Part shown: positions 1-64,000 of the stretch, piece after piece | Layout: each line of letters opens with the position of its first letter | Position numbering within the stretch: the stretch's first letter is position 1 | Origin: Vulcanimicrobiota bacterium | Lineage (GTDB): Bacteria; Vulcanimicrobiota; Xenobia; Xenobiales; JADMJV01 | NCBI GenBank assembly: GCA_050250895.1 | Contig: JBFWNU010000007.1 | Coordinates: forward strand, 160,001-224,000 | Direction: 5' to 3' | DNA: 64,000 nt | Made by a program: the position numbers and the translations under genes | The notes under the pieces: generated by a model | What the model was told of the DNA's origin: nothing | Databases searched by the model: none | What the model saw: the letters and a program-made list of their open reading frames with translations, nothing else

Positions 1-1
1 C

Positions 2-1480
2 ATCGCCGATCTCAAACGCAGACTACCGCTCTACGGCTCGGATTTTCGCGACGGATTCTGTTCCAAAGCGCTGGCCTCGATCCTGTTCTTGTTTTTTGCC
101 GTGCTGGCGCCCACCACCGCCTTCGGCGGTCTTTTGTCGGTGTTGACCAAAGGCGAGATCGGAGTGGTCGAAACGCTGCTGGCCACCTCGGTGGTGGGAG
201 TGCTCTACGCCCTTTTTTCGGGACAACCCCTCAACATCGTGGGCAGCACCGGACCGATCATCATCTTTCTGGGTATCCTTTACGACCTCTGCCAAATGGT
301 CGGAGCCCCTTATCTGCCAACCCTGGCCTGGGTCGGCCTCTGGACGGCCCTTTTCCTGGTGCTGCTCACGGCCTTTGATGCCAGCTCGTGGGTGCGTTTT
401 TTTACTCGCTTCACCGACGACACCTTCGCGGGGTTGATCGCCATCATCTTCATTTTCGAGGCCGTGAAGGACATGGTTCACGTCTTCACCGACCACAAAG
501 TGAGCCACGACACGGCTTTATTGTCCTTGATCCTGGCCATCGGCACCTTCTGGATCGCCACCAATCTGTCGCGCTTTCGCCGCAGTGTCTACCTGCGCCG
601 GGCGGCCCGCGAGTTCTTGGCGGACTTCGGACCAGCCATCGCCATCGCCGCCATGACCGGGGTGGCCGTGTGGCTGCACCAGGTCGAACTACAAACCCTG
701 CAGGTGCCTTCGACCCTGGTCACCACCTCGGGCCGAGCCTGGCTGGTCAACCCCTTCGATGCGCCTCGCTGGGTCTGGCTGGCCTCGGCCCTGCCGGCCG
801 TGCTGGCGGCCATTCTGGTCTATCTCGACCACAACATCACCGCTCGCCTGGTGAACACCCCGGACCACAAGCTCAAGAAGCACGGCGGCTATCACCTGGA
901 CCTGGCCGTGGTGGCGCTGCTCATCGCGGGCTGCTCGCTGTTTGGTCTGCCCTGGCTGGTGGCAGCCACGGTTCGCTCGCTCAACCATGTGCGCAGTCTG
1001 GCCAATGTCGAGGGCGAGGGCAACCGCATCGTGTCGGTGGTCGAGACCAGGGTGACCGGATTGATGGTTCACGCCATGATCGGCTGCTCGTTGCTGGTGT
1101 TACCGCTGCTTCAACTGGTGCCCATGCCGGTGTTGTTTGGACTGTTCCTCTACATGGGTGTGGCCTCGCTCGGGGGCAACCAGCTTTTCGAGCGCCTCAC
1201 TCTGTGGGTGATGGACCCGTCGCACTATCCGCCTACCCACTATCTGCGGGCCGTGCCTCTGCGGGTGGTCCATCGCTATACCCTGATTCAGGCTTTGTGC
1301 CTGGCCGCCTTGTGGACGGTCAAAGCCAGCGCAGTGGCTATCGTGTTTCCTCTGTTGATCGCTCTGCTGGTGCCGGTGCGAATGAGTCTGGACCGATTTT
1401 TCAAGAAAGAGCACATCGCCCTGCTCGACCTCGAAGAAGAACCCGCCTCGGAAGCATTTCGCGAAGCGATGCCTGGCTAG
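2..1480 (+). CDS. SLC4/HCO3- cotransporter (anion exchanger/borate transporter) family membrane protein, 5'-truncated by the window edge
   Basis: The frame is open from base 2 (IADLKRRLPLYGSDFRDG..SILFLFFAVLAPTTAFGGLL). Motifs FSGQPLNIVGSTGP, FTRFTDDTF, GYHLDL, LFGLPWLVAATVRSLNH, VETRVTGL and PMPVLFGLFLYMGVASL match the band-3/BOR1 membrane domain. Confidence 0.85.
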   Translation: MADLKRRLPLYGSDFRDGFCSKALASILFLFFAVLAPTTAFGGLLSVLTKGEIGVVETLLATSVVGVLYALFSGQPLNIVGSTGPIIIFLGILYDLCQMVGAPYLPTLAWVGLWTALFLVLLTAFDASSWVRFFTRFTDDTFAGLIAIIFIFEAVKDMVHVFTDHKVSHDTALLSLILAIGTFWIATNLSRFRRSVYLRRAAREFLADFGPAIAIAAMTGVAVWLHQVELQTLQVPSTLVTTSGRAWLVNPFDAPRWVWLASALPAVLAAILVYLDHNITARLVNTPDHKLKKHGGYHLDLAVVALLIAGCSLFGLPWLVAATVRSLNHVRSLANVEGEGNRIVSVVETRVTGLMVHAMIGCSLLVLPLLQLVPMPVLFGLFLYMGVASLGGNQLFERLTLWVMDPSHYPPTHYLRAVPLRVVHRYTLIQALCLAALWTVKASAVAIVFPLLIALLVPVRMSLDRFFKKEHIALLDLEEEPASEAFREAMPG

Positions 1481-2922
1481 TGGTCCCAGTCGGGGGCGGT
1501 CAGGCGGCGTCGGCCGTCGTCGGCCAGTTTCACGCCGGGTTGGTCCAGGGCCTCGCGGTCCCAAAGTTGGCAGGTGACCTGCTTGTGTTTCTGGTCGAGA
1601 CCTTCGCAATAATTGGTATACTTACAGCGGCGGATCTGGTCGCCCAACCCCAGCCTCATCTTGCGGAACCAGTCGGGATCGGCCAGGCTCTGGCGAGCCG
1701 CGGCCACCACATCGGCCTGGCCGCTGGTCAGAATGCCCTCGGCCTGGGCGAAGCTGGTGATGCCTCCGGCCACCACGATGGGGGTGGTATAGCCGGCCTG
1801 GCGCACGGCCCGACGCACCCGACCGGCGTCCTCGACGTTGCGGCCGAAGGGCCCTCTCTGGTCAGACAGGGCGGTGGGCATGCACTCGTAGCCACTGGGC
1901 CCGGTGTAGGGATAGACAGCCCAGCCCACCTTTGGTTGCTTGGCGTCTTCGAACTTGCCGCCCCGGGATAGACTCAAAAAGTCCATCCCGGCCTCGGCGA
2001 ACCGTTGCCCGAAATAGACGGCGTCCTCCACCGTCGAACCGCCCTCCACCACATCCGTGGTGAGATAGCGGCAGCCTACGGCGAACTCTTTACCCACCGC
2101 CTCGCGGACCGTCTGGAAGACCTCGAGCGGCAGGCGCACCCGTTGCTCGCGCGGACCGCCATAGCCATCGGGTCGGGTGTTGAGAGCCGATAGGAACGAG
2201 GCCATGGTGTAGGCGTGGGCATAGTGCAGCTCGACCCCGTCAAAGCCGGCCTGACGGGCGCGGATGGCCGCCTCGGCGAAGACCGGCGGCATCAGCTCGG
2301 GCAGTTTGCGAACGTGCTCGAGGTGCATGTCGGTGACCCGTTCGCGATAACCGCGCTCGAGGTCTTCGAACTCGCGGGGCAAGAGCACGCGTTCCCGCTC
2401 CTGGGTGGAGGCGGCTACCAGGGCCTCGACGATCTCGGGGTCGGTCTTTCCGGGATAGGCCTGGCGGTGGTGGTCGCCAATCTCGAGAAAACGCCTGAGA
2501 AACTTTTCTGGGTCTGGACGGCGGCGGATAGCCAGAAAGTCGATCAGCTGAATGAAGAGGCGAGTGTGGCCACCGCTGGCCTGGCGAACCGCCTCGGTCA
2601 GGCGCCGCAGACCCTCGAGAAAGCGGTCGTGACCGATGCGCAACAAGGGCCCACTGGGAATATCTCTGACCCCGGTGGCTTCGACCACCAGCACCCCCGG
2701 CCGACCCTTGGCGAAGCGGGCATACCAGTCGATCACGTCCTCGGTGACATAACCCTCAACGTTTGAGCGCCAGGGCACCATGGCCGGGATCCAGGTGCGT
2801 TGCTCGATGGTCAACGGTCCCAGGTCAAGGGGTTGGAAGAGGCGGGCGGCGGCGGCCTCCTCGGGGCCAGGCCAGGCTCCGTCAGGGACATCGTGCCGAA
2901 TCTTTTCTTTGGGTATCCACAT
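1477..2922 (-). CDS. NADH:flavin oxidoreductase (Old Yellow Enzyme family)
   Basis: RLFQPL, VEATGV, AGFDGVELHYAHAYTMASFLS, NTRPDGYGG and ARQSLADPDW; C-terminal Cys cluster CKYTNYC. The start is ATG 2922 or GTG 2928. Confidence 0.85.
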   Translation of the reverse strand: MWIPKEKIRHDVPDGAWPGPEEAAAARLFQPLDLGPLTIEQRTWIPAMVPWRSNVEGYVTEDVIDWYARFAKGRPGVLVVEATGVRDIPSGPLLRIGHDRFLEGLRRLTEAVRQASGGHTRLFIQLIDFLAIRRRPDPEKFLRRFLEIGDHHRQAYPGKTDPEIVEALVAASTQERERVLLPREFEDLERGYRERVTDMHLEHVRKLPELMPPVFAEAAIRARQAGFDGVELHYAHAYTMASFLSALNTRPDGYGGPREQRVRLPLEVFQTVREAVGKEFAVGCRYLTTDVVEGGSTVEDAVYFGQRFAEAGMDFLSLSRGGKFEDAKQPKVGWAVYPYTGPSGYECMPTALSDQRGPFGRNVEDAGRVRRAVRQAGYTTPIVVAGGITSFAQAEGILTSGQADVVAAARQSLADPDWFRKMRLGLGDQIRRCKYTNYCEGLDQKHKQVTCQLWDREALDQPGVKLADDGRRRLTAPDWDH

Positions 2923-2974
2923 GGGCACAGCTTGCTTCTTGACCTTGCCGGGTCAACCTTCTATGATGGGCGCT

Positions 2975-4150
2975 ATGCAATTTCAGCGAGTACTCCTGAT
3001 CGTCATGGATGGCTGCGGAGCCGGCGTGGCTCCCGATGCGGCAGAATATGGTGATCCCGTCGACGTCCCGGGCGATACCCTGGTACACGTGGCCCAGGCA
3101 GCGGGAGGCCTGTCGATTCCCAACCTGCGCCGAATCGGTCTCGGCAACGCGCTGGCCCTCGAGGGGGGCAAGCCGGTGACTCGCGCCTGTGGCGGGTTTG
3201 GTCGCCTGCGAGAAAAGTCTCGAGGGGGCAAGGATACCGTCACCGGTCATTGGGAGATGATGGGAATCGTGGTCGAGCGGCGCTTTCCGACCTATCCTGA
3301 CGGCTTTCCGCCCGAGGTGGTCGAACCGTTCGAAGAAGCCATCGGGCGCAAGGTGCTGGGCAATCGGGCCGCCTCGGGCACTACCATCATCAAAGAATTG
3401 GGTGAAGAGCACCTGACTACCGGCCATCCCATCCTCTACACCAGCGCCGACAGCGTTTTTCAGGTGGCTTGCAACGAGGCGGTGGTGCCGGTGGACGAAC
3501 TCTATCGCATCTGTCGCATCGCTCGCCGAATCCTGACCGGAGATCACCCCGTTCAGCGGGTGATCGCGCGCCCCTTCGAAGGGGACAGCGCCGAGAATTT
3601 TCGACGCACCGAGCGGCGCAAAGACTTTCCTCTGGCTCCTCCCGAGAATGTGCTCGATCGCCTGGCCGAGGCCGGCGTCTTCGTCTCGGGCATCGGGGTC
3701 ATTCCCGAGGTTTTCGACGAACGAGGCTTTGTGCACAAGCGCCGCACCCAGACCAACAAAGAGCATTTCGAAGCCACCATGGAGCTACTCGCCAAGCAGA
3801 ATCGCGGCTTCTTCTTCGTCAACTTCGAAGATTTCGACATGCTCTACGGCCACCGCAACGATCCGCAGGGTTTCGCCAGGGCGCTGGAAGTGTTCGACCG
3901 CTATCTAGGACACATCATGATGAAGCTGCACCCCAGCGATCTGTTGCTGGTGTGCGCCGACCATGGCAACGACCCTACCACTCCCGGCACCGACCACACC
4001 CGCGAGTACTCTCCGTTGCTGGTCTACTCACCGGCAGTCAAAGGCGGGCGCGACTATGGCGACCGCGAGACCTTCGCCGACCTGGGCGAGACGGTCCTGG
4101 ACGCCTTCGGCCTGGAACCCCTGGGAGTGGGATGCTCGCTGCTGACGTAA
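2975..4150 (+). CDS. deoB: Phosphopentomutase
   Basis: LIVMDGCGAG, GKDTVTGHWEMMG, YTSADSVFQ, RVIARPF, DFDMLYGHRND and ADHGNDPT..TDHTRE. Start placed at ATG 2975. Confidence 0.95.
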   Translation: MQFQRVLLIVMDGCGAGVAPDAAEYGDPVDVPGDTLVHVAQAAGGLSIPNLRRIGLGNALALEGGKPVTRACGGFGRLREKSRGGKDTVTGHWEMMGIVVERRFPTYPDGFPPEVVEPFEEAIGRKVLGNRAASGTTIIKELGEEHLTTGHPILYTSADSVFQVACNEAVVPVDELYRICRIARRILTGDHPVQRVIARPFEGDSAENFRRTERRKDFPLAPPENVLDRLAEAGVFVSGIGVIPEVFDERGFVHKRRTQTNKEHFEATMELLAKQNRGFFFVNFEDFDMLYGHRNDPQGFARALEVFDRYLGHIMMKLHPSDLLLVCADHGNDPTTPGTDHTREYSPLLVYSPAVKGGRDYGDRETFADLGETVLDAFGLEPLGVGCSLLT

Positions 4151-5229
4151 ACGGCCAAACGACCATGGGTGAGTTGCTCGGCCTTTATCCGGGCGCTGCC
4201 CTGGCCCTGTTTCAGCGCTACCGTATCGGTTCGCAAGAGCGTTACGGATTTGGACCCGAAGAAACACTCGAATCGGTCTTGCGTCGGCACCTGGTTTTTG
4301 ACGTGGCTGGCGTGGTCGCCTTTCTAGAAGAGGCGCGCCAGCAAGAGGCGCGGCTGGCCTGCGAGCCAGAGGACTGGATATCAAGCCCTCGAGAGGCGGT
4401 GCTCGATGTCCGCTCGCCCGAGGAGTTCGCCCTGGGCAGCCTGCCGGGAGCCCGGCTGCTGGCCGGCGAGTCGGTGGCCGCCCTACAGCCCGGTCAGGCC
4501 CTGCTGCTGGTGTGCGCCCAGGGGCTGCAAGCTCCGGCGGCAGCCCGCTACTTCCAGGCTCGGGGGTTCAAAGTTCGCTTTTTGCGCGGCGGTCTCGAGG
4601 CTTATGCCCTGGAAGGCGACCGCACCTTTCCGGTGTTGGCGGGCTCGGCCACGCCGGTGGGGCAGTGGACCGTGCTGCCGGCCACCCACATGGCTCGCTA
4701 TCGGCTTAGTCGCAGCGAGCCTCGGCAACCGCTGTGGTTGACCCGTCAGCCGGATGAGCCCAGTCTGGCCCAGCGATTATTCGACCATCCCGAGGTGCAG
4801 TCGGTGGTCGTCCACGATGATAGCCTCACCGTCGTGTGGGCTGCTCCGGGCGACTGGGTCAAACGGTGTCGGGCTCTGGACCAGCTTTTGGAGACGGACT
4901 TGCCGATCTATCAGGGCCAGGCTTCGGCCCGCTCCGACGAGTTGCTGCGGCCTGTGCTCGAGCGAGCCTTGCGAGAGGAAGTTACTCCCGCCCTCAAGGG
5001 CCACAAAGGCACCGTCGAACTGGCTCACTACAAAGAGGGCTGGGCCGAGCTGCGCCTGGGTGGAGGCTGTCAGGGGTGCAGTTCGGCCGCTATCACCATC
5101 CACCGCGAGATCGCCGCCGTGTTGATGGGCCTGGTGCCCGAGTTAAAGGGCCTGCGTGATACCACCGACCACGCGGCCGGCCGCACCCCGTACCAAGGTC
5201 CCGAACCCCCTCCCGCCCTCCCACGGTAA
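4132..5229 (+). CDS. Rhodanese + NifU/NfuA-type C-terminal domain fusion protein (Fe-S biogenesis/sulfur transfer)
   Basis: Rhodanese motifs LDVRSPEEF, GSLPGA, VCAQGLQA and LRGGLEAY; NfuA-like PALKGHKG..LGGGCQGCSSA..TDHAAG.PY. ATG 4132 overlaps the end of deoB. Confidence 0.75.
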   Translation: MLAADVNGQTTMGELLGLYPGAALALFQRYRIGSQERYGFGPEETLESVLRRHLVFDVAGVVAFLEEARQQEARLACEPEDWISSPREAVLDVRSPEEFALGSLPGARLLAGESVAALQPGQALLLVCAQGLQAPAAARYFQARGFKVRFLRGGLEAYALEGDRTFPVLAGSATPVGQWTVLPATHMARYRLSRSEPRQPLWLTRQPDEPSLAQRLFDHPEVQSVVVHDDSLTVVWAAPGDWVKRCRALDQLLETDLPIYQGQASARSDELLRPVLERALREEVTPALKGHKGTVELAHYKEGWAELRLGGGCQGCSSAAITIHREIAAVLMGLVPELKGLRDTTDHAAGRTPYQGPEPPPALPR

Positions 5230-5303
5230 AACCGATCGAGTTTGTTTACAATCGAGGGTCCGCGGTCAACTTCTGTCCAACCTGGCCAGGCTATGATGCG
5301 CCT

Positions 5304-5642
5304 ATGGTTTCATCTCTGGGTAGTCAACAAGCTCAAACTCTCGTCGACCGCATTCACACTCGGGTTCAGGCTTTGCGCCAGACCCAGGACCCCCACCAGT
5401 CCAGCGGGGCGCTCCAGACCGAAGAATATACCGGGGTGGGCTATCAGAAAGAGCGTCTGACCTATGACGGTAGCGTCTTTTGTTATACCTCGTATTCGCC
5501 CACCGAGAGCCTGGCTTGCACCTTCGATGGCGAGACCTCGCAGTGCAACCAGACTTTGCGGCGCGAGTGGTTTCCTCATCTGGGCGATACGGTGCGCGAG
5601 TTTTCGTTCAACCACCGCACCGGCACTCTGACCGCCTTCTAG
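5304..5642 (+). CDS. Hypothetical protein
   Basis: ATG-started ORF filling the gap between genes; no recognisable motif. Confidence 0.45.
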   Translation: MVSSLGSQQAQTLVDRIHTRVQALRQTQDPHQSSGALQTEEYTGVGYQKERLTYDGSVFCYTSYSPTESLACTFDGETSQCNQTLRREWFPHLGDTVREFSFNHRTGTLTAF

Positions 5643-5693
5643 AAGTGTCCACCCGCGGGCGAGGTGGCTCGACCCTCGCGGCTGTGAAGCTGG

Positions 5694-6893
5694 TTACTTC
5701 AGGCCGCCGATGTATTCGCCCACCCGGTCGATGCCCTTGTCGATGAGTTCCATGCTGGTGGCAAAGCTCAGGCGCACGTGGTCGGGCCCTTCGAAGTCTT
5801 CGCCGGGAACCACCGCCACTTTGGCGTGTTCGAGCAAAGACTCGGCGAAGTCGGCGGCCGTCTTGAGTTCGCGACCGGCGGGGTCGACCCGGCTGAAATA
5901 GGCCGAGATGTCGGGAAAGACGTAGAAGGCGCCGGTCGGTTGGGGACAGCGAATGCCCTTGATGGTCATCAGGCGCTGGTGGATGTGGCGCCCCCGCGCG
6001 GCAAAGGCCTGGCGCATCGTCTCGACCGCCTCCTGAGGCCCCTCGAGAGCAACCGGGATGGCATCGAGCACAAAGGAAGGGATGTTGGAGGTCATCTGCC
6101 CCTGGAGCGCCGCCATGGCTTTGATGACCGGGGCCGGACCGGCTGTAAAGCCGACTCGCCAACCCGTCATGGCGTAGGCCTTGGAGAGGCCGTTAAAGAC
6201 CAGGGTTCGCTCGAACAGATCGGGGTGAAGACTGGGAACGCTCACCGAGGGGTCGGGCCCGTAGACCAGCCGGTCGTAGATCTCGTCAGAGAAGATGACC
6301 AGGTTGTGCTCGAGAGCGAGTTCGGCCAGAGCCTTTAGTTCGGCGGGCGAGTACATGGTGCCGGTGGGGTTGCAGGGAGAGTTCAACAGCAATACCCGGC
6401 TTTTCGGACCGATGGCCTCGCGCAGCTGGTCGGGAGTGATCTTGAAGTCGTTGTCCACGCTGCCGGGAATGAACTTGACCGTGCCACCGGCCAGCTTGGC
6501 CTGCTCGGGATAGCTGACCCAGAAAGGGGAGGGGAGGAGCAGTTCGTCGCCGGGCTCGAGGACCACCTGGAAGGCGGTGAACAGGCTGTGTTTACCGCCG
6601 CAGGAGATCATCACGTTGTCGGCGGTCAGCTCTTTGCCCATCTTGGCGCCCAGGTGTCTGGCCACGGCCTGGCGGGCGGCGGGGCTGCCGGGAGCCGGTT
6701 CGTATTTGGTGCGGCCGGCTCGGATGGCGGCGATGGCGGCCTCTTTGATGTGCTCGGGGGTATCGAAGTCGGGCTCGCCGGCCCCAAAACCGACCACATC
6801 GATGCCTTCGGCCAGCATCGCCTTGAACTTGGCCGTCACGGCCAGCGTGCTCGAAGGCTTCATGGCCGAAATTCGTTGCGAAATGGGTATCAT
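5694..6893 (-). CDS. aspC: Aspartate aminotransferase (class I/II PLP-dependent)
   Basis: GAGEPDFDTP, NSPCNPTG, SDEIYD, SKAYAMTGWRVG (PLP Lys) and GAFYVF. Start at ATG 6893. Confidence 0.9.
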   Translation of the reverse strand: MIPISQRISAMKPSSTLAVTAKFKAMLAEGIDVVGFGAGEPDFDTPEHIKEAAIAAIRAGRTKYEPAPGSPAARQAVARHLGAKMGKELTADNVMISCGGKHSLFTAFQVVLEPGDELLLPSPFWVSYPEQAKLAGGTVKFIPGSVDNDFKITPDQLREAIGPKSRVLLLNSPCNPTGTMYSPAELKALAELALEHNLVIFSDEIYDRLVYGPDPSVSVPSLHPDLFERTLVFNGLSKAYAMTGWRVGFTAGPAPVIKAMAALQGQMTSNIPSFVLDAIPVALEGPQEAVETMRQAFAARGRHIHQRLMTIKGIRCPQPTGAFYVFPDISAYFSRVDPAGRELKTAADFAESLLEHAKVAVVPGEDFEGPDHVRLSFATSMELIDKGIDRVGEYIGGLK

Positions 6894-6978
6894 GGGCGCG
6901 GAGTTCACGGCCGATCAGGGGAATCCTCTCGCCTCCAAAGGCCGAAGGTGACACCTGACATGAGTCGAAACGGGGGCC

Positions 6979-9606
6979 ATGCGTCCGCGTCTCATCATGA
7001 AATTCGGCGGCTCGTCGCTGGCCGATCGCCACTCCTGGCAGCAATCCCTGGCGGCCATCGAGGCTCGCAAGGATCAGAGTCCCCTGGTGGTGGTGTCGGC
7101 CGTGGGCAAGAGCGAGGGGCGTCCCAAGGTCACCGACTTGCTCGACAGCCTGGCCCGCGAGGCCGGGGACCCCCAGCCTCTGTTCGACCTTCACCGGGAA
7201 CTGCTCGCAGAGTTGGGTCTGGGAGTCGACTTGCTCGAGCCCGCCTTTGACGAGATGCGCTCGGATCTCGAGCAACTGGACAGTCTGTCCGCCGACGAGG
7301 GTCGGGATCGGATCATGGGCTGGGGCGAGTTGCTGTCGTCGCGGATGATGGCGGCTTGCTTGCGAGCCCGAGGCTGGGACTCGAGGGCCGCCGCCCCGGC
7401 CGACCTGGCCTTCGTGACCGACGATGTCTTTCAAGATGCCAACGTGCTGTGGGATTCGCTCGAAGACATCGCCCGCAAGGTCATCGCTAGCCCCGGGCAC
7501 GTGGTCTTTCCCGGGTATGTCGGAGTCACCGCCGACGGACGTCGCACCACGCTGGGGCGGGGCGGCTCTGACTACACGGCCGCCGTTCTGGGGGCCGCCC
7601 TCAAACGCGAGGTTGAAATCTGGACCGATGTCGACGGGGTGGCCGTGACCAATCCTACCTTTTTCGACGAACGGATGCGCGCCGAGGGTCACCCTTCGAG
7701 CATCGAGCGCCTCTCTCATGAAGAGGCCTATCAGATGTCGGCCTTCGGCTCGCGAGTGCTCTATCAGAAATGCCTCACCGCCGCCCGCATGGCTGCCCGC
7801 AAGGGCCGGCATCTCAAGATGACCGTCAAGAACACCTTCAATCCCGACCATCCCGGCACCATCATCGAGTCGCACGCTTCGCCGGCCGGTGTTCCCAAGG
7901 GCATCACCGCCCTCGAAGAGGTCCAGCTTCTGACCGTCTATCTAGACCGCGAAGAGGACTATCGGGGTTTGTTGGGTGAGGTGCAGGCGCTGCCGGGCTT
8001 GCGCCTGTTGATGGCCTCTTACTCGACCGGGCGAGCCAGCTTCGTCTTTGACCGCCTATCGGAGGAACTCGAAGCCCTCGAGCGCCATCACCGCGACGCT
8101 CACCTGTCGCGGGACCAGGTGCTGGTGAAGGTGGTCGGCGACGGCCTCGGCCAACGTCACGCCACCATCGGACGCATCCATCAGACGGTGGACTTTCTGG
8201 ACGACTCGGACCGCTTCGGGGCACCGTTACTGCACAAGAGCCCTCAACTTCTGACCGACTCGACCTTCGAGGCGGTGGCCCTCAAGCGCGGAGCCCGCCA
8301 GGTCATCTTGCAACTCTACAAGGATCTCTTCTGTCAGAGCGAACTCACCGTCGGCCTGTTGGGGTTGGGCACGGTGGCCGGCGGCGTGCTCGAGTATTCC
8401 AAGCAGCTGTTTAGCCGGCGCAAGACCGGAGTCGATTTGCGCTTTCCGGTGGCCCTGGTGCGGGACCTGGCTCGCCCCCGCCGGGGCTTCGAGGGCCGCC
8501 TGACCACCGACGCGCGCGACGTCATCGAAGACCCCCGAGTGGACGTGGTGGTCGAGCTGATGGGCGGTCTGGAGCCGGCTCGGGGCCATATCCTGGCCGC
8601 GCTGGCCAACGGCAAGCATGTGATTACGGCCAACAAGGCCGTGCTGGCCGAGCACGGGGCCGAGTTGTTCGAAGCGGCCCGCCGCCACGGGCGCAATATC
8701 GGCTTCGAAGGCAGCGTGTGTGGAGAGATTCCCGTGCTCGAGGTGGTCCAGGACATGCCCAGCGACCAGGACGTCGAGTGTCTTTTGGGCATCTTTAATG
8801 GCACCAGCAACTATCTGCTCACCCGGATGGCCTCGGGAATGTCCTATGACGAGGCGCTCAAGCAAGCTCAGGACGCTGGCTTTGCCGAAGCCGATCCCAG
8901 TCTCGACGTGGGCGGCGGCGACGCTACCCAAAAACTGTCCATCCTGGCTTCCATCGTCTTTCACGCCCCCGTGCCCTGGCGCGAGATTCTCTGCCACGGC
9001 ATCGAAGGCGTGCGGGCCGTGGACACCGCCGAGGCAGCCCGGCTGGGCTACGTCATCCGACCAGTGGCCCTGGGTCGCCGTCACGCCGACGGCCTGGAAT
9101 TGTGGGTGGGACCCGTGTTGGTGGGTCGCACCCACAGTCTCTACCCGGTGGCGGGCGAGACCTGCGGTGTGTCTTTGGAGTTGACGGGGCGTAGCGAGCC
9201 TTTCACCCTGGTGGGCAAAGGCGCCGGAGCCCTGCCCACGGCCCGCTCGGTGGTCCGCGATCTTTATGAGGTCTCGCGCCGTTCTCGTCACCGCATGGTC
9301 GAACTGCCCGCCTTCCACCAGGCCGAGCCGCCCGCCATTTTGGGCCCCGAGCGCCACGTCTATCCCTGGTGGGTTCGTTTTACGGTCAAAGACGAGCCGG
9401 GGGTTTTCGGCCGTATCGCGGCTCTGCTGGGCGAGCAGGAGGTTTCTATCCGCCAGGCCTCGCAAACCGAAGACAGCGATGGGCTGGCCCATGTGATGCT
9501 GATGCTCAAACCGTGCCCACGAGCCAGGCTCGAGCGGGCCATGACCGCGATTCGCGGGCAATCTTTTCTGGAGGCCGACCAGGTCTTACCAGTCTTGGAG
9601 GGATAA
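6979..9606 (+). CDS. Bifunctional aspartokinase / homoserine dehydrogenase with C-terminal ACT domain
   Basis: Aspartokinase motifs KFGGSS, VVVVSA, TTLGRGGSDYTAA and WTDVDGV; HSDH motifs GLLGLGTVAGG, HVITANKA, GIFNGTSNYLL, GFAEADP and GKGAGALPTA; ACT domain KDEPGVFGRIA. Confidence 0.9.
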   Translation: MRPRLIMKFGGSSLADRHSWQQSLAAIEARKDQSPLVVVSAVGKSEGRPKVTDLLDSLAREAGDPQPLFDLHRELLAELGLGVDLLEPAFDEMRSDLEQLDSLSADEGRDRIMGWGELLSSRMMAACLRARGWDSRAAAPADLAFVTDDVFQDANVLWDSLEDIARKVIASPGHVVFPGYVGVTADGRRTTLGRGGSDYTAAVLGAALKREVEIWTDVDGVAVTNPTFFDERMRAEGHPSSIERLSHEEAYQMSAFGSRVLYQKCLTAARMAARKGRHLKMTVKNTFNPDHPGTIIESHASPAGVPKGITALEEVQLLTVYLDREEDYRGLLGEVQALPGLRLLMASYSTGRASFVFDRLSEELEALERHHRDAHLSRDQVLVKVVGDGLGQRHATIGRIHQTVDFLDDSDRFGAPLLHKSPQLLTDSTFEAVALKRGARQVILQLYKDLFCQSELTVGLLGLGTVAGGVLEYSKQLFSRRKTGVDLRFPVALVRDLARPRRGFEGRLTTDARDVIEDPRVDVVVELMGGLEPARGHILAALANGKHVITANKAVLAEHGAELFEAARRHGRNIGFEGSVCGEIPVLEVVQDMPSDQDVECLLGIFNGTSNYLLTRMASGMSYDEALKQAQDAGFAEADPSLDVGGGDATQKLSILASIVFHAPVPWREILCHGIEGVRAVDTAEAARLGYVIRPVALGRRHADGLELWVGPVLVGRTHSLYPVAGETCGVSLELTGRSEPFTLVGKGAGALPTARSVVRDLYEVSRRSRHRMVELPAFHQAEPPAILGPERHVYPWWVRFTVKDEPGVFGRIAALLGEQEVSIRQASQTEDSDGLAHVMLMLKPCPRARLERAMTAIRGQSFLEADQVLPVLEG

Positions 9607-9611
9607 TCCAG

Positions 9612-10838
9612 ATGGCTTTTGCGAACTGGTTCAAGAAGAAAAAGAAAGACGAGCCGGTCACATCGGGCGAAGAGGCTGCCGTCGAACCGGTCGAGCCTCG
9701 AACCGACGAGGCCGAGCCAGAGGTCGAGCCCGAACCCGAACCCGAGCCAGAACCTGCAGCACCAGCCGAGGAGAAAGCCCAAGCCGAGAGCGATGAAGCC
9801 CCGGCCGACCAGGTCCCCGATTCAGACGCGGCAGCCAAACCGGGCTTTTTGCGAGGGGCCTGGGAGGCCACCAAAAAGCTAGCCCTTACCCCCGTCGACC
9901 CATGGTTCGAGAAGATGGCCGAGGGTCTCAACCGTACCCGCAAGAACCTGGTCGGTCAGCTGAAGTCGCTGTTTGGTCGCTCGATCGACGAAGATTTCTG
10001 GGAAGAGCTCGAGGATATCTTGCTCACCTCGGACGTGGGGGCTACGGCCACCGATCGGGTGGTCGAAGAATTGCGCGAAAAGGTTAAGGCCGAGAAACTG
10101 TCGGGCTCGGAGGCGCTCCTGGGAGCGACCCGGTCGATCATCGCCAACATTCTGGGGGACGAGCCTGAGGCGCGCCAGCTCAATCTCGAGCCCGGGCGTC
10201 TCAACGTGATCCTCATGATTGGCGTCAACGGGGCCGGCAAGACCACTTCCACGGCCAAGCTAGCCCATCTGTTCAAACAACAGGGGCTGAAGGTCTTGCT
10301 GGCGGCGGCCGACACCTTTCGCGCGGCCGCCATCGAGCAGCTCGAAGTCTGGGCCGGCCGGATCGACATTCCTTTGATCCGCCACCAGGAGGGGGCCGAC
10401 CCGGCGGCCGTCGTTTATGACGCCCTGAGCGCGGCCAAAGCTCGCCAGGTCGACGTCTTGATCATCGACACGGCCGGTCGTCTTCATTCCAAGACCAACC
10501 TCATGAAAGAACTCGAGAAGATCAACCGGGTAGCTGGGCGCGAGGTCGAAGGCGCGCCCCACGAGGTGCTGCTGGTGCTCGATGCTACCACCGGTCAGAA
10601 CGCGCTGCAGCAGACGCGGGAGTTTTCGCGGGTAGCCGATGTCAGCGGCCTGGTGCTGTGCAAGCTCGACGGCACCGCCAAGGGTGGCATCATGGTGGCC
10701 ATCGCCCAGGAGCATCAGTTGCCCGTCAAGTTCATCGGGGTGGGCGAGGCGGTCGATGACCTGCGACCATTCGAGCCGAGCCACTTCCTCGAGGCCCTCT
10801 TCGGCGAGGCCGAGCATACCACGGTCGAGAAGACTTGA
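9612..10838 (+). CDS. ftsY: SRP receptor GTPase FtsY with acidic (EP-repeat) N-terminus
   Basis: GVNGAGKTT, AADTFRAAAIEQL, DTAGRLH, DATTGQN, KLDGTAKGG and FIGVGE. Confidence 0.97.
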   Translation: MAFANWFKKKKKDEPVTSGEEAAVEPVEPRTDEAEPEVEPEPEPEPEPAAPAEEKAQAESDEAPADQVPDSDAAAKPGFLRGAWEATKKLALTPVDPWFEKMAEGLNRTRKNLVGQLKSLFGRSIDEDFWEELEDILLTSDVGATATDRVVEELREKVKAEKLSGSEALLGATRSIIANILGDEPEARQLNLEPGRLNVILMIGVNGAGKTTSTAKLAHLFKQQGLKVLLAAADTFRAAAIEQLEVWAGRIDIPLIRHQEGADPAAVVYDALSAAKARQVDVLIIDTAGRLHSKTNLMKELEKINRVAGREVEGAPHEVLLVLDATTGQNALQQTREFSRVADVSGLVLCKLDGTAKGGIMVAIAQEHQLPVKFIGVGEAVDDLRPFEPSHFLEALFGEAEHTTVEKT

Positions 10839-10954
10839 GTTCTGGCCGAGGCGATGTTAACATGAATTTTACAACTTGTTTACTTCGCGTTAATGGATGA
10901 TCGGGGGGGCGCGCTTGATAATCAAACTAAGAATCCTGAGATCGGACATCTTTC

Positions 10955-11737
10955 ATGCATTCGTCTATGAACTTTGCCGCCACGAACGCCGCTAAATCTG
11001 GTGTGTTGCAGTCGGCATTCACGCCGACACAGGTAGCTCCGAAAAAGACCGAGACTACCGAAACCACGCGCCAGACTCCCCAGGCGGAAGAGGAAGGTAA
11101 ACCAGAGGAAAAGCCCGGACTACCCCCGGGCGCTCAGCAAAGCAATCCTCAGAAGAAGCTCAAGAGAATGCGGGTGCGTCGCAACCGGGTTGGCTCGGCT
11201 GGCGTGCGCCGCGGCACCACCACCAAGTCGACGCAGCAGACCCAAAACGCTCAGCAGGGTCAAGAAGCAGCGCAGACCGGCCAACAGGCCAAGACGGCCA
11301 AAGGCAAAGGCGGCGTCGCCAACCACATGGCCTTCCGTGGCACCTCCACGCAAGCCTCGGTGCTGTATGAGCAGGCCTCCCGTCAGCAGGGTCAGGGCAA
11401 GTCGATGTCGCCCACCGAGAAGCGCTTCATGATTCTCAACGGCCTGCGCGCTTATACCAACAACGAGTATAAGGCTCTGCAGTCCAACCCTCAGGATTCG
11501 TCGGGCACCATGACTCGCAAAGCGGCTCGCGAGCTCTGCATGGCTCTGACCACCCTGTCCGGCACTCCCACCGGCAAGAAGAAGGATAACCGGACCGAAG
11601 ACACCTGCAGCGGCGACTCGACCATGACCTCGGCCGACTTCAAGCGTCGCAAGACCACCCTGGCCGGCGTGATGCAAATTTTCGCTCCCCCGCCCGAGCC
11701 GCCGCCGAACTACGAGCCTATCGCTGGCGTCGCGTAA
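10955..11737 (+). CDS. Hypothetical low-complexity (T/Q/K-rich) protein
   Basis: ORF with host-like codon bias, its own AT-rich upstream region and a downstream terminator. Confidence 0.7.
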
Positions 11738-11743
11738 ATCACC

Positions 11744-11770
11744 AGAAGCGCCCTTCCCGGGCGCTTTTGT
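11744..11770 (+). terminator. Rho-independent terminator
   Basis: AAGCGCCC-ttccc-GGGCGCTT followed by TTGT. Confidence 0.65.
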
Positions 11771-11853
11771 CATTCCCCCGCGGGCTTCTCGGCAGGAGAC
11801 GGTTTTCAATCGTCCAAGTAGGCCCACATTCTATCCGCGGGAGGATTGCGCGC

Positions 11854-13131
11854 ATGCTCGACCAGGTATGGAGGACAGACCCCGACGTCGCCAGGGCCAT
11901 CGAGAAAGAGAACCTACGGCAGGCTACGACCCTCGAGATGATCGCTTCGGAGAACTTCGTTAGCGAAGCCGTCTTGCAGGCGCAGGGCAGCGTGCTCACC
12001 AACAAATACGCCGAGGGTTATCCCGGCAAGCGTTACTACGGCGGATGCGAGTTTGTGGACGTGTGCGAGCAGCTGGCCATCGATCGGGCCAAGCAACTGT
12101 TTGGGGCCGATCATGCCAACGTCCAGCCCCATTCCGGGGCCAGTGCCAATATCGCGGCCTTCTACTCGGTGATGGAGCACGGCCAGACGCTGATGGCGCT
12201 GTCGCTTGATCACGGCGGCCACTTGACCCACGGTCACAAGGTCAATTTCTCGGGCAAGCAGTTCAACATCGTCCACTACGGCGTCGATCCCAAGACCGAG
12301 CGGCTCGATTATGACGCCATCGTGGCCATGGCTCGTGAGCACAAACCGAAGGTGTTGTTGGCCGGCTACTCGGCCTATCCCCGCGAACTCGACTTTGGCC
12401 CCTTCCGCGAGGTGGCCGATGAGGTCGGGGCAGTGTTCATGGTCGACATGGCCCATTTTGCCGGTCTTGCCGCCACCGGCATGCACCCCAATCCGGTCGA
12501 TTTCGCCGACATCGTCACCACCACCACGCACAAGACCCTGCGCGGTCCGCGCGGGGGATTGATTCTTTGCCGCGAGCCTTTCGCCAAAGGGATCGACCGC
12601 AGCATCTTTCCGGGTCACCAGGGCGGTCCGCTCGAGCACGTGGTGGCCGCCAAGGCGGTGGCCTTTCATGAAGCTCTGCAGCCCGACTTCAAAGATTATT
12701 GCCGTCAGATCGTCGAGAACGCCAAAATGCTGGCCGAGACGTTGGCGGCGGGCGGTGCCCGTCTGGTCTCTGGCGGCACCGACAATCACCTGATGCTGGT
12801 CGATGTCACCCCGCTGGGCCTGACCGGCCACGATGCCGAGCAATCGCTCGAAGCCGCCGGCATCACCACCAACAAGAACGCCATTCCTTTCGACAAGAAC
12901 CCGCCCTCGGTGGCCAGCGGCATTCGCATCGGCACGCCGGCGCTCACCACCCGCGGCATGAAGACTGATGAGATGAAGCAGATCGGTGCCTGGATTTTGC
13001 AGGTGATGAAGGCGCCCGGCGACGCTTCGGTGCGCCAGTCGGTGCGCCAACAGGTCGAAGAGCTGTGTCAGCAGTTTCCTCTTTACCAGGCCCGAGTGGC
13101 TGCCAATCGCGAACCGGGGGTCCGGGCATGA
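11854..13131 (+). CDS. glyA: Serine hydroxymethyltransferase
   Basis: [52 protein letters not shown] and GIRIGTPA. Start at ATG 11854. Confidence 0.98.
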
Positions 13132-14081
13132 CCGACAAGGCCGAACCGCTAGCCGACGAGGCCGAAGACCAGGCACAGCCTTCAGAAGAGGCCTCTGAGG
13201 AGCCTTCGGACGGCGAAGCGGCCGAGGAAAGCCCTGCGAGCGAGGAAGAGGGATCGGTCGAGAGCGAGCCCGAGCAGGTTGACCAGCCATCCGGGCCAGT
13301 CGAAGAACCGGCCGAGGCTGTCCCTTCAGACTCCGCTGAGGAGCCCGAAGGTCCGGTCCACGATCCCGACACCGATGGCGAGCGGCGGCGCGGACAGCGC
13401 AAAGGGGTTCGGCTCAACAAGCTGATTTCGGCCAAGATAGCCACCGGCGATTCCAGCGCCAACGCCTACATTCACCTGGTGGATATTTCCGAGGGAGGGT
13501 TGCGCATCAACAGCGACAACCCTTTTCCTGGCGAGGCCGACATCGAGTTGACCTTTCCACTCGAGGCCTTCGGTGCCGACCTGGCTTCGGAGTACAAGGT
13601 CCAGACCTTCAAGATGCGATTGGTCTGGCAGAAGCAACTGGTCGGCGGCATGCACGTCTCGGGCTTGAAGTTTCTTGACCCCACCGAAGAGAATCAGTCG
13701 GTGGTCAAGAAGATTCTCGAACGGTCCTCTCCCGAAGGACGCCGCTTGCGCTTTCGCCTCAACCGGGTGCTCGGGGTCGAGATCGGCAAGGAAGAAGGCA
13801 GCCAGTGGATTTATCCCCTGGCCGAGGACCTCTCCATCGAAGGCATGCGGGTGCGACTCGACGAGCACCTCGAGGTTGGCGACGAGTTTCCCATCAAGCT
13901 GTTTCTCGAGTTCGAGTTGCCGACCGTCGAGACGCGCGCCAAGGTGATGTGGCAAGAAGAACTGGGCTCTGGGCGTCATCAAGTGGGCATGAAGTTCACC
14001 GAGATCGACGACAAGAACGCCGCCGTCATCAAGGATTACATCGACCGCTGCCTGGAGAAGGATAGCAAGAAGAAACGTTGA
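13128..14081 (+). CDS. Tandem PilZ-domain protein (putative c-di-GMP receptor) with acidic N-terminus
   Basis: Two RxxxR + DxSxxG motif sets (QRKGVR..DISEGG; RRLRFR..DLSIEG), each ending in GLKF/GMKF. ATGA overlap with glyA. Confidence 0.8.
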
Positions 14082-15508
14082 TTCCCCTCGAGTTGCTCGA
14101 CAGTTACGGTCGCGAGACCGTCTCGCGTCAGTCCCTCAAGGGGTTTTTCTCTGTCTATCAGGTGGCCCGCGGGGCGGTAGCCTACGAGGACACCGGCGGC
14201 TACTGGTTGGCTGTGGGCAGTCCCTGGGCGGCCGAGGGCGAGGTGCCGCAGGTGGCCCGCCAGTTTGCTGAAGACGCGCGCAGGGCTCGTCGCAAGGCTG
14301 CCTTCTTCGGGGTCGAGCCGCACACTCTGGGGCTGCTGCCGGGGCATCCCTGTCTCAAGCTCGGGGTCCAGCCTGTCTTTGACCCGGTGGCCTGGGTCAA
14401 GCATCAAGCTGATCGCGGCGAAGTCGGACGCCAGACCCGGCGGGCCGGGCGTAAGGGTGTCGAGGTTCGCAAGGTCGAACTGGGCGAACTCCTGTCTGAG
14501 CCGCTCTGCGGGCAGGTGAGCGAGATCTGTCGCGAGTGGGTAGAGAGCCGCCCGATGGCCCTGATGGGCTTTCTGGTGACCCTCGATTTTCTCGACCGCC
14601 CTGGCGACCGCACGTTCTTTCTGGCCGAGACCGCCGACGGCGTGTGCGGCGTGCTGGCCTGCATTCCGGCCCGAGATGGCTGGTTTTTCGAGAATCTGGT
14701 TGCCCGCCGGGGCTCGCCCAACGGCACCTGTTCGGCGTTGGTGTCCTTTGCGTTGGGCTGGATGGCCGACCAGGGTTGTCGCTTTGCCACCCTGGGCCTG
14801 GCCCCCCTGGCCCAGTTCGAGTTTGACGAGCCTGAGGCCGAGGGCAAGCTGCCGCGAGTCTTGCGCTTCTGCTACCAGCGACTCAACTGGCTTTATAACT
14901 TTCAGGGGCTGTTCAGCTTCAAGTCCAAGTTCGAGCCCGACCGCTGGGAGCCGGTCTATCTGGTGGCTCCCGACGGGATTGGACCGGGCACGATTTATCA
15001 CATGCTCAGGGCCTTCGCGGGGGGCTCGCTGGTGGTCTTCGGATTGGCCACCTTCGCTCGTTGGTGGCGCGACCTGACCGAGCTTGTCTCGCGGCGGGTC
15101 TGGGCTAGCATCTCGTATTTTCTGGCCATCGCCCTGCTACCCTGGGTGGCCGTCCTACTCACCACCGACTCGCGCGCCTGGTTCGGCTGTGAGTGGCTGG
15201 CCCAAGCGTGGGCAGCCTTTGATTTGGTGGTGGCCGTCGGCTTTCTGCTGGTCGGCCACTGTCTTGAACGGGGTCGTTCCTGGGGTGAGCATCTGGCCAC
15301 CCTGCTGGTGGGGGTGGTGGGGGCCGACGTGTTCTTGACCTGGTCTCAGGCCTTTCTCTACAACCTGCCTCGGCAGACCGGTCTGATCGAGCTGCTGATC
15401 ACGCTGGTGGCCATGGCGGCCCCGGCCTTCGCCTTCGCATTTTTGTTGACGGTTTCCAACAGTCGCTACTTCCGCCCGGGCGACGCTCGACCGCAACCCT
15501 CCCGCTGA
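14078..15508 (+). CDS. DUF2156 / aminoacyl-phosphatidylglycerol synthase-like catalytic domain with C-terminal TM helices
   Basis: AVGSP, RRGSPNGT, ATLGLAPLA and YNFQGLFSFKSKFEP.WEPVYL are typical of the MprF C-terminal domain. Confidence 0.8.
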   Translation: MIPLELLDSYGRETVSRQSLKGFFSVYQVARGAVAYEDTGGYWLAVGSPWAAEGEVPQVARQFAEDARRARRKAAFFGVEPHTLGLLPGHPCLKLGVQPVFDPVAWVKHQADRGEVGRQTRRAGRKGVEVRKVELGELLSEPLCGQVSEICREWVESRPMALMGFLVTLDFLDRPGDRTFFLAETADGVCGVLACIPARDGWFFENLVARRGSPNGTCSALVSFALGWMADQGCRFATLGLAPLAQFEFDEPEAEGKLPRVLRFCYQRLNWLYNFQGLFSFKSKFEPDRWEPVYLVAPDGIGPGTIYHMLRAFAGGSLVVFGLATFARWWRDLTELVSRRVWASISYFLAIALLPWVAVLLTTDSRAWFGCEWLAQAWAAFDLVVAVGFLLVGHCLERGRSWGEHLATLLVGVVGADVFLTWSQAFLYNLPRQTGLIELLITLVAMAAPAFAFAFLLTVSNSRYFRPGDARPQPSR

Positions 15509-15595
15509 AGAACGTTTGTTCGAATTTCGGCAGGGACTGCGCACCGGTTGTTGAAAGTCCCTCAATATTGACTAATATTCAAAGGAGGCCAAGCT

Positions 15596-15961
15596 GTGAA
15601 GCGTAAAGCTCTGACGCTGTTTCTACTGGTCGTCACCGGCTTGACTCTCGCTCAATGGAAACCGGCGGAGTCGCAGCTACTGACCGTTACGGGGGAATAC
15701 CGGGTTGTCGAGGTCGACAAGGCTAACCAGCGCATCGGCGTAGCCCTGCCCGAGGCCAAGCCTGACGTTCGGCAGAATTGGGTTTATCTGCAAGCCAACA
15801 CCCAGTTCGTCTATACCGAGAGCAGAGACGGGGGATGGACCAAAACCGAGCACCTGACCTATGAGGGCTTTTTCAATGTGGCCGCTCCCGGAAAAATGAT
15901 GAAAGTTCACGGCGGTCGCCGCTGGGATGGCGGCATCACCGCTAAGAACGTGTGGATGTAA
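15596..15961 (+). CDS. Hypothetical exported protein
   Basis: SD AAAGGAGG, GTG start and N-terminal signal peptide MKRKALTLFLLVVTGLTLA. Confidence 0.75.
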   Translation: MKRKALTLFLLVVTGLTLAQWKPAESQLLTVTGEYRVVEVDKANQRIGVALPEAKPDVRQNWVYLQANTQFVYTESRDGGWTKTEHLTYEGFFNVAAPGKMMKVHGGRRWDGGITAKNVWM

Positions 15962-15981
15962 TCACTCCTGAGACCTGTCCC

Positions 15982-16006
15982 GGGGGCCTTCGGGCCCCCT
16001 TTTTTT
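15982..16006 (+). terminator. Rho-independent terminator
   Basis: GGGGGCC-ttcg-GGCCCCC followed by a T7 tract. Confidence 0.85.
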
Positions 16007-16019
16007 GTGGTGCTCAGGG

Positions 16020-16048
16020 TTGACATCGCAGGTCAACGAAGCTAGAAT
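16020..16048 (+). promoter_or_regulatory. Sigma70 promoter of tRNA-Tyr
   Basis: TTGACA (16020-16025), a 17 nt spacer and TAGAAT (16043-16048), 13 nt upstream of the tRNA. Confidence 0.8.
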
Positions 16049-16061
16049 TTCATCTGTTCAA

Positions 16062-16148
16062 GGGTAGGTGGCCGAGTGGACAAAGGCAGCAGACTGTAAA
16101 TCTGCCGGGCGACGCCCTACGGGAGTTCGAATCTCTCCCTGCCCACCA
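16062..16148 (+). tRNA. tRNA-Tyr (GTA)
   Basis: GGGTAGG/CCTGCCC acceptor stem, anticodon arm GCAGA-CTGTAAA-TCTGC, long variable arm, GTTCGAATC T-loop and encoded ACCA. Confidence 0.97.
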
Positions 16149-16151
16149 AGC

Positions 16152-16175
16152 AAAACCTCGCTCCGGCGGGGTTTT
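16152..16175 (+). terminator. Rho-independent terminator after the tRNA
   Basis: AAAACCTCGC-tccg-GCGGGGTTTT. Confidence 0.75.
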
Positions 16176-16188
16176 CTTGCTTTACGAG

Positions 16189-16668
16189 ATGAACGACAAA
16201 GACTGGCAAGACCTGCAACAAGAGCTGATCGCCCAGTTCCGCCTGGGGCCGTTTACCGCCCACGATCACGACCATTGGCGGCGGGTCGAAGCCTATGGCA
16301 TTTATCTAGCCCAGGCCAACCAGGCCGACCTGGAAGTGGTGCGGTTGTTCGCCTGGATTCACGACAGTCAGCGTTTCGAGGAAAGTCACGACCCCGAGCA
16401 TGGCCAGCGGGCAGCCGACTTTGCCGAGAGGCGTTGCAGCTTTCTCGAGCCCGACCGACTGGCGTTGCTCATGGACGCCTGTCGCGATCACGAGAAGGGA
16501 TTCACCAGTCAGGACGCCACCATCGGCGCCTGCTGGGACGCCGACCGCCTCGATCTCGACCGGGTGGGTAGAGTTCCCGACCCCGACTATTTGAGCACCC
16601 AGACGGGCAAGACGTTGGCCCTGATGCGAGCCAACGATCGCCGCCGCCTGGTTGGGGTGAATCCTTAA
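16189..16668 (+). CDS. HD-domain (metal-dependent phosphohydrolase) protein
   Basis: HDHDHWRRV, FAWIHDS, HGQRAA and CWDADRLDL. Confidence 0.8.
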   Translation: MNDKDWQDLQQELIAQFRLGPFTAHDHDHWRRVEAYGIYLAQANQADLEVVRLFAWIHDSQRFEESHDPEHGQRAADFAERRCSFLEPDRLALLMDACRDHEKGFTSQDATIGACWDADRLDLDRVGRVPDPDYLSTQTGKTLALMRANDRRRLVGVNP

Positions 16669-16983
16669 GCCTCGATCACGGGTGGATCCAAACAGGAGCG
16701 CCGCTGCTCCACGAGGGCACGTGAAAGCTGGCCGCCCGGTTTGCCGTTGGAGTCAGAGCAAAGCCACGCTGAGAAGGTGGCGAACTTTGGGAGTGGTTCC
16801 CGATCGCATTGGGAGCCAGGACCAAACTTGTTCCCTCCGGCCTGCGGCGGGGGTGGGACCTCCTGCTTCTGACGGACCCCCACGAGGCGCACGAAGGTCA
16901 CAGTGGTCAAGAAGGGTGGGATGGAGTTGCCGGCAAACCAATCATGACAGTGCGCCTCTCCGGGCTGGTCGAAGGTGAACTAG

Positions 16984-19050
16984 ATGAGTGACACAATACT
17001 CATTGTGGATGATAGTCTTACCATCCGCATGGATCTCGCCGAGGCGTTTGAATCCGCGGGGTTCGAGATTGGTTTATGCACTAACCTGGAGGAGGGACGC
17101 GAAGTCCTCGCTAGGCGTAGCGTCGACGCCATTGTCCTGGACGTGGTGCTGCCCGACGGCTGTGGGATCGAATTTTTGCAGGAACTGCGAAGCAATGGGG
17201 TCACCTCGCCGGTGATCATGCTCTCCAGCGAAGCCGAGGTAAGGAACCGAATCATTGGTCTTCAAGCTGGCGCCGACGAGTACGTGGGCAAGCCCTATGA
17301 CCGTGACTATGTGGTGGCCCGGGCCAGCGAGCTGATTCGGGCCAGTCGGGTTGGGGCCGATGAGGCCCCTATTCTGCTGATTGACGACAGCGTCACTGTG
17401 CGGCGCGAAGTGGGGGCCCTGCTGGAGAATGAGGGCTATCGCGTTCTCACCGCTGCCACGGGCGAAGAAGGTCTGCGCCTGGTGAGCCTCCACCGTCCTT
17501 CTTTGGTGATTGTCGACTCTATTTTACCCGGTATCGATGGAGCCACCGTGATTCGCAGGCTCCGTATGGACTCGGTGCTATGCGGAACGCCCTGCTTGAT
17601 GTTGACGGGTTCGGGGGACAGTACCAGCGAGTCGCGCATGTTAGATGCTGGCGCCGACGCCTTTCTTAAAAAGAATGAGGTTCCGGCGCTACTACTAGCT
17701 CGTGTCGCTGCCGTCATCCGAGCCGGCCAAGCTCCCCCAGACGCTCCGTCCAGTCTACTGGGACCAGCGCGGCTCCTGGCAGTGGACGACAGCAGCATCT
17801 ATCTGCAGGCGCTGGTTGACGCCCTCGGAGGAGAGGGCTTCGATATCGTTCTGGCGCGGTCTGGGGAGGAGGCCCTGGAGATGCTGGCCGTGCAACCGGT
17901 GGACTGCATCCTGATGGAATTGTTGATGCCTGGACTCGGAGGCTTGGAGGCCTGCCGGCGCATCAAATCGGTTCGGGGCATCGGAGACATCCCCCTGATC
18001 CTGTTGGCCTCGAAGTCGGACGAGGACACGATGCTCGAGGGCCTGGCCGCCGGGGCCGACGACTTCGTTTCCAAGTCGGCCGAATTCGATGTCTTGCGGG
18101 CGCGGGTCAGAGCTCAGCTGCGCCGTAAGCAGTTTCAGGACGAAAAGCGGCGCGTTCAGGCCGAGTTGATGGAACGGGAATTGGAGGCCACCGAGGCCCG
18201 AGCCGCCCTTGAGCTCGCTCAGACACGAGCCGATCTCCTGGGCGAGTTAGAGGCCAAGCACGGCGAACTCGAACAGGCTTATCAAGAGTTGAAGTCCACT
18301 CAGATCCAGCTGGTCCAATCGGCGAAAATGGCCTCCCTCGGCCAACTCGTGGCCGGGATCGCCCATGAAATCAATAACCCCCTGACCTACGCCGTCACCA
18401 ACGTCTGCAACGTCATCGAGTGGGTCGGCCAGTTGGATAGCACCGTCAAGCCAAACCTGTCCGACAAAGAGTTGCGGCGATGGGAAAAGATCCACATTCG
18501 GCTCGGCTCGACCCGAGAGGGCATCGACCGGGTCAAGGAACTGGTCCGGAAGCTGCGTACCTTCTCGCGCCTCGACGAGGGAGAGTTCAAGACGGTGGAA
18601 GTTCCCGACTGCATCGACTCGGTGCTGGCCTTCTTGGAACATCGGATGAAGGGCAGAATTTCGGTCGAGCAGCACTACGCCGGAGTGACCAGGTTGGATT
18701 GCTTTCCCAGCTCCCTCAACCAGGTGCTCATGAATCTGGTGGCCAACGCCATCGAGGCCATTGAAGGGGCGGGAACCATCACGATTAGTACGGAGAACGA
18801 CGAAAATTGGTATCGAATTCGGGTTCGGGATTCCGGGCCGGGCTTACCGCCCGGCCTCGAGGACAAACTGTTCGAGCCCTTTTTCACCACCAAGCCGATA
18901 GGGGAGGGGACCGGCCTCGGCCTCTCTATCTCTTTTGGCATCATGCAGGCTCATCGGGGCCACATTCATGCCAAGAATCATCCCGACGGAGGCTGCGAGT
19001 TCCTTCTGGAGATTCCGCTCGATTTAGAGGCCATGCTCGGGGAATCGTAG
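16984..19050 (+). CDS. Cytoplasmic hybrid histidine kinase with three N-terminal receiver domains
   Basis: Three REC domains (ILIVDDS, ILLIDDS, LLAVDDS); H-box LVAGIAHEINNPL, N-box LNQVLMNLVANA, DSGPG and FEPFFTTK..GTGLGLSI. Confidence 0.92.
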   Translation: MSDTILIVDDSLTIRMDLAEAFESAGFEIGLCTNLEEGREVLARRSVDAIVLDVVLPDGCGIEFLQELRSNGVTSPVIMLSSEAEVRNRIIGLQAGADEYVGKPYDRDYVVARASELIRASRVGADEAPILLIDDSVTVRREVGALLENEGYRVLTAATGEEGLRLVSLHRPSLVIVDSILPGIDGATVIRRLRMDSVLCGTPCLMLTGSGDSTSESRMLDAGADAFLKKNEVPALLLARVAAVIRAGQAPPDAPSSLLGPARLLAVDDSSIYLQALVDALGGEGFDIVLARSGEEALEMLAVQPVDCILMELLMPGLGGLEACRRIKSVRGIGDIPLILLASKSDEDTMLEGLAAGADDFVSKSAEFDVLRARVRAQLRRKQFQDEKRRVQAELMERELEATEARAALELAQTRADLLGELEAKHGELEQAYQELKSTQIQLVQSAKMASLGQLVAGIAHEINNPLTYAVTNVCNVIEWVGQLDSTVKPNLSDKELRRWEKIHIRLGSTREGIDRVKELVRKLRTFSRLDEGEFKTVEVPDCIDSVLAFLEHRMKGRISVEQHYAGVTRLDCFPSSLNQVLMNLVANAIEAIEGAGTITISTENDENWYRIRVRDSGPGLPPGLEDKLFEPFFTTKPIGEGTGLGLSISFGIMQAHRGHIHAKNHPDGGCEFLLEIPLDLEAMLGES

Positions 19051-19133
19051 GCTCAGGCTTTGTGCGTCAGGGGACATCTGGGGAGGAGCGTTCGTCAGCC
19101 AAGAGGAAGGGCTGCTCGTAATTAGGGGGTTAG

Positions 19134-20630
19134 ATGAATCGTGAGTGGACATTTGGCCGCCGTGTCGGGGTAGGCTTCGGACTTTCCGCTATCATCCTGG
19201 TGTTTGTCTCGGTGGTTGGCTATGTGGCTACCGCCAAACTTGTCGCCAATGACGGTATGGTCAAACACAGTTACGAGGTCCGCCGGACGGTGGCCGACCT
19301 GTTCTCGGGGTTGAAAGACGCAGAGACTGGCCAGCGCGGATTCTTGATCACGGGGCTAGATTCGTATCTCGATCCTTATCGGGCGGCGGTCAGCGAGAGT
19401 CCCAACATTCTCGAGAACCTGCGCAAGCTGACTGTCGACAATCCTGACCAACAGGCTCGTCTGGGCCGGCTCAAGCCACTGGTGGAGAGCAAGTTTCGAG
19501 AGCTTCGCCAGACCATCGACCTGCGCCAGCAGTCTGGCTTCGAGGCTGCCCAGAAGATCGTACTGGAAGATACGGGTAAGGTCACCATGGACCAGATTCG
19601 AGAACTGGTCGGCGAGATCGATCGGGCCGAAGCTGACCTTCTGGCGCACCGCCGCCAACTTGCCGCCGCCAGCGCCCGAATGACCAATCTCTTTCTGCTC
19701 GGCGGTTGTGGTCTGGGTGTGGTGGTGGTGGCCCTGGTCGGCTGGTTCACCATCCGGACCCTTACCACCCAGATCGGCTCGGCCATTCAAAAAGTGCAGA
19801 GTTCCTCGGCTGAACTCCAGGCGGTGGCCAGCCAGCAGGCCTCTGGGGCCAAAGAACAGTCGAGTGCCATGACCGAGGTCACGACCACTCTGAGTGAGCT
19901 GCTGGCGACCTCGCGCCAGATCGCCGAGAGTGCGGTGCGGGTCTCCAAGATCGCCGAGCAGGCAGCCACCACGGCTCGTGCTGGAGACAGTACGGTGGCG
20001 AAGTCGCAAGAGGCCATGGCGAACATTTCACGCCAGGTAGACTCGATCGTCAGCCACATGCTGGAGCTGGGCCGAAAGTCTCAGCACATCGGAGCGGTGG
20101 TGGACATCGTGTCGGAATTGGCCGAGCAGACCAATATCTTGGCCATCAACGCCACCATCGAGGCCGCCGGTGCGGGCGAAGCCGGCAAGCGGTTCGCGGT
20201 GGTGGCCGACGAGATTCGCAAGCTGGCCGAACGGGTCACGGGCTCCACCAAGGAGATTCGGACGTTGATCGACGATGTTCGGGGGGCAGTCAACACCACG
20301 GTGATGGCCACCGAGACAGGCTCCAAGTCGGTCGAGGCGGGCAACCGCCACTTCGGCGAGGTGACCTCTTCCTTCAAGGAAATAGCCGCGGTTGCGGTGA
20401 CCACCAATGACGCAGCCCGCGAGATTGAGCTGTCCACCAAGCAGCAGGCCACTGCCGTGGAGCAGGTGAACATCGCCATCACCAACGTGGCCCAGGCCAC
20501 GCGTGAAGCCGAAGCCAGCTCGGCTCAGACTCTGCAAACGGCGTCCCAGTTGGGTCTGCTCTCCAAAGACCTGATGCGCATCATTCAGCCGGAGGCGCCC
20601 ACGCAGCACGTCCGTGTCGAAAGGAAGTAG
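19134..20630 (+). CDS. Methyl-accepting chemotaxis protein with CHASE3 sensor domain (WspA-like position)
   Basis: Two TM helices, CHASE3 motif [18 protein letters not shown] and signalling tip [37 protein letters not shown]. Confidence 0.95.
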
Positions 20631-20633
20631 GCG

Positions 20634-21104
20634 ATGTCCGCGGCGACCGGCGAGGAGATCGACATTCTGTTGTGCAGGGCGGGGGGGCGTCTGTGTGCGC
20701 TCAGGCTGGCTGACGTGGTGGAGATCATGCGACCGCTGGCTGTCGAGCCCGTGGCCAAGGCTCCTCCCTGTGTCGATGGTCTGGCCCTGATCCGGGGGCG
20801 TCCCTGTCCGGTCTTCAATCTCGGCGAGTTGCTAGGCGGCTCGTCAAGCCCGCAGCGATTCGTGCTGATCCGGGTAGCAGGGGGCGCCGAGTCGCATGAA
20901 CGACGTCTGGCCCTCGCCGTCACCAGTGTCGAAGGCGTCGGTCGGACCGACGCCGAGGCCTTGATCGAGATGCCGCCGTTGCTCTCGTTGGCGGATGCCG
21001 AGACGGTCGAGGCGATCTCCATCCTGGACCGGCAATTGGTAACCGTATTGCGGGCGGCCGCTCTTATCAGCGAAGAAGCCTGGTCCGTTCTGGAGCCGAC
21101 GTGA
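20634..21104 (+). CDS. cheW: CheW-like adaptor
   Basis: ALRLADVVEIMRPL..P..AP..VDGLALIRGRPCPVFNL; operon context. Confidence 0.85.
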   Translation: MSAATGEEIDILLCRAGGRLCALRLADVVEIMRPLAVEPVAKAPPCVDGLALIRGRPCPVFNLGELLGGSSSPQRFVLIRVAGGAESHERRLALAVTSVEGVGRTDAEALIEMPPLLSLADAETVEAISILDRQLVTVLRAAALISEEAWSVLEPT

Positions 21105-22558
21105 CAGACCCGCCCACCGAGCAGCAACTTGCCACTTTCCGTTCTTGGGTTCTCAATAACCTCGGTCTGTCGTTTGATGGGGATCAGTCGAACCTGCTGG
21201 CCGAGGTCTTGAGCCGTCGAAGCCGGCACGGTCAAGTCGATCCCGACAGTTATTTGCAAGCACTGTCCGGTGGCGACGACCGAGAGAAGCGGATGTTGGC
21301 CACCGAGTTGACGGTGGGGGAGACCTACTTTTTTCGTCATCGAGAGCAGATGGCCGCCTATCTGAACCAGGCTCTGGGCTGGAGCCAGATGCGCCCGGTC
21401 CGGCCCCTGAGGGTGTTGTCGGCAGGGTGCTCGACCGGAGAAGAGGTGTACTCCCTGGTCATGCTGGCCAGACAGGCCGGGCTCAGCCCAAGCGAGACCA
21501 GTTTCCTGGCTCTGGATGTGAATCCGGTCGTGATCAAGAAGGCTCGAGCCGGTAGCTACTCGGGTTGGTCCTTGCGAGAGACGCCGCAAGAGCTTCGCGA
21601 TCGATGGTTTCGCCGGGACGGCTCGCGCTATCTTCTCGACCCGGAAATCGTGGCCAGCGTGGAGTTTAGCGAGTGCAACCTGCTATCTTCGACGAACCAG
21701 CTCTGCCAATCTTATTCCTTTGATGTCATCTTCTGCCGCAACCTGTTGATGTACCTCGGTCCGCACCAGGCCCAGGCGGTAGTCGCTCGTTTGGAGTCGT
21801 CGCTTGTCCTCGGCGGCTATCTCTTTCTGGGTCATGCCGAGTCTCTGCGGGGCCTTTCCGAGAGACTCCAGGTAATGAACACGCATGGTTGCTTCTACTA
21901 TCGCCGGGGGGACGGGCCGGCTACACCGCTAACGGCCGGTCCCACTATCAGTGGACCGTTGTCCCCGGACTGGGCCGAGGCCATCCAGGCAGCCAGTGAG
22001 CGCATTGAACAGATCGGCTTGACGGGCCGCCAGACAATCCGGCCGGCCCCGACCTCACCCGACCTTGGCCGCATCCGAGAGTTGCACGAGAGCGAGCGCT
22101 ATGCCGAGGCCCTGGAAGTGTTGCGCCGCCTGCCGTCCGATACGCGCGAGCTTCCTGAGGCCGTCCTGCTGCAAGCGGTTCTGGCAGTGCAACTGAGCGA
22201 CTTTCAGGACGCCGAGGCGTCATGCCGACGCCTGCTGGAGGGGGCCAATTTCGCTGCCGGGGCCCACTACTTGTTGGCCCTGTGTCGGGAAGGAAGGGGG
22301 GAGCGGGAGGCTGCCGTGGCTGAGCACTCGGCCGCGATCACACTGGATCCCGGCTTCGCCATGCCCCGATTGCATCTCGGCTTGTTGGCCCGCCGAGCCC
22401 GTGACCTGCCGACCGCTCGTAAAGAACTGGCAAGAGCCCTTTTGCTCTTGCAGAGCGAGGACTTGCCTCGCTTGCGGCTGTTTGGTGGCGGTTTCGGCAG
22501 AGAGGCGCTAGTCGAACTCTGCCGGAGCGAGCTGAGGTCTTGCGAGGTGTCCAGATGA
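21101..22558 (+). CDS. cheR: CheR methyltransferase with C-terminal TPR domain (WspC-like)
   Basis: LTVGETYFFRH, SAGCSTGEEVYS, DVIFCRNLLMYL and GGYLFLGHAESL; TPR AHYLLAL..LDPGFAMPRLHLGLL. Confidence 0.92.
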   Translation: MTDPPTEQQLATFRSWVLNNLGLSFDGDQSNLLAEVLSRRSRHGQVDPDSYLQALSGGDDREKRMLATELTVGETYFFRHREQMAAYLNQALGWSQMRPVRPLRVLSAGCSTGEEVYSLVMLARQAGLSPSETSFLALDVNPVVIKKARAGSYSGWSLRETPQELRDRWFRRDGSRYLLDPEIVASVEFSECNLLSSTNQLCQSYSFDVIFCRNLLMYLGPHQAQAVVARLESSLVLGGYLFLGHAESLRGLSERLQVMNTHGCFYYRRGDGPATPLTAGPTISGPLSPDWAEAIQAASERIEQIGLTGRQTIRPAPTSPDLGRIRELHESERYAEALEVLRRLPSDTRELPEAVLLQAVLAVQLSDFQDAEASCRRLLEGANFAAGAHYLLALCREGRGEREAAVAEHSAAITLDPGFAMPRLHLGLLARRARDLPTARKELARALLLLQSEDLPRLRLFGGGFGREALVELCRSELRSCEVSR

Positions 22559-23049
22559 GCGAAGCGAGGGCCGCCCATTTGCGCAAAGAGTTTGACGCTG
22601 CGTTCCAGCGCCAACCGGAGGCGGCCCGGGCCAAAGGCGAGGAGTTGCTGGTCATTCGAGTCGGCGACCAGTCCTATGCCCTGCGACTGGCCCAGATCGA
22701 GGGGATAGTCAAAGAGAAGAAGATCACGCCTTTGCCGGGCGCCCCCAGGGGGCTATTGGGTATCGCCGGCTTCCGGGGAGTGCTGGTTGGCGTCTACGAT
22801 CTCGCCTCCTGGCTTGGCCAATCTCGACAGATTGGAACCTGGTTGGCCCTGGTTCGAACCAAGGACGGAGCCGGCCTGGCTCTAGCCTTCGATAGCCTGG
22901 AAAGCCAGCTTACTCTGGACCCGAGCAAGTTGGTCGCCCACGACTCGGGCCTTCACGTGGACAGCCTGGCCCAAACAGCCGAAGGACCATTGCCAGTTCT
23001 TTCTCTCCCTTCGCTGCTGCAGAGCCTGACCCAAGGCAAGGGGGTGTAG
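22555..23049 (+). CDS. cheW: Second CheW-like adaptor
   Basis: ITPLPGAPRGLLGIAGFRGVLVGVYDL; ATGA overlap with cheR. Confidence 0.85.
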   Translation: MSEARAAHLRKEFDAAFQRQPEAARAKGEELLVIRVGDQSYALRLAQIEGIVKEKKITPLPGAPRGLLGIAGFRGVLVGVYDLASWLGQSRQIGTWLALVRTKDGAGLALAFDSLESQLTLDPSKLVAHDSGLHVDSLAQTAEGPLPVLSLPSLLQSLTQGKGV

Positions 23050-23051
23050 CC

Positions 23052-25088
23052 GTGGCTCGAGACCTGACCGTCTACTTCCTGGCTGAGGCTCGGGAGATCG
23101 TGCAGAACCTGTCCCAGGATACCCTCAATTTCGAGAGCCGACCGACGGCCGAATTGCTCTCTCGAATGTTTCGCCTGGCCCACACTCTCAAGGGTGCCGC
23201 CAGGGTGGCCAAACAACCAGGCGTGGCCCAGTCTATTCATCAATTCGAGGAGATTCTGGGCGCCCACCGAGATGCCCCGGAGAGTCTTCCGGCTAAAGGG
23301 GTCGAGGAGCTTTTCCGGTTGCTCGACGAGATTACTGCCGAATTGGCGAAGTTGGAGCCGGCTGCCCAGCCCTCGTCACCTCGGGAGAAGACCGAGGCCC
23401 CCCCGGGGGGGACGCAAGCGGTGGGGGTAGCCGGACTGCCCGGCCACCATGGAGTGGATGTGGATCGGCTGCTCGAGGATCTTCGGGCCGCTACCGGCCA
23501 ACTAGAGGGGCTGCGGAGTAATCTGCTCAACATCGAGCGAGGCAAAACGCTGGGCGAGCTTTTGCTGGCTCAGCTGACGGCCGAGGGCGTGCCCAAGTCG
23601 GTGCGTTTCGTGGCCGAGGAGCTGCAGGCGGAGTTGCGCGGACTGGAGCGCAACCTGGCTTTCGGGGTCGACCAGATGGGGCGCGAGCTGCGTGAAGCCC
23701 AGGAGAGTACAGAAAAGCTTCGGCTGGTGCGAGCCGACGCCCTATTCCCCCTGCTGAGGCGGGCTTTGCGGGATGCGGCCACCGAGCAGGGCTGCGAAGT
23801 CGAACTGCTGGCCCTTGGCGGCGAAGTGCGCCTCGAAGCGACCGTGCTGAGTGCAGTGCAGAACGCTTTGATTCAGGCCTTGCGCAACAGTGTTGCGCAC
23901 GGGATCGAGTCCCCCCCGGAGCGCCAGCGGGCGGGTAAACCGACCAGGGCTACGGTCAGGCTCGAAATCGCCCGTCGAGGTCGTCGAGTGGTCTTTCGCT
24001 GCCGGGATGACGGGCGCGGGATCGATCTGGCGGCGGCCGAGCATCAGCTCAGAGCCAAAGGAGTTCCGGTGGCTGGGCTTGACCGCGAAGGCCTTCTGTT
24101 GGCCCTGATGCAGGGCGGCGTCAGCACGGCCGGGCAGGTCACCCAGGCGGCCGGTCGCGGCATCGGGTTGGACGTGATTCGCCAAACGGCCGCTGAATTT
24201 GGCGGAGAGGCTCACCTGCAAACCGAGGCCGGCAAGTTCACCGAGGTCATCATCAGCCTGCCCTGGGCCGCAGCGGGAATGGATTTCCTGGAGCTGTGCG
24301 CTCAAGCCGACCACCAGGAGGTGCAGACTACGCTGCTGCTACCTTTGGATTGTGTGCGGGCGGTGCTGGGGTTAAAGCCCGAGGACATTTTACGGCAGGC
24401 CGATGGCGAGACGATCGTGTACGAGGGCCAGGCCGTGCGCATGCTTTCCCTCAACGTAATTCTCGGGATTTCAGAGGCGGTGGGGCGGGCAGTCGCAGTG
24501 CTCGAGGCCTCGCAAGGCTTGGTGGCTTTGTCGGTGAGTTCTTTTCAGGGAGTCAGCGTGGCACGTCTGCTGCCTTTGCCTTTTTTGACCGAGGCGGCCA
24601 GCTTCATCGCCGGAGCGACCCTGGATGCGCACGGGGACGCCCGCCTAGTCCTGGACCCCGACGGCCTCTTCGAGGAGGCTCGCCAAACTCGCTCGACGGT
24701 CGCCGAAACCATGATCCGCGACACCGCCAGCTTGCTGGTGATCGATGATTCCTTGACCACCCGGATGTTACAGCAGAGTATTTTGGAATCGGCCGGCTAC
24801 AAAGTGGACCTGGCCAACTCCGCCGAACAAGGTCTGGAGAAGTTGCAGGAACGGCCTTATGACCTGATCCTGGTAGATGTGGAGATGCCCGGCATCGATG
24901 GATTCACCTTTGTCGAGCGCATTCGTGCAGATCCCGCCCTTCAAGCCATCCCGGCTATCCTGGTGACTTCTCGCGATGCGCCCGAGGACAAATTGCGGGG
25001 GCGCAACGTCGGAGCGCAAGGCTACATGGTAAAGAGCGAGTTCGACCAAAAGCAGATGCTGCAACAGATACGGAAGCTTCTCAGATGA
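23052..25088 (+). CDS. cheA: CheA-REC hybrid kinase (WspE-like)
   Basis: Hpt FRLAHTLKGAA, LRNSVAHGIE, DDGRGID, GRGIGLDV, a CheW domain and a C-terminal REC (DVEMPGIDG). Confidence 0.92.
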   Translation: MARDLTVYFLAEAREIVQNLSQDTLNFESRPTAELLSRMFRLAHTLKGAARVAKQPGVAQSIHQFEEILGAHRDAPESLPAKGVEELFRLLDEITAELAKLEPAAQPSSPREKTEAPPGGTQAVGVAGLPGHHGVDVDRLLEDLRAATGQLEGLRSNLLNIERGKTLGELLLAQLTAEGVPKSVRFVAEELQAELRGLERNLAFGVDQMGRELREAQESTEKLRLVRADALFPLLRRALRDAATEQGCEVELLALGGEVRLEATVLSAVQNALIQALRNSVAHGIESPPERQRAGKPTRATVRLEIARRGRRVVFRCRDDGRGIDLAAAEHQLRAKGVPVAGLDREGLLLALMQGGVSTAGQVTQAAGRGIGLDVIRQTAAEFGGEAHLQTEAGKFTEVIISLPWAAAGMDFLELCAQADHQEVQTTLLLPLDCVRAVLGLKPEDILRQADGETIVYEGQAVRMLSLNVILGISEAVGRAVAVLEASQGLVALSVSSFQGVSVARLLPLPFLTEAASFIAGATLDAHGDARLVLDPDGLFEEARQTRSTVAETMIRDTASLLVIDDSLTTRMLQQSILESAGYKVDLANSAEQGLEKLQERPYDLILVDVEMPGIDGFTFVERIRADPALQAIPAILVTSRDAPEDKLRGRNVGAQGYMVKSEFDQKQMLQQIRKLLR

Positions 25089-26143
25089 CGGGCGGCCCGA
25101 TTCGAGTATTGGTGGTGGACGACTCTCTCACCGTGCGCCGGGCCATCGGGGGGGTGCTGAGGCGGTCGCCCGAGTTCGAGTTGGCTGGGGAGGCCGAGAA
25201 CGGCCTTCAGGCCTTCGAACTGTGCCGTAGCCTGCGACCGGATGTGGTGACCATGGACATGGTCATGCCAGAGATGGATGGACTGAGGGCTACCGAACAG
25301 ATCATGGCCTTTTGTCCCACCCCCATTCTGGTCGTGTCTTCCTCGCTCAATCGAGGGGAGGTTTTTCAGACCTACGAGGCCCTGGCAGCCGGAGCGGTGG
25401 ATGTGCTCGACAAAGTGACCGACAACGATTGCGAAGATTGGGAGGCCCGGCTGCTCGCGACTCTTCGTCTGGTTTCGAGGGTGCGGGTCATCACGCATCC
25501 GCGAGGTCGGTTGGGTGGCCTGGGAAAGCCATCCGACGGCATAGGGTCTACGCTACAACCCTTCGAACCCAGGGGAGGGAGCCACCTCCTGGCCCTGGGA
25601 GCTTCGACGGGTGGTCCTGGAGCGGTGGCGGAGATCCTGCGAGCCCTTCCCCCGGGTTTGGCTGTGCCGATCCTGTTGGTCCTACACATCGGCGAGCCGT
25701 TCGGGGATAGCCTCGCCAGTTGGCTCGACTCCCAGACCTCTTACCAGGTGCGCTACCCGGTGGAGGGAGAGCGCCTGTCTGAGGCCGATGGGGTGCTGAT
25801 GGCCCCTCCCTCGAGGCATTTGGTGCTGCGAGCCGGTCGTCTTTGGCTGACCGACGACCCCGAACGTCACTCCTGTCGCCCCTCGGTGGATGTCCTTTTC
25901 GAATCCCTGGCACGTGAAGTAGGTCCGAGGACCTGCGCGTGTCTCTTGACCGGGATGGGTGTCGACGGAGCGGCCGGGCTACTGGCCTTACGGGCAGCGG
26001 GAGCGCGCACCATCGCCCAGGACGAACCCTCGTCGGTGGTCTACGGCATGCCGAAAGAGGCGGTTCGGCTAGGGGCAGCTCAGCTCGTCCTACCCCTGTC
26101 GCACATCGCCTCCGCCTTGGCGGATGCCGTTCACGGGAGGTAG
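25085..26143 (+). CDS. cheB: CheB methylesterase with REC domain
   Basis: REC domain plus GASTGGP, VLHI, RPSVDVLF, LLTGMGVDGA and QDE.SSVVYGMP. Confidence 0.95.
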   Translation: MTGGPIRVLVVDDSLTVRRAIGGVLRRSPEFELAGEAENGLQAFELCRSLRPDVVTMDMVMPEMDGLRATEQIMAFCPTPILVVSSSLNRGEVFQTYEALAAGAVDVLDKVTDNDCEDWEARLLATLRLVSRVRVITHPRGRLGGLGKPSDGIGSTLQPFEPRGGSHLLALGASTGGPGAVAEILRALPPGLAVPILLVLHIGEPFGDSLASWLDSQTSYQVRYPVEGERLSEADGVLMAPPSRHLVLRAGRLWLTDDPERHSCRPSVDVLFESLAREVGPRTCACLLTGMGVDGAAGLLALRAAGARTIAQDEPSSVVYGMPKEAVRLGAAQLVLPLSHIASALADAVHGR

Positions 26144-26252
26144 GCAGGGTCAGCCGATCACGGTCGCCTCGAGCCTCAGAGGCGGCGCGCTCGCTGTCAG
26201 GCCAGCCCTCTCTCCAGGTTGCCGAGGAGCGCCGGCAGGTGGGTGTCAAGGT

Positions 26253-27359
26253 CTAAGCCTCGATCAGGGTGTAACTAAACGACGACCGCCCTCCGCCCAC
26301 GGCCGACAAGAAGCGGTCATACTCCGGGGGCGACATCGTCTGGCAACCGATGGAACGGGGCGAGTTGGGGTTGCCGGGGTGAAACAGCACGGCACTGAGC
26401 GTGTCTCCTCGGGCCTCTGAGGTGGCCCGCTCGCTGGCACTATAGTTGCCGTCGTGGTTGGTGTCGCGCCAGCCCTGAAGGCGACCCGAGCCGCTCTCGG
26501 AGCGAACGTGGAAGCTGGCCGCTCCCCCGTGGTTGCCGTTGGGCACGACCTGATAGGTCCCGGGCGCGATCATCCCCACATCGCCCCGGCCGTCGCCGGT
26601 GATGTCGGGGGAGGAGGTGCTCGAACTCTGGCCGGGATAGGTGGCCCCGCGAATCACCTCGACACCACCACCGGGACGCAGCACCACGAACGAATCGTTG
26701 TAGCGGTTTCCTTCCTGATTGCGCTGGCGAAGGCTATTGCCGTTGTGAAGGTCGGCAGTTTGGTTGTCGTCCGGGTCCAGGCCGCGCAAGCCAAGGACAT
26801 AGGTTCGATTGGGATCGACCTCCACGCCCTGCTGTTGTAGCAGGTTGGCGTAGTGCTGGTAGCGCTCTGGCTGGCTGGCTCCTCGGGGTGGGTGGCTGAC
26901 CGGACCGGCCGGTCGGGGCGGGGTGGGGATCGACTCTTCGGGAGTGGGTGTGACCTGGGCGGGGCGGGCGTGGTTGAGCGAGCCCATGGTCTCGGGCCCA
27001 ACGATACCGTCTAGCTTGAGATTGCGCTTCTCTTGCAGTTGGCGGATGGCGGCCTCGGTATCGCGTCCGAGCACGCCATCGACCTCCAGGTTGGCGCCGG
27101 TTTGCTCGTTGAGCATCCGCTGCAACTGTTTGACTTCTTCGCCGCGTGAACCGCGACGCAAGAGTTGGTCGGGCGCGAGTTCGAGCTTGGGAGAGCTGGC
27201 CACCTGGTGCCAGCCGTCGTCGAGGGCCAGGTTGGCCACCCGGGCGGCCGGCGGGCCCGCATCCAGGGGTTGCCACGAGGCGTTGGAGCTGGTGGGGGCG
27301 GCGGTGGCCGGGCGGGACCAGTTGGTCGTCGGGGCCGGGGTGTTGATCTTGATGGGCAT
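26253..27359 (-). CDS. Peptidoglycan-binding domain protein with putative YkuD/L,D-transpeptidase-like C-terminal domain
   Basis: SD AGGGAG and ATG 27359; PG_binding_1 LRRGSRGEEVKQLQ..DGVLGRDT..DGIVGPET; C-terminal H..SIGC motif (LFHPGNPNSPRSIGCQT). Confidence 0.75.
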   Translation of the reverse strand: MPIKINTPAPTTNWSRPATAAPTSSNASWQPLDAGPPAARVANLALDDGWHQVASSPKLELAPDQLLRRGSRGEEVKQLQRMLNEQTGANLEVDGVLGRDTEAAIRQLQEKRNLKLDGIVGPETMGSLNHARPAQVTPTPEESIPTPPRPAGPVSHPPRGASQPERYQHYANLLQQQGVEVDPNRTYVLGLRGLDPDDNQTADLHNGNSLRQRNQEGNRYNDSFVVLRPGGGVEVIRGATYPGQSSSTSSPDITGDGRGDVGMIAPGTYQVVPNGNHGGAASFHVRSESGSGRLQGWRDTNHDGNYSASERATSEARGDTLSAVLFHPGNPNSPRSIGCQTMSPPEYDRFLSAVGGGRSSFSYTLIEA

Positions 27360-27488
27360 GGTGGTCTCCCTTGGCGAGATTTGTCTCCACCATAGCCGCT
27401 GCGGCTGATATCGAGCTGACCATGGTCCAACAGATGTAACATTCTTGGGCCAGGCGGAATTTGGCGCGGCCCGGAGAATCGGCCGGCC

Positions 27489-28946
27489 ATGCGAGTGTTT
27501 CTGTTGTTGATTGTCTTGTCCGTGCCGGCGCTGGCCCAACCGTGGAACTGGGCGCACCAGTACAAGGTGGAGGAGGTGCTCAAAGACCCCGAGCCCTTCT
27601 TGCAGCGATACGTCGAGGGCGAGGCCCGCTTTTTCGCCATGGCCCGCCACCCCCAGAGCGCTTTGACCTATGACGGTTGGAATCTCGACGAGCAGGGCAG
27701 GCCGATTGGGCCCCGAGACTTTTCCGCTCCCTCGAAAGAGTCGCTGGATGTGGCGCTGTTGACCAAAGGGATCGAGGGTCACCCCCTGGCAGCTCGTTTG
27801 ATCTCGCCTGACGATCCCAGGCGGGCCCCCGGATTGGCGGCCGAGATCCTCGAGCGCAAGCTCGACAGCTACTGGGCTTGGTACCAGAAATACCCGGGCT
27901 ATGGTGGCTACTTCCCCTGGTTCAAATGCGGTGAGGCGATCGAGCCCACCGACGACTGGGTAGGAGCCATTTGCGGCCTCGACAACGGCGAATGGGTCTG
28001 GTCGATGTTGGTGGCCGAACGCGAAGCCCGTTACCGCTATCCCGAGCTGGCCGAGAAGCTCCACCGCTTCAATTCGCTGCTCAAGGAACGGGCCGCCCCG
28101 ATCTTCTACGACCCCCTGGCTGGCCTGGTGCGCGGCGACGCCAAGATCCTCGACATGAAAGACCCCAACACGGGCTATGTCACCAACACCAAAGGAGCCA
28201 GGTTTCTGTGGGGCGAGCACACCGTGCACGAAGGAGTCATGCTGGTGATGTTCGTGACCCTCTACGGGCAAGGCTTGCCGGCCGATGCCTCCGAGCGTAT
28301 CTGGGCCGGCACCCGCATGTTGCGGGTCGACCACCCTTACGGCACCAGTTGGCAGGCCTGGTATGGCTCAGCCCACGAGGAGTGGGCCTATCTCTTCTTG
28401 CCTTATCGTGACATGCCCGAATATAGCGACCTGTTTCGCATTCGTCAGGCCATTCGCACCCAGAACGCCAATCACCGCGGCTACCCGGGGCTGCACGCCT
28501 CGGCCCTGACTCCGGGCCAGAAAGGCTACTGGACCGGAAGCGGCATCGAGGGTCTGGGCACGCAGAAGCTGATCCATCAAGAGATGTTCGCCCTCTACGG
28601 CGCCTATCCGGTCATTCTCGAGGACCGGGCCGTGGGGGCCGCCTGGCTTCTCAACATGCTGCAGGGGCCGGGTCAGCAGACCGAACTCGGTGGGGGCGAG
28701 TCGGGCTTGATGGACGGTAGCGCCTGGTGCTCGTCCAAGACCATCGATGGCACGTTCACCATCTTGTTGGCGGTCATGGGTGGAATGGACAAAGAGACCA
28801 CCGAGCTACTGCGAGAAGATGGTCTCTACGACCAGTTTCGCGAGATCATGGGCCGGGAGTATCGCGAAGCCTTCGGCACGGCCGCCCTGCAAGAACCGGC
28901 CGGCCTGATCGGTCCGCCCGGCCCGGTTCCCCGTGCAACCCCGTAA
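27489..28946 (+). CDS. Exported glycoside hydrolase resembling endo-beta-1,2-glucanase (fungal SGL/GH162-like)
   Basis: Signal peptide; FSAPSKESL, YPGYGGYFPW, LDNGEW.W and W.GSAHEEW resemble motifs I recall from fungal SGL proteins. Confidence 0.6.
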   Translation: MRVFLLLIVLSVPALAQPWNWAHQYKVEEVLKDPEPFLQRYVEGEARFFAMARHPQSALTYDGWNLDEQGRPIGPRDFSAPSKESLDVALLTKGIEGHPLAARLISPDDPRRAPGLAAEILERKLDSYWAWYQKYPGYGGYFPWFKCGEAIEPTDDWVGAICGLDNGEWVWSMLVAEREARYRYPELAEKLHRFNSLLKERAAPIFYDPLAGLVRGDAKILDMKDPNTGYVTNTKGARFLWGEHTVHEGVMLVMFVTLYGQGLPADASERIWAGTRMLRVDHPYGTSWQAWYGSAHEEWAYLFLPYRDMPEYSDLFRIRQAIRTQNANHRGYPGLHASALTPGQKGYWTGSGIEGLGTQKLIHQEMFALYGAYPVILEDRAVGAAWLLNMLQGPGQQTELGGGESGLMDGSAWCSSKTIDGTFTILLAVMGGMDKETTELLREDGLYDQFREIMGREYREAFGTAALQEPAGLIGPPGPVPRATP

Positions 28947-30057
28947 TCCGCACGAGCAACATCGGGCGGCCACTCCGCTCGAGTTGCTCTTTGACCTGTG
29001 CTTCGTCGTGGCCATCGCTAGCGGAGCCGGCGAACTTCATCACGCCTTAAGCCACGGGGAGGTGGCCGGCCCCATCATCAGCTATCTGCTGGTGTTCTTC
29101 GCCATCTGGTGGGCCTGGATGAATTACACCTGGTTCGCCTCGGCCTATGACCCCGACGACACCCTCCACCGCCTCGGAGTGCTGGTGCAAATGGGGGGCG
29201 TGCTGGTGTTGGCGGCGGGGGTTCCGCAAGCCTTCGAGCACCACAACTTTCGGGTGGTCACGGCCGGCTACGTCATCATGCGCCTGGCCCTGATTTCTCA
29301 GTGGTTGCGGGCAGCCCACTGCGATCCCGCCCGTCGCACCACCGCCCGGCGCTACGCTGGCGGTCTGTTCGTGGTGCAGTTGGGTTGGGTGGCGCTGGCG
29401 CTCCTGCCGGTCCACCTCTGGGCCTACTTCTTTCTAGGGATGGCCCCGGCCGAGCTGTTGGTTCCGGTGTGGGCCGAACGAGCCGAGCCCACCCCCTGGC
29501 ACCCCGGACATATCGCCGAACGCTATGGGTTGTTGACCCTGATCGTGCTTGGCGAGGTGGTGCTATCGACGGCCAGAGCCATTCAGGCAGGGCTCGAGGC
29601 TGGCCTATCCGGCCCTCTCCTGGCGGCCACGGCGGTGGGGGCCCTGTTGACCCTGTTCTCGATGTGGTGGCTGTATTTCTTGCATCCTGCCGAAGAGTGT
29701 CTGACCCACCAGGTCGCCTTTCTCTGGGGCTATGGACACTATGCGATCTTCGCCTCGGCGGCGGCGGTCGGGGCGGGGCTGGCGGCGGCCACCGAGCAGT
29801 TGACCCATCACGGTCAGGTCGATCAGGGCATGGCCATTGCCCTTCCTGCAGCCATTTACATCGTTATGGTCTGGGTCCTACAGCTGAGACCGGGGGCCAG
29901 CCGCGCCACCGCTCTAGTCTGTGTCGCGGGGGCGGTCCTGGTCCTGGTGGCCGGCGCCTCGCCCCGTCCTATCCTCTCCATCGGGCTGATGTTGGCCCTG
30001 TTGGCGGCGGCCGTCACCTTGAGTTGTCCGGTCGCCGGGCGCGCCCAAACCGATTGA
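28933..30057 (+). CDS. ltrA: Low temperature requirement protein A family membrane protein
   Basis: ATPLELLFDLCFVVA, IWWAWMNYTWF, HIAERYGLLTLIVLGE and WWLYF. Confidence 0.9.
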   Translation: MQPRNPHEQHRAATPLELLFDLCFVVAIASGAGELHHALSHGEVAGPIISYLLVFFAIWWAWMNYTWFASAYDPDDTLHRLGVLVQMGGVLVLAAGVPQAFEHHNFRVVTAGYVIMRLALISQWLRAAHCDPARRTTARRYAGGLFVVQLGWVALALLPVHLWAYFFLGMAPAELLVPVWAERAEPTPWHPGHIAERYGLLTLIVLGEVVLSTARAIQAGLEAGLSGPLLAATAVGALLTLFSMWWLYFLHPAEECLTHQVAFLWGYGHYAIFASAAAVGAGLAAATEQLTHHGQVDQGMAIALPAAIYIVMVWVLQLRPGASRATALVCVAGAVLVLVAGASPRPILSIGLMLALLAAAVTLSCPVAGRAQTD

Positions 30058-30109
30058 GACCGCAAAGAAAGTCTAGAGGAATTCGGGCTCGGGTTCAGAA
30101 TGGCGTGGT

Positions 30110-30364
30110 ATGCTTTTCAACCAAATCTATCTGGTGTTCACGGAGTATCTCAAGGAATTCGTGCCTGCACAGAAGACCGAGATCCTGCTGTTGGCGCTTT
30201 CGATCTTTATCATGTCGTGCTGCCTTTGGGAGCAAGCCGTCACCAGCGGTTTGTCGGGCGAGCTTACCTACGCGACGCTCCATCCTGGGGTGACCTTCTC
30301 GGGCATCGGCACTTCGTTGTTGCTGGTGGCGCTGACGGTAGTTTTTCCGGCCCAGTCCGAATAG
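30110..30364 (+). CDS. Small hypothetical membrane protein
   Basis: 84 aa with two hydrophobic segments, followed directly by a terminator. Confidence 0.45.
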   Translation: MLFNQIYLVFTEYLKEFVPAQKTEILLLALSIFIMSCCLWEQAVTSGLSGELTYATLHPGVTFSGIGTSLLLVALTVVFPAQSE

Positions 30365-30378
30365 GTAGCGCAGACGAG

Positions 30379-30406
30379 AAAGCCCGGGCTTGACCCGGGC
30401 TTTTTT
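30379..30406 (+). terminator. Rho-independent terminator
   Basis: AAAGCCCGGG-cttga-CCCGGGCTTTTTT. Confidence 0.85.
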
Positions 30407-30420
30407 GGTGTACGAGGAGT

Positions 30421-31905
30421 TTGGCGGTGGGACTGACTCTGGCGATAGTGGTAGTGGCCCTGGTTCTGTTCGTCTGGGAGCCCTTTCCGGTCGAATTGAC
30501 CGCTTTGCTGGCAGCGGCCATGCTGGTGGCTGGCGGGGTCCTGACGGCCGACGAGGGGTTCGGCGGGTTCGGCGACCCGGCCGTCATCACCGTGGGTGCG
30601 ATGTGCGTGCTGGCCTCGGGTTTGACTCGCACGGGAGCTCTGACGGGCGTCTCTGGCCGGCTCGAGGGCCTATTTCAGAGGAGTTTCTCGGCGGGGTTTG
30701 TGGCCCTTCTCTTGCTGGTGGGAGGGTTGTCGGCATTCCTCAACAACACCGCCTGCGTCGCCCTGTTTCTTCCCGTGACCTTTCACCTGGCCCGAGTCTC
30801 GGGCCGCAGCGTCTCCCGCTTATTGATCCCCCTCTCGTATGCCGCTATCCTGGGGGGCACATGCACGCTGGTGGGGACCAGCACCAACCTGGTGGTCAAC
30901 TCGGTGCTGGTCTCGCACCACCTCGAGCCCTTCGCTCTGTTCGAGTTCACCCGGCTCGGCTTGCTCAGCTTGGGTTTCGGAGTGGCTTACCTGGCTATCC
31001 TGGGGGTGCGCCTGCTACCGGATCGGCGCACTCCCGAGCCGGCCGAGTCTCCTCAGATCGAAGTGGCGCTGCAGCCTCACAGTCCGCTGGTGGGAAGCAG
31101 CCTGGCCGAGACCTCGCTCATCGACGAGCTGGGAGGCAGGGTGGTCGCCGTCCATCACCACGACGAACTCGTGGAGCAACAGGTCGAGGCCCTCGTGCTG
31201 GAAGGGGGCGACACCCTGGTGCTCGACCTGCCTCAGGAGCGCCTGCCGGGTCTGCGGGTCCACCCGGAGCTGGTAGTGTTGTCCGATTCGGCTCCCGCGC
31301 CGCCCCGGCGCCACCGAATGGGACTGGCCATCGCCATCTTCCTGGCCGTGCTGGCTCTCTCCGCCAGCGAGATGGTTCCGCTGGCCGCGGCCGCCACCCT
31401 GGGGGCGGTGGCCATGGTGGCCTCGGGCTGTCTCACCATTCGTGAGGCTTACCAGGGTCTCGAGCTGCGTGTTCTATTGATGATCGGCGCCAGCCTGGCG
31501 CTGGGCGTGGCTCTGGAGAAGAGCGGGGCCGCTCCGACCCTGGCTCGCTTTTTTTCACTCCATTTAGCCGCCTACGGACCTCAAGTGATGCTGGCTGGAC
31601 TGTATCTGCTCACCATGCTCATGACCGAGGTCCTGTCGAACACCGCCACGGCCGCCCTGGTCTCGCCGGTGGCCATCGCCCTGGCTCTCGAGCATCAACT
31701 CGACCCGCGTCCCTTTCTCGTGGCCGTGACCTTCGCCGCCTCCGCCTCTTTCATGACTCCGCTCGGCTATCAGACCAACACGATGGTCTATGGTTCGGGC
31801 CACTACCGTTTTACCGACTTCCTGAAGGTCGGCCTGCCGTTGAACTTCACCTTGTGGGTGGCGGCCTCCACGCTTATCCCACGCTGGTGGCCGGTTCAGC
31901 TCTGA
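30421..31905 (+). CDS. SLC13/DASS family permease with one TrkA-C domain
   Basis: SAFLNNT, LGGTCTLVGTSTNL, SPLVG.SL, TEVLSNTATA and FMTPLGYQTN.MVYG.G.Y.F.DF. Confidence 0.9.
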   Translation: MAVGLTLAIVVVALVLFVWEPFPVELTALLAAAMLVAGGVLTADEGFGGFGDPAVITVGAMCVLASGLTRTGALTGVSGRLEGLFQRSFSAGFVALLLLVGGLSAFLNNTACVALFLPVTFHLARVSGRSVSRLLIPLSYAAILGGTCTLVGTSTNLVVNSVLVSHHLEPFALFEFTRLGLLSLGFGVAYLAILGVRLLPDRRTPEPAESPQIEVALQPHSPLVGSSLAETSLIDELGGRVVAVHHHDELVEQQVEALVLEGGDTLVLDLPQERLPGLRVHPELVVLSDSAPAPPRRHRMGLAIAIFLAVLALSASEMVPLAAAATLGAVAMVASGCLTIREAYQGLELRVLLMIGASLALGVALEKSGAAPTLARFFSLHLAAYGPQVMLAGLYLLTMLMTEVLSNTATAALVSPVAIALALEHQLDPRPFLVAVTFAASASFMTPLGYQTNTMVYGSGHYRFTDFLKVGLPLNFTLWVAASTLIPRWWPVQL

Positions 31906-31961
31906 GTTTTCAGTCTAGTTTCAGGACCGCCCTCTAGGCTCCAGGGTGGAGGTCCGCAACC

Positions 31962-32933
31962 ATGCACGTCATTTCACTTTCTCCGCGCTCCGCCGCGGCT
32001 AGTCCCCCTGCGCCCCAAGAGGTCAAGAATACTGCCTATCGACCCGCCGTCGACTGGTGGGAGGCCGAAGGCCAGAAATTCGATTCGACCCGGCAACTGC
32101 TCGCCCAGGCCAAAATCCCGGCCGACGGGCTCAAAGCCAGCTATCGCTTTCTCGAGCAAGCTCCCCCGACCGAAAAAGAGAGCACCCTCTACACCGGGTT
32201 GACCGGCGCTGCCGCCGGGGCGGCCGTAGGTCTGACCGGGGCGGCGCTCCTTGGGGTGGCCGGGGAACTGCTCGGCCTGTTCACCCAGGTGGTCACTCTG
32301 GGTCAGGCTGGCAGTTCGGGGCCCTTTCTGACCGGGCAGGGGCTGGCCATTGCGGCCGCCGGCGGCGCACTGGTGGGTGCTGCTGCGGCTTTGATCGGCC
32401 ATCGCAAGCCTTTGCCTTCAGCCGAGGAGTTGGCCGGTTCGCAATCCGGCACGATTCGCCGCGAAACGGCTCAGGATGGAACCACCCACACCGTCTTCTA
32501 TCGGAGCAACGATCTGACGCGAGGGATCGACCTGGAAGACTACGCCCAGGCAGCCGAGGCCCCCGCCCCCGAATTGCCCAGCGACGACCAGGCTCGCCGG
32601 GATTGGGCCACCCACGGGGCACTGGGTCTGGGTAGCGTGGCCGTTCCTCTGCTCGGCCTGGTCTATCCGGCGGCGACCGGTTCGGCCTTGGGCGGCGCCC
32701 TCGACAAAGGCAAGCTGCGCGGGCAGTTCCTGGGCGGAGCGCTGGGTCTGGCCGCCACCGTCGGCACCTATGCTGCCGCCAGTCGGTTCGGCTGGATGGG
32801 TTACGTCGGGGGAGCACTGGCTTCGGCCGCCGTCGGGGCTGGAGTGGGAGCCGCTTTCGGCCCCAGGATGGAAGCCAACACCGCCGTCAATCCTGACCTG
32901 GCCAAGCAGTGGTGGGCCCCGCTACCTGATTAG
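31962..32933 (+). CDS. Hypothetical Gly/Ala-rich membrane-associated protein
   Basis: SD GGAGG; glycine-zipper-like hydrophobic segments. Confidence 0.7.
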   Translation: MHVISLSPRSAAASPPAPQEVKNTAYRPAVDWWEAEGQKFDSTRQLLAQAKIPADGLKASYRFLEQAPPTEKESTLYTGLTGAAAGAAVGLTGAALLGVAGELLGLFTQVVTLGQAGSSGPFLTGQGLAIAAAGGALVGAAAALIGHRKPLPSAEELAGSQSGTIRRETAQDGTTHTVFYRSNDLTRGIDLEDYAQAAEAPAPELPSDDQARRDWATHGALGLGSVAVPLLGLVYPAATGSALGGALDKGKLRGQFLGGALGLAATVGTYAAASRFGWMGYVGGALASAAVGAGVGAAFGPRMEANTAVNPDLAKQWWAPLPD

Positions 32934-33736
32934 TTCATGAGTTGGTCGGCCGTCGTGCGAATGCCCAGAAAGAAGGGGCCGAACTCGGCGTAGACCGCAC
33001 TGACCTCGTCAAAGCGCATCTCGTAGATCAGCTTCTTGAACTGGACGGCGTCCTCAGAAAACAGGTCGACGCCCCAGTCGAAGTCGTCAAACCCCATCGA
33101 GGATGAGATGATCTGGGTGACCTTACCGAAATACTTGCGGCCGGTCTTGCCGTGACCCTTCATCATTTCGCCTCGCTGGGCCGGAGTGAGCATGAACCAG
33201 TTCTTGTGTTCACCCCGAAGTTTGTTCATGGGGTAAAAGCACACATACTTGTCGGCCGGGATCTCCGGGTAGAGACGGGCCCGCTGGGTCTGGCGATCGC
33301 CCTCGAGCAACTGCTCGAGGGCTTGGTCCCATTCCGGGGTGTCTTCTTCGAGCCCCTGTTTCTGAAGCGTCTTGCTGTAGCGCTCGGCGGCGCCATGCAG
33401 CGACAACTCGACCACCGAGACATAAGAATAGGTATCCTGCAGATAGGCCCACAGGTCCAGCTGGGCCAGTTGGCGCTCGACCTCGTTGAGTTCTTCGGGA
33501 GTATGGCGCAGGTGCACCATCATCAAATCGCCCTTGTGGCCCAGGACGCGGTAGTAGGCGGTGGCCTCGTCGCGGTCCCCCCGTCGGCACAGTTCTTCGA
33601 GGACGGGTTGAGCCTGGGCCAGGACCTGCTGGCGAGCGTCGGCCTCGAGCGCGTTCCAGGCGGGCCAGTCGATGGCCAGGAGTTGATGGAGCATGAAGGC
33701 TCCTTCGAGGGTGGATGGGGGACGATTTTCACTCAT
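32930..33736 (-). CDS. hemQ: Coproheme decarboxylase (HemQ/ChdC, chlorite dismutase family)
   Basis: GHKGDLM, SYVSVVELS, FYPMNK.R...NW, HG.TGRKY, GFDDFDWGV and YEMRFDEVSA.YAEFGPF. Confidence 0.9.
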   Translation of the reverse strand: MSENRPPSTLEGAFMLHQLLAIDWPAWNALEADARQQVLAQAQPVLEELCRRGDRDEATAYYRVLGHKGDLMMVHLRHTPEELNEVERQLAQLDLWAYLQDTYSYVSVVELSLHGAAERYSKTLQKQGLEEDTPEWDQALEQLLEGDRQTQRARLYPEIPADKYVCFYPMNKLRGEHKNWFMLTPAQRGEMMKGHGKTGRKYFGKVTQIISSSMGFDDFDWGVDLFSEDAVQFKKLIYEMRFDEVSAVYAEFGPFFLGIRTTADQLMN

Positions 33737-33899
33737 GCGGCACCCGTTTTACCCCCTTGGGCCGCCTCCCTCTTTTCGAGAACGCAACAAGCCGGCAACA
33801 ATCTGGTTACCGTTTAGAAACGGGAGTTCGATCCGCTATTGCTATACTTAATGGTAGGAAAGGGCACCCCTGGGTGCTGACGAGAGGTTGAGAGAAACC

Positions 33900-34172
33900 G
33901 TGAATCGATGCGAGATCACGGCCGTACCGGGCAATGCGTTCGGTGGCCGTTCCAGCCGTGAAGAGTCCACCGTCGACTCTAGTTGCTTCAAAGCTCTGTT
34001 CGAGCAAGAGTTGAACAGCAACGCGTCCCCCCCGCCGGTATTCCGCGCCAGTCAGACCGAGTTTGCTGCTCGGGTCAGTCAGGCTCGTGAGCACCTGCAC
34101 GGCAACCTGGCTTTCCACTCGGTCGAGTTCTCCGGGCCAATCTTCCATTTCGGCAGTCCAGTCTACCGCTAG
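33900..34172 (+). CDS. Small hypothetical protein
   Basis: ORF between an extended -10-like TGCTATACT (~33840) and a terminator; the start is uncertain (33888 or 33900). Confidence 0.4.
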   Translation: MNRCEITAVPGNAFGGRSSREESTVDSSCFKALFEQELNSNASPPPVFRASQTEFAARVSQAREHLHGNLAFHSVEFSGPIFHFGSPVYR

Positions 34173-34196
34173 AGCGGCTCTGGAACGTTCGTTTTG

Positions 34197-34226
34197 AAAA
34201 GGCCCTCTGACCAGGGGGGCCTTTTT
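34197..34226 (+). terminator. Rho-independent terminator (possibly bidirectional)
   Basis: AAAAGGCCCTCT-gacc-AGGGGGGCCTTTTT. Confidence 0.75.
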
Positions 34227-34275
34227 GCATGGAACCCGAATGGCGGGCAGGAAAGAAGTTCAAGGAGACCTGCCC

Positions 34276-35637
34276 GTGACGGCCACCCACTTTTCAAATC
34301 GACGTCTGGCACTCGCCGACCTACAGCCCGGAATTCCCGCTCTCTTCTTTAGCGGAGTTCCCCAGTCGCGCAACTTCCCGGCCAATCTCTATCCTTTTCG
34401 AGCCAACAGCCACTATCTTTACTTCGGGGCGCCGGCCATTCCCAACGCCTTCATGTTGGTCCTCAATGGCGAAGCGACGCTCTTCGTGGATCTTCCCGAT
34501 GTTGACGAGGCGGTCTGGACGGGCGAGCCTTACCGGGCCGAACAGCTCAAGAGCCAGTACGGGCTCGAGGCGGTCAAACCGCTGGCCGAACTCGAGGCGG
34601 CCCTCGACGAACTGCAGCGCGAAGAGGTTGTCTCGCTCCCCCTGGCCTCGGTGGCATCCAATGCAGCCATCGAGAAGGTATTGGGCCGTACCCCCGACCT
34701 CGACGGCGACTTCGACAGCGACCTGGCCCAGGCGATGGTCGAACTGAGGTTGTGCCACGACCAGGCCGCCATCGACGGTTTACGCCGCGCGGCCGAGGCT
34801 ACCGTCGAGGCCCACCGCACTGTTTATGGCCAGGTTCGCTCCGGGGTGAGCGAGAGCCAGATCCTTTCAGGGCTGATGGCCTCGGTGATCGCCGCCGGTG
34901 GGGGAGTGTCCTTCGAGCCTATCGTGTCGGTCCACGGCGAGGTTCTCCACAATCCCTTCTATACCAACAAGCTTGCCCCCCACGACTTGCTGGTGGTGGA
35001 TTTTGGGGCCGAGTTGGCCAGCGGCTGGGCGGGAGACGTGACCCGCACCTATCCCGTCGATGGCCAGTTCACGCCCGAGCAGAGAGCCGCCTATGAGTTG
35101 GTGTTGGCCGCTCAGGCTAAAGCCATCGAGATGGTGGCGCCCGGCGTGAGCTACCGCGATGTTCACCTGGCCGCCTGCGGGGTGATGGCCGAGGGATTGG
35201 TCGATATGGGTCTGCTCAAAGGTCAACCCGCCGAGCTGGTCGAGCGAGGCGCGCACGCTCTGTTCTTCCCCCACGGAATCGGCCATCTGCTCGGTCTTGA
35301 TGTGCATGACATGGAAGATTTAGGCGATTTGGCCGGCTACGAGTATGGTGACAGTCGTAACCAGCAGTTCGGGCTGTGCTATCTGCGTCTGGCCCGTCCT
35401 CTGCAACCGGGCATGCTCGTTACGGTCGAGCCCGGCTTCTACTGGATTCCCCAGCTGCTCGAGTCGGCCGAGCGGACCGAGCCCTTCAAAGATTGCCTCG
35501 ACATGGACAAGGTGGCTCGCTTTCGCGGGGTGCGAGGCATTCGCATCGAGGACGAGCTACTGGTCACCGAAGAAGGCCACGAGAACCTGACCGCGGCTCT
35601 GGCCAAGGCAGCCGACGAAGTGGCCGCTAAGGCCTGA
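34276..35637 (+). CDS. pepP: Xaa-Pro aminopeptidase (M24B)
   Basis: AMP_N domain; VDFGAE, GDVTRTYP, HGIGHLLGLDVHD, TVEPGFY and GIRIEDE. SD AAGGAG with GTG 34276. Confidence 0.9.
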   Translation: MTATHFSNRRLALADLQPGIPALFFSGVPQSRNFPANLYPFRANSHYLYFGAPAIPNAFMLVLNGEATLFVDLPDVDEAVWTGEPYRAEQLKSQYGLEAVKPLAELEAALDELQREEVVSLPLASVASNAAIEKVLGRTPDLDGDFDSDLAQAMVELRLCHDQAAIDGLRRAAEATVEAHRTVYGQVRSGVSESQILSGLMASVIAAGGGVSFEPIVSVHGEVLHNPFYTNKLAPHDLLVVDFGAELASGWAGDVTRTYPVDGQFTPEQRAAYELVLAAQAKAIEMVAPGVSYRDVHLAACGVMAEGLVDMGLLKGQPAELVERGAHALFFPHGIGHLLGLDVHDMEDLGDLAGYEYGDSRNQQFGLCYLRLARPLQPGMLVTVEPGFYWIPQLLESAERTEPFKDCLDMDKVARFRGVRGIRIEDELLVTEEGHENLTAALAKAADEVAAKA

Positions 35638-36349
35638 AGTCCAGCACGTAAACGGTGGTGGCCGGCGGCAATCTGGCCGAATCCAGGCTTAGTTTGCGAG
35701 CCGTCTGGTACTTGGGAAAGTTGCGTAGATACTTTTCGTTGGTTTGCAGGTCAAAAACCAGGGCCGGCGTCTTGTAGTGCATAGGAATGGCCACCCGCGG
35801 GGCGAGCTTGCGGGTCAGGGTGGCAGCTTGATTGCCGTCGAGGGTATAGATGCCTCCCACGGGGACCAGCAAGACATCCACCCGACCGACCTTCTCGAGC
35901 TGCTCGTCGGTGAGCTGATGTCCCAGGTTTCCCACGTGCAGAATGCGTAGCCCTCCGGCCTCGAACAAGAACATCCCGTTCTTGCCTCGCTCCTTGCCGT
36001 GCGAGTCGTCCTGCCAGGCGCCGATGCCTCGAACCTTCACGTCGCCGCATTCGGTGCGCATCTGGGTCCATTCGCCCTCGAGGGTCAGTCCGTGCAGCAC
36101 ACGGGGGCGTCCTTCGGCCATGGCCACATGGCTGTGATCGAATTCGTCGATAGAGATGGTGATCAGGTCGGCCGGCACCCGGGTGGTGGGGTATCCGATC
36201 ATGGGCGGATAGGGATCGGTCAAGACCCTGGTGCCGCCGGGGCTCACAATGAGAAAGCACGAATGGCCCAGCCACTGGATGGTGACGCCTCCGGCCCAGG
36301 CTGGCGTGGCCAGCCACAACAGCACCAGAGCGCTGAGCCAGCCCCTCAT
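35627..36349 (-). CDS. Exported MBL-fold protein with degenerate metal-binding motifs
   Basis: Signal peptide; WLGHSCF, TDPY, LVPVGG and IPMHY are present, but HxHxDH reads IDEFDH and HLGD reads HVGN. Confidence 0.8.
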   Translation of the reverse strand: MRGWLSALVLLWLATPAWAGGVTIQWLGHSCFLIVSPGGTRVLTDPYPPMIGYPTTRVPADLITISIDEFDHSHVAMAEGRPRVLHGLTLEGEWTQMRTECGDVKVRGIGAWQDDSHGKERGKNGMFLFEAGGLRILHVGNLGHQLTDEQLEKVGRVDVLLVPVGGIYTLDGNQAATLTRKLAPRVAIPMHYKTPALVFDLQTNEKYLRNFPKYQTARKLSLDSARLPPATTVYVLDFRP

Positions 36350-36753
36350 TGGAAGATCGGGCCGCTGGGCGGCGGGGCTCCCATCAATCCGGCCACGATG
36401 ATCTGGAAATGGTGGACCCAGGATTCGACCGTCGACTCGATCTGGCCCTCAAGCTCTTTGAGGGCTTCCATATCGTTACAGCCTCGGATCTCGATCTTCA
36501 ATTCTTCGATCTTGCCGCTGAGCGCCTCGAATCGATCCCGCACGCTGGGGTCGGGATGCATGGCCACCAGCTCGTCCATCAAGCGCTCCTGGCGTTCGGT
36601 CAGCTCGTCGATACGCTTGCGCAGCTGCTCGGCCTGGATCATATTGACGGCCGCCGTGGCCATCTTGGCGTTGCGCTCGAGGTCTCCGCTTACGTTGGCA
36701 AGTTCTTCGACACGGCGGCGAACCTCTTGCTTTTTGTCGGTTTGGCCTTCGAC
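36346..36753 (-). CDS. Hypothetical helical/coiled-coil protein downstream of the TPP riboswitch (start uncertain: ATG 36663 or non-canonical at 36753)
   Basis: The frame stays open and coding-like for about 34 codons upstream of ATG 36663. SD AAGGAG lies 8 nt before GTC 36753. ATGA coupling to the MBL gene. Confidence 0.7.
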   Translation of the reverse strand, partial: VEGQTDKKQEVRRRVEELANVSGDLERNAKMATAAVNMIQAEQLRKRIDELTERQERLMDELVAMHPDPSVRDRFEALSGKIEELKIEIRGCNDMEALKELEGQIESTVESWVHHFQIIVAGLMGAPPPSGPIFQ

Positions 36754-36866
36754 GGCACCGGCTCCTTAGCTAACTGATGAGACTGGGTTCACTCCCCCAA
36801 GGAGAGGGAAACGACGCGGTATGAGTTTCGAAAGGCGGATTCGCATTCCTCCCGAGGGTTGCGAGG

Positions 36867-36956
36867 CCGGTCTCCCTTCGCCGGCATTATCCGGAGCAGG
36901 TTCTGAGGGTATGTCAAGGACACTCTCAGCCGATGAAATTCAGCTCCCCTGACCGA
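36867..36956 (-). ncRNA. TPP (THI-box) riboswitch
   Basis: The minus strand reads CGGTC-AGGGGAGC..GGCTGAGA..ATACCCTCAGAACCTGCTCCGGATAATGCCGGCGAAGGGA-GACCG, matching the TPP consensus (GCTGAGA, ACCC, GAACCTG, TAATGCC, GCG.AGGGA) with a closing P1. Confidence 0.92.
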
Positions 36957-36983
36957 CCCTTAGCTTTTTGCGCCCGGGCTTGC

Positions 36984-37628
36984 TCACTCCTCTTGAAGTC
37001 TGGGTTCGGCCTCGGCCACTTTGCGCAGATAGGTCAGCCAGTGGGCGGTCGCGCCATCGTAGTTAGTCTGGGCAGTGCGCGCCTTTTCGAGACGTGCTTC
37101 CACCGCGGCCAGGTCGGACCGGGCCGCCTGGCGCAGCTGGTCGAGGGGGGTGCGTCCCATCGATTCGCGCGGCCACACCAGGTGGCGCAGCACCAGCAGT
37201 CGCTCCTCGTTGCTTTCGGCTTTGGGCGGAAAGGGGGCCGGCTCTTGCAGCTCGATCGGCTGGCCGCCGTAATCGGCCCGGCGCAAGGTCGATTCGGCTT
37301 GCTCGACATAGTCGCTGAGCAGTTTTTGGGCTCGGGTCAACAGGTCGATCCGGTCCACGAAGGCCGCCTGAATGCTCTGCCGCCGTTCCACCAGGGCCAC
37401 CCCGGCGTAGAGTTCGAGGACGATCTGGTCGTCACGACGCCCGAAAGTGTCGGTGATGGCGCCGGCCAATTCGTCGGGAGTGTTGAAGTCGCCCTCGGCC
37501 AGGGCCTTCAGGCGCACGCGCTCGGCCGGCTCGAGCAGCCGCGAGGCGCGGCCGCGATAGAGCAAGAGGTCGGGGTCGATCCGGGCCCAGGCGGCGCAGG
37601 CCGTGACCAGCAGCAGTGTTGCAATCAA
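36984..37628 (-). CDS. Hypothetical exported helical protein
   Basis: Signal-peptide-like LIATLLLVTACAAWA; the start is uncertain (TTG 37628). Confidence 0.6.
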   Translation of the reverse strand: MIATLLLVTACAAWARIDPDLLLYRGRASRLLEPAERVRLKALAEGDFNTPDELAGAITDTFGRRDDQIVLELYAGVALVERRQSIQAAFVDRIDLLTRAQKLLSDYVEQAESTLRRADYGGQPIELQEPAPFPPKAESNEERLLVLRHLVWPRESMGRTPLDQLRQAARSDLAAVEARLEKARTAQTNYDGATAHWLTYLRKVAEAEPRLQEE

Positions 37629-37653
37629 GCCTTTGGATTCGTAGAATAGCACG

Positions 37654-39783
37654 ATGGCCAATCCATTCAAGCTCGAAGCCCCATTCCCCGCCAGCGGTGA
37701 CCAACCCGAGGCGATCCGTCAATTGGTCGAAAGCGTCAAAGCCGGCAACCGTTTCACCACCTTGCTGGGAGCCACCGGCACGGGTAAGACCTTCACCGTC
37801 GCCGCCATGTTGGCCCAGCTGAATCGGCCCGCCCTGGTATTGGGCCCGAACAAGACCCTGGTGGCCCAGCTGTGCAGCGAGTTTCGTGAGTTCTTTCCCC
37901 ATAACGCGGTCGAGTATTTCGTCTCTTATTACGACTATTATCAACCCGAGGCTTACATCGCCAATTCCGACACCTACATCGAGAAAGACTCGTCGATCAA
38001 CGACGAGATCGACCGGCTGCGTCACTCGGCCACCCACGCCGTACTCGAACGCCGAGACTCGCTGGTGGTGGCCTCGGTCTCTTGCATCTACGGTCTGGGC
38101 TCGCCCGAGGACTATCGCGACACGGTCCTGGTGTTTCGCCCCGGCGAAGAGTTGCCGCGCCAGTTCTTGCTGCACCGGCTCATCGACATGCAGTACACCC
38201 GCAGCAACAATGTCCTCAACCGAGCCAGTTTTCGACTTCAGGGTGAAGTGCTCGAGGTTCATCCGGTGGACGAAGAGCGGATCTACCGCATCGAGTTTTT
38301 TGGCGACGAGGTCGAGTCGATGGCCGTCTTTGACCCGCTCACCGGCGAGTTGCTGGCCGAGCCCAAGCGGATCGTGGTCTATCCGGCCCGCCACTACGTG
38401 ACCCCTCGTCACAAACGCGAGGCGGCCGTGGCCAGCATCGAGGCCGAGTTGCAAGCTCGCCTGAGCGAGTTTCGTGAGCGCGACAAGTTGCTCGAGGCCC
38501 AGCGGCTCGAGATGCGCACCCGCTACGACCTGGAGATGCTTGAAGAGATCGGCTATTGCAACGGCGTCGAGAACTATTCACGCCACCTCACCGGCCGGGC
38601 CCCGGGCGAGCCGCCGTATACTCTGCTCGACTATTTCCCCGACGATTTTCTGATGATCATCGACGAGTCGCACGTGGCCATTCCTCAGTTGCGGGGCATG
38701 CTTCACGGTGACCGCTCGCGAAAAGACAGTCTGGTCGAGCATGGTTTTCGGCTGCCGTCAGCCTATGATAACCGACCCCTGGCTTTTGACGAGTTTCTCA
38801 AAAGGGTTGGCCAGGTGGTCTTCGTCTCGGCCACCCCGGGCGCTTTCGAGCGCGAAGAGTCGACCGTGGTAGTCGAGCAGATTATTCGGCCCACCGGCCT
38901 GGTCGATCCCGAGGTCGAGATTCGGCCCGTCGACGGCCAGATCGATGACCTTTTGCGCGAGATTCGCGAACGCACCCGAGTTCACGAGCGAACCCTGGTC
39001 ACCACCCTGACCAAGAAGATGGCCGAGGACCTGACCGAGTATCTGGGCGGCCTGGGCGTCAAGGTTCGCTACCTGCACTCGGAAGTCGACACCCTCGGCC
39101 GCATTCAGATCCTGCGCGACCTTCGGCTGGGTGAGTTCGACGTGCTGGTGGGCATCAATCTATTGCGCGAGGGATTGGACCTGCCCGAGGTTTCGCTCGT
39201 GGCCATCCTGGATGCCGACCAGGAAGGCTTTTTGCGGTCGGCGACCTCCTTGATTCAGACCATCGGCCGCGCCGCTCGCAACGTGAGCGGCAAGGTGATT
39301 CTTTACGCCGACAAGGTCACCGGCGCCATCTCGGAAGCGGTCGACGAAACCCAACGGCGACGGGAGATCCAGTTGGCTTACAACGCCGAGCACGGGATCA
39401 CCCCGGCCACCGTCCGTAAGAAAGTGAACGATATTCTCGATACCCTCGGCTACGTTCACGAAGAGACCCGCGAGGCTCGGCGCGAGCGCAAGCAAGAGAT
39501 GGAGCTGCCAGAGCTCGAGGCCGCCATCGGGCGACTCGAGTCGGCCATGCTCGATGCCGCCAAGAATCTCGAGTTCGAAACGGCCGCAGCCTTGCGGGAC
39601 GAGCTCTATGGATTGAAAAAGGCCCTCAACAAGAAGATGGAAGGCCTACCGGTGGCGGCTCGCATGGAGTGGACCGAGAGCCCTCGTCAACAGGTCCAAC
39701 GACGGGCCGTCCCGGCTCCTAAGCCGGGGGAGCCGGGACCTCGTGCTCGCTCTTCGCGGGGCCGCTCACGACGGCGACGATAG
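37654..39783 (+). CDS. uvrB: Excinuclease ABC subunit B
   Basis: [63 protein letters not shown] and a UVR domain. Confidence 0.98.
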
Positions 39784-39884
39784 CCTGAGAAACCTTTGTA
39801 GCAAAGCGTTTCAAAAATGGTCAGTTCTGGTGATGTTCTTCCAGAATATTTTTGCTATCCTTTAGAAGATACGGGGCATCCGCC

Positions 39885-39921
39885 AAAGCTTCTCCTCCAC
39901 GGACGAGAGGCTTTTTATTTT
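39885..39921 (+). terminator. Terminator-like hairpin between uvrB and the convergent regulator
   Basis: AAAGCTTCTC..GAGAGGCTTT followed by TTATTTT. Confidence 0.55.
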
Positions 39922-39944
39922 GTCCGGCGCGAAATCGGGCGGGC

Positions 39945-40592
39945 TTAGCCCGGCAGAACCAGATTGCGCTCGACAGCGTATCGAACCAGCTGGGCCCGGT
40001 TCGAAAGATCGAGCTTGTTCATGATATTGGCCCGGTGGCGCTCGACGGTGTTGGCGCTGATGCCCAGCTCTTTTCCCACTTCGCGAGCGGTCAGTCCCTG
40101 GGCGGTAAGTTGCAGCACTTCGCGCTCGCGCTTGGACAACGGGCAGTCGATCTCGGCGTCGGGAGGGTGCTCGCCCCGATACTCGTCGACCAGACAGCGG
40201 GCCAGGCTGGGATAAAGATAGACTCCGCCCGAAGAGACCGCTCGCACGGCCGAGACCAGGTCGCCCAGGGCCGCCCCTTTGACCACGTAACCGTTGGCGC
40301 CAGCGTTGAGCAGCTCAAAGAAGTAGCGTTTGTCCTCGTGCATGGTGAGCACCAGGATGGGGAGGGTGGGGTGCGCCTGCCGCAGGATTTTGGTAGCCTC
40401 GAGCCCGCCCAGTTCGGGCATGCTGATGTCCATCATCACCAGGTCGGGTAGCTCCTGGTCGACCAGTTCGATGACTTCTTTGCCGTTGGAGGCCTCGCCC
40501 TGGACCTGGATATCTTCTTCGCTCTCTAGCAAGAGGCGAATTCCGGATCGCACGATGGGATGGTCTTCGGCTATCAACACCCGGATCGACAT
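39945..40592 (-). CDS. NarL/LuxR family response regulator
   Basis: REC domain (MDISMP) plus HTH LSKREREVL..ISANTVERHRANIMNKL. Confidence 0.95.
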   Translation of the reverse strand: MSIRVLIAEDHPIVRSGIRLLLESEEDIQVQGEASNGKEVIELVDQELPDLVMMDISMPELGGLEATKILRQAHPTLPILVLTMHEDKRYFFELLNAGANGYVVKGAALGDLVSAVRAVSSGGVYLYPSLARCLVDEYRGEHPPDAEIDCPLSKREREVLQLTAQGLTAREVGKELGISANTVERHRANIMNKLDLSNRAQLVRYAVERNLVLPG

Positions 40593-40700
40593 CTATCTAG
40601 ATTAGCCCCGAGCAGGCGCTTAACCTCCAAGCCGGCGCGGTTGATGGGATTGGACCAATCGGCATGAGGAGAAGGCGTCCGCCGAAGCGAACTGGCTCTT

Positions 40701-42851
40701 GTGGTTTTGACCGACTTTATCGAACTTCTTCTGGCCCGCAACGGAACGGAACTGTTGTTGGCCCCTGACAAACCCCCGTCGCTGCGCCTGCCGGACGGAC
40801 TTCACTTCACCTCGGACGACCCCGTGGACGAAGGTCTGATCGAACAGTTGGCCGTCGAGGCGCTCGACCCCGAGCGAAGGGCTGACTTCGAGAGGACCGG
40901 CTCGCTCACCATCGGCTACCGTCCCCAGGGCTTTCGCCAGCGGTTTCGGTTGAGTTTTTTCCGGCGTCTTGGGCGCATGGCTCTGGTGATTCGCACCCTC
41001 GAGTCGGGCGCCCGCAGCCTGGGAGAGTTGAATCTCCCTCCCACCGTGGCCCGCCTGACCGATTTCGAGCGGGGGTTGGTGGTGGTCTCGGGCAGTAGCA
41101 GTTCGGGCCGGTCGAACACCCTGGCCGCCCTCGTGCACCAGGTGAACAGCCGCCTGCCTGTGCATGTCGTGACCCTCGAGGACCCGGTCGAGTTTCTCCA
41201 CGAAGAGATGATGGCTACCATCAGTCAGCGCGAAGTGGGCACTGACGTCAGCGACTGGTCCGAAGCGCTGCGTTCGGCCCCCATGAGTAGCCCCGACGTG
41301 ATCGTAGTCGACGAAGTGCGGGATCAAGACGCTATGATGGGAGTCTTGCGTTGGGCTCTGTCGGGGCGGCTGGTGATTTGCACGGTCGAGGGGGCCGACG
41401 TCGTCGATACCATCTCGACCATGCTAGCCTTATGTCCTGCCAATGGCCGGGTCCAGCGGGCCGCCGAACTCGGCTTGTGCCTCAAAGGGATCCTGTGCCA
41501 GAAGTTGGTGCCGGCAGCCGACCAGCGGGGCTGGATCCCGGCCACCGAGCTGCTCATTCCAGACTATTCCATCAGCGGATTGATCCGCGAGCAGCGCATC
41601 GACGAGGTGGGTGAGTTCTTGCGGGGCTGCAATGAACCTGGAATGTTCAGCTTCAACCAGAGCCTGGCCGCTCTTTTCCGCAACGGGTTGATCCGTCGCG
41701 ACATTGCTCTGGCCTATTGCGGCAACGAGCTCGAGTTTCGCGCCGCCATCGGTGAGTCGCGCGCCTCCGAGCCCCGGCGCAACTGGGACTTGATGACCCT
41801 GCTGCAGCTGGCGGTCGAGCACAATGCTTCCGACCTGCACCTTTCCGAGGGGCGCCCCCCGATCTTGCGGATTGGTGGCGAGTTGGAAAAGCTCAACATG
41901 CCTAGATTGCGCTCGCGTGACATCCGGGCCATGCTCTACAGCGTGCTGACCGGGGCCCAGCGCGCCTCTTTCGAAAAAGACCGTGAGCTCGACCTCTCAC
42001 TGGCCATCGATCGCGGCAATCGCTTTCGTGTCAACGCCTTCTATCAGAAGGGATGTGTGGCGGCGGCTTTCCGGACCATCCCTTCGCGCATTCCCGAATC
42101 CTCGGAGTTGGGCATCCCGGACGCCCTGATCCGGTTGGCGCAAAAGCCACACGGTTTGATTTTAGTGGTGGGCCCCACCGGTTCCGGCAAGACGACCACC
42201 CTGGCCTGTCTGGTCGACCTGATCAATCGCACCCGGGCCTGTCACATTATCACGGTCGAGGACCCCATCGAGTATTCTCACGTCAGCCTGGTGGCCACCG
42301 TCGACCAGCGCGAAGTCTATTCTGACACCAACAGCTTCGCCAACGCCCTCAAGTTCGTCTTGCGGCAGGACCCTGACGTCATCATGGTGGGCGAGATGCG
42401 CGATCTAGAGACGATTTCGGCGGTCTTGACCGCGGCCGAGACCGGCCACCTGGTGTTCGCCACTCTGCACACCAACGATGCTTGCCAAACCGTCGACCGC
42501 GTGGTCGATGTCTTTCCGCCTCACCAGCAGCCACAGATCCGCCAACAGTTGGCCGCTTCGCTGCTGGGCGTCGTGTCTCAACGCCTTTTGCCCCGAGCCG
42601 ATGAAAGCGGGCGAGTGGCCGCGTTCGAGCTACTGATTGCGACCTCGGCCATTCGCGCCCTGATTCGCGACGGCAAGACGCACCAGATGCTCAACGTGCT
42701 CTCGACCAACGCCAATCTAGGCATGACGACCCTCGATCGCAGCCTGGCGCGGCTATTTCAAAGTGGACTGGTGGCTTTCGAAGAGGCAGCCCGTTTCGTC
42801 TCGGACCCGGAGATCCTACGCTCTCCCGAGAGCGTCGGGTTGTCGCCTTAG
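40701..42851 (+). CDS. Tandem two-domain PilT/PilU-family ATPase
   Basis: Domain 1: GSSSSGRSNT, TLEDPVEF, PDVIVVDEVRD. Domain 2: ASDLHL, GPTGSGKTTT, TVEDPIEY, LRQDPDVIMVGEMRD, TGHLVFATLHT, AIRALIRDGK. Confidence 0.9.
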   Translation: MVLTDFIELLLARNGTELLLAPDKPPSLRLPDGLHFTSDDPVDEGLIEQLAVEALDPERRADFERTGSLTIGYRPQGFRQRFRLSFFRRLGRMALVIRTLESGARSLGELNLPPTVARLTDFERGLVVVSGSSSSGRSNTLAALVHQVNSRLPVHVVTLEDPVEFLHEEMMATISQREVGTDVSDWSEALRSAPMSSPDVIVVDEVRDQDAMMGVLRWALSGRLVICTVEGADVVDTISTMLALCPANGRVQRAAELGLCLKGILCQKLVPAADQRGWIPATELLIPDYSISGLIREQRIDEVGEFLRGCNEPGMFSFNQSLAALFRNGLIRRDIALAYCGNELEFRAAIGESRASEPRRNWDLMTLLQLAVEHNASDLHLSEGRPPILRIGGELEKLNMPRLRSRDIRAMLYSVLTGAQRASFEKDRELDLSLAIDRGNRFRVNAFYQKGCVAAAFRTIPSRIPESSELGIPDALIRLAQKPHGLILVVGPTGSGKTTTLACLVDLINRTRACHIITVEDPIEYSHVSLVATVDQREVYSDTNSFANALKFVLRQDPDVIMVGEMRDLETISAVLTAAETGHLVFATLHTNDACQTVDRVVDVFPPHQQPQIRQQLAASLLGVVSQRLLPRADESGRVAAFELLIATSAIRALIRDGKTHQMLNVLSTNANLGMTTLDRSLARLFQSGLVAFEEAARFVSDPEILRSPESVGLSP

Positions 42852-42897
42852 GGCCTGTCAGGAAGTAACTCGTGCTCTCTGACAGACCTTAGAACGC

Positions 42898-44838
42898 TCA
42901 GAGCCAGCCGAGCAGGGCTTCGTCTTCGCCGTCGGCCGGCGGCAGCGTGCTGGGAGGCTCGGTCGGCGCTGTTGAAGGTGTAGGGGTTGACGCGGACGGG
43001 GGAGCGGCCACGGCCGGGGCGGGAGCCGGAGCGGGAGCTGGCGGCGTCGGAGCTGGCGGAGTCGGTGCGGGAGGCGTCGCTTTGGGAGCCGGAGGTCGTT
43101 GTCCGATGGAGGGTGCGGGCCTGGCTTGAACCGCCGGGAGCTCCATCGACGGATGACTCTCGGGCTCACGACTGGGGCGAGCGGGCTCGGCCGAGGGACT
43201 GCTTCCGGAAGAGCCCGCCTTGCTGAGGTCCTTGAGGCCTTCGAAACGTCCTTCATAAATGAGCGAACGAACCTTGCTGTTGGCCACCAGGATTTCAAAC
43301 TCTGGACGCGCGTCGTCACCGTTGCCGGTCAGCTTTTGACCCGAAACTGCCAACAGAGTTGAACATAGCAGTTCGCGCACCCGGAACTGATCGTCGGGAG
43401 CAAACAGGCCCACCATCTCGCTGATTGCGCTGGCCGGGTCTTCGCTTTGATAGACGGCGATGACGAGGTAGTGGGCAGCGGCGGCCTGGAGGGCCGCCAG
43501 GATTTCGTCCCGATGCTCCATGGCACCCACGGCGATGATGTCGGGGTCCTGGCGGGCTGCGTGTTTGATAGCTTCGCTCAAATTCTCGGTGTCACAACCA
43601 ATCTCTCGCTGGCAGACGAATGAGCGCTTGTCGGCGATGAGGAATTCGATCGGGTTCTCGAGGGCAATGATGTGCAGTTTGCGGTGGGTGTTCACATAGT
43701 CGATGAGCGAGGCCAGGGTGGTGCTTTTGCCCGAAGCCGCGCTGCCGGTGATGATGAACAGGCCTCGCTCTTGCAAGGCCAGGCGCTCCAGGAGTTCGGG
43801 GATATTCAGCTCGGGAGGAGTGGGCACGGCTGTGGGGATCAGACGGAACGTCGCTCCCAGCCCGGTACAGCCCCAGAACGCGCTCATTCGAAAACCCGAG
43901 CCCGAGACCGAGAGAGAGAACTCGACTTCTTGACGCTTGTGCAGCCGACTGCGCTTGTCCCCGGGCAGAGCCTTCAGGACGAGGGCTCGGCAGTCGATCT
44001 CGGAGAGGGGCATCTTCCCGATGGGAATCAGTTCGCCGTTACGCCGTACCATCGGCTTCGAGTTGGGCTTGATGTGCAGGTCGGTGGCGTCATTGGTAAT
44101 CACCACCTCGAGTAGATCTTCGATCTCGTAACCCAGGTTGGTGGGCAGGGCGGCAAGTTCGGCATCGCTGAGACCCTCACCGCTGGGCATCACGATGGCG
44201 GCCGGAGAGGCAGGGGCGGCGACCACGGTGGGGCCGGCCGTTTCCAGGGCAGCAAGGCGCTTCTCGATGGCGCTAAGGTCGGTTTTCTCGGCAGGGCCCT
44301 GCTTTCCGACGCGAGCGACCTGGCTCTCGGTGTCTTCCAGGCGCTGCTTGAGTCGGTCGACCTCGAGCTGAGAGGCCTCGAGTTCTTTGAGTCTGTCGCG
44401 CAGCTCTTTCTCTTGTTTGGCGAGCTTTTCTGCGAATTCTTTCTCCTGGCGGGCCAGCTGCTGACCCAGTTCTTGCTCGAAACGCTCGACCTGACTCTGG
44501 AGCCCGACCAGTTGCTCGGCCTTGGCTTCTAACGAAGAGAAGCGATCTTCGGTGGCATTCTCGAACATGCCCAGGCTCTCTTCGAGGCGAGTGACGTCGC
44601 CGGTGACGGCTTCACCACTCGGGGCGGCCTCGGGACGCTTGAGCCTGAGCGATTCGATTTCGGCCTGGAGCTCTTCGAGACGAGGCGAGAGGTCCGGTCC
44701 GCCGCCGCCACCACCCATCCCGTCACGCAGCGAATGGACCACCATCCAAAGGTCGTTGAGCTGCTCTTCGGTGGACTTTTTGACTTCGGCCCTGACCGCG
44801 CTTAAAAGTCGAGGAGGAATTCCTTCGATTTCTGCCAT
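42898..44838 (-). CDS. PilT-like ATPase with N-terminal coiled coil and Pro-rich tail; degenerate Walker B
   Basis: ATDLHI, GSAASGKSTT, LENPIEF, CQREIG and RQDPDIIAVGAME. Confidence 0.85.
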   Translation of the reverse strand: MAEIEGIPPRLLSAVRAEVKKSTEEQLNDLWMVVHSLRDGMGGGGGGPDLSPRLEELQAEIESLRLKRPEAAPSGEAVTGDVTRLEESLGMFENATEDRFSSLEAKAEQLVGLQSQVERFEQELGQQLARQEKEFAEKLAKQEKELRDRLKELEASQLEVDRLKQRLEDTESQVARVGKQGPAEKTDLSAIEKRLAALETAGPTVVAAPASPAAIVMPSGEGLSDAELAALPTNLGYEIEDLLEVVITNDATDLHIKPNSKPMVRRNGELIPIGKMPLSEIDCRALVLKALPGDKRSRLHKRQEVEFSLSVSGSGFRMSAFWGCTGLGATFRLIPTAVPTPPELNIPELLERLALQERGLFIITGSAASGKSTTLASLIDYVNTHRKLHIIALENPIEFLIADKRSFVCQREIGCDTENLSEAIKHAARQDPDIIAVGAMEHRDEILAALQAAAAHYLVIAVYQSEDPASAISEMVGLFAPDDQFRVRELLCSTLLAVSGQKLTGNGDDARPEFEILVANSKVRSLIYEGRFEGLKDLSKAGSSGSSPSAEPARPSREPESHPSMELPAVQARPAPSIGQRPPAPKATPPAPTPPAPTPPAPAPAPAPAVAAPPSASTPTPSTAPTEPPSTLPPADGEDEALLGWL

Positions 44839-44867
44839 CGGCTAAACCTGTCTATCCAAGTTTGATT

Positions 44868-45161
44868 TCAAGCTTCCTCTTCAGGCTCGACTTTTGACGT
44901 TTGCTCTGACCGCTCGAACGCATCTTTGATGGAGCGCAAAAACAAAAGAATGAGGCGCATGGCGCTCCCACTCTTCCTTCTCTCGAGTTGCTCAATTACC
45001 TCCTCGACGGTGACCAACTCAGCCATCGCCTCTTCGTTTCCGTGGCCTGTCACCTGCAGATGGAGCCGCAATCTGTAGGCCTCGCGAAGGGCGTCGCGAT
45101 GGCGGCCAAAGCGCAATTGGGTGTTGACCGAGGCCGCCATTTCACGGAAGTCTTCGGCCAC
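44868..45161 (-). CDS. Hypothetical protein
   Basis: SD AGGAGGAG; GTG start overlapping the upstream TAG stop. Confidence 0.65.
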   Translation of the reverse strand: MAEDFREMAASVNTQLRFGRHRDALREAYRLRLHLQVTGHGNEEAMAELVTVEEVIEQLERRKSGSAMRLILLFLRSIKDAFERSEQTSKVEPEEEA

Positions 45162-47020
45162 TAGCTCTCCTCCTTATGGGTAGCCAGCAAGCCGTGCAGT
45201 TCGGTTCGACCAAGCTCCTCGGCCAGGTCCAGAGCGCTGCGTCCGCGGGCGTCTTGCTTGAGTGGGCTGGCGCCGTTAAAGAGCAGGCACTGGGCTACCG
45301 CGAAGTGATCGTGGGTCACGGCCGTGTGGAGCGGGGTATTGCCCTCGTCGTCGACCGTTTCTATCGAGGCTCCACGGGCCATCAGTTCGACCAGCATCGT
45401 GTCCAGGCCAAGCTTCACGGACAGGTGGAGAGGCGTCAGGCCATTGGCGTCGCGCGTCTCTAACTTCACCTTGCGATGCGACAGAACCTCGACCGTGCGC
45501 ACATCGCCCGAGATGACCGCCTGATGCAGGACCGTCGAGCCGGAGGCATCGCTGGCTTCGATGTCGGCCCCGCGCGACAAGAGGGTGGCTAGAATCTTGC
45601 GTCGTCCCCAGCGGGCCGCGAGCAAGGCGGGCAGTTCTTCGGATTCGGGCATCTTGACGCCACGAAACAGCAGGCTCTCGAGAATGCGCTCAAGGTCCCA
45701 GAAGGCGCACCAATGAAAGGCGGTCCAACCTTCGGTGTCGACCAGGCTGCCGACCTCGGGTTCTTCGTCGAGCACGATTTTGGCTTTGCGCTGGTCGCCC
45801 TGGGAAATGGCGTCCCAGAAGGCGCGGCTCTGGTCGTCCCACTCGGGCTTGGCCAGGTGGTCGCCGACGGACTCCACGATCTCGCCCGCCATGGGATGGT
45901 CGGGGCCCCCGAATTGTTTGAGGGCGGCCAGGGCCTTGACGAAGGTCTCTTGATAAGAGGGGCGACCGAGGGCCTTTTCAATGCGGGCCTGGCTGGCCAG
46001 CAATTCGACCAGTTGGGCGTCGCCTGGGACGTTGGTCTGCTCTCTGCGCTTGAGCACGCCGGTGAGCAGAGCCAGCGCGGTATTGGTCTGACCCGCTTCC
46101 TGACAGAACTCGGCCAGTTTTCGACACACGCTGACGGTCTCGGGGTGGGAAGGCCCCAGCCTGGCCTCGAGAGTCGCCATGGCCTTTTCGCCTTCCTCCA
46201 CCGCCTCGCGGAACTTGTCGTTGCGGCCGTAGAGTTGGGCCAAGGTCCAGCGAATTCGCGCTCCCTCGGCGGTGTCGGCGAGTCCCTTCTGAGTGCGCAG
46301 GGCAAGGGCTCGTCGGGCCACCGTGATAGCCTGGTCGGACTCGCGGTTGAGATAGATCTTGGCCATCTGATGGAGGCAGTCGGACTGCTCGACGGCGGTG
46401 TCACCCGAGACTTCTTGATAGATGCCGAGGGCCCGCTTGTAGAGGGTTTCGGCGGCCGCCACGCGGCGGAGTTGGGCATAGAAGTCGGCCAGGTGAAGGA
46501 CCACCGTGGCGGTAGCCGGATGGAACGAACCTAGAGCCATCTCGCAATCTAGCAAGATCTGACTCAGTTCGCCCTCGAGATCTTCTTGATGGGTGGTCGA
46601 CAGTCCCGAGACGCGTTTGAGCACGTTGCGAGAAGCCAACTCGCGACTGAGCGAGCGCTGGGCGCTAAGACCGAGAAACCCGAGCCCGCCGATGCCGCCC
46701 ACCACTGCGCCGCCGGCAGCCCAGGCCGGCTGCGCTCCCAGAGCGGCGAGCGCAACCAGTCCCGTCGCCCCCCCGAGGATCAGGCCGGAAAGGATGGTGA
46801 TGTCCTGGACCTGCTGGCTGCCCTGGCGAAAGACATACTTGGCCACCATTCCGACAGCCACTCCGACTCCAGCCATGATGACGAAGGTGCCGGGCAGCAT
46901 CGCCAGGCCAAGGAAAATGTTGCGGACACAGAGGTTGATGGCGCTGGCGACCGAGGCTGTGATGATCGCGGCCGGGGCGGTGTAGGTAAAAGCCTTGGAA
47001 AGGAAACGGGTGGCGGTCAT
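45161..47020 (-). CDS. Membrane protein with TPR repeats and C-terminal ankyrin repeats
   Basis: N-terminal TM helices; kinesin-light-chain-type TPR (AETLYKRALGI, LGPSHPET); ankyrin GWTAFH, GSTVLH, GLTPLH and GNTPLH. Confidence 0.85.
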   Translation of the reverse strand: MTATRFLSKAFTYTAPAAIITASVASAINLCVRNIFLGLAMLPGTFVIMAGVGVAVGMVAKYVFRQGSQQVQDITILSGLILGGATGLVALAALGAQPAWAAGGAVVGGIGGLGFLGLSAQRSLSRELASRNVLKRVSGLSTTHQEDLEGELSQILLDCEMALGSFHPATATVVLHLADFYAQLRRVAAAETLYKRALGIYQEVSGDTAVEQSDCLHQMAKIYLNRESDQAITVARRALALRTQKGLADTAEGARIRWTLAQLYGRNDKFREAVEEGEKAMATLEARLGPSHPETVSVCRKLAEFCQEAGQTNTALALLTGVLKRREQTNVPGDAQLVELLASQARIEKALGRPSYQETFVKALAALKQFGGPDHPMAGEIVESVGDHLAKPEWDDQSRAFWDAISQGDQRKAKIVLDEEPEVGSLVDTEGWTAFHWCAFWDLERILESLLFRGVKMPESEELPALLAARWGRRKILATLLSRGADIEASDASGSTVLHQAVISGDVRTVEVLSHRKVKLETRDANGLTPLHLSVKLGLDTMLVELMARGASIETVDDEGNTPLHTAVTHDHFAVAQCLLFNGASPLKQDARGRSALDLAEELGRTELHGLLATHKEES

Positions 47021-47287
47021 GGTCAAGGCTTAACTAGAAGCCGCGCTCCCCTCTCGCCTTCGCAATCGCTCGCCCCCTGATTAGGATTAGTCGGCCCGGC
47101 GTCGCGACGCCAGCGCCCATCGGATTTGGGCTCAATTTCACCCCCGACCGACCCCCTCCTGCTCGGAGGGGGGATGGTGGGCACCGATCCCGGCGAAGCC
47201 CATATCGATGGTCTCACGAAGCTAACATCGTCGCGGGAAAAATTGCATAAAAGGAAAGTTCGCCGGGGTTGCATTCTTCCCTGCGGA

Positions 47288-48199
47288 TCAGCGCCGGCCG
47301 TGGACGGCGCTGCGCGCTCTGATGGCCAGTTCGGCTTGCTGGCACATCGCGGCCAGCAGGTCGCGTCCCGGTCGAGAACCGAAACGCACCTGGCCTGAGT
47401 TGGTCCTTCGCTGCGCCAGAGCGGATAGAGAGCGCGCGTCGCCGACGCTTCGCAGGGCACTGGCGCCCAGCTGTTCGAGTCCCTGGCAGAGCAGAGTTCG
47501 GTGAGCCGCCTCGGCCAGGTGCTCGCGAGCCTCGTCCGGCAAGCTCTCGACCGCCCGGAGGTCGACTGGGGATAGATTGCAGGCCCGGCTGACTAGGCTT
47601 AGCTCGGGGTGCGCACAGCCCGAAGCCAGCCAGCTCAGTTCGAGTCGTCGCCGGGGCTCGAGTTGCAAGTAGGGGAGCAGCAGCAGCATTCGCTCCGGCG
47701 CCTTGGCTAAGAGATTCTCGGGTTGGTGACCGGCTCGCACGAAGTCCATGAGTAGCTCGGCCTCGGGGCCTGTCGCCCGGCTGGCCATCGGCTCGAGCTG
47801 TTCGACCAGGCCGGGGAAATGAGCTAGGTTAGCCAGCAAGCCCAGCGCCGTGGCATCGCGACTATAGCGAACCAACCAGCGTTGGAGGCGGTTCGGTTTT
47901 ACCGGCTTACCAAAATCGTAGCGCTGGCGATAGTCTTGCCAGATTTCGGACCATTGCACGCCCGGCGCTGGCCAGGCTTGCTCGACCAGGGCCCGCGCCC
48001 AGCCTCGAACGTGCTCATCCCGCAGCGTCAGAGTCTCTAGCAGGTGGTGCGATTCGAGCAGGCGTTCTCCCGAGTTGGTCAGGCATCCGCACTGGCCCAG
48101 AAAAGAAAGAAACGCCGCGGCGGAAGGAGAGGGGAGTTTCTCCGAAAAGAAGGTCGCGGTTGGAGTCCAAGGAGCGGCCGGACATCCCTGACGTTTCAT
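47288..48199 (-). CDS. Hypothetical helical protein
   Basis: 303 aa ORF filling the gap; the start is uncertain and there is no recognisable motif. Confidence 0.5.
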   Translation of the reverse strand: MKRQGCPAAPWTPTATFFSEKLPSPSAAAFLSFLGQCGCLTNSGERLLESHHLLETLTLRDEHVRGWARALVEQAWPAPGVQWSEIWQDYRQRYDFGKPVKPNRLQRWLVRYSRDATALGLLANLAHFPGLVEQLEPMASRATGPEAELLMDFVRAGHQPENLLAKAPERMLLLLPYLQLEPRRRLELSWLASGCAHPELSLVSRACNLSPVDLRAVESLPDEAREHLAEAAHRTLLCQGLEQLGASALRSVGDARSLSALAQRRTNSGQVRFGSRPGRDLLAAMCQQAELAIRARSAVHGRR

Positions 48200-48246
48200 C
48201 CTCGACTACTTAGCCGAAACCATTGTGGAACCTGTTGTTGCTGTCA

Positions 48247-49209
48247 ATGCAAGAGTTCTCAGATGCCCTGGCCCGCCGTTGCCAGTTGGTGGCCAGGCTA
48301 AACGCCGAAGGCACCGATTGTTTTCGCCTGTTTCACGGCCGGACCGAAGGTTGGCCTGGTCTCACCATCGACAGCTATGGACCGCTGATTCTGGTTCAAA
48401 GCTCGGGCCAGCCCCTCGAAGCGGGGCCGCTGGCTGAGATCCGGAGCCATTTCGAGGGGCGACCGCTGGTGTATCGCCACCGCCATCGGGGCCGGTCTCA
48501 TGAACTCTTTCATAGTCCGGAGGCCCATCGTGAGTTCACCGTGCGGGAACAGGGTCTTCGCTACCTGGTGCGGGGGCAGATGGCGGGCCTTGACCCCGAT
48601 CTCTTTTTGGACCTGCGCGCCATTCGTCGCGTGATGCGCGAGCGGGCGCGAGGACGGACCGTCCTCAACCTTTTCGCCTATACCTGTGGCCTGGGCCTGG
48701 TGGCGACCGCTGGCGGCGCACGCAGTTGCTGGAACGTCGACTTTTCAGGCTCAGCTCTCGAGTTAGGAGCTCGTAACTTCGCCCTCAACGACCTCACCGG
48801 CGAGTTCATCCAAGAGGATTGCTTTCCCGTGTTGTGGCAGCTCGCCGGCCAGCCGGTCAAGGGCAAGGCGGCTCGACGCCGCCCTTTTCGAAAGCTCGAG
48901 CCACGCCATTTTGACGTGGTGATGCTCGACCCTCCGCGCCGGGCGGTGGGCCCCTTCGGGGCCGTCGACCTGATTCGTGACTATCAGTCCCTGTTCAAGC
49001 CCTGCCTGAGAATCTGTTCTCCGGGTGGGGTTATCCTGGCGACCAACAACGTGGCCGCGGTCGACCGCGAGGAGTTCTCGCAAATGCTGAGCCGCTGTGC
49101 CCGCAAGGCCGGTCGGCCGCTTTCCAGTCTGGAGTGGATCCCTCCCGATGAAGACTTTCCCAGTCCCGACGGGCACCATCCCCTGAAAGCGGTGCTCTGC
49201 ACCTTCTAG
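48247..49209 (+). CDS. Class I SAM-dependent methyltransferase (RlmI/RlmK-like)
   Basis: FRLFHG..EG.PGLTID.Y, LFLDLR, VLNLFAYTCG, NVDFS and FDVVMLDPP. Confidence 0.85.
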   Translation: MQEFSDALARRCQLVARLNAEGTDCFRLFHGRTEGWPGLTIDSYGPLILVQSSGQPLEAGPLAEIRSHFEGRPLVYRHRHRGRSHELFHSPEAHREFTVREQGLRYLVRGQMAGLDPDLFLDLRAIRRVMRERARGRTVLNLFAYTCGLGLVATAGGARSCWNVDFSGSALELGARNFALNDLTGEFIQEDCFPVLWQLAGQPVKGKAARRRPFRKLEPRHFDVVMLDPPRRAVGPFGAVDLIRDYQSLFKPCLRICSPGGVILATNNVAAVDREEFSQMLSRCARKAGRPLSSLEWIPPDEDFPSPDGHHPLKAVLCTF

Positions 49210-49299
49210 AAAGAGAACAAATGTTCTTTCAGGCACGAGGGAGTGAAACGACCCCATGGAAATGATGATAGGTCCAAGTTTCTTTCTGGAGTCAGATCC

Positions 49300-49503
49300 A
49301 TGCCGTCCCCCGAGGAGTTTGAGAGCGCCCGCCGTCGTATCCGTGCCCGCAGCTGGTTGAGGCGGGCCAGGATGGTCCAGGCCAGCGGTGAGTGGTGTCC
49401 CCGCGAGGCCCAGTTGTTGGCCGAAGACTCGCCCGAACTGGCCGAGAACGATTTGCTAATCTATCAGGCCTGGCACGATCAGCAAGGCTTGAGCTTCTAC
49501 TAG
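49300..49503 (+). CDS. Small hypothetical protein
   Basis: GGAG before ATG 49300; the ORF could extend to GTG 49243. Confidence 0.45.
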   Translation: MPSPEEFESARRRIRARSWLRRARMVQASGEWCPREAQLLAEDSPELAENDLLIYQAWHDQQGLSFY

Positions 49504-49536
49504 GGTAAAGTCGATTCGGCCAGAAAGATAGGGTCG

Positions 49537-50466
49537 ATGAGGCTCTCACCCCTGATCATGGACGCCCGTGCGATCCTCCGTCGCCTGACCAAAGAGGGAG
49601 CCATTCTCGTTTTGGTCAAAGAGCGACTCGACGGCGAGATGATCATGCGGGCAGCCAAGGGTCCGGCCGTCGATCTCGAGCCCGGCTCTGCCACTCGGCT
49701 CGTGCTTTCTCGTTGCGAGCAAGAGGCTCAGTCGGTGCTGGTGCTCGATTCGCGGCAAGAACCGAGCTTTGCAGAACTCGAATGCCGCTTTCGCTCCGCT
49801 TTGTGTGTGCCGATTCCTAATCCCGAGGGAGACGTCGTCGGAATCCTCTACGCCGACGACACGGGAGCCGGCATCTTCTCGTATCAAGACCGCTCGAATC
49901 TCGAGGACTACGCCGCCGACATGGGACAGCGCCTGGTGGAAGTGGACTGGGACGAAAAACCTCCGGCCCCCATCCAGCCTCCGGTTCCGGCAGTGGCGCG
50001 CGAGCCTCTGCCGCGTCCCTTGCGGATAGCGGCGTGGCTGTTCGCGGTCGCCTGCCTCTGGATAGTGCTGGCGGGTGCCTGGTTTGGCTTGCGCGGCGAG
50101 AAGGTCGAGTCTAACAACACGCGGCCCCCTGTATCGGCCGAAACCGAAGCGATGACCGTGGCCCGGGGGGTCTTGAGCCTGCTCCAGACCAACGATTTTC
50201 AAGTCTTGCGCCAGCGTTTGACCGATTCGGCCCGTTCACGGACCTCGGCCAGCGACTACACCGCCCGCCTGAAAAAATGGGCCTCGAAACCAGAACGCCG
50301 CGACGACTTGCAGCGACGCGAGTTGCTGCCCAAAGAAAACGGACCAACGACCTGTAAGGTGTTGGTCCGTTCCGATGGTAAGGACGATTGGATCTGGGTT
50401 TTTACCTATAACGGTTTGGCCTGGGAACTCGAGCGGACCGAGGGCGGCCCGCCCCTGACCAACTAG
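49537..50466 (+). CDS. GAF-domain membrane protein
   Basis: RSALCVPI..VVGILYAD..FS..D GAF core, one TM helix and an extracytoplasmic C-terminus. Confidence 0.7.
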   Translation: MRLSPLIMDARAILRRLTKEGAILVLVKERLDGEMIMRAAKGPAVDLEPGSATRLVLSRCEQEAQSVLVLDSRQEPSFAELECRFRSALCVPIPNPEGDVVGILYADDTGAGIFSYQDRSNLEDYAADMGQRLVEVDWDEKPPAPIQPPVPAVAREPLPRPLRIAAWLFAVACLWIVLAGAWFGLRGEKVESNNTRPPVSAETEAMTVARGVLSLLQTNDFQVLRQRLTDSARSRTSASDYTARLKKWASKPERRDDLQRRELLPKENGPTTCKVLVRSDGKDDWIWVFTYNGLAWELERTEGGPPLTN

Positions 50467-52385
50467 GCGTGATCCCAGAGCTTTTCGTTGGTGTAGTGGC
50501 GGGCCGTGGCCGCGCCCCACTGCTCGATGCTCGGCATGTTGGGCGTCTGGCCCAGTTCGATTCCGTCGCGAACCTGCTTGTATTCGCTGTAGATGCTGTA
50601 GACATCGCGAATCCAGGGGCTCAGGAAGGTCAACATACCGGCCGTGGCCGCGAAAGGCTTGAGTTCGGGCACGATGTAGCCGAGGTTGGCCACCGCTTTG
50701 GTGCCGGCGCGGGCCAGGTCGAATCCACTGTTGACCACGGCGTCGCTGTCGTGCAGCACGGTGGCGGCGTGATACATCGCCTGTCCGGCCTGGATGGCGT
50801 CGTATCCCGAGCCGGCCACACCCGCATAGACGGCAGCCGTGGGACCGAGGAACAGGAAGCCTGACGGCTCGGCGCCGCGCCAGGCGTTGACGGCATTGAG
50901 CCAGCCGGCGAACGAGGCGAAACCGAGGGCGCCGGTGACTTTGCCTTTGTGCTGGTTGACGTTGGCGTGAATCTTGTCGAGGCTGCCTTCGCTCAGGCCG
51001 ACCTTCTTGAGGGCGTTGTTCGACCAGCTGTCCTTACCAGCCCTGGCCAGGACCTCGTCCCAGGTCGTATCTTTGGCGAAGGTCGTCTTGTCGTAGCCAG
51101 CCTGGTGGTCAAAATCATCGATGCTGGTGCCTTCCGGGCGGAAGAAGCCGTAGTGAGTCGGGGCGAACACCGACATCCCGTTGGCCTCGGCCACATACTT
51201 GCCGCTGGCGGCGTCGCCCACCAGGGCGCCATCGATGGCATCCATGGCCGTTTGGGCGGCAGTTTTTACGGCTTGATCGGTGATCTCTTCATCCTTTAGC
51301 ACCAGCTTGGCGAAGTGGATCGCGTCACGCGAGTTCTGGTAGGCCTGATTGACGGAGGTGCCCTGGAAGTCCTGGGTCTGGTCGAGCAGGTCGTTGAGCT
51401 TGCCCGAGTCGATGTTGGCGTTGAGTAGCGCGCGGCCGAGGCCGTCCCAAGCATCCTTCACGGTGCCCATCTTGTCGAGGTCGATGGCCGAGATGGTGGA
51501 AGAACCGGCGCCGATCGCGCCACCCATCGAGTTCATGAGGGTCCAGTAACGCACCATGGTGAGGGCGTCCTGGCCTTCTTCCTCGTTGGCGTTCTTGAGC
51601 TCGTTGGCCACCTGGGCGATGGGCATGCCGGCCCCCGCCTGAATGCCCTGAGAGCCGACCAGGTATTTGACCTTGTCTTTGAGTTCGTAAGCGATCTCCA
51701 TGGTGTTGGTGGCCGAGCCGTTGAGGGTCAGCACGTCGATCTTCTTGCCGGTCTCGGCCTGGGCGTTGGCAAAAGCCTTACCCAGGTCTTCGACACTCAT
51801 CTTCGAGTCGTGGAGCATGTCGTCCATCATTCCCGAGATGCCCTCGGAGGGACCCATCATCACCACCATGTAGTGCTTGGCGGGATAGTTCTTGACGCCC
51901 CACTTGAGGAATTCTTCCAGCGAGTCGGCCGAACCCATATCCACATCGCCCATGTCTTGCAGCACGGGAGACTCGATCTTCTTGGTGCCGCCCGGCATCC
52001 AGCCGGTCAGCACGTCGCCGATGATGACGCCCGGGGTCAGCTTCTTGCCGTTGTGCTCGATCTTGTAGCGGCGAACGCCGCTCCAGTCCTTGGACCACTT
52101 GTCGAACATCCCCTTGGGCCGGGCCACCTGGGCCACGAAGTCCATTTTGTCGTCGGAGCCGACATACTCGAGCTGGCGCATGTTCGACATGGCCGTGCCG
52201 CTGAGCATGTTGTTGCCGTTGAGATAGAGCAGAACCGTCCACTCCTTCTCTTCGCCATTCTGCTGCCCGATACTGGCCTGATCGGCCGGAGCGGCCGCAG
52301 CCTGCTCGGCTTCGGCCTTTCCTTCGGCGGCAACCCGGGTGGGTGCGCTGGCTACGTTGTTGGCAACAAGACTCTGGATTCTCAT
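50463..52385 (-). CDS. Clostripain (peptidase C11)-like protein, catalytic dyad apparently lost
   Basis: WTVLLYL.G.N.L, VDMGS..SLEEFLKWG..NYPAKHY, EIAYEL and T.SAIDL. The His and Cys sites read MMGPSEG and LNGSAT. Confidence 0.8.
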   Translation of the reverse strand: MRIQSLVANNVASAPTRVAAEGKAEAEQAAAAPADQASIGQQNGEEKEWTVLLYLNGNNMLSGTAMSNMRQLEYVGSDDKMDFVAQVARPKGMFDKWSKDWSGVRRYKIEHNGKKLTPGVIIGDVLTGWMPGGTKKIESPVLQDMGDVDMGSADSLEEFLKWGVKNYPAKHYMVVMMGPSEGISGMMDDMLHDSKMSVEDLGKAFANAQAETGKKIDVLTLNGSATNTMEIAYELKDKVKYLVGSQGIQAGAGMPIAQVANELKNANEEEGQDALTMVRYWTLMNSMGGAIGAGSSTISAIDLDKMGTVKDAWDGLGRALLNANIDSGKLNDLLDQTQDFQGTSVNQAYQNSRDAIHFAKLVLKDEEITDQAVKTAAQTAMDAIDGALVGDAASGKYVAEANGMSVFAPTHYGFFRPEGTSIDDFDHQAGYDKTTFAKDTTWDEVLARAGKDSWSNNALKKVGLSEGSLDKIHANVNQHKGKVTGALGFASFAGWLNAVNAWRGAEPSGFLFLGPTAAVYAGVAGSGYDAIQAGQAMYHAATVLHDSDAVVNSGFDLARAGTKAVANLGYIVPELKPFAATAGMLTFLSPWIRDVYSIYSEYKQVRDGIELGQTPNMPSIEQWGAATARHYTNEKLWDHA

Positions 52386-52581
52386 ATCCGGCCTCCTACA
52401 AAGACTGGAGTCATCATAGGAATGGCCCCTCCAGGCGTGGTTGCCGAGATGTTAACGGCTGCCAATCAGCGCTGACTGGCGCTCTGGTGGTTTGTTAACA
52501 TGCTCGTAGCCACTCGCTCGTACCCTCCCGTGCTAGTTTTTGACCGTGCCCAGGCACGACACACTTGGAGGGATGCAACCC

Positions 52582-53745
52582 ATGACCGTCAACAGTATCG
52601 CCCAGTTCGCTCCTAGAGCCTACACCGCGGCCAGCCGACCTCAAACCGAGGCCGCCCCGACCGCCGCGCTTCCTCAAGAGAAGTATGAAGTAGTGGCTCA
52701 GAGCGTTTCACTGGTGACCCCCATGGAACTCACCGACATGGCCTTCAAACTTCCCAGCCCGGCCACGCGCATCGACGCCGTCAAGGAAGTGCTGACCGTG
52801 CAGGACGCCTGGGATATGGGTATCACTGGCAAGGGCGTGGGCGTGGCCGTCATCGACACCGGCGTCTATCCGCACCCTGACCTGGGCGACCGCCTGGTTG
52901 CTTTCAAGGACTATGTCAATGGGCGCGACGGCGTCGAGAACGCCTATGACGACAACGGCCACGGCAGCCACTGCGCCGGGCTCGTTGGCGGCGACGGCAG
53001 CAAAGCCAACGGCCGCTTCAAAGGCCCGGCGTTCGAATCCGACATCATCGGCATCAAGGTGCTCGACGGGGTGGGCGGCGGCCAGATGTCCAACGTCGTC
53101 AAAGGCATCCAGTGGGCCATCAAGCACAAGGACGAATACAACATTCGCGTCATGAGTCTTTCACTGGGCGCCGGTTCGAACCTCAAGGAAGACGATGACA
53201 TCGTGGCCCAGGCCATCGAGGCCGCCCTGGCCGCCGACATCGTCCCCGTGGTAGCGGCCGGCAACTCGGGTCCGTCGAAGTTCACCATCGGCACGCCGGG
53301 CATCTCCTCGGCGGCCCTCACCGTGGGCGCTTACGACGACAAGAACACGGCCGACCACGCCGACGACACGATGGCCTTCTTCTCGAGCCGAGGACCGACC
53401 ACCCGCGACAAGAACGTCAAGCCCGACATCGCCGCCCCCGGCGTGCAAATGGTCTCGCACCGCTCCCCCGGTTCGTCCATCGACCACGCCAACGTGACCA
53501 AGTTGGGCGCTTACTACGTGCTGCTTTCGGGCACCTCGATGGCCACTCCGGTCACGGCCGGCGTGGTGGCTCAGGTTCGTCAGGCCAACCCTGACCTCAC
53601 TGCGCGCCAGGTGATGGATCTCCTCAAAGAGACCGCCGACCCGATGGCCGACACCAAGGCCATCCTGGCCGGTCACGGCCTGGTCGACCCCGCCGCCGCG
53701 GTGCGCAAAGCTCTGGCTCTCAAAGAGCAAAAGCCCGCCGCCTAG
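52582..53745 (+). CDS. Subtilisin-family (S8) serine protease, AprX-like
   Basis: Catalytic triad motifs VAVIDTG, GHGSHCAG and SGTSMATP; oxyanion motif AAGNSG; SD GGAGG. Confidence 0.95.
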   Translation: MTVNSIAQFAPRAYTAASRPQTEAAPTAALPQEKYEVVAQSVSLVTPMELTDMAFKLPSPATRIDAVKEVLTVQDAWDMGITGKGVGVAVIDTGVYPHPDLGDRLVAFKDYVNGRDGVENAYDDNGHGSHCAGLVGGDGSKANGRFKGPAFESDIIGIKVLDGVGGGQMSNVVKGIQWAIKHKDEYNIRVMSLSLGAGSNLKEDDDIVAQAIEAALAADIVPVVAAGNSGPSKFTIGTPGISSAALTVGAYDDKNTADHADDTMAFFSSRGPTTRDKNVKPDIAAPGVQMVSHRSPGSSIDHANVTKLGAYYVLLSGTSMATPVTAGVVAQVRQANPDLTARQVMDLLKETADPMADTKAILAGHGLVDPAAAVRKALALKEQKPAA

Positions 53746-53940
53746 AGGGCGCCGGATTTCACGAGGGAGACCACGAGTGATCGTGGTCTCTTTGCTTTGC
53801 GTCTGGCTTGGGGGCGCTCGAGGTGTTCAACGCCGAGGCGCCGAGACGCAGAGGGGAGCGCGTTCTTGCGATGTTAGGGTTAGGTTCGTGGGACTCGGGC
53901 AGGCCCTGGGCAAGCCAGCTTTTTGCCGGCGGCGGCGAGT

Positions 53941-54027
53941 TGTGCGCCGCACAGTGACGATTTGGGAGTGGACGGCGCAAGTGTGCGCCGCACAGTGGGC
54001 CTGGTGGTGTGTGCGGCGCACACTGGG
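53941..54027. repeat. Three copies of the palindrome TGTGCG(C/G)CGCACA
   Basis: Copies start at 53941, 53982 and 54010. Confidence 0.7.
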
Positions 54028-54060
54028 CTGACCCGGCCACGTCGAAACGCCGGTCCTTTC

Positions 54061-54773
54061 CAGGCAAGCCCGCGGTACGGCGCCATCAGGTGCCGAATTC
54101 GGCGCTACCAGGTGCCGTACTCCGCCAGGCCCGGCCAAGCCCGCGGTACGGCGCTACCAGGTGCCGTACTCGGCCCTACCACGTGCCATACTCCGCCCGG
54201 CCCGGCCAAGCCCACGGTACGGCGCCACCTGGTGCCGAATTCGGCGCTACCACGTGCCGTACTCCGCCAGGCTGGCCAAGCTCCCGGTACGGCGCCACCT
54301 GGTGCCGAATTCCGCCCGGCCCGCCAAGCTCCCGGTACGGCGCCACCTGGTGCCGAATTCCGCCCGGCCCGCCAAGCTCCCGGTACGGCGCCACTTGGTG
54401 CCGAATTCCGCCTGGCCCGGCCAAGCCCACGGTACGGCGCCACCTGGTGCCGAATTCGGGGCTACCACGTGCCGTACTCCGCCCGGCCCGGCCAAGCTCC
54501 CGGTACGGCGCCACCTGATGCCGAATTCGGCGCTACCAGGTGCCGTACTCCGCCTGGGCCGGCCAAGCTCCCGGTACGGCGCCACCTGTGCCGAATTCGG
54601 CGCTACCAGGTGCCGAATTCCGCCAGGCTGGCCAAGCTCCCGGTACGGCGCCACCTGGTGCCGAATTCGGCGCTACCAGGTGCCGAATTCCGCCCGGCCC
54701 GCCAGGCTCCCGGTACGGCGCCACCTGGTGCCGAATTCGGCGCCACCTGGTGCCGTACTCCGCCTGGCCCGCC
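54061..54773. repeat. Modular palindromic tandem repeat array (11 units; REP/BIME-like)
   Basis: Each unit is CGGTACGGCGCCACCTGGTGCCGAATTC, an optional 22-bp second hairpin GGCGCTACCAGGTGCCGTACTC, and a ~20 bp linker CGCCNGGCCCGGCCAAGCTCC. Confidence 0.9.
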
Positions 54774-54824
54774 CCCGTTCGCAGTCGGCGCCGAACAGCC
54801 AGGCACTCCCCACGCCCAGGCTCT

Positions 54825-55730
54825 TCAGCGATCAGCGGCTTCCCCATGCGGCGCCCACCCAGCCGGGGCCACCTCGATGGGATCGCCGGCCTCACGCTCG
54901 CTGCCGGCCCCCAGGACCGACAGGGCCACCAGGGCCAGCCCGACGACCTGGCCGTTGGCCAATCGTTCGCCCAAGAAAAGATACGCGCCGATGGAGGTGG
55001 TGGCTACCGTGGCCAGGTTGAGCACGCTGCCGCGGGCGGCGGTGTTGAGTTTGTAGCCCTCGGTCATCAGGATCTGGGCGATGCAGCCAAAGAGGCCGGC
55101 CAGGGCCAGTAACGGCCAGGCCGCATCAGGGATGCTGGCCAGGCCCCAGGGGGCCGAGCCCAGCGTGGTGACCAGCGAGAACGAGAAGACGATGACGGAG
55201 GTCGAGACCTGACCGCTCAGTCCTCGCACGGCCACATAAGCTGCTCCCGCGCAGAGACCGGCCAACAAACCGGCCACCACGCCGAGCGGGTCAAGAGCTA
55301 CGGGAGCCACGCCGCTGACCAATCCGACTCCGGCGAACCCGCACACAAACGAAGCGAAAAGGCGCCAGCTTCCACCTTCGCCGAGAAAGAGCCAGGCCAG
55401 CAGAGCCGCCCAGATAGGGGAGGTATAGGTCAAGATCACGGCCACGGACAGATCCACCCGGTCGATGGCCAGGAAGTAGAGCACCATAGCCGACCCTCCC
55501 AGCAATCCGCGCAGACCCAGCGTGGTCAGGCGGGGTCGAATGCTGGGCCAATCGCGGCGCAACTCGGGCACCACCCAGGGCAACAGGGCCAGGGCCGGAA
55601 TCAAGCTGCGCCAGAAGACCACCTGACCCAGTTGCACTCCTGGCATTCCCGAGGCTCGCTTGATGAAAAGGGCCATCGTCCCGAAGAAGAACGACGACCA
55701 CAGCAGGGCTGCGCTGGGGTGTGTCAGCAA
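54825..55730 (-). CDS. DMT/EamA family transporter
   Basis: About 10 TM helices, QVVFWRS, YTSPIW..LLAWLFLGE and FLGERL. The start is uncertain (TTG 55730). Confidence 0.85.
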   Translation of the reverse strand: MLTHPSAALLWSSFFFGTMALFIKRASGMPGVQLGQVVFWRSLIPALALLPWVVPELRRDWPSIRPRLTTLGLRGLLGGSAMVLYFLAIDRVDLSVAVILTYTSPIWAALLAWLFLGEGGSWRLFASFVCGFAGVGLVSGVAPVALDPLGVVAGLLAGLCAGAAYVAVRGLSGQVSTSVIVFSFSLVTTLGSAPWGLASIPDAAWPLLALAGLFGCIAQILMTEGYKLNTAARGSVLNLATVATTSIGAYLFLGERLANGQVVGLALVALSVLGAGSEREAGDPIEVAPAGWAPHGEAADR

Positions 55731-55792
55731 AGGACTTTTCTTTAGTGGGGGGAACTGCACAGCAACTTTTTTATCCAGACAAGGCACTCTCG

Positions 55793-57841
55793 ATGCGGCT
55801 ATTACTTGCTCTCTTCATTTTCGGCGTGGCAGCTTTCTTCTTCTTGAAGAAGGCCCATAAGCTCTACCAATACCTGAAGGCGGCCAAACCCGAGGATCGA
55901 TTCGACAATCCGGGTGAGCGACTCAAGGATGTGCTGGTCTATGCCATCGGTCAAAAGCGACTGCTCAATCGCAAATACGGCGGCCTCTTGCACGTGATGA
56001 TCTTCTGGGGATTCTGCGTTCTCTCCATTGCCAATTTTACCCTGATCGTTCGCGGCTTTGCCGGGCCGGATTTCAATCTGCCCCTGCTGGGCGTCCATGA
56101 GCCGCTGGGTGGCATCTATAACTTCATCAAAGAGATTTTCATCTGTCTGGTGATTTTGGGCGTGTGCATGGCCTTCTTTCGCCGTTTGTTGCTGCAGCCG
56201 GCTTTCCCCGAGCCGTCCATGGACGCCCTGTTCATCCTGTCGATGATCTTTAGTCTGATGGTGGTCGAACTCGTCTGGGGTGGCTGCGAGGTGGCCAAGA
56301 TCCTGGCCGAGAACGTCGGAACCGAAAGCACCATGCGGTACGCGCCGGTGACGACTTTCCTGGGGGCCAGTCTGTACAACGGCCTGGGGCCGGGCAATCC
56401 GCGTCTGGACGGGCTGCAAGAGGTGGCCTGGTGGATCAACTACGCCCTGGTGTTGGGCTTTGGCGCGTATCTGCCTTACTCAAAGCATCTTCACGTCATC
56501 ACTGGCATTCCCAACGTCTACTTCCAGAAGAAGCGTCCTTACGGCGAGCTGCGCAAGCTCGACTTCTCGGACGAGGCGGCCGAGGACTACGGCGCCTCGA
56601 CCCTCAAGGACTTCACCTGGAAGAACTTCTTCGACTGGTATTCGTGCACGGAATGCGGCCGCTGTACCTCGGTCTGTCCGGCCTATGCCAGCGGTAAGCC
56701 GCTGCATCCCAAGAAAATCTCTGAAATGCTGCGGGAAGAACTGGTCGACCATGGGGGCGGTAACCTCTTGGTCAAGTTGGCTGAAAAGACGGCCAGCGAG
56801 AACGGTCAGGCCGAGGGTGAGGAGCCCGAGTTTCGGCACCTGCAAGATAACCTGTCAGCAGTGTCTGAAGAGGCGCTCTTTGCCTGCACCACCTGTCGCG
56901 CCTGCGAGGATGCCTGTCCGGTTTTCATCGAGTATGTCCAAGAGATCGTCGACATGCGACGCTATCTGGTGCAGGCCGAGAATCGGTTTCCTGAAGAGGT
57001 GGCCCGCGCTTTCAAGAACATGGAGAACAACTCCAACCCCTGGGGGATCGGCTTTGCCACCCGAGCCGACTGGGCTCAAGAGTTGGGCGTCAAGGTCATG
57101 GCCGAAGATCCGGGCCCGATCGATGTCCTCTATTGGGTAGGGTGTGCCGGCTCCTTTGACGAGCGCAACAAGAAGGTGTCCGAGGCGATGGTCAAGATCA
57201 TGACCGCCGCCGGGGTCAAGTTCGCCATCCTGGGCCAGGAGGAGGGTTGCACCGGCGACCCGGCTCGCCGGATCGGTAACGAGTATCTCTATCAGATGTT
57301 GGCCGAGCAGAACGTGACCGCCATGAACGGCTACGGTGTCAAAAAGGTGGTGACCACCTGTCCCCATTGCTTCAACACCATCAAGAACGAGTACCCGCAG
57401 TTCGGGGGCGATTATGAGGTGCTTCACCATTCGGAGTTCATCGCTCAGTTACTCACCAAAGGCACCATCAAGGTCAAGAAGCAGGATAGTCTTGACGTTA
57501 CCTACCACGATTCTTGCTATCTCGGGCGCTACAACGAGATCTACGACGAGCCTCGCAAGGCCCTCGAAGCGGTTGGTTTCAAGCTGCAAGAGATGGAACT
57601 CTCGCGCAACCGCGGCCGTTGCTGCGGAGCGGGCGGCGGTCGCATGTGGATGGAAGAGCACGGGACCAAAGTCAACGACATGCGCCTGGATGACGCTCTG
57701 ACCGTCAATCCCAAGATGATCGCCTCGGCGTGTCCGTTCTGTTTGACCATGCTCAGCGATGCCGTCAGCAGCAAGGACATGACCGACCAGTTGGAGACCC
57801 GCGACATCGCCGAAGTTGTGGCCGACGCCCTGGTTTCTTGA
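55793..57841 (+). CDS. Membrane-bound Fe-S oxidoreductase (FadF/HdrD-like: TM domain, two [4Fe-4S] motifs, two CCG domains)
   Basis: YSKHLH, CTECGRCTSVCPA, CTTCRACEDACP, YWVGC, CTGD, TTCPHC, YHDSCYLGR, CCGAGGG and SACPFC. Confidence 0.9.
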   Translation: MRLLLALFIFGVAAFFFLKKAHKLYQYLKAAKPEDRFDNPGERLKDVLVYAIGQKRLLNRKYGGLLHVMIFWGFCVLSIANFTLIVRGFAGPDFNLPLLGVHEPLGGIYNFIKEIFICLVILGVCMAFFRRLLLQPAFPEPSMDALFILSMIFSLMVVELVWGGCEVAKILAENVGTESTMRYAPVTTFLGASLYNGLGPGNPRLDGLQEVAWWINYALVLGFGAYLPYSKHLHVITGIPNVYFQKKRPYGELRKLDFSDEAAEDYGASTLKDFTWKNFFDWYSCTECGRCTSVCPAYASGKPLHPKKISEMLREELVDHGGGNLLVKLAEKTASENGQAEGEEPEFRHLQDNLSAVSEEALFACTTCRACEDACPVFIEYVQEIVDMRRYLVQAENRFPEEVARAFKNMENNSNPWGIGFATRADWAQELGVKVMAEDPGPIDVLYWVGCAGSFDERNKKVSEAMVKIMTAAGVKFAILGQEEGCTGDPARRIGNEYLYQMLAEQNVTAMNGYGVKKVVTTCPHCFNTIKNEYPQFGGDYEVLHHSEFIAQLLTKGTIKVKKQDSLDVTYHDSCYLGRYNEIYDEPRKALEAVGFKLQEMELSRNRGRCCGAGGGRMWMEEHGTKVNDMRLDDALTVNPKMIASACPFCLTMLSDAVSSKDMTDQLETRDIAEVVADALVS

Positions 57842-58125
57842 GAATTTCTCTCGAAACTTTCCGCCCCGCGTGAGCTAGTTTCACGCTGATCTCGAGTGCT
57901 GGTAAGCCTTTGCGCACAAGGCTCGAACACACTTTTGGGGGGCGGAGTCGAGGTTTCGGCCGGTTCCCCTGCTGGTATAAGTTACCAGATCGGATGACCC
58001 GAAGGGATAGTGCTGTTGAGCGCAGAATTTGGGTTGCCCGACGCGGGGGGGATTGCGACCGACCAACGGTCTCACAAATATTCGACGGTGTGATTCACCT
58101 TCACACATAGAGCGAGGAGTGCTTG

Positions 58126-60891
58126 GTGACTAGCAAGAACGGCAAAACGACAAAGAAAAAGCTTTTTTTGATCGATGGAAATGGTCTGGCCTACCGAGCG
58201 TTTTACGCGGTTTCGCCCATGCAGACATCTTCGGGTATACCGGTGAACGCTGTGGCCGGCTTCGTCGACATGGTGCTTCGCCTTTTGAAGACCGAAAAGC
58301 CCACCCACGTGGCCGTAGCCTTCGACAAAGGGATCCCTACCGAGCGGCTTGACGCCTATCAGGACTACAACGCCCAGCGCGTCGACATGCCTGAAGATCT
58401 GGCCGTGCAATTGCCGATCATTGAAGACTTCGTGCGCGCCCTGGGCGTGCCGGTGTTCAGGGTGCATGGTCACGAAGCCGACGATTGTCTGGGAACGCTC
58501 GCCCACCGGGCCGCCAAGGAAGACTTCGAGGTCTTGATCCTCTCGGGTGACCTCGGCTTGCTGCAACTGGTCGGTCCCAACACCCGGGTGTTGACCACCC
58601 GGCGAGGCATCTCGGACATGGTCATCTATGACGAGAAGTCGGTCAAGAAGCGCTTCAATCTCAAGCCCCAACAGTTGGCCGACCTGCGCGCGCTGGCCGG
58701 TGATTCCTCGGACAACATCACGGGCGTGCCCGGCATCGGCGAGGTTACCGCCAAGAAGCTCCTGTCGCAGCACGGCAGCCTCGAAGACTTGCTTCGGTCC
58801 CTGCATCAGCTACCGGCCAAATGGCGCAATCCTCTGTCCGAGAACAAGGCTCAGGCTCTCGAGTTCAAAGCCCGTGCCTCGATCCGCACTGACCTCGAGC
58901 TGGATATCGATTGGGACAAGTGCCTCTACAGCGGCGTTCCCGTCGAACGTGTGGGCGAGATCTATCAGCGGATGGAGCTCGACAAAGTCCTCGAAGCTTT
59001 GCCCAAGGCCGGCGAACCTGGGGTCGCTGCCGAAGAGAAGCCCGATACGGTCTATTTAGTGACCGGCAAGAAGGCTCGCACCGAGTTGGCCTCTTTGGCG
59101 AAGTCCAAGGCGCCCCTCTCGATCCTCTTCCTGGGGGCCGGCAAGGAGATGGTCGGCCTGGCGGTAGCCGAAGGCGACGCCAAGGCCGTGATCGTGCCGA
59201 TCGGGAAGGGCGCCAAAGCCGTGCCGCTGACCGAAGCCTTCAAGATTCTCCAGCCTGCTCTGGAAGACCCCAAGCGTCGCAAGAACGTCCACAATCTGCG
59301 TTCGTTCCTGATGCTCGAGGTTTCTCGGGGCCTGGATCCGGGTCGCCACTTCTTCGATGTGGGCGTGGCTTCGCATCTGCTCGACTCGCGCGAGGGTAAT
59401 CCCTGGCTCGATGAGGTGGCTCGTCGCTACGGTCTTGATATTCCCGGCGAAGGCGAGTTGCTGGGCCACGGCAGCGGCTATCGCAAGCTCTCTGAAGTGC
59501 CCCTCGAAGAGCTGTCCGATTGGGCGGGACGGCGTGTGCTGGGTCTGGCTCGGCTGGCCCAGCGCCTCGAGGCTCACCTGGAAGAGAACGATCTGGCCGC
59601 TCAGTATTACACGGTCGAGTTGCCGACGGTAGTCGTCTTCTCCAAGCTCGAGCGCGACGGCGTGCCCCTCGACAAGAAGGGGCTCTCGGCGCTGGGTGAG
59701 GCCATCGATTCCCAACTGGCCGAACTCAAGACTCGCATCTATGAGGCCGCCGGAGGCAATTTCGACTTCGACGACCCTAAAGAGCTGGCCGAGGTGTTGT
59801 TCGATCGCATGGCCCTGGCTGTTTCGGCCCGTCCTAAAAATGGTGCCCTGATCGGTAATGACATCTTGACGCAGATCGCCGACCAAAACCCGATCGGGCT
59901 GATGATTCGCGACCACCGCGAGTTGACCTCACTGCGGGCTTCGTTCCAGCTGGCCCTGACTCGCTTCGAGACGCCTCGCCACGGTTGGTTCCAGCGGAGC
60001 GCCCAGTTCCCGGTCACCAACTCCGAGCGGCTCTTGTGGATGGGTCCGGCTGCCGTAGGCGGGGCGGTTGCCACCTTCAACCGGTTGCTCTCCGAGGTCG
60101 AGGGGTTGCCCAATGTCGAATTGCGTAAGCAGTTGTCATCGATGTTGCTAAAGTGCCTCAAGACCTCCAAGCGCAACCATATGTTGCTGGGCTTTGGTTA
60201 TGACCAGTTTCAGCTACGCTTGGCCGCCCATCTTTCCGGCGAGAGCAGCCTGATCGGTGGCTTCGTCAAGCACGATGATGTCGAGGCGATGCTGGCCAGT
60301 CAGGTTTCCGGCGGCGAACTGCTCAACGGAGACCGTCAGGACCTGGTCGATTCGTTGCTGGGCTCGATTGGTGCCCACCGTCTGGCCCGTCGGACCGGAA
60401 TGAGCCCGGAAGATGCCAGTGCGGCAATTCAGACCTACCTGGCCCGCTTCTATGAGAACTATAAGGGGATGGAAGCGTATTTTCAGGGAGAGCTCAACAA
60501 GGTGAAAAGCCGCGGCTGGGTCTCGAGTATCACCGGACGGCGGCGTAATCTGCCCGAGATGTCGAGCCGCAACTCCGACATTCGCGACACGGCCGAGCGC
60601 ATCGCTCGCAACGCCGCCATTCAGTCCTCGGCGGCCGATATTCTCAAGAAGGTACTGGTCGAAATCGATCGCGAGCTGCAAACCGAAAAGCTAAACGCCT
60701 CGATGGTGATGCAATTGCGGGACTTCGTGATTCTCGAGGTCGCCAAGGAGGATGTCGAGGACGTGGCCGACCGGGTGGAACGCCTGATGCATAAAGCTTT
60801 CGGGCTAGATGTGCCCCTGCAGATCACGATTTGTCAGGGCAAGGCCTGGAGTGACTGCAAGGAACTCAAGCGCGCCGCCCTTCGCCGCTAG
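58126..60891 (+). CDS. polA: DNA polymerase I-like protein with a near-intact 5'-3' exonuclease and degenerate polymerase motifs
   Basis: 5' nuclease LIDG..LAYRAFY, VAFD, EADD and GDSSDNI.GVPGIG. The PolA C-terminal scaffold (HLSGE, GRRR.LP, AERIARNAAIQSSAADI.K, L.VPL) is present, but motif A reads GYDQFQLR and motif C reads QLRDF. Confidence 0.85.
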   Translation: MTSKNGKTTKKKLFLIDGNGLAYRAFYAVSPMQTSSGIPVNAVAGFVDMVLRLLKTEKPTHVAVAFDKGIPTERLDAYQDYNAQRVDMPEDLAVQLPIIEDFVRALGVPVFRVHGHEADDCLGTLAHRAAKEDFEVLILSGDLGLLQLVGPNTRVLTTRRGISDMVIYDEKSVKKRFNLKPQQLADLRALAGDSSDNITGVPGIGEVTAKKLLSQHGSLEDLLRSLHQLPAKWRNPLSENKAQALEFKARASIRTDLELDIDWDKCLYSGVPVERVGEIYQRMELDKVLEALPKAGEPGVAAEEKPDTVYLVTGKKARTELASLAKSKAPLSILFLGAGKEMVGLAVAEGDAKAVIVPIGKGAKAVPLTEAFKILQPALEDPKRRKNVHNLRSFLMLEVSRGLDPGRHFFDVGVASHLLDSREGNPWLDEVARRYGLDIPGEGELLGHGSGYRKLSEVPLEELSDWAGRRVLGLARLAQRLEAHLEENDLAAQYYTVELPTVVVFSKLERDGVPLDKKGLSALGEAIDSQLAELKTRIYEAAGGNFDFDDPKELAEVLFDRMALAVSARPKNGALIGNDILTQIADQNPIGLMIRDHRELTSLRASFQLALTRFETPRHGWFQRSAQFPVTNSERLLWMGPAAVGGAVATFNRLLSEVEGLPNVELRKQLSSMLLKCLKTSKRNHMLLGFGYDQFQLRLAAHLSGESSLIGGFVKHDDVEAMLASQVSGGELLNGDRQDLVDSLLGSIGAHRLARRTGMSPEDASAAIQTYLARFYENYKGMEAYFQGELNKVKSRGWVSSITGRRRNLPEMSSRNSDIRDTAERIARNAAIQSSAADILKKVLVEIDRELQTEKLNASMVMQLRDFVILEVAKEDVEDVADRVERLMHKAFGLDVPLQITICQGKAWSDCKELKRAALRR

Positions 60892-60907
60892 CCTTCGCGG
60901 TCTGAAA

Positions 60908-60943
60908 AAATTAGAAACCCCGAGAAATCGGGGTTTCTAATTT
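60908..60943. terminator. Perfect 16-bp inverted repeat (terminator-like, possibly bidirectional)
   Basis: AAATTAGAAACCCCGA-gaaa-TCGGGGTTTCTAATTT. Confidence 0.8.
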
Positions 60944-61041
60944 CCGGCTTAGAGGAATATATATGGGACAAGTGGAACCGCTGAACCCGTTCGGGCCATC
61001 CTGCCGATGGCACAAGAGCAACTACTAGGAGAAATACAGAC

Positions 61042-62463
61042 ATGACCAACGCACAACCGACTGAGACGACGTCTTCGGAAACGACGCCTACTGGCGAGAA
61101 TGCCGCCACACCCAAGGCCGAGGAGTCGATGGAGTCTTTAATGGCCAGCCACGAGGCCTATGAGGATTCGTTCAAACAACTCAAGCGGGGCGAGGTCCTC
61201 ACCGGTCGTGTCGTACAAATCAATGAAGACAGCGTGATGGTTGACGTTGGTTACAAGACGGAAGGGATCGTGCCCCTGAATCAGCTGTCTCACCAGCGTG
61301 ACGTGAATCCCCATGAGGTGGTCAGCGTAGGTGACGAGATCACCGTAGTGGTCAAGAAGATCAACGACACCGAGGGCACGGTGGTGCTCTCTAAGAAGCA
61401 GGCTGACCTCGAGTCAGCCTGGCTGCGGGTCAACGACGCTTTCGAGAACGGAGAGGTCATCACGGCGACCTGCACCGAGCAGGTCAAAGGCGGCCTGATT
61501 GTCGACCTGGGACTGCGCGGCTTCGTGCCCGCCTCGCACGTCGACACTCGCCCGGTTCACGACCTGTCTGACTATGTGGGCGAACTGCTCCACCTCAAGG
61601 TGCTCGAGATCGATCGCGGCCGGCGTAAAATCGTTCTTTCGCGCAAGAAAGCTCTGGAAGAAGAGCGTAGCAAGATGAAAGAGCAGACCATGGCCGAACT
61701 CGAAGAGGGCCAGATCGTCAGTGGGCACGTGGCTCGCTTGACCAACTTCGGTGCCTTCATCAATCTCGGCGGGGTTGACGGGCTGGTTCACATCTCCGAG
61801 TTGTCGTGGAAGCGCATCAAGCACCCCAACGAAGTGGTTCGCGTGGGCGAGGCAGTCGAAGTGCGAGTGCTCAGTGTCGACCGCAGCCGCGAACGCATCT
61901 CCTTGTCGCTCAAGCAGGCCCGCCCTGACCCCTGGATGACCATGTCCGAGTCGCTGCGGGTCGGCCAGGTTCTCGATGGCCGCGTAACCAAGCTGGCCAA
62001 GAACTATGCCTTCGTCGAGATTGCCGAGGGAGTGGAAGGGCTGGTGCCTCTCAACGAACTTTCTGACTACAAAGTGGTCAAGCCGTCCGAGGTGCTCAAG
62101 CCCGACCAGCCGGTCAAGGTCAAAGTGATCGACGTCAAGCCCGACCAGCGTCGCATTACCCTGTCGATTCGCCAGGCTAGCGGCGGCAGCGGCGGGCCGG
62201 TCCCGGCGTCGGCTTCCTCCGGCTCTGGCGGTGGGTTCACCATCGGCGACCGGCTTCCGGCCAACCTTAAAGCCATGCTCGGCGTGGAAGGTGAGGCTAA
62301 TCAACAGCCCGAGGCCAAGCCTGAGAAGGCTGAGAAGCCTGAAAAGGCTGAGAAGCCTGAAAAGGCCGCCGAGCCGGCCGAGACCCCCGAAGCCTCAGAG
62401 GCCCCAGAAGCCCCGGCCGAAGCTCCGGTCGAGGCAGAGACGAACCAGGAAGTTAGCAACTGA
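61042..62463 (+). CDS. rpsA: 30S ribosomal protein S1 (four S1 domains, acidic tail with KPEKAE repeats)
   Basis: VDVGYKTEG, GLRGFVPASH, FGAFINLGGVDGLVHISEL and GVEGLVPLNE; SD AGGAG. Confidence 0.95.
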   Translation: MTNAQPTETTSSETTPTGENAATPKAEESMESLMASHEAYEDSFKQLKRGEVLTGRVVQINEDSVMVDVGYKTEGIVPLNQLSHQRDVNPHEVVSVGDEITVVVKKINDTEGTVVLSKKQADLESAWLRVNDAFENGEVITATCTEQVKGGLIVDLGLRGFVPASHVDTRPVHDLSDYVGELLHLKVLEIDRGRRKIVLSRKKALEEERSKMKEQTMAELEEGQIVSGHVARLTNFGAFINLGGVDGLVHISELSWKRIKHPNEVVRVGEAVEVRVLSVDRSRERISLSLKQARPDPWMTMSESLRVGQVLDGRVTKLAKNYAFVEIAEGVEGLVPLNELSDYKVVKPSEVLKPDQPVKVKVIDVKPDQRRITLSIRQASGGSGGPVPASASSGSGGGFTIGDRLPANLKAMLGVEGEANQQPEAKPEKAEKPEKAEKPEKAAEPAETPEASEAPEAPAEAPVEAETNQEVSN

Positions 62464-63065
62464 GTCTGGTCCTCGGGCTGACGGGCGGGATCGCGGCGGG
62501 CAAGAGCACGGTCGCGGAGATGCTCGCGGACCTCGGAGCCACCGTCATTGATGCCGATCAGGTGAGCCGCAGGCTGATGCAGCCGGGTTCGCCTGTTTTG
62601 CTTTCCCTGGCCGACGCCTTCGGCCCCGAGACCCTCGATGCGCAAGGCGAACTCAACCGCGCCTGGCTGGGCGAGCGAGTGTTTGGCGACGAAGTTGCCC
62701 TGGCGCGCCTGAACGCCCTGACGCACCCGCCGATCTGGCGGGCCATTAGTGAAGACATCGAGGCTCTGCGCGGGCGTGTGCCGGTCATCGTGTTGATGGC
62801 TCCACTGCTCTACGAGCATCAAGCCGAAGACCGCGTGGACGAGGTCTGGGTGATCGACCTCTCGGCCGAGTCCCAGCTTCAGCGCCTTCAACAACGGAAC
62901 GGCCTCAGTCTCGAGGCCGCTCGCGCCCGGGTGGCCGCCCAGATGCCCATCGCAGAGAAGGCTCGCCGGGCCGATGTGGTCATCGACAATTCCCGCTCAC
63001 TGGAGGCAACCCGCCAACAGGTCGAGAACTGTTGGAATAGCCGGATTCTACCCCGCCTTTCCTGA
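62460..63065 (+). CDS. coaE: Dephospho-CoA kinase (probable CTG start)
   Basis: The Walker A LGLTGGIAAGKSTV lies upstream of the first ATG (62520). IDAD, LNR..LG..VF, THP, PLLYE, AQMP and ADVVIDN are present. Confidence 0.93.
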   Translation: MSLVLGLTGGIAAGKSTVAEMLADLGATVIDADQVSRRLMQPGSPVLLSLADAFGPETLDAQGELNRAWLGERVFGDEVALARLNALTHPPIWRAISEDIEALRGRVPVIVLMAPLLYEHQAEDRVDEVWVIDLSAESQLQRLQQRNGLSLEAARARVAAQMPIAEKARRADVVIDNSRSLEATRQQVENCWNSRILPRLS

Positions 63066-63689
63066 ATGACCATTCGACCGCTCGCAGAAGAAACTCGCCC
63101 CCGTCGCCGACCCTGGCTTACTCCTCGAAGCTCTCCCAACCGTCGGCCACGGCCGACGGTGTCTCGGCGTCGCCTGGTGTGGCTAGCTCTGGGCTTGTTC
63201 GGTTGTCTGATGCTGGTGGGACGCTGGCTGGTCCCGCTAGGTTACCCCACAGCCATTCGGCAGGCCTCGCTCGAGGCCGGTCTCGACCCTTACCTGGTGG
63301 CTTCGGTAGTGTTTCAAGAGAGTCGCGGTCGGGCCCAGGCCCGCTCCCATGTGGGCGCGGTGGGACTGATGCAGCTGATGCCTGAAACGGCCGCCTGGAT
63401 CGGCCATCGCCACGATGTCTCGTGGCAGGCAGAGGAGCTGGCCGACCCCGAGCTGAATCTCCGTCTCGGGACGCTCTATCTACGCTATTTGATGCGTGAG
63501 TTTGCCAATAACGAGACTTCTGCCCTGGCCGCCTATAATGCGGGTCCAGGTGTGGTCTCTGGTTGGCAGGGCGAGGGGTCTCTCGAGCCCGACGAGATCC
63601 GCTATCCCGAGACCAGACACTATGTGCGCCGGATCCAGGCCGTGCGGCGGGTGCTACCGCTGCTGTATCCCGAACTGGCCCTGCGCTAA
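63066..63689 (+). CDS. Lytic transglycosylase (SLT domain), membrane-anchored
   Basis: LDPYLVASVVFQES, GAVGLMQLMPETA, NLRLGT.YL, ALAAYNAG and ETRHYV. Confidence 0.92.
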   Translation: MTIRPLAEETRPRRRPWLTPRSSPNRRPRPTVSRRRLVWLALGLFGCLMLVGRWLVPLGYPTAIRQASLEAGLDPYLVASVVFQESRGRAQARSHVGAVGLMQLMPETAAWIGHRHDVSWQAEELADPELNLRLGTLYLRYLMREFANNETSALAAYNAGPGVVSGWQGEGSLEPDEIRYPETRHYVRRIQAVRRVLPLLYPELALR

Positions 63690-63705
63690 CGCAAGAGGAG
63701 CCAAG

Positions 63706-64000
63706 ATGATGATGACCGACTCTAAAGAGAAGTCCAGCAAACCTATTACGAGTTTCTCGAGCTGCGTCGACGAGGACGTGGTGATTTATGTGGCCGAGGC
63801 CGAGCAGCTGAGTCCGCTGGACCTGCCTATCGACAAGGGGTGTTTGGAGGCCCGCCTGGTGGGGGTTGACCGCAAGGGTATTTGGATTGAGCCCGCCGCC
63901 TGGTTGTCTCGAGGCCTTGATTCTGGCGACCAGATTGGCCATGTCTTCCTGAAGTGGGATAACGTGCTGTCGGTCGTTCGCAAAATCGAAAGCGATCTGT
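63706..64000 (+). CDS. Hypothetical protein, 3'-truncated (possible Sm/LSm-like fold)
   Basis: SD GAGGAG; the frame is open to the window end (..ARLVGVDRKGIWIE..HVFLKWDNVLSVV..). Not in the ORF track because no stop falls inside the window. Confidence 0.65.
   Translation, partial: MMMTDSKEKSSKPITSFSSCVDEDVVIYVAEAEQLSPLDLPIDKGCLEARLVGVDRKGIWIEPAAWLSRGLDSGDQIGHVFLKWDNVLSVVRKIESDL

Follow-up and report, generated by a model that had tools for sequence, protein, structure and literature searches.

DNA polymerase I (Pol I) is seen as near-universal in bacteria, where its polymerase fills the gaps left by RNA primer removal. Partial forms of the protein are encoded by reduced genomes such as those of Buchnera and the Mollicutes, in which a FEN-only "polA" keeps the 5′ nuclease (FEN) domain and the polymerase domain has been deleted. 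A different kind of loss is represented by archaeal PolB2-like proteins and by the C-terminal module of eukaryotic Pol epsilon, which are full-length but have disrupted catalytic residues and are presumed to play a structural role. Inactivated homologues of family B polymerases in archaea are described in PMC2669801, and PMC4432273 describes Okazaki fragment maturation in Thermococcus by PolB, Fen1, and ligase. For the FEN fold, PMC3783174 lists the T5 enzyme carboxylates as D26, D68, E128, D130, and D153 for the Cat1 site and as D155, D201, and D204 for the Cat2 site. The same paper describes an arch lysine as conserved across all prokaryotic FENs, and states that its mutation greatly lowers activity.

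The window, by which we mean the entire 64,000-nucleotide stretch of DNA that was analysed, carries a gene that we call psi-polA, whose product has the architecture of Pol I and a polymerase site that is predicted to be dead (Table 1). Its open reading frame contains zero internal stops. As the first-pass annotation had recognized, this is an intact frame of Pol I length (921 or 922 codons, depending on the start) with the domains in Pol I order. These domains are FEN, vestigial exonuclease, and polymerase. The database copy of the protein has 921 residues, which we read as use of the GTG start. Pfam matches the nuclease region at 179 bits (5_3_exonuc_N) and 88 bits (5_3_exonuc), and DNA_pol_A matches the polymerase region at 218.9 bits (cut-off 34.3), compared to 509 bits for the canonical polA product of the same genome. 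The middle domain reaches only 17.7 bits with DNA_polI_exo1 (PF22619), below the cut-off of 27. In the same Pfam search, PF01612 (DNA_pol_A_exo1) gave no match and no exonuclease family scored above its cut-off. This region folds in the AlphaFold model, with pLDDT values mostly of 70-95. The gene order polA-coaE(-slt), which the first-pass annotation gives as a common one, holds to the extent that coaE and then the SLT-domain gene lie downstream, but polA and coaE are separated by a further gene, whose product has four S1 domains.

Table 1. Features of the psi-polA locus, in coordinates of the window
Feature	Position	Strand	Residues	Remarks
4Fe-4S/CCG-domain protein (HdrD/GlpC-like)	55721..57841	+		Upstream neighbour; Pfam
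psi-PolA, predicted polymerase-dead PolA ortholog	58123..60891	+	922 aa	TTG start at 58123
Alternative psi-PolA start	58126	+	921 aa	GTG; start in the first-pass annotation
FEN (5′ nuclease) domain	58159..58932	+	13-270	Pfam
Asn83 at the FEN arch lysine site	58369..58371	+	83	Equivalent of T5 FEN Lys83
SGDLG	58543..58557	+	141-145	Gly145 at Cat2 Asp site (Taq D144, T5 D155)
Vestigial 3′-5′ exonuclease-like middle domain	59008..59562	+	~296-480	
Pseudo-polymerase domain (predicted)	59680..60852	+	520-910	Family A fold; Pfam
Remodelled TGRLSS..PNLQN segment	60028..60114	+	~636-664	18-residue insertion
Degenerate motif A, FGYDQFQLR	60193..60219	+	691-699	Aligned to Taq LDYSQIELR
Degenerate motif B (O-helix), DRQDLVDSLLGSIG	60331..60372	+		3-residue deletion
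Motif C, LRDF	60715..60726	+	865-868	Aligned to Taq VHDE
Protein with four S1 domains	61042..62463	+		Downstream neighbour; Pfam
coaE (dephospho-CoA kinase)	62520..63065	+		Pfam, 152 bits
SLT-domain lytic transglycosylase	63066..63689	+		Pfam, 95 bits

Residue positions in the polymerase domain were taken from an alignment of psi-PolA to Taq Pol I, and family tallies from 28 aligned orthologues, whose frames had been chosen with BLAST guidance. In motif A, Gly692 occupies the position of the catalytic Asp and Gln697 that of the steric-gate Glu, and across the orthologues the Asp position holds G, S, A, R, or E. Motif B aligns as Taq RRAAKTINFGVLYG versus psi-PolA GDRQDLVDSLLGSIG, with Arg, Lys, Phe, and Tyr all absent. 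Among the orthologues, the Lys is retained in 0/28 and the Tyr in 1/28, and the Asn-Phe pair falls within the three-residue deletion in every case. Motif C retains Asp867, and its His and Glu are replaced by Arg and Phe, respectively. This Asp is present in all 19 members from the window's family (f1) and the sister family f2, and is Asn in all nine members of the sister family f3. Because the motif A Asp is always replaced and the motif C Asp is Asn in f3, carboxylates at both catalytic positions are found in none of the 28 members.

The remainder of the domain has been altered as well. The TGRLSS and PNLQN motifs are unrecognizable in the Taq alignment, and their segment is broken by the insertion, which carries the family-specific conserved motif ERLLWMGP..VGGAVATFNRLL..LPN. 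Within or near the insertion, residues E635, R636, W639, M640, G641, P642, G646, G647, R654, L656, L662, and N664 are invariant among 50 sequences. Only 34 of the 92 invariant columns of canonical polymerase domains are retained in f1 and f2. The substitutions in motifs A, B, and C and the absence of TGRLSS/PNLQ that were first read from the letters are therefore borne out by the alignment, whereas the suggestion that the Asp two residues downstream (GYD) might compensate is not, as this Asp occurs in just six of the 28 orthologues.

Because this pattern is common to all 28 aligned orthologues, the substitutions are not due to chance. With the NCBIfam Pol I equivalogs NF004397 and TIGR00593, psi-PolA scores 608.3 and 565.6 bits against cut-offs of 720 and 600, and the canonical copy scores 996.4 and 911.1 bits. 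The protein thus falls outside the functional Pol I group by its equivalog scores, its catalytic carboxylate pair, and its motif B residues alike, and it falls within the family A superfamily by its DNA_pol_A match and its palm-fingers-thumb fold. Given that one metal-binding carboxylate is missing in every member and that the dNTP-binding O-helix signature is gone, psi-PolA is predicted to be unable to add nucleotides. By all sequence criteria, the polymerase site is dead.

Structure modelling, which the first-pass annotation had proposed, shows that the Pol I fold is retained (pLDDT 84.5, pTM 0.83). A Foldseek comparison of the model with Bst large fragment and Klenow gives TM scores of 0.77-0.81 (normalised to those structures) and E values from 1e-30 to 4e-41. 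This intact fold, together with the motif C Asp867 kept in f1 and f2, is what might be expected if psi-PolA had remained a functional DNA polymerase by means of a non-canonical arrangement of residues, such as the GYD Asp. However, we consider this very improbable given the missing carboxylate pair, the rarity of the downstream Asp, and the loss of four O-helix residues along with a deletion in that helix. Klenow mutants at these catalytic and O-helix residues have activities that are reduced by orders of magnitude.

Several observations bear on whether the gene is maintained. Full-length open frames were found across the order, which probably belongs to the Vulcanimicrobiota/Eremiobacterota (class Xenobia), and all 40 of its genomes carry a psi-type match. 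The proposed dN/dS check yielded polymerase-domain values for individual pairs of 0.017 (dS 0.36), 0.034 (dS 0.91), 0.13 (dS 0.70), and 0.14-0.16 (dS 0.5-0.7). Constraint is strongest in the FEN domain, at 0.015-0.08; for the closest pair of the window's own gene, dS is saturated (~1.8). Third codon positions account for 15 of the 19 differences within the frame between this gene and that of a near-identical relative. In addition, 50 homologues have in common many invariant Arg and Lys residues as well as the motifs RRRxxPE and SRNSDIR. Short RNA contigs from a relative with 96-97% identity cover positions 58000-58603 in four metatranscriptome runs of one study, although these reach only the first 480 nucleotides of psi-polA and could reflect DNA carry-over. 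No meaning attaches to the lack of such contigs over other parts of the window. The comparisons among relatives indicate that psi-polA is held by purifying selection and is not decaying, and that its substitutions are kept in relatives.

A decaying pseudogene, or an artefact of assembly or binning, was also considered, since within f1 degeneration has gone furthest in the window's genus (RDF, SGDLG). We rejected this explanation, which is almost certainly wrong, on the basis of the intact frame, the matches in every genome of the order, the conserved gene order, dN/dS values far below 1, and the excess of differences at third codon positions.

Another reading is that the pseudo-polymerase domain has gained some other catalytic or ligand-binding function, for example as a lyase or a nucleotide-dependent switch, through the conserved insertion together with the retained Asp867, Glu872, Asp839, and Lys842. 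Invariant residues specific to this family do lie within the former active site and close to it, and the polymerase-domain dN/dS is very low in some pairs (0.017-0.034). However, f3 has Asn in place of Asp867 and loses many such residues, and the family as a whole shares no one alternative site. Furthermore, no other enzyme family was matched in Pfam or NCBIfam. We thus regard a new function of this type as improbable.

The 5′ nuclease domain presents a more mixed picture. Its Cat1 carboxylates are complete (D18, D68, E118, D120, and D143), and D18, D68, D120, D121, D143, and D194 are invariant in 28/28 members. The Taq sequence ADKD aligns to GDLG of psi-PolA, such that the Cat2 site of the window's protein comprises G145, D194, and D197, with one of three Asp residues lost. 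The original reading that most nuclease carboxylates are kept, with SGDxD reading SGDLG, therefore stands. Gly occurs at residue 145 in four sequences from genus g5 (L028-L031) as well as in the window's genus; most other members have Asp there, and L027 has Glu. The same four g5 sequences combine G145 with Q197, and genus g2 carries Gln in place of Glu118. At the arch position, all 28 psi-PolA members have Asn, in contrast to the Lys found in 28/28 canonical PolAs and 6/6 stand-alone FENs. Judged by the features of prokaryotic FENs, psi-PolA has Cat1 and lacks both a full Cat2 and the arch Lys.

Because the arch Lys is lost in all 28 members and a Cat2 Asp is lost in the window's genus, the psi-PolA nuclease may be weak or dead. 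It also need not be essential, since all four genomes checked encode complete stand-alone FENs. These findings affect the role proposed in the first-pass annotation, a flap nuclease with a DNA-binding scaffold: the dead polymerase site, as judged by sequence, and the maintenance of the gene agree with it, but the nuclease half of the proposal is weakened.

The same losses would fit a fully non-catalytic scaffold, with neither the polymerase nor the 5′ nuclease active, that serves only as a DNA-structure-binding or recruiting platform for partners such as PolB, stand-alone FEN, ligase, or clamp. Support for this possibility comes from the Asn at the arch position, the loss of Cat2 ligands in several lineages, the Glu118 change in genus g2, and the existence of stand-alone FENs, and also from the new conserved insertion, which is without catalytic-looking residues. 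However, the six invariant carboxylates and the strong constraint on the FEN domain are hard to explain without metal binding. Moreover, PMC3783174 reports T5 and ExoIX data in which flap cleavage is possible with Cat1 alone, and an ExoIX arch Lys mutant that retains some activity. We therefore consider a wholly non-catalytic protein unlikely.

The surroundings of the gene point to its origin. An HdrD-like gene adjoins psi-polA in 18 of 20 f1 and f2 loci, and the S1 gene does so in 17 of these 20 loci and in five of nine f3 loci. The S1 gene also adjoins the canonical polA of a relative from the same class (L062). A tree of FEN domains places the psi family and the class relatives on one side of a branch with support of 97; this tree alone places the psi clade, whose attachment is left unplaced in full-length trees. 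The psi tree tracks taxonomy. Psi-polA thus shares its locus with the canonical polA of near relatives and is sister to it, as expected of the lineage's polA orthologue. Gene order and phylogeny thus mark psi-polA as the polA that this lineage inherited vertically.

The genome also has a canonical polA on a separate contig (C5), whose product clusters, with support of 100, with PolAs named Polyangia, Enhygromyxa, and Thermoanaerobaculia. Judging from this grouping, the canonical gene is a Myxococcota-like xenolog, a newcomer copy that is confined to the window's family. No canonical PolA was found among 24 genomes of f2 and f3, some of them 96-98% complete. Of the two options in the first-pass annotation, an active Pol I elsewhere or none at all, this genome fits the first, in that a search for a second polA found the canonical contig C5 copy. 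However, psi-polA is no spare paralogue, and the sister families have the dead form alone. PolA scores are intermediate in two genomes (G041 and G183).

There is also an archaeal-like family B polymerase (PolB; contig C1 of G000, L090:4053-6230, minus strand), in which the DxxSLYPS, KxxxNSxYG, and DTD motifs are intact. A PolB is carried by 25 of 26 genomes without a canonical PolA compared to 15 of 74 genomes with one, an association that reflects only about two independent evolutionary events, and some lineages that have a canonical PolA carry PolB too. Genus g2 has no PolB (0/5); its genomes have one or two canonical PolAs instead. In a set of five genomes, there are one or two DnaE proteins per genome, and a Y-family polymerase is present in four of five, with no match in G017; neither count reveals a specific pattern. 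The search for PolX with PF14792 gave no match even in most control genomes expected to carry PolX.

We favour, and consider probable, an explanation in which psi-polA is the lineage's own polA, the order's common ancestor lost its polymerase site, and the protein has persisted from then on as a pseudo-polymerase, a scaffold that binds DNA and carries an altered 5′ nuclease. The protein has retained the Pol I fold, many basic or DNA-contacting residues, and a conserved FEN domain with a full Cat1 site, and has a new conserved insertion. One possibility is that, at the junctions of Okazaki fragments or of repair, psi-PolA uses the dead polymerase cleft to bind DNA that is nicked, gapped, or flapped. 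There, an altered ExoIX-like nuclease without the arch lysine would cut 5′ flaps, or the junction would be held for other enzymes. Synthesis at these junctions would come from another polymerase, which here could be the acquired canonical PolA, the archaeal-like PolB, or both, and in f2 and f3 would be PolB alone.

A more far-reaching version, which we put forward tentatively and think rather unlikely, is that PolB displaced the Pol I polymerase in Okazaki maturation and gap repair twice within the phylum, once in this lineage and once, independently, in another. The ancestral Pol I would then persist as a silent junction-binding scaffold that organises PolB, stand-alone FEN, and ligase at nicks, and psi-PolA could be dead in both active sites. 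If so, bacteria would have invented anew the PolB-plus-FEN arrangement of archaea and eukaryotes, and psi-PolA would be the first natural family A pseudo-polymerase.

Searches of the main text of openly available articles, together with a term search within PMC10201439, which reclassified the family A polymerases in 2023, turned up no account of the psi-PolA family or of any bacterial Pol I that is naturally polymerase-dead. A whole order appears to keep a Pol I gene but not its polymerase chemistry, and two of its three families are without a canonical family A polymerase. Such an order amounts to a natural experiment that asks what in Pol I is needed for something beyond synthesis, and to a testable case of takeover by another polymerase, either PolB or a horizontally acquired PolA. 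Different sources label psi-PolA proteins as "DNA polymerase I" or "hypothetical protein," and because of such labels, metabolic and replication reconstructions for Eremiobacterota/Xenobia will miscount polymerases.

Compared to the bacterial Pol I enzymes of Taq, Klenow, and M. smegmatis (Pol1), psi-PolA is alike in length, domain order, and fold. Its gene lies at the polA locus beside conserved neighbours, and its sister in the phylogeny is the canonical PolA of this class. It differs in the loss of motifs A, B, and partly C, in its remodelled TGRLSS/PNLQN segment, in the missing arch Lys, and in scores below the NCBIfam cut-offs. In its nuclease half, psi-PolA resembles E. coli ExoIX (Xni), which likewise has a FEN fold with an intact Cat1 and a degraded Cat2. 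According to PMC3783174, Gly129 of ExoIX represents an Asp-to-Gly change at the site of T5 D155, as does Gly145 of psi-PolA. However, ExoIX is a stand-alone protein of ~250 residues that lacks all three Cat2 Asp residues and keeps the arch Lys, whereas psi-PolA has lost one Cat2 Asp, has Asn in place of the Lys, and is fused to a predicted pseudo-polymerase.

The division of labour proposed for psi-PolA is like that of the Thermococcus system, with synthesis by PolB and a separate FEN-fold protein at flaps, but the latter is archaeal and PCNA-based, whereas here a bacterial PolB would act with psi-PolA. Unlike the FEN-only "polA" products, whose polymerase domain is deleted, psi-PolA retains this domain, folded and under purifying selection. 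Moreover, its hosts are free-living bacteria with genomes of 2-9.5 Mb rather than organisms with reduced genomes. Psi-PolA may be viewed as a bacterial counterpart of the inactivated family B polymerases: those are archaeal and eukaryotic, whereas psi-PolA is a bacterial family A protein with a 5′ nuclease fused to it.

The polymerase-dead PolA encoded in the window, which together with its orthologues in the order we call psi-PolA, is identical to a database protein of 921 residues, from which we read its translation start as the GTG at 58126. Its HMMER alignments to Taq Pol I and M. smegmatis Pol1 span the full length. Pfam recognizes both halves of a 5′ nuclease (FEN) domain (179 and 88 bits) and a DNA_pol_A domain at residues 520–910 (219 bits), and registers the Pol I exonuclease-like domain only below threshold. 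The substituted motifs described in the first-pass annotation proved accurate on alignment to Taq Pol I. Motif A reads FGYDQFQLR rather than LDYSQIELR, which places Gly692 at the position of the catalytic Asp and Gln697 at that of the steric-gate Glu. Motif B is GDRQDLVDSLLGSIG where Taq has RRAAKTINFGVLYG, and motif C is LRDF rather than VHDE, with the Asp retained and the Glu gone. The same alignment gives no counterpart of TGRLSS/PNLQN, and the nuclease motif ADKD of Taq appears as GDLG. Scores for both NCBIfam Pol I equivalogs fall under their cut-offs (608 vs 720 and 566 vs 600). The gene order was previously given as polA-coaE; coaE does lie downstream, but a gene for a four-S1-domain protein intervenes (Pfam).

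Locations of psi-polA, its neighbors, and other polymerase and FEN-like genes in the same genome
Feature	Location	Strand	Remarks
HdrD/GlpC-like protein	window 55721-57841	+	706 aa; 4Fe-4S dicluster and two CCG domains; immediately 5′ of psi-polA, conserved in families f1 and f2
psi-polA ORF	window 58123..60891	+	single open frame, 922 codons from TTG
Four-S1-domain protein	window 61042-62463	+	473 aa; between polA and coaE
Canonical polA (L001)	contig C5, about 286339-288963		874 aa
Archaeal-like family B DNA polymerase	contig C1, L090:4053-6230	-	726 aa; outside window
Stand-alone FEN-like gene L101	C1:2221294-2222160
Stand-alone FEN-like gene L102	C4:262088-262894

The dead form extends across the order. 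A protein-level search covering 41 related genomes recovered close full-length relatives in every family, with identities of 53–78% in the window's own family (f1) and a second family (f2), and 36–43% in a third (f3). A Pfam survey then covered all 40 genomes of the order, with canonical PolAs scoring 460–509 bits. Degenerate PolAs are present in 16/16 f1 genomes (160–222 bits for full-length matches), 5/5 f2 genomes (241–248 bits), and 19/19 f3 genomes (54–159 bits). Canonical PolAs occur in 15 of the 16 f1 genomes, the exception being 78% complete, and in none of the five f2 or 19 f3 genomes.

Among 28 aligned full-length members (19 from f1 and f2, nine from f3), the motif A Asp position is occupied by G (4), S (11), A (1), R (8), or E (4). 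All 19 f1 and f2 members retain the motif C Asp, and all nine from f3 have Asn instead. Because the four sequences with Glu in motif A all carry the motif C Asn, none of the 28 has carboxylates at both sites. It had been suggested that the Asp of GYD might compensate, and this residue is found in only six members. The motif B Lys is absent throughout and its Tyr survives once. All 28 share a three-residue deletion that removes the Asn-Phe of motif B and an 18-residue insertion within TGRLSS..PNLQN, wherein the motif ERLLWMGP..VGGAVATFNRLL..LPN is conserved in f1 and f2. The family is also sharply bounded in a large protein database, with approximately 77 clusters at 354–970 bits and the next match at 182 bits. 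The source names of its members indicate Vulcanimicrobiota/Eremiobacterota and “Candidatus Xenobia,” as do four of the eight record titles; the other four are labelled Burkholderiales (two), Selenomonadaceae (one), and “bacterium” (one).

Relatives keep this form under purifying selection, with pairwise NG86 dN/dS values of 0.017–0.16 for the polymerase domain. These comprise 0.017 (dS 0.36) and 0.13 (dS 0.70) for two f2 pairs, 0.034 (dS 0.91) for a pair from f1 genus g2, and 0.14–0.16 (dS 0.5–0.7) for two pairs from f3 genus g8; the window's own pair gives 0.14 with dS saturated at about 1.8. Constraint is stronger on the FEN domain (0.015–0.08), which within f1 is more conserved than its counterpart in the canonical PolAs of those genera. 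Thus, psi-polA is maintained and is not decaying. In the FEN domain, the psi family keeps 25/34 of the columns that do not vary among 28 canonical PolAs; in the polymerase domain, f1 and f2 keep 34/92 and f3 keeps 23/92. The polymerase-domain survivors include an Arg alignable with that of TGRLSS, a GRRR..PE motif, ER.AR..IQ..AAD (its Gln present in 19/19 f1 and f2 members), and numerous invariant Arg and Lys residues. Judging by Klenow and Taq complexes, we take these residues to lean toward contacts with the DNA duplex rather than with the dNTP. An AlphaFold2 model is confident (pLDDT 84.5, pTM 0.83) except in the FEN arch and residues 619–634. Foldseek matches it to full-length Taq and M. 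smegmatis Pol1, and to the Bst large fragment and Klenow with TM scores of 0.77–0.81.

The psi-polA gene is the order's ancestral polA orthologue turned pseudo-polymerase, and the canonical copy is a newcomer. A tree of the FEN domain has a branch (support 97) with the psi family and canonical PolAs of the same class together on one side, and branching within the family matches taxonomy. Full-length PolA trees do not fix the point at which the psi clade attaches. The HdrD-like gene adjoins psi-polA in 18 of 20 f1 and f2 loci, and the S1-domain gene lies on the other side in 17 of 20. The latter is also 3′ of psi-polA in five of nine f3 loci and 3′ of the canonical polA of a relative from the same class. 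Outside the order, 169 of 201 sampled genomes of the phylum have a canonical-level PolA score, including all three same-class genomes with a PolA match. G127 and G177, included in this tally, are flagged unpublished; both are canonical, and leaving them out would not alter the conclusion. Pfam scores are intermediate in two other genomes, G041 and G183 (E 1e-85 and 7e-97), one of them only 62% complete and the other with three PolA matches that may reflect a split gene.

The window's assembly (9.5 Mb, 17 contigs, 99.6% complete) holds two family A polymerase genes, psi-polA (222 bits) and the second, canonical polA that the first-pass annotation proposed searching for (509 bits). The latter has intact motifs (DWSQIELR, AKTVNFATIYG, and IHDE) and, at 996 and 911 bits, is well over both equivalog cut-offs. 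Canonical copies from f1 form their own clade, and at full length are only 35–40% identical to PolAs of their own phylum. Their polymerase domains are 59–65% identical to PolAs labelled Polyangia, Enhygromyxa, Myxococcales, Deltaproteobacteria, and Thermoanaerobaculia, and they group with those of Polyangia, Enhygromyxa, and Thermoanaerobaculia (support 100). Contamination is ruled out because the internal branching of the clade matches the f1 genera. The canonical copy is therefore a xenolog. In some g2 genomes there is a third, canonical PolA (L040 on G012 C414, also G002 C3 and G008 C70), which falls within the PolAs of another family of the phylum (62% identity).

A family B polymerase (PolB) of about 730–750 residues is present in all five order genomes tested. 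That of the window's genome has intact polymerase motifs A, B, and C (DVASLYPS, KILINSFYGYLGF, and DTDG), which are invariant in the nine lineages compared. Among proteins of solved structure it matches archaeal PolBs best (118 bits vs 45 bits for E. coli Pol II), and its scores stay below every NCBIfam equivalog cut-off. The ExoI “DIE” motif, present in other lineages of the phylum, appears to be lost here. Across 101 sampled genomes of the phylum, PolB is found in 3/3 f2 genomes, 18/19 f3 genomes (the miss is 92% complete), f1 genera g1 and g3, and a few other families. It is found in 0/5 genomes of g2, the sole PolB-less part of the order, and in 0/32 of f15, the largest family. When the PolA and PolB surveys of the phylum are combined, PolB occurs in 25 of 26 genomes without a canonical PolA vs 15 of 74 with one. 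The genomes are related, with about two independent events among them; this tracking is a lead rather than a proof. Every order genome sampled for both genes has at least one apparently active polymerase candidate, except one 92%-complete f3 genome: PolB only in f2 and f3, PolB plus the xenolog in g1 and g3, and xenolog(s) only in g2. Polymerase function is apparently supplied by the archaeal-like PolB, the horizontally acquired PolA, or both.

Four genomes of families f11, f17, and f18 (L080–L083; G057, G046, G052, and G062) have as their sole family A gene another degenerate PolA with an intermediate score. In motif C it carries HNS, REE, GNI, or GHE, and at the motif A Asp site E, D, E, or A, with motif B partly substituted. 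It has neither the psi insertion nor the psi deletion, and its FEN domain is fully intact. These proteins form their own clade, more distant from psi-PolA than canonical class relatives are, and therefore represent a second, separate event. All four genomes encode a PolB of the same family, 39–42% identical to that of the window's genome.

A single wastewater study yielded, in four metatranscriptome runs, short contigs 96–97% identical to window positions 58000–58603, so a close relative of the window's organism occurs in such samples. Third codon positions hold 15 of the 19 in-ORF differences, a pattern that shows a close relative under purifying selection. As a sign of psi-polA transcription, these contigs are at best a weak hint.

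The core of the first-pass proposal, that the gene is maintained for a non-polymerase role, is borne out. We infer that psi-PolA is retained under selection for a putative non-synthetic role, presumably acting on DNA. The picture is larger than the one first proposed: an order-wide ancestral pseudo-polymerase accompanied by apparent substitute polymerases. Full-text literature searches, and a search by term within the 2023 reclassification of family A (PMC10201439), turned up no account of such a polymerase-dead PolA.

The earlier idea of a flap nuclease stands in part. Psi-PolA keeps all five carboxylates of the first metal-site set, Cat1 (D18, D68, E118, D120, and D143), but only two of three in the second, Cat2, and its predicted nuclease has lost the universal catalytic lysine. 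The equivalent of T5 Lys83 is Asn in 28/28 psi-PolAs vs Lys in 28/28 canonical PolAs, and it is Lys in the second degenerate lineage and in six of six stand-alone FENs from four order genomes. Both stand-alone FEN-like genes of the window's genome, L101 and L102, carry this lysine and Cat2. One has a complete Cat1, the other a conservative Asp-to-Glu substitution in it, and one of the two has Glu where other FENs have the arch Arg. According to PMC3783174, the arch lysine is conserved in all prokaryotic FENs and its mutation greatly reduces ExoIX activity. The same paper reports that, for T5 FEN to cleave flaps, Cat1 is both necessary and sufficient, and that ExoIX is active without Cat2. It is therefore plausible that psi-PolA is a flap endonuclease whose activity is reduced or altered, and it may also be a dead nuclease. 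At the T5 Asp155 position psi-PolA has Gly145, and the residue lists in PMC3783174 give the same Asp-to-Gly change in E. coli ExoIX, as Gly129.
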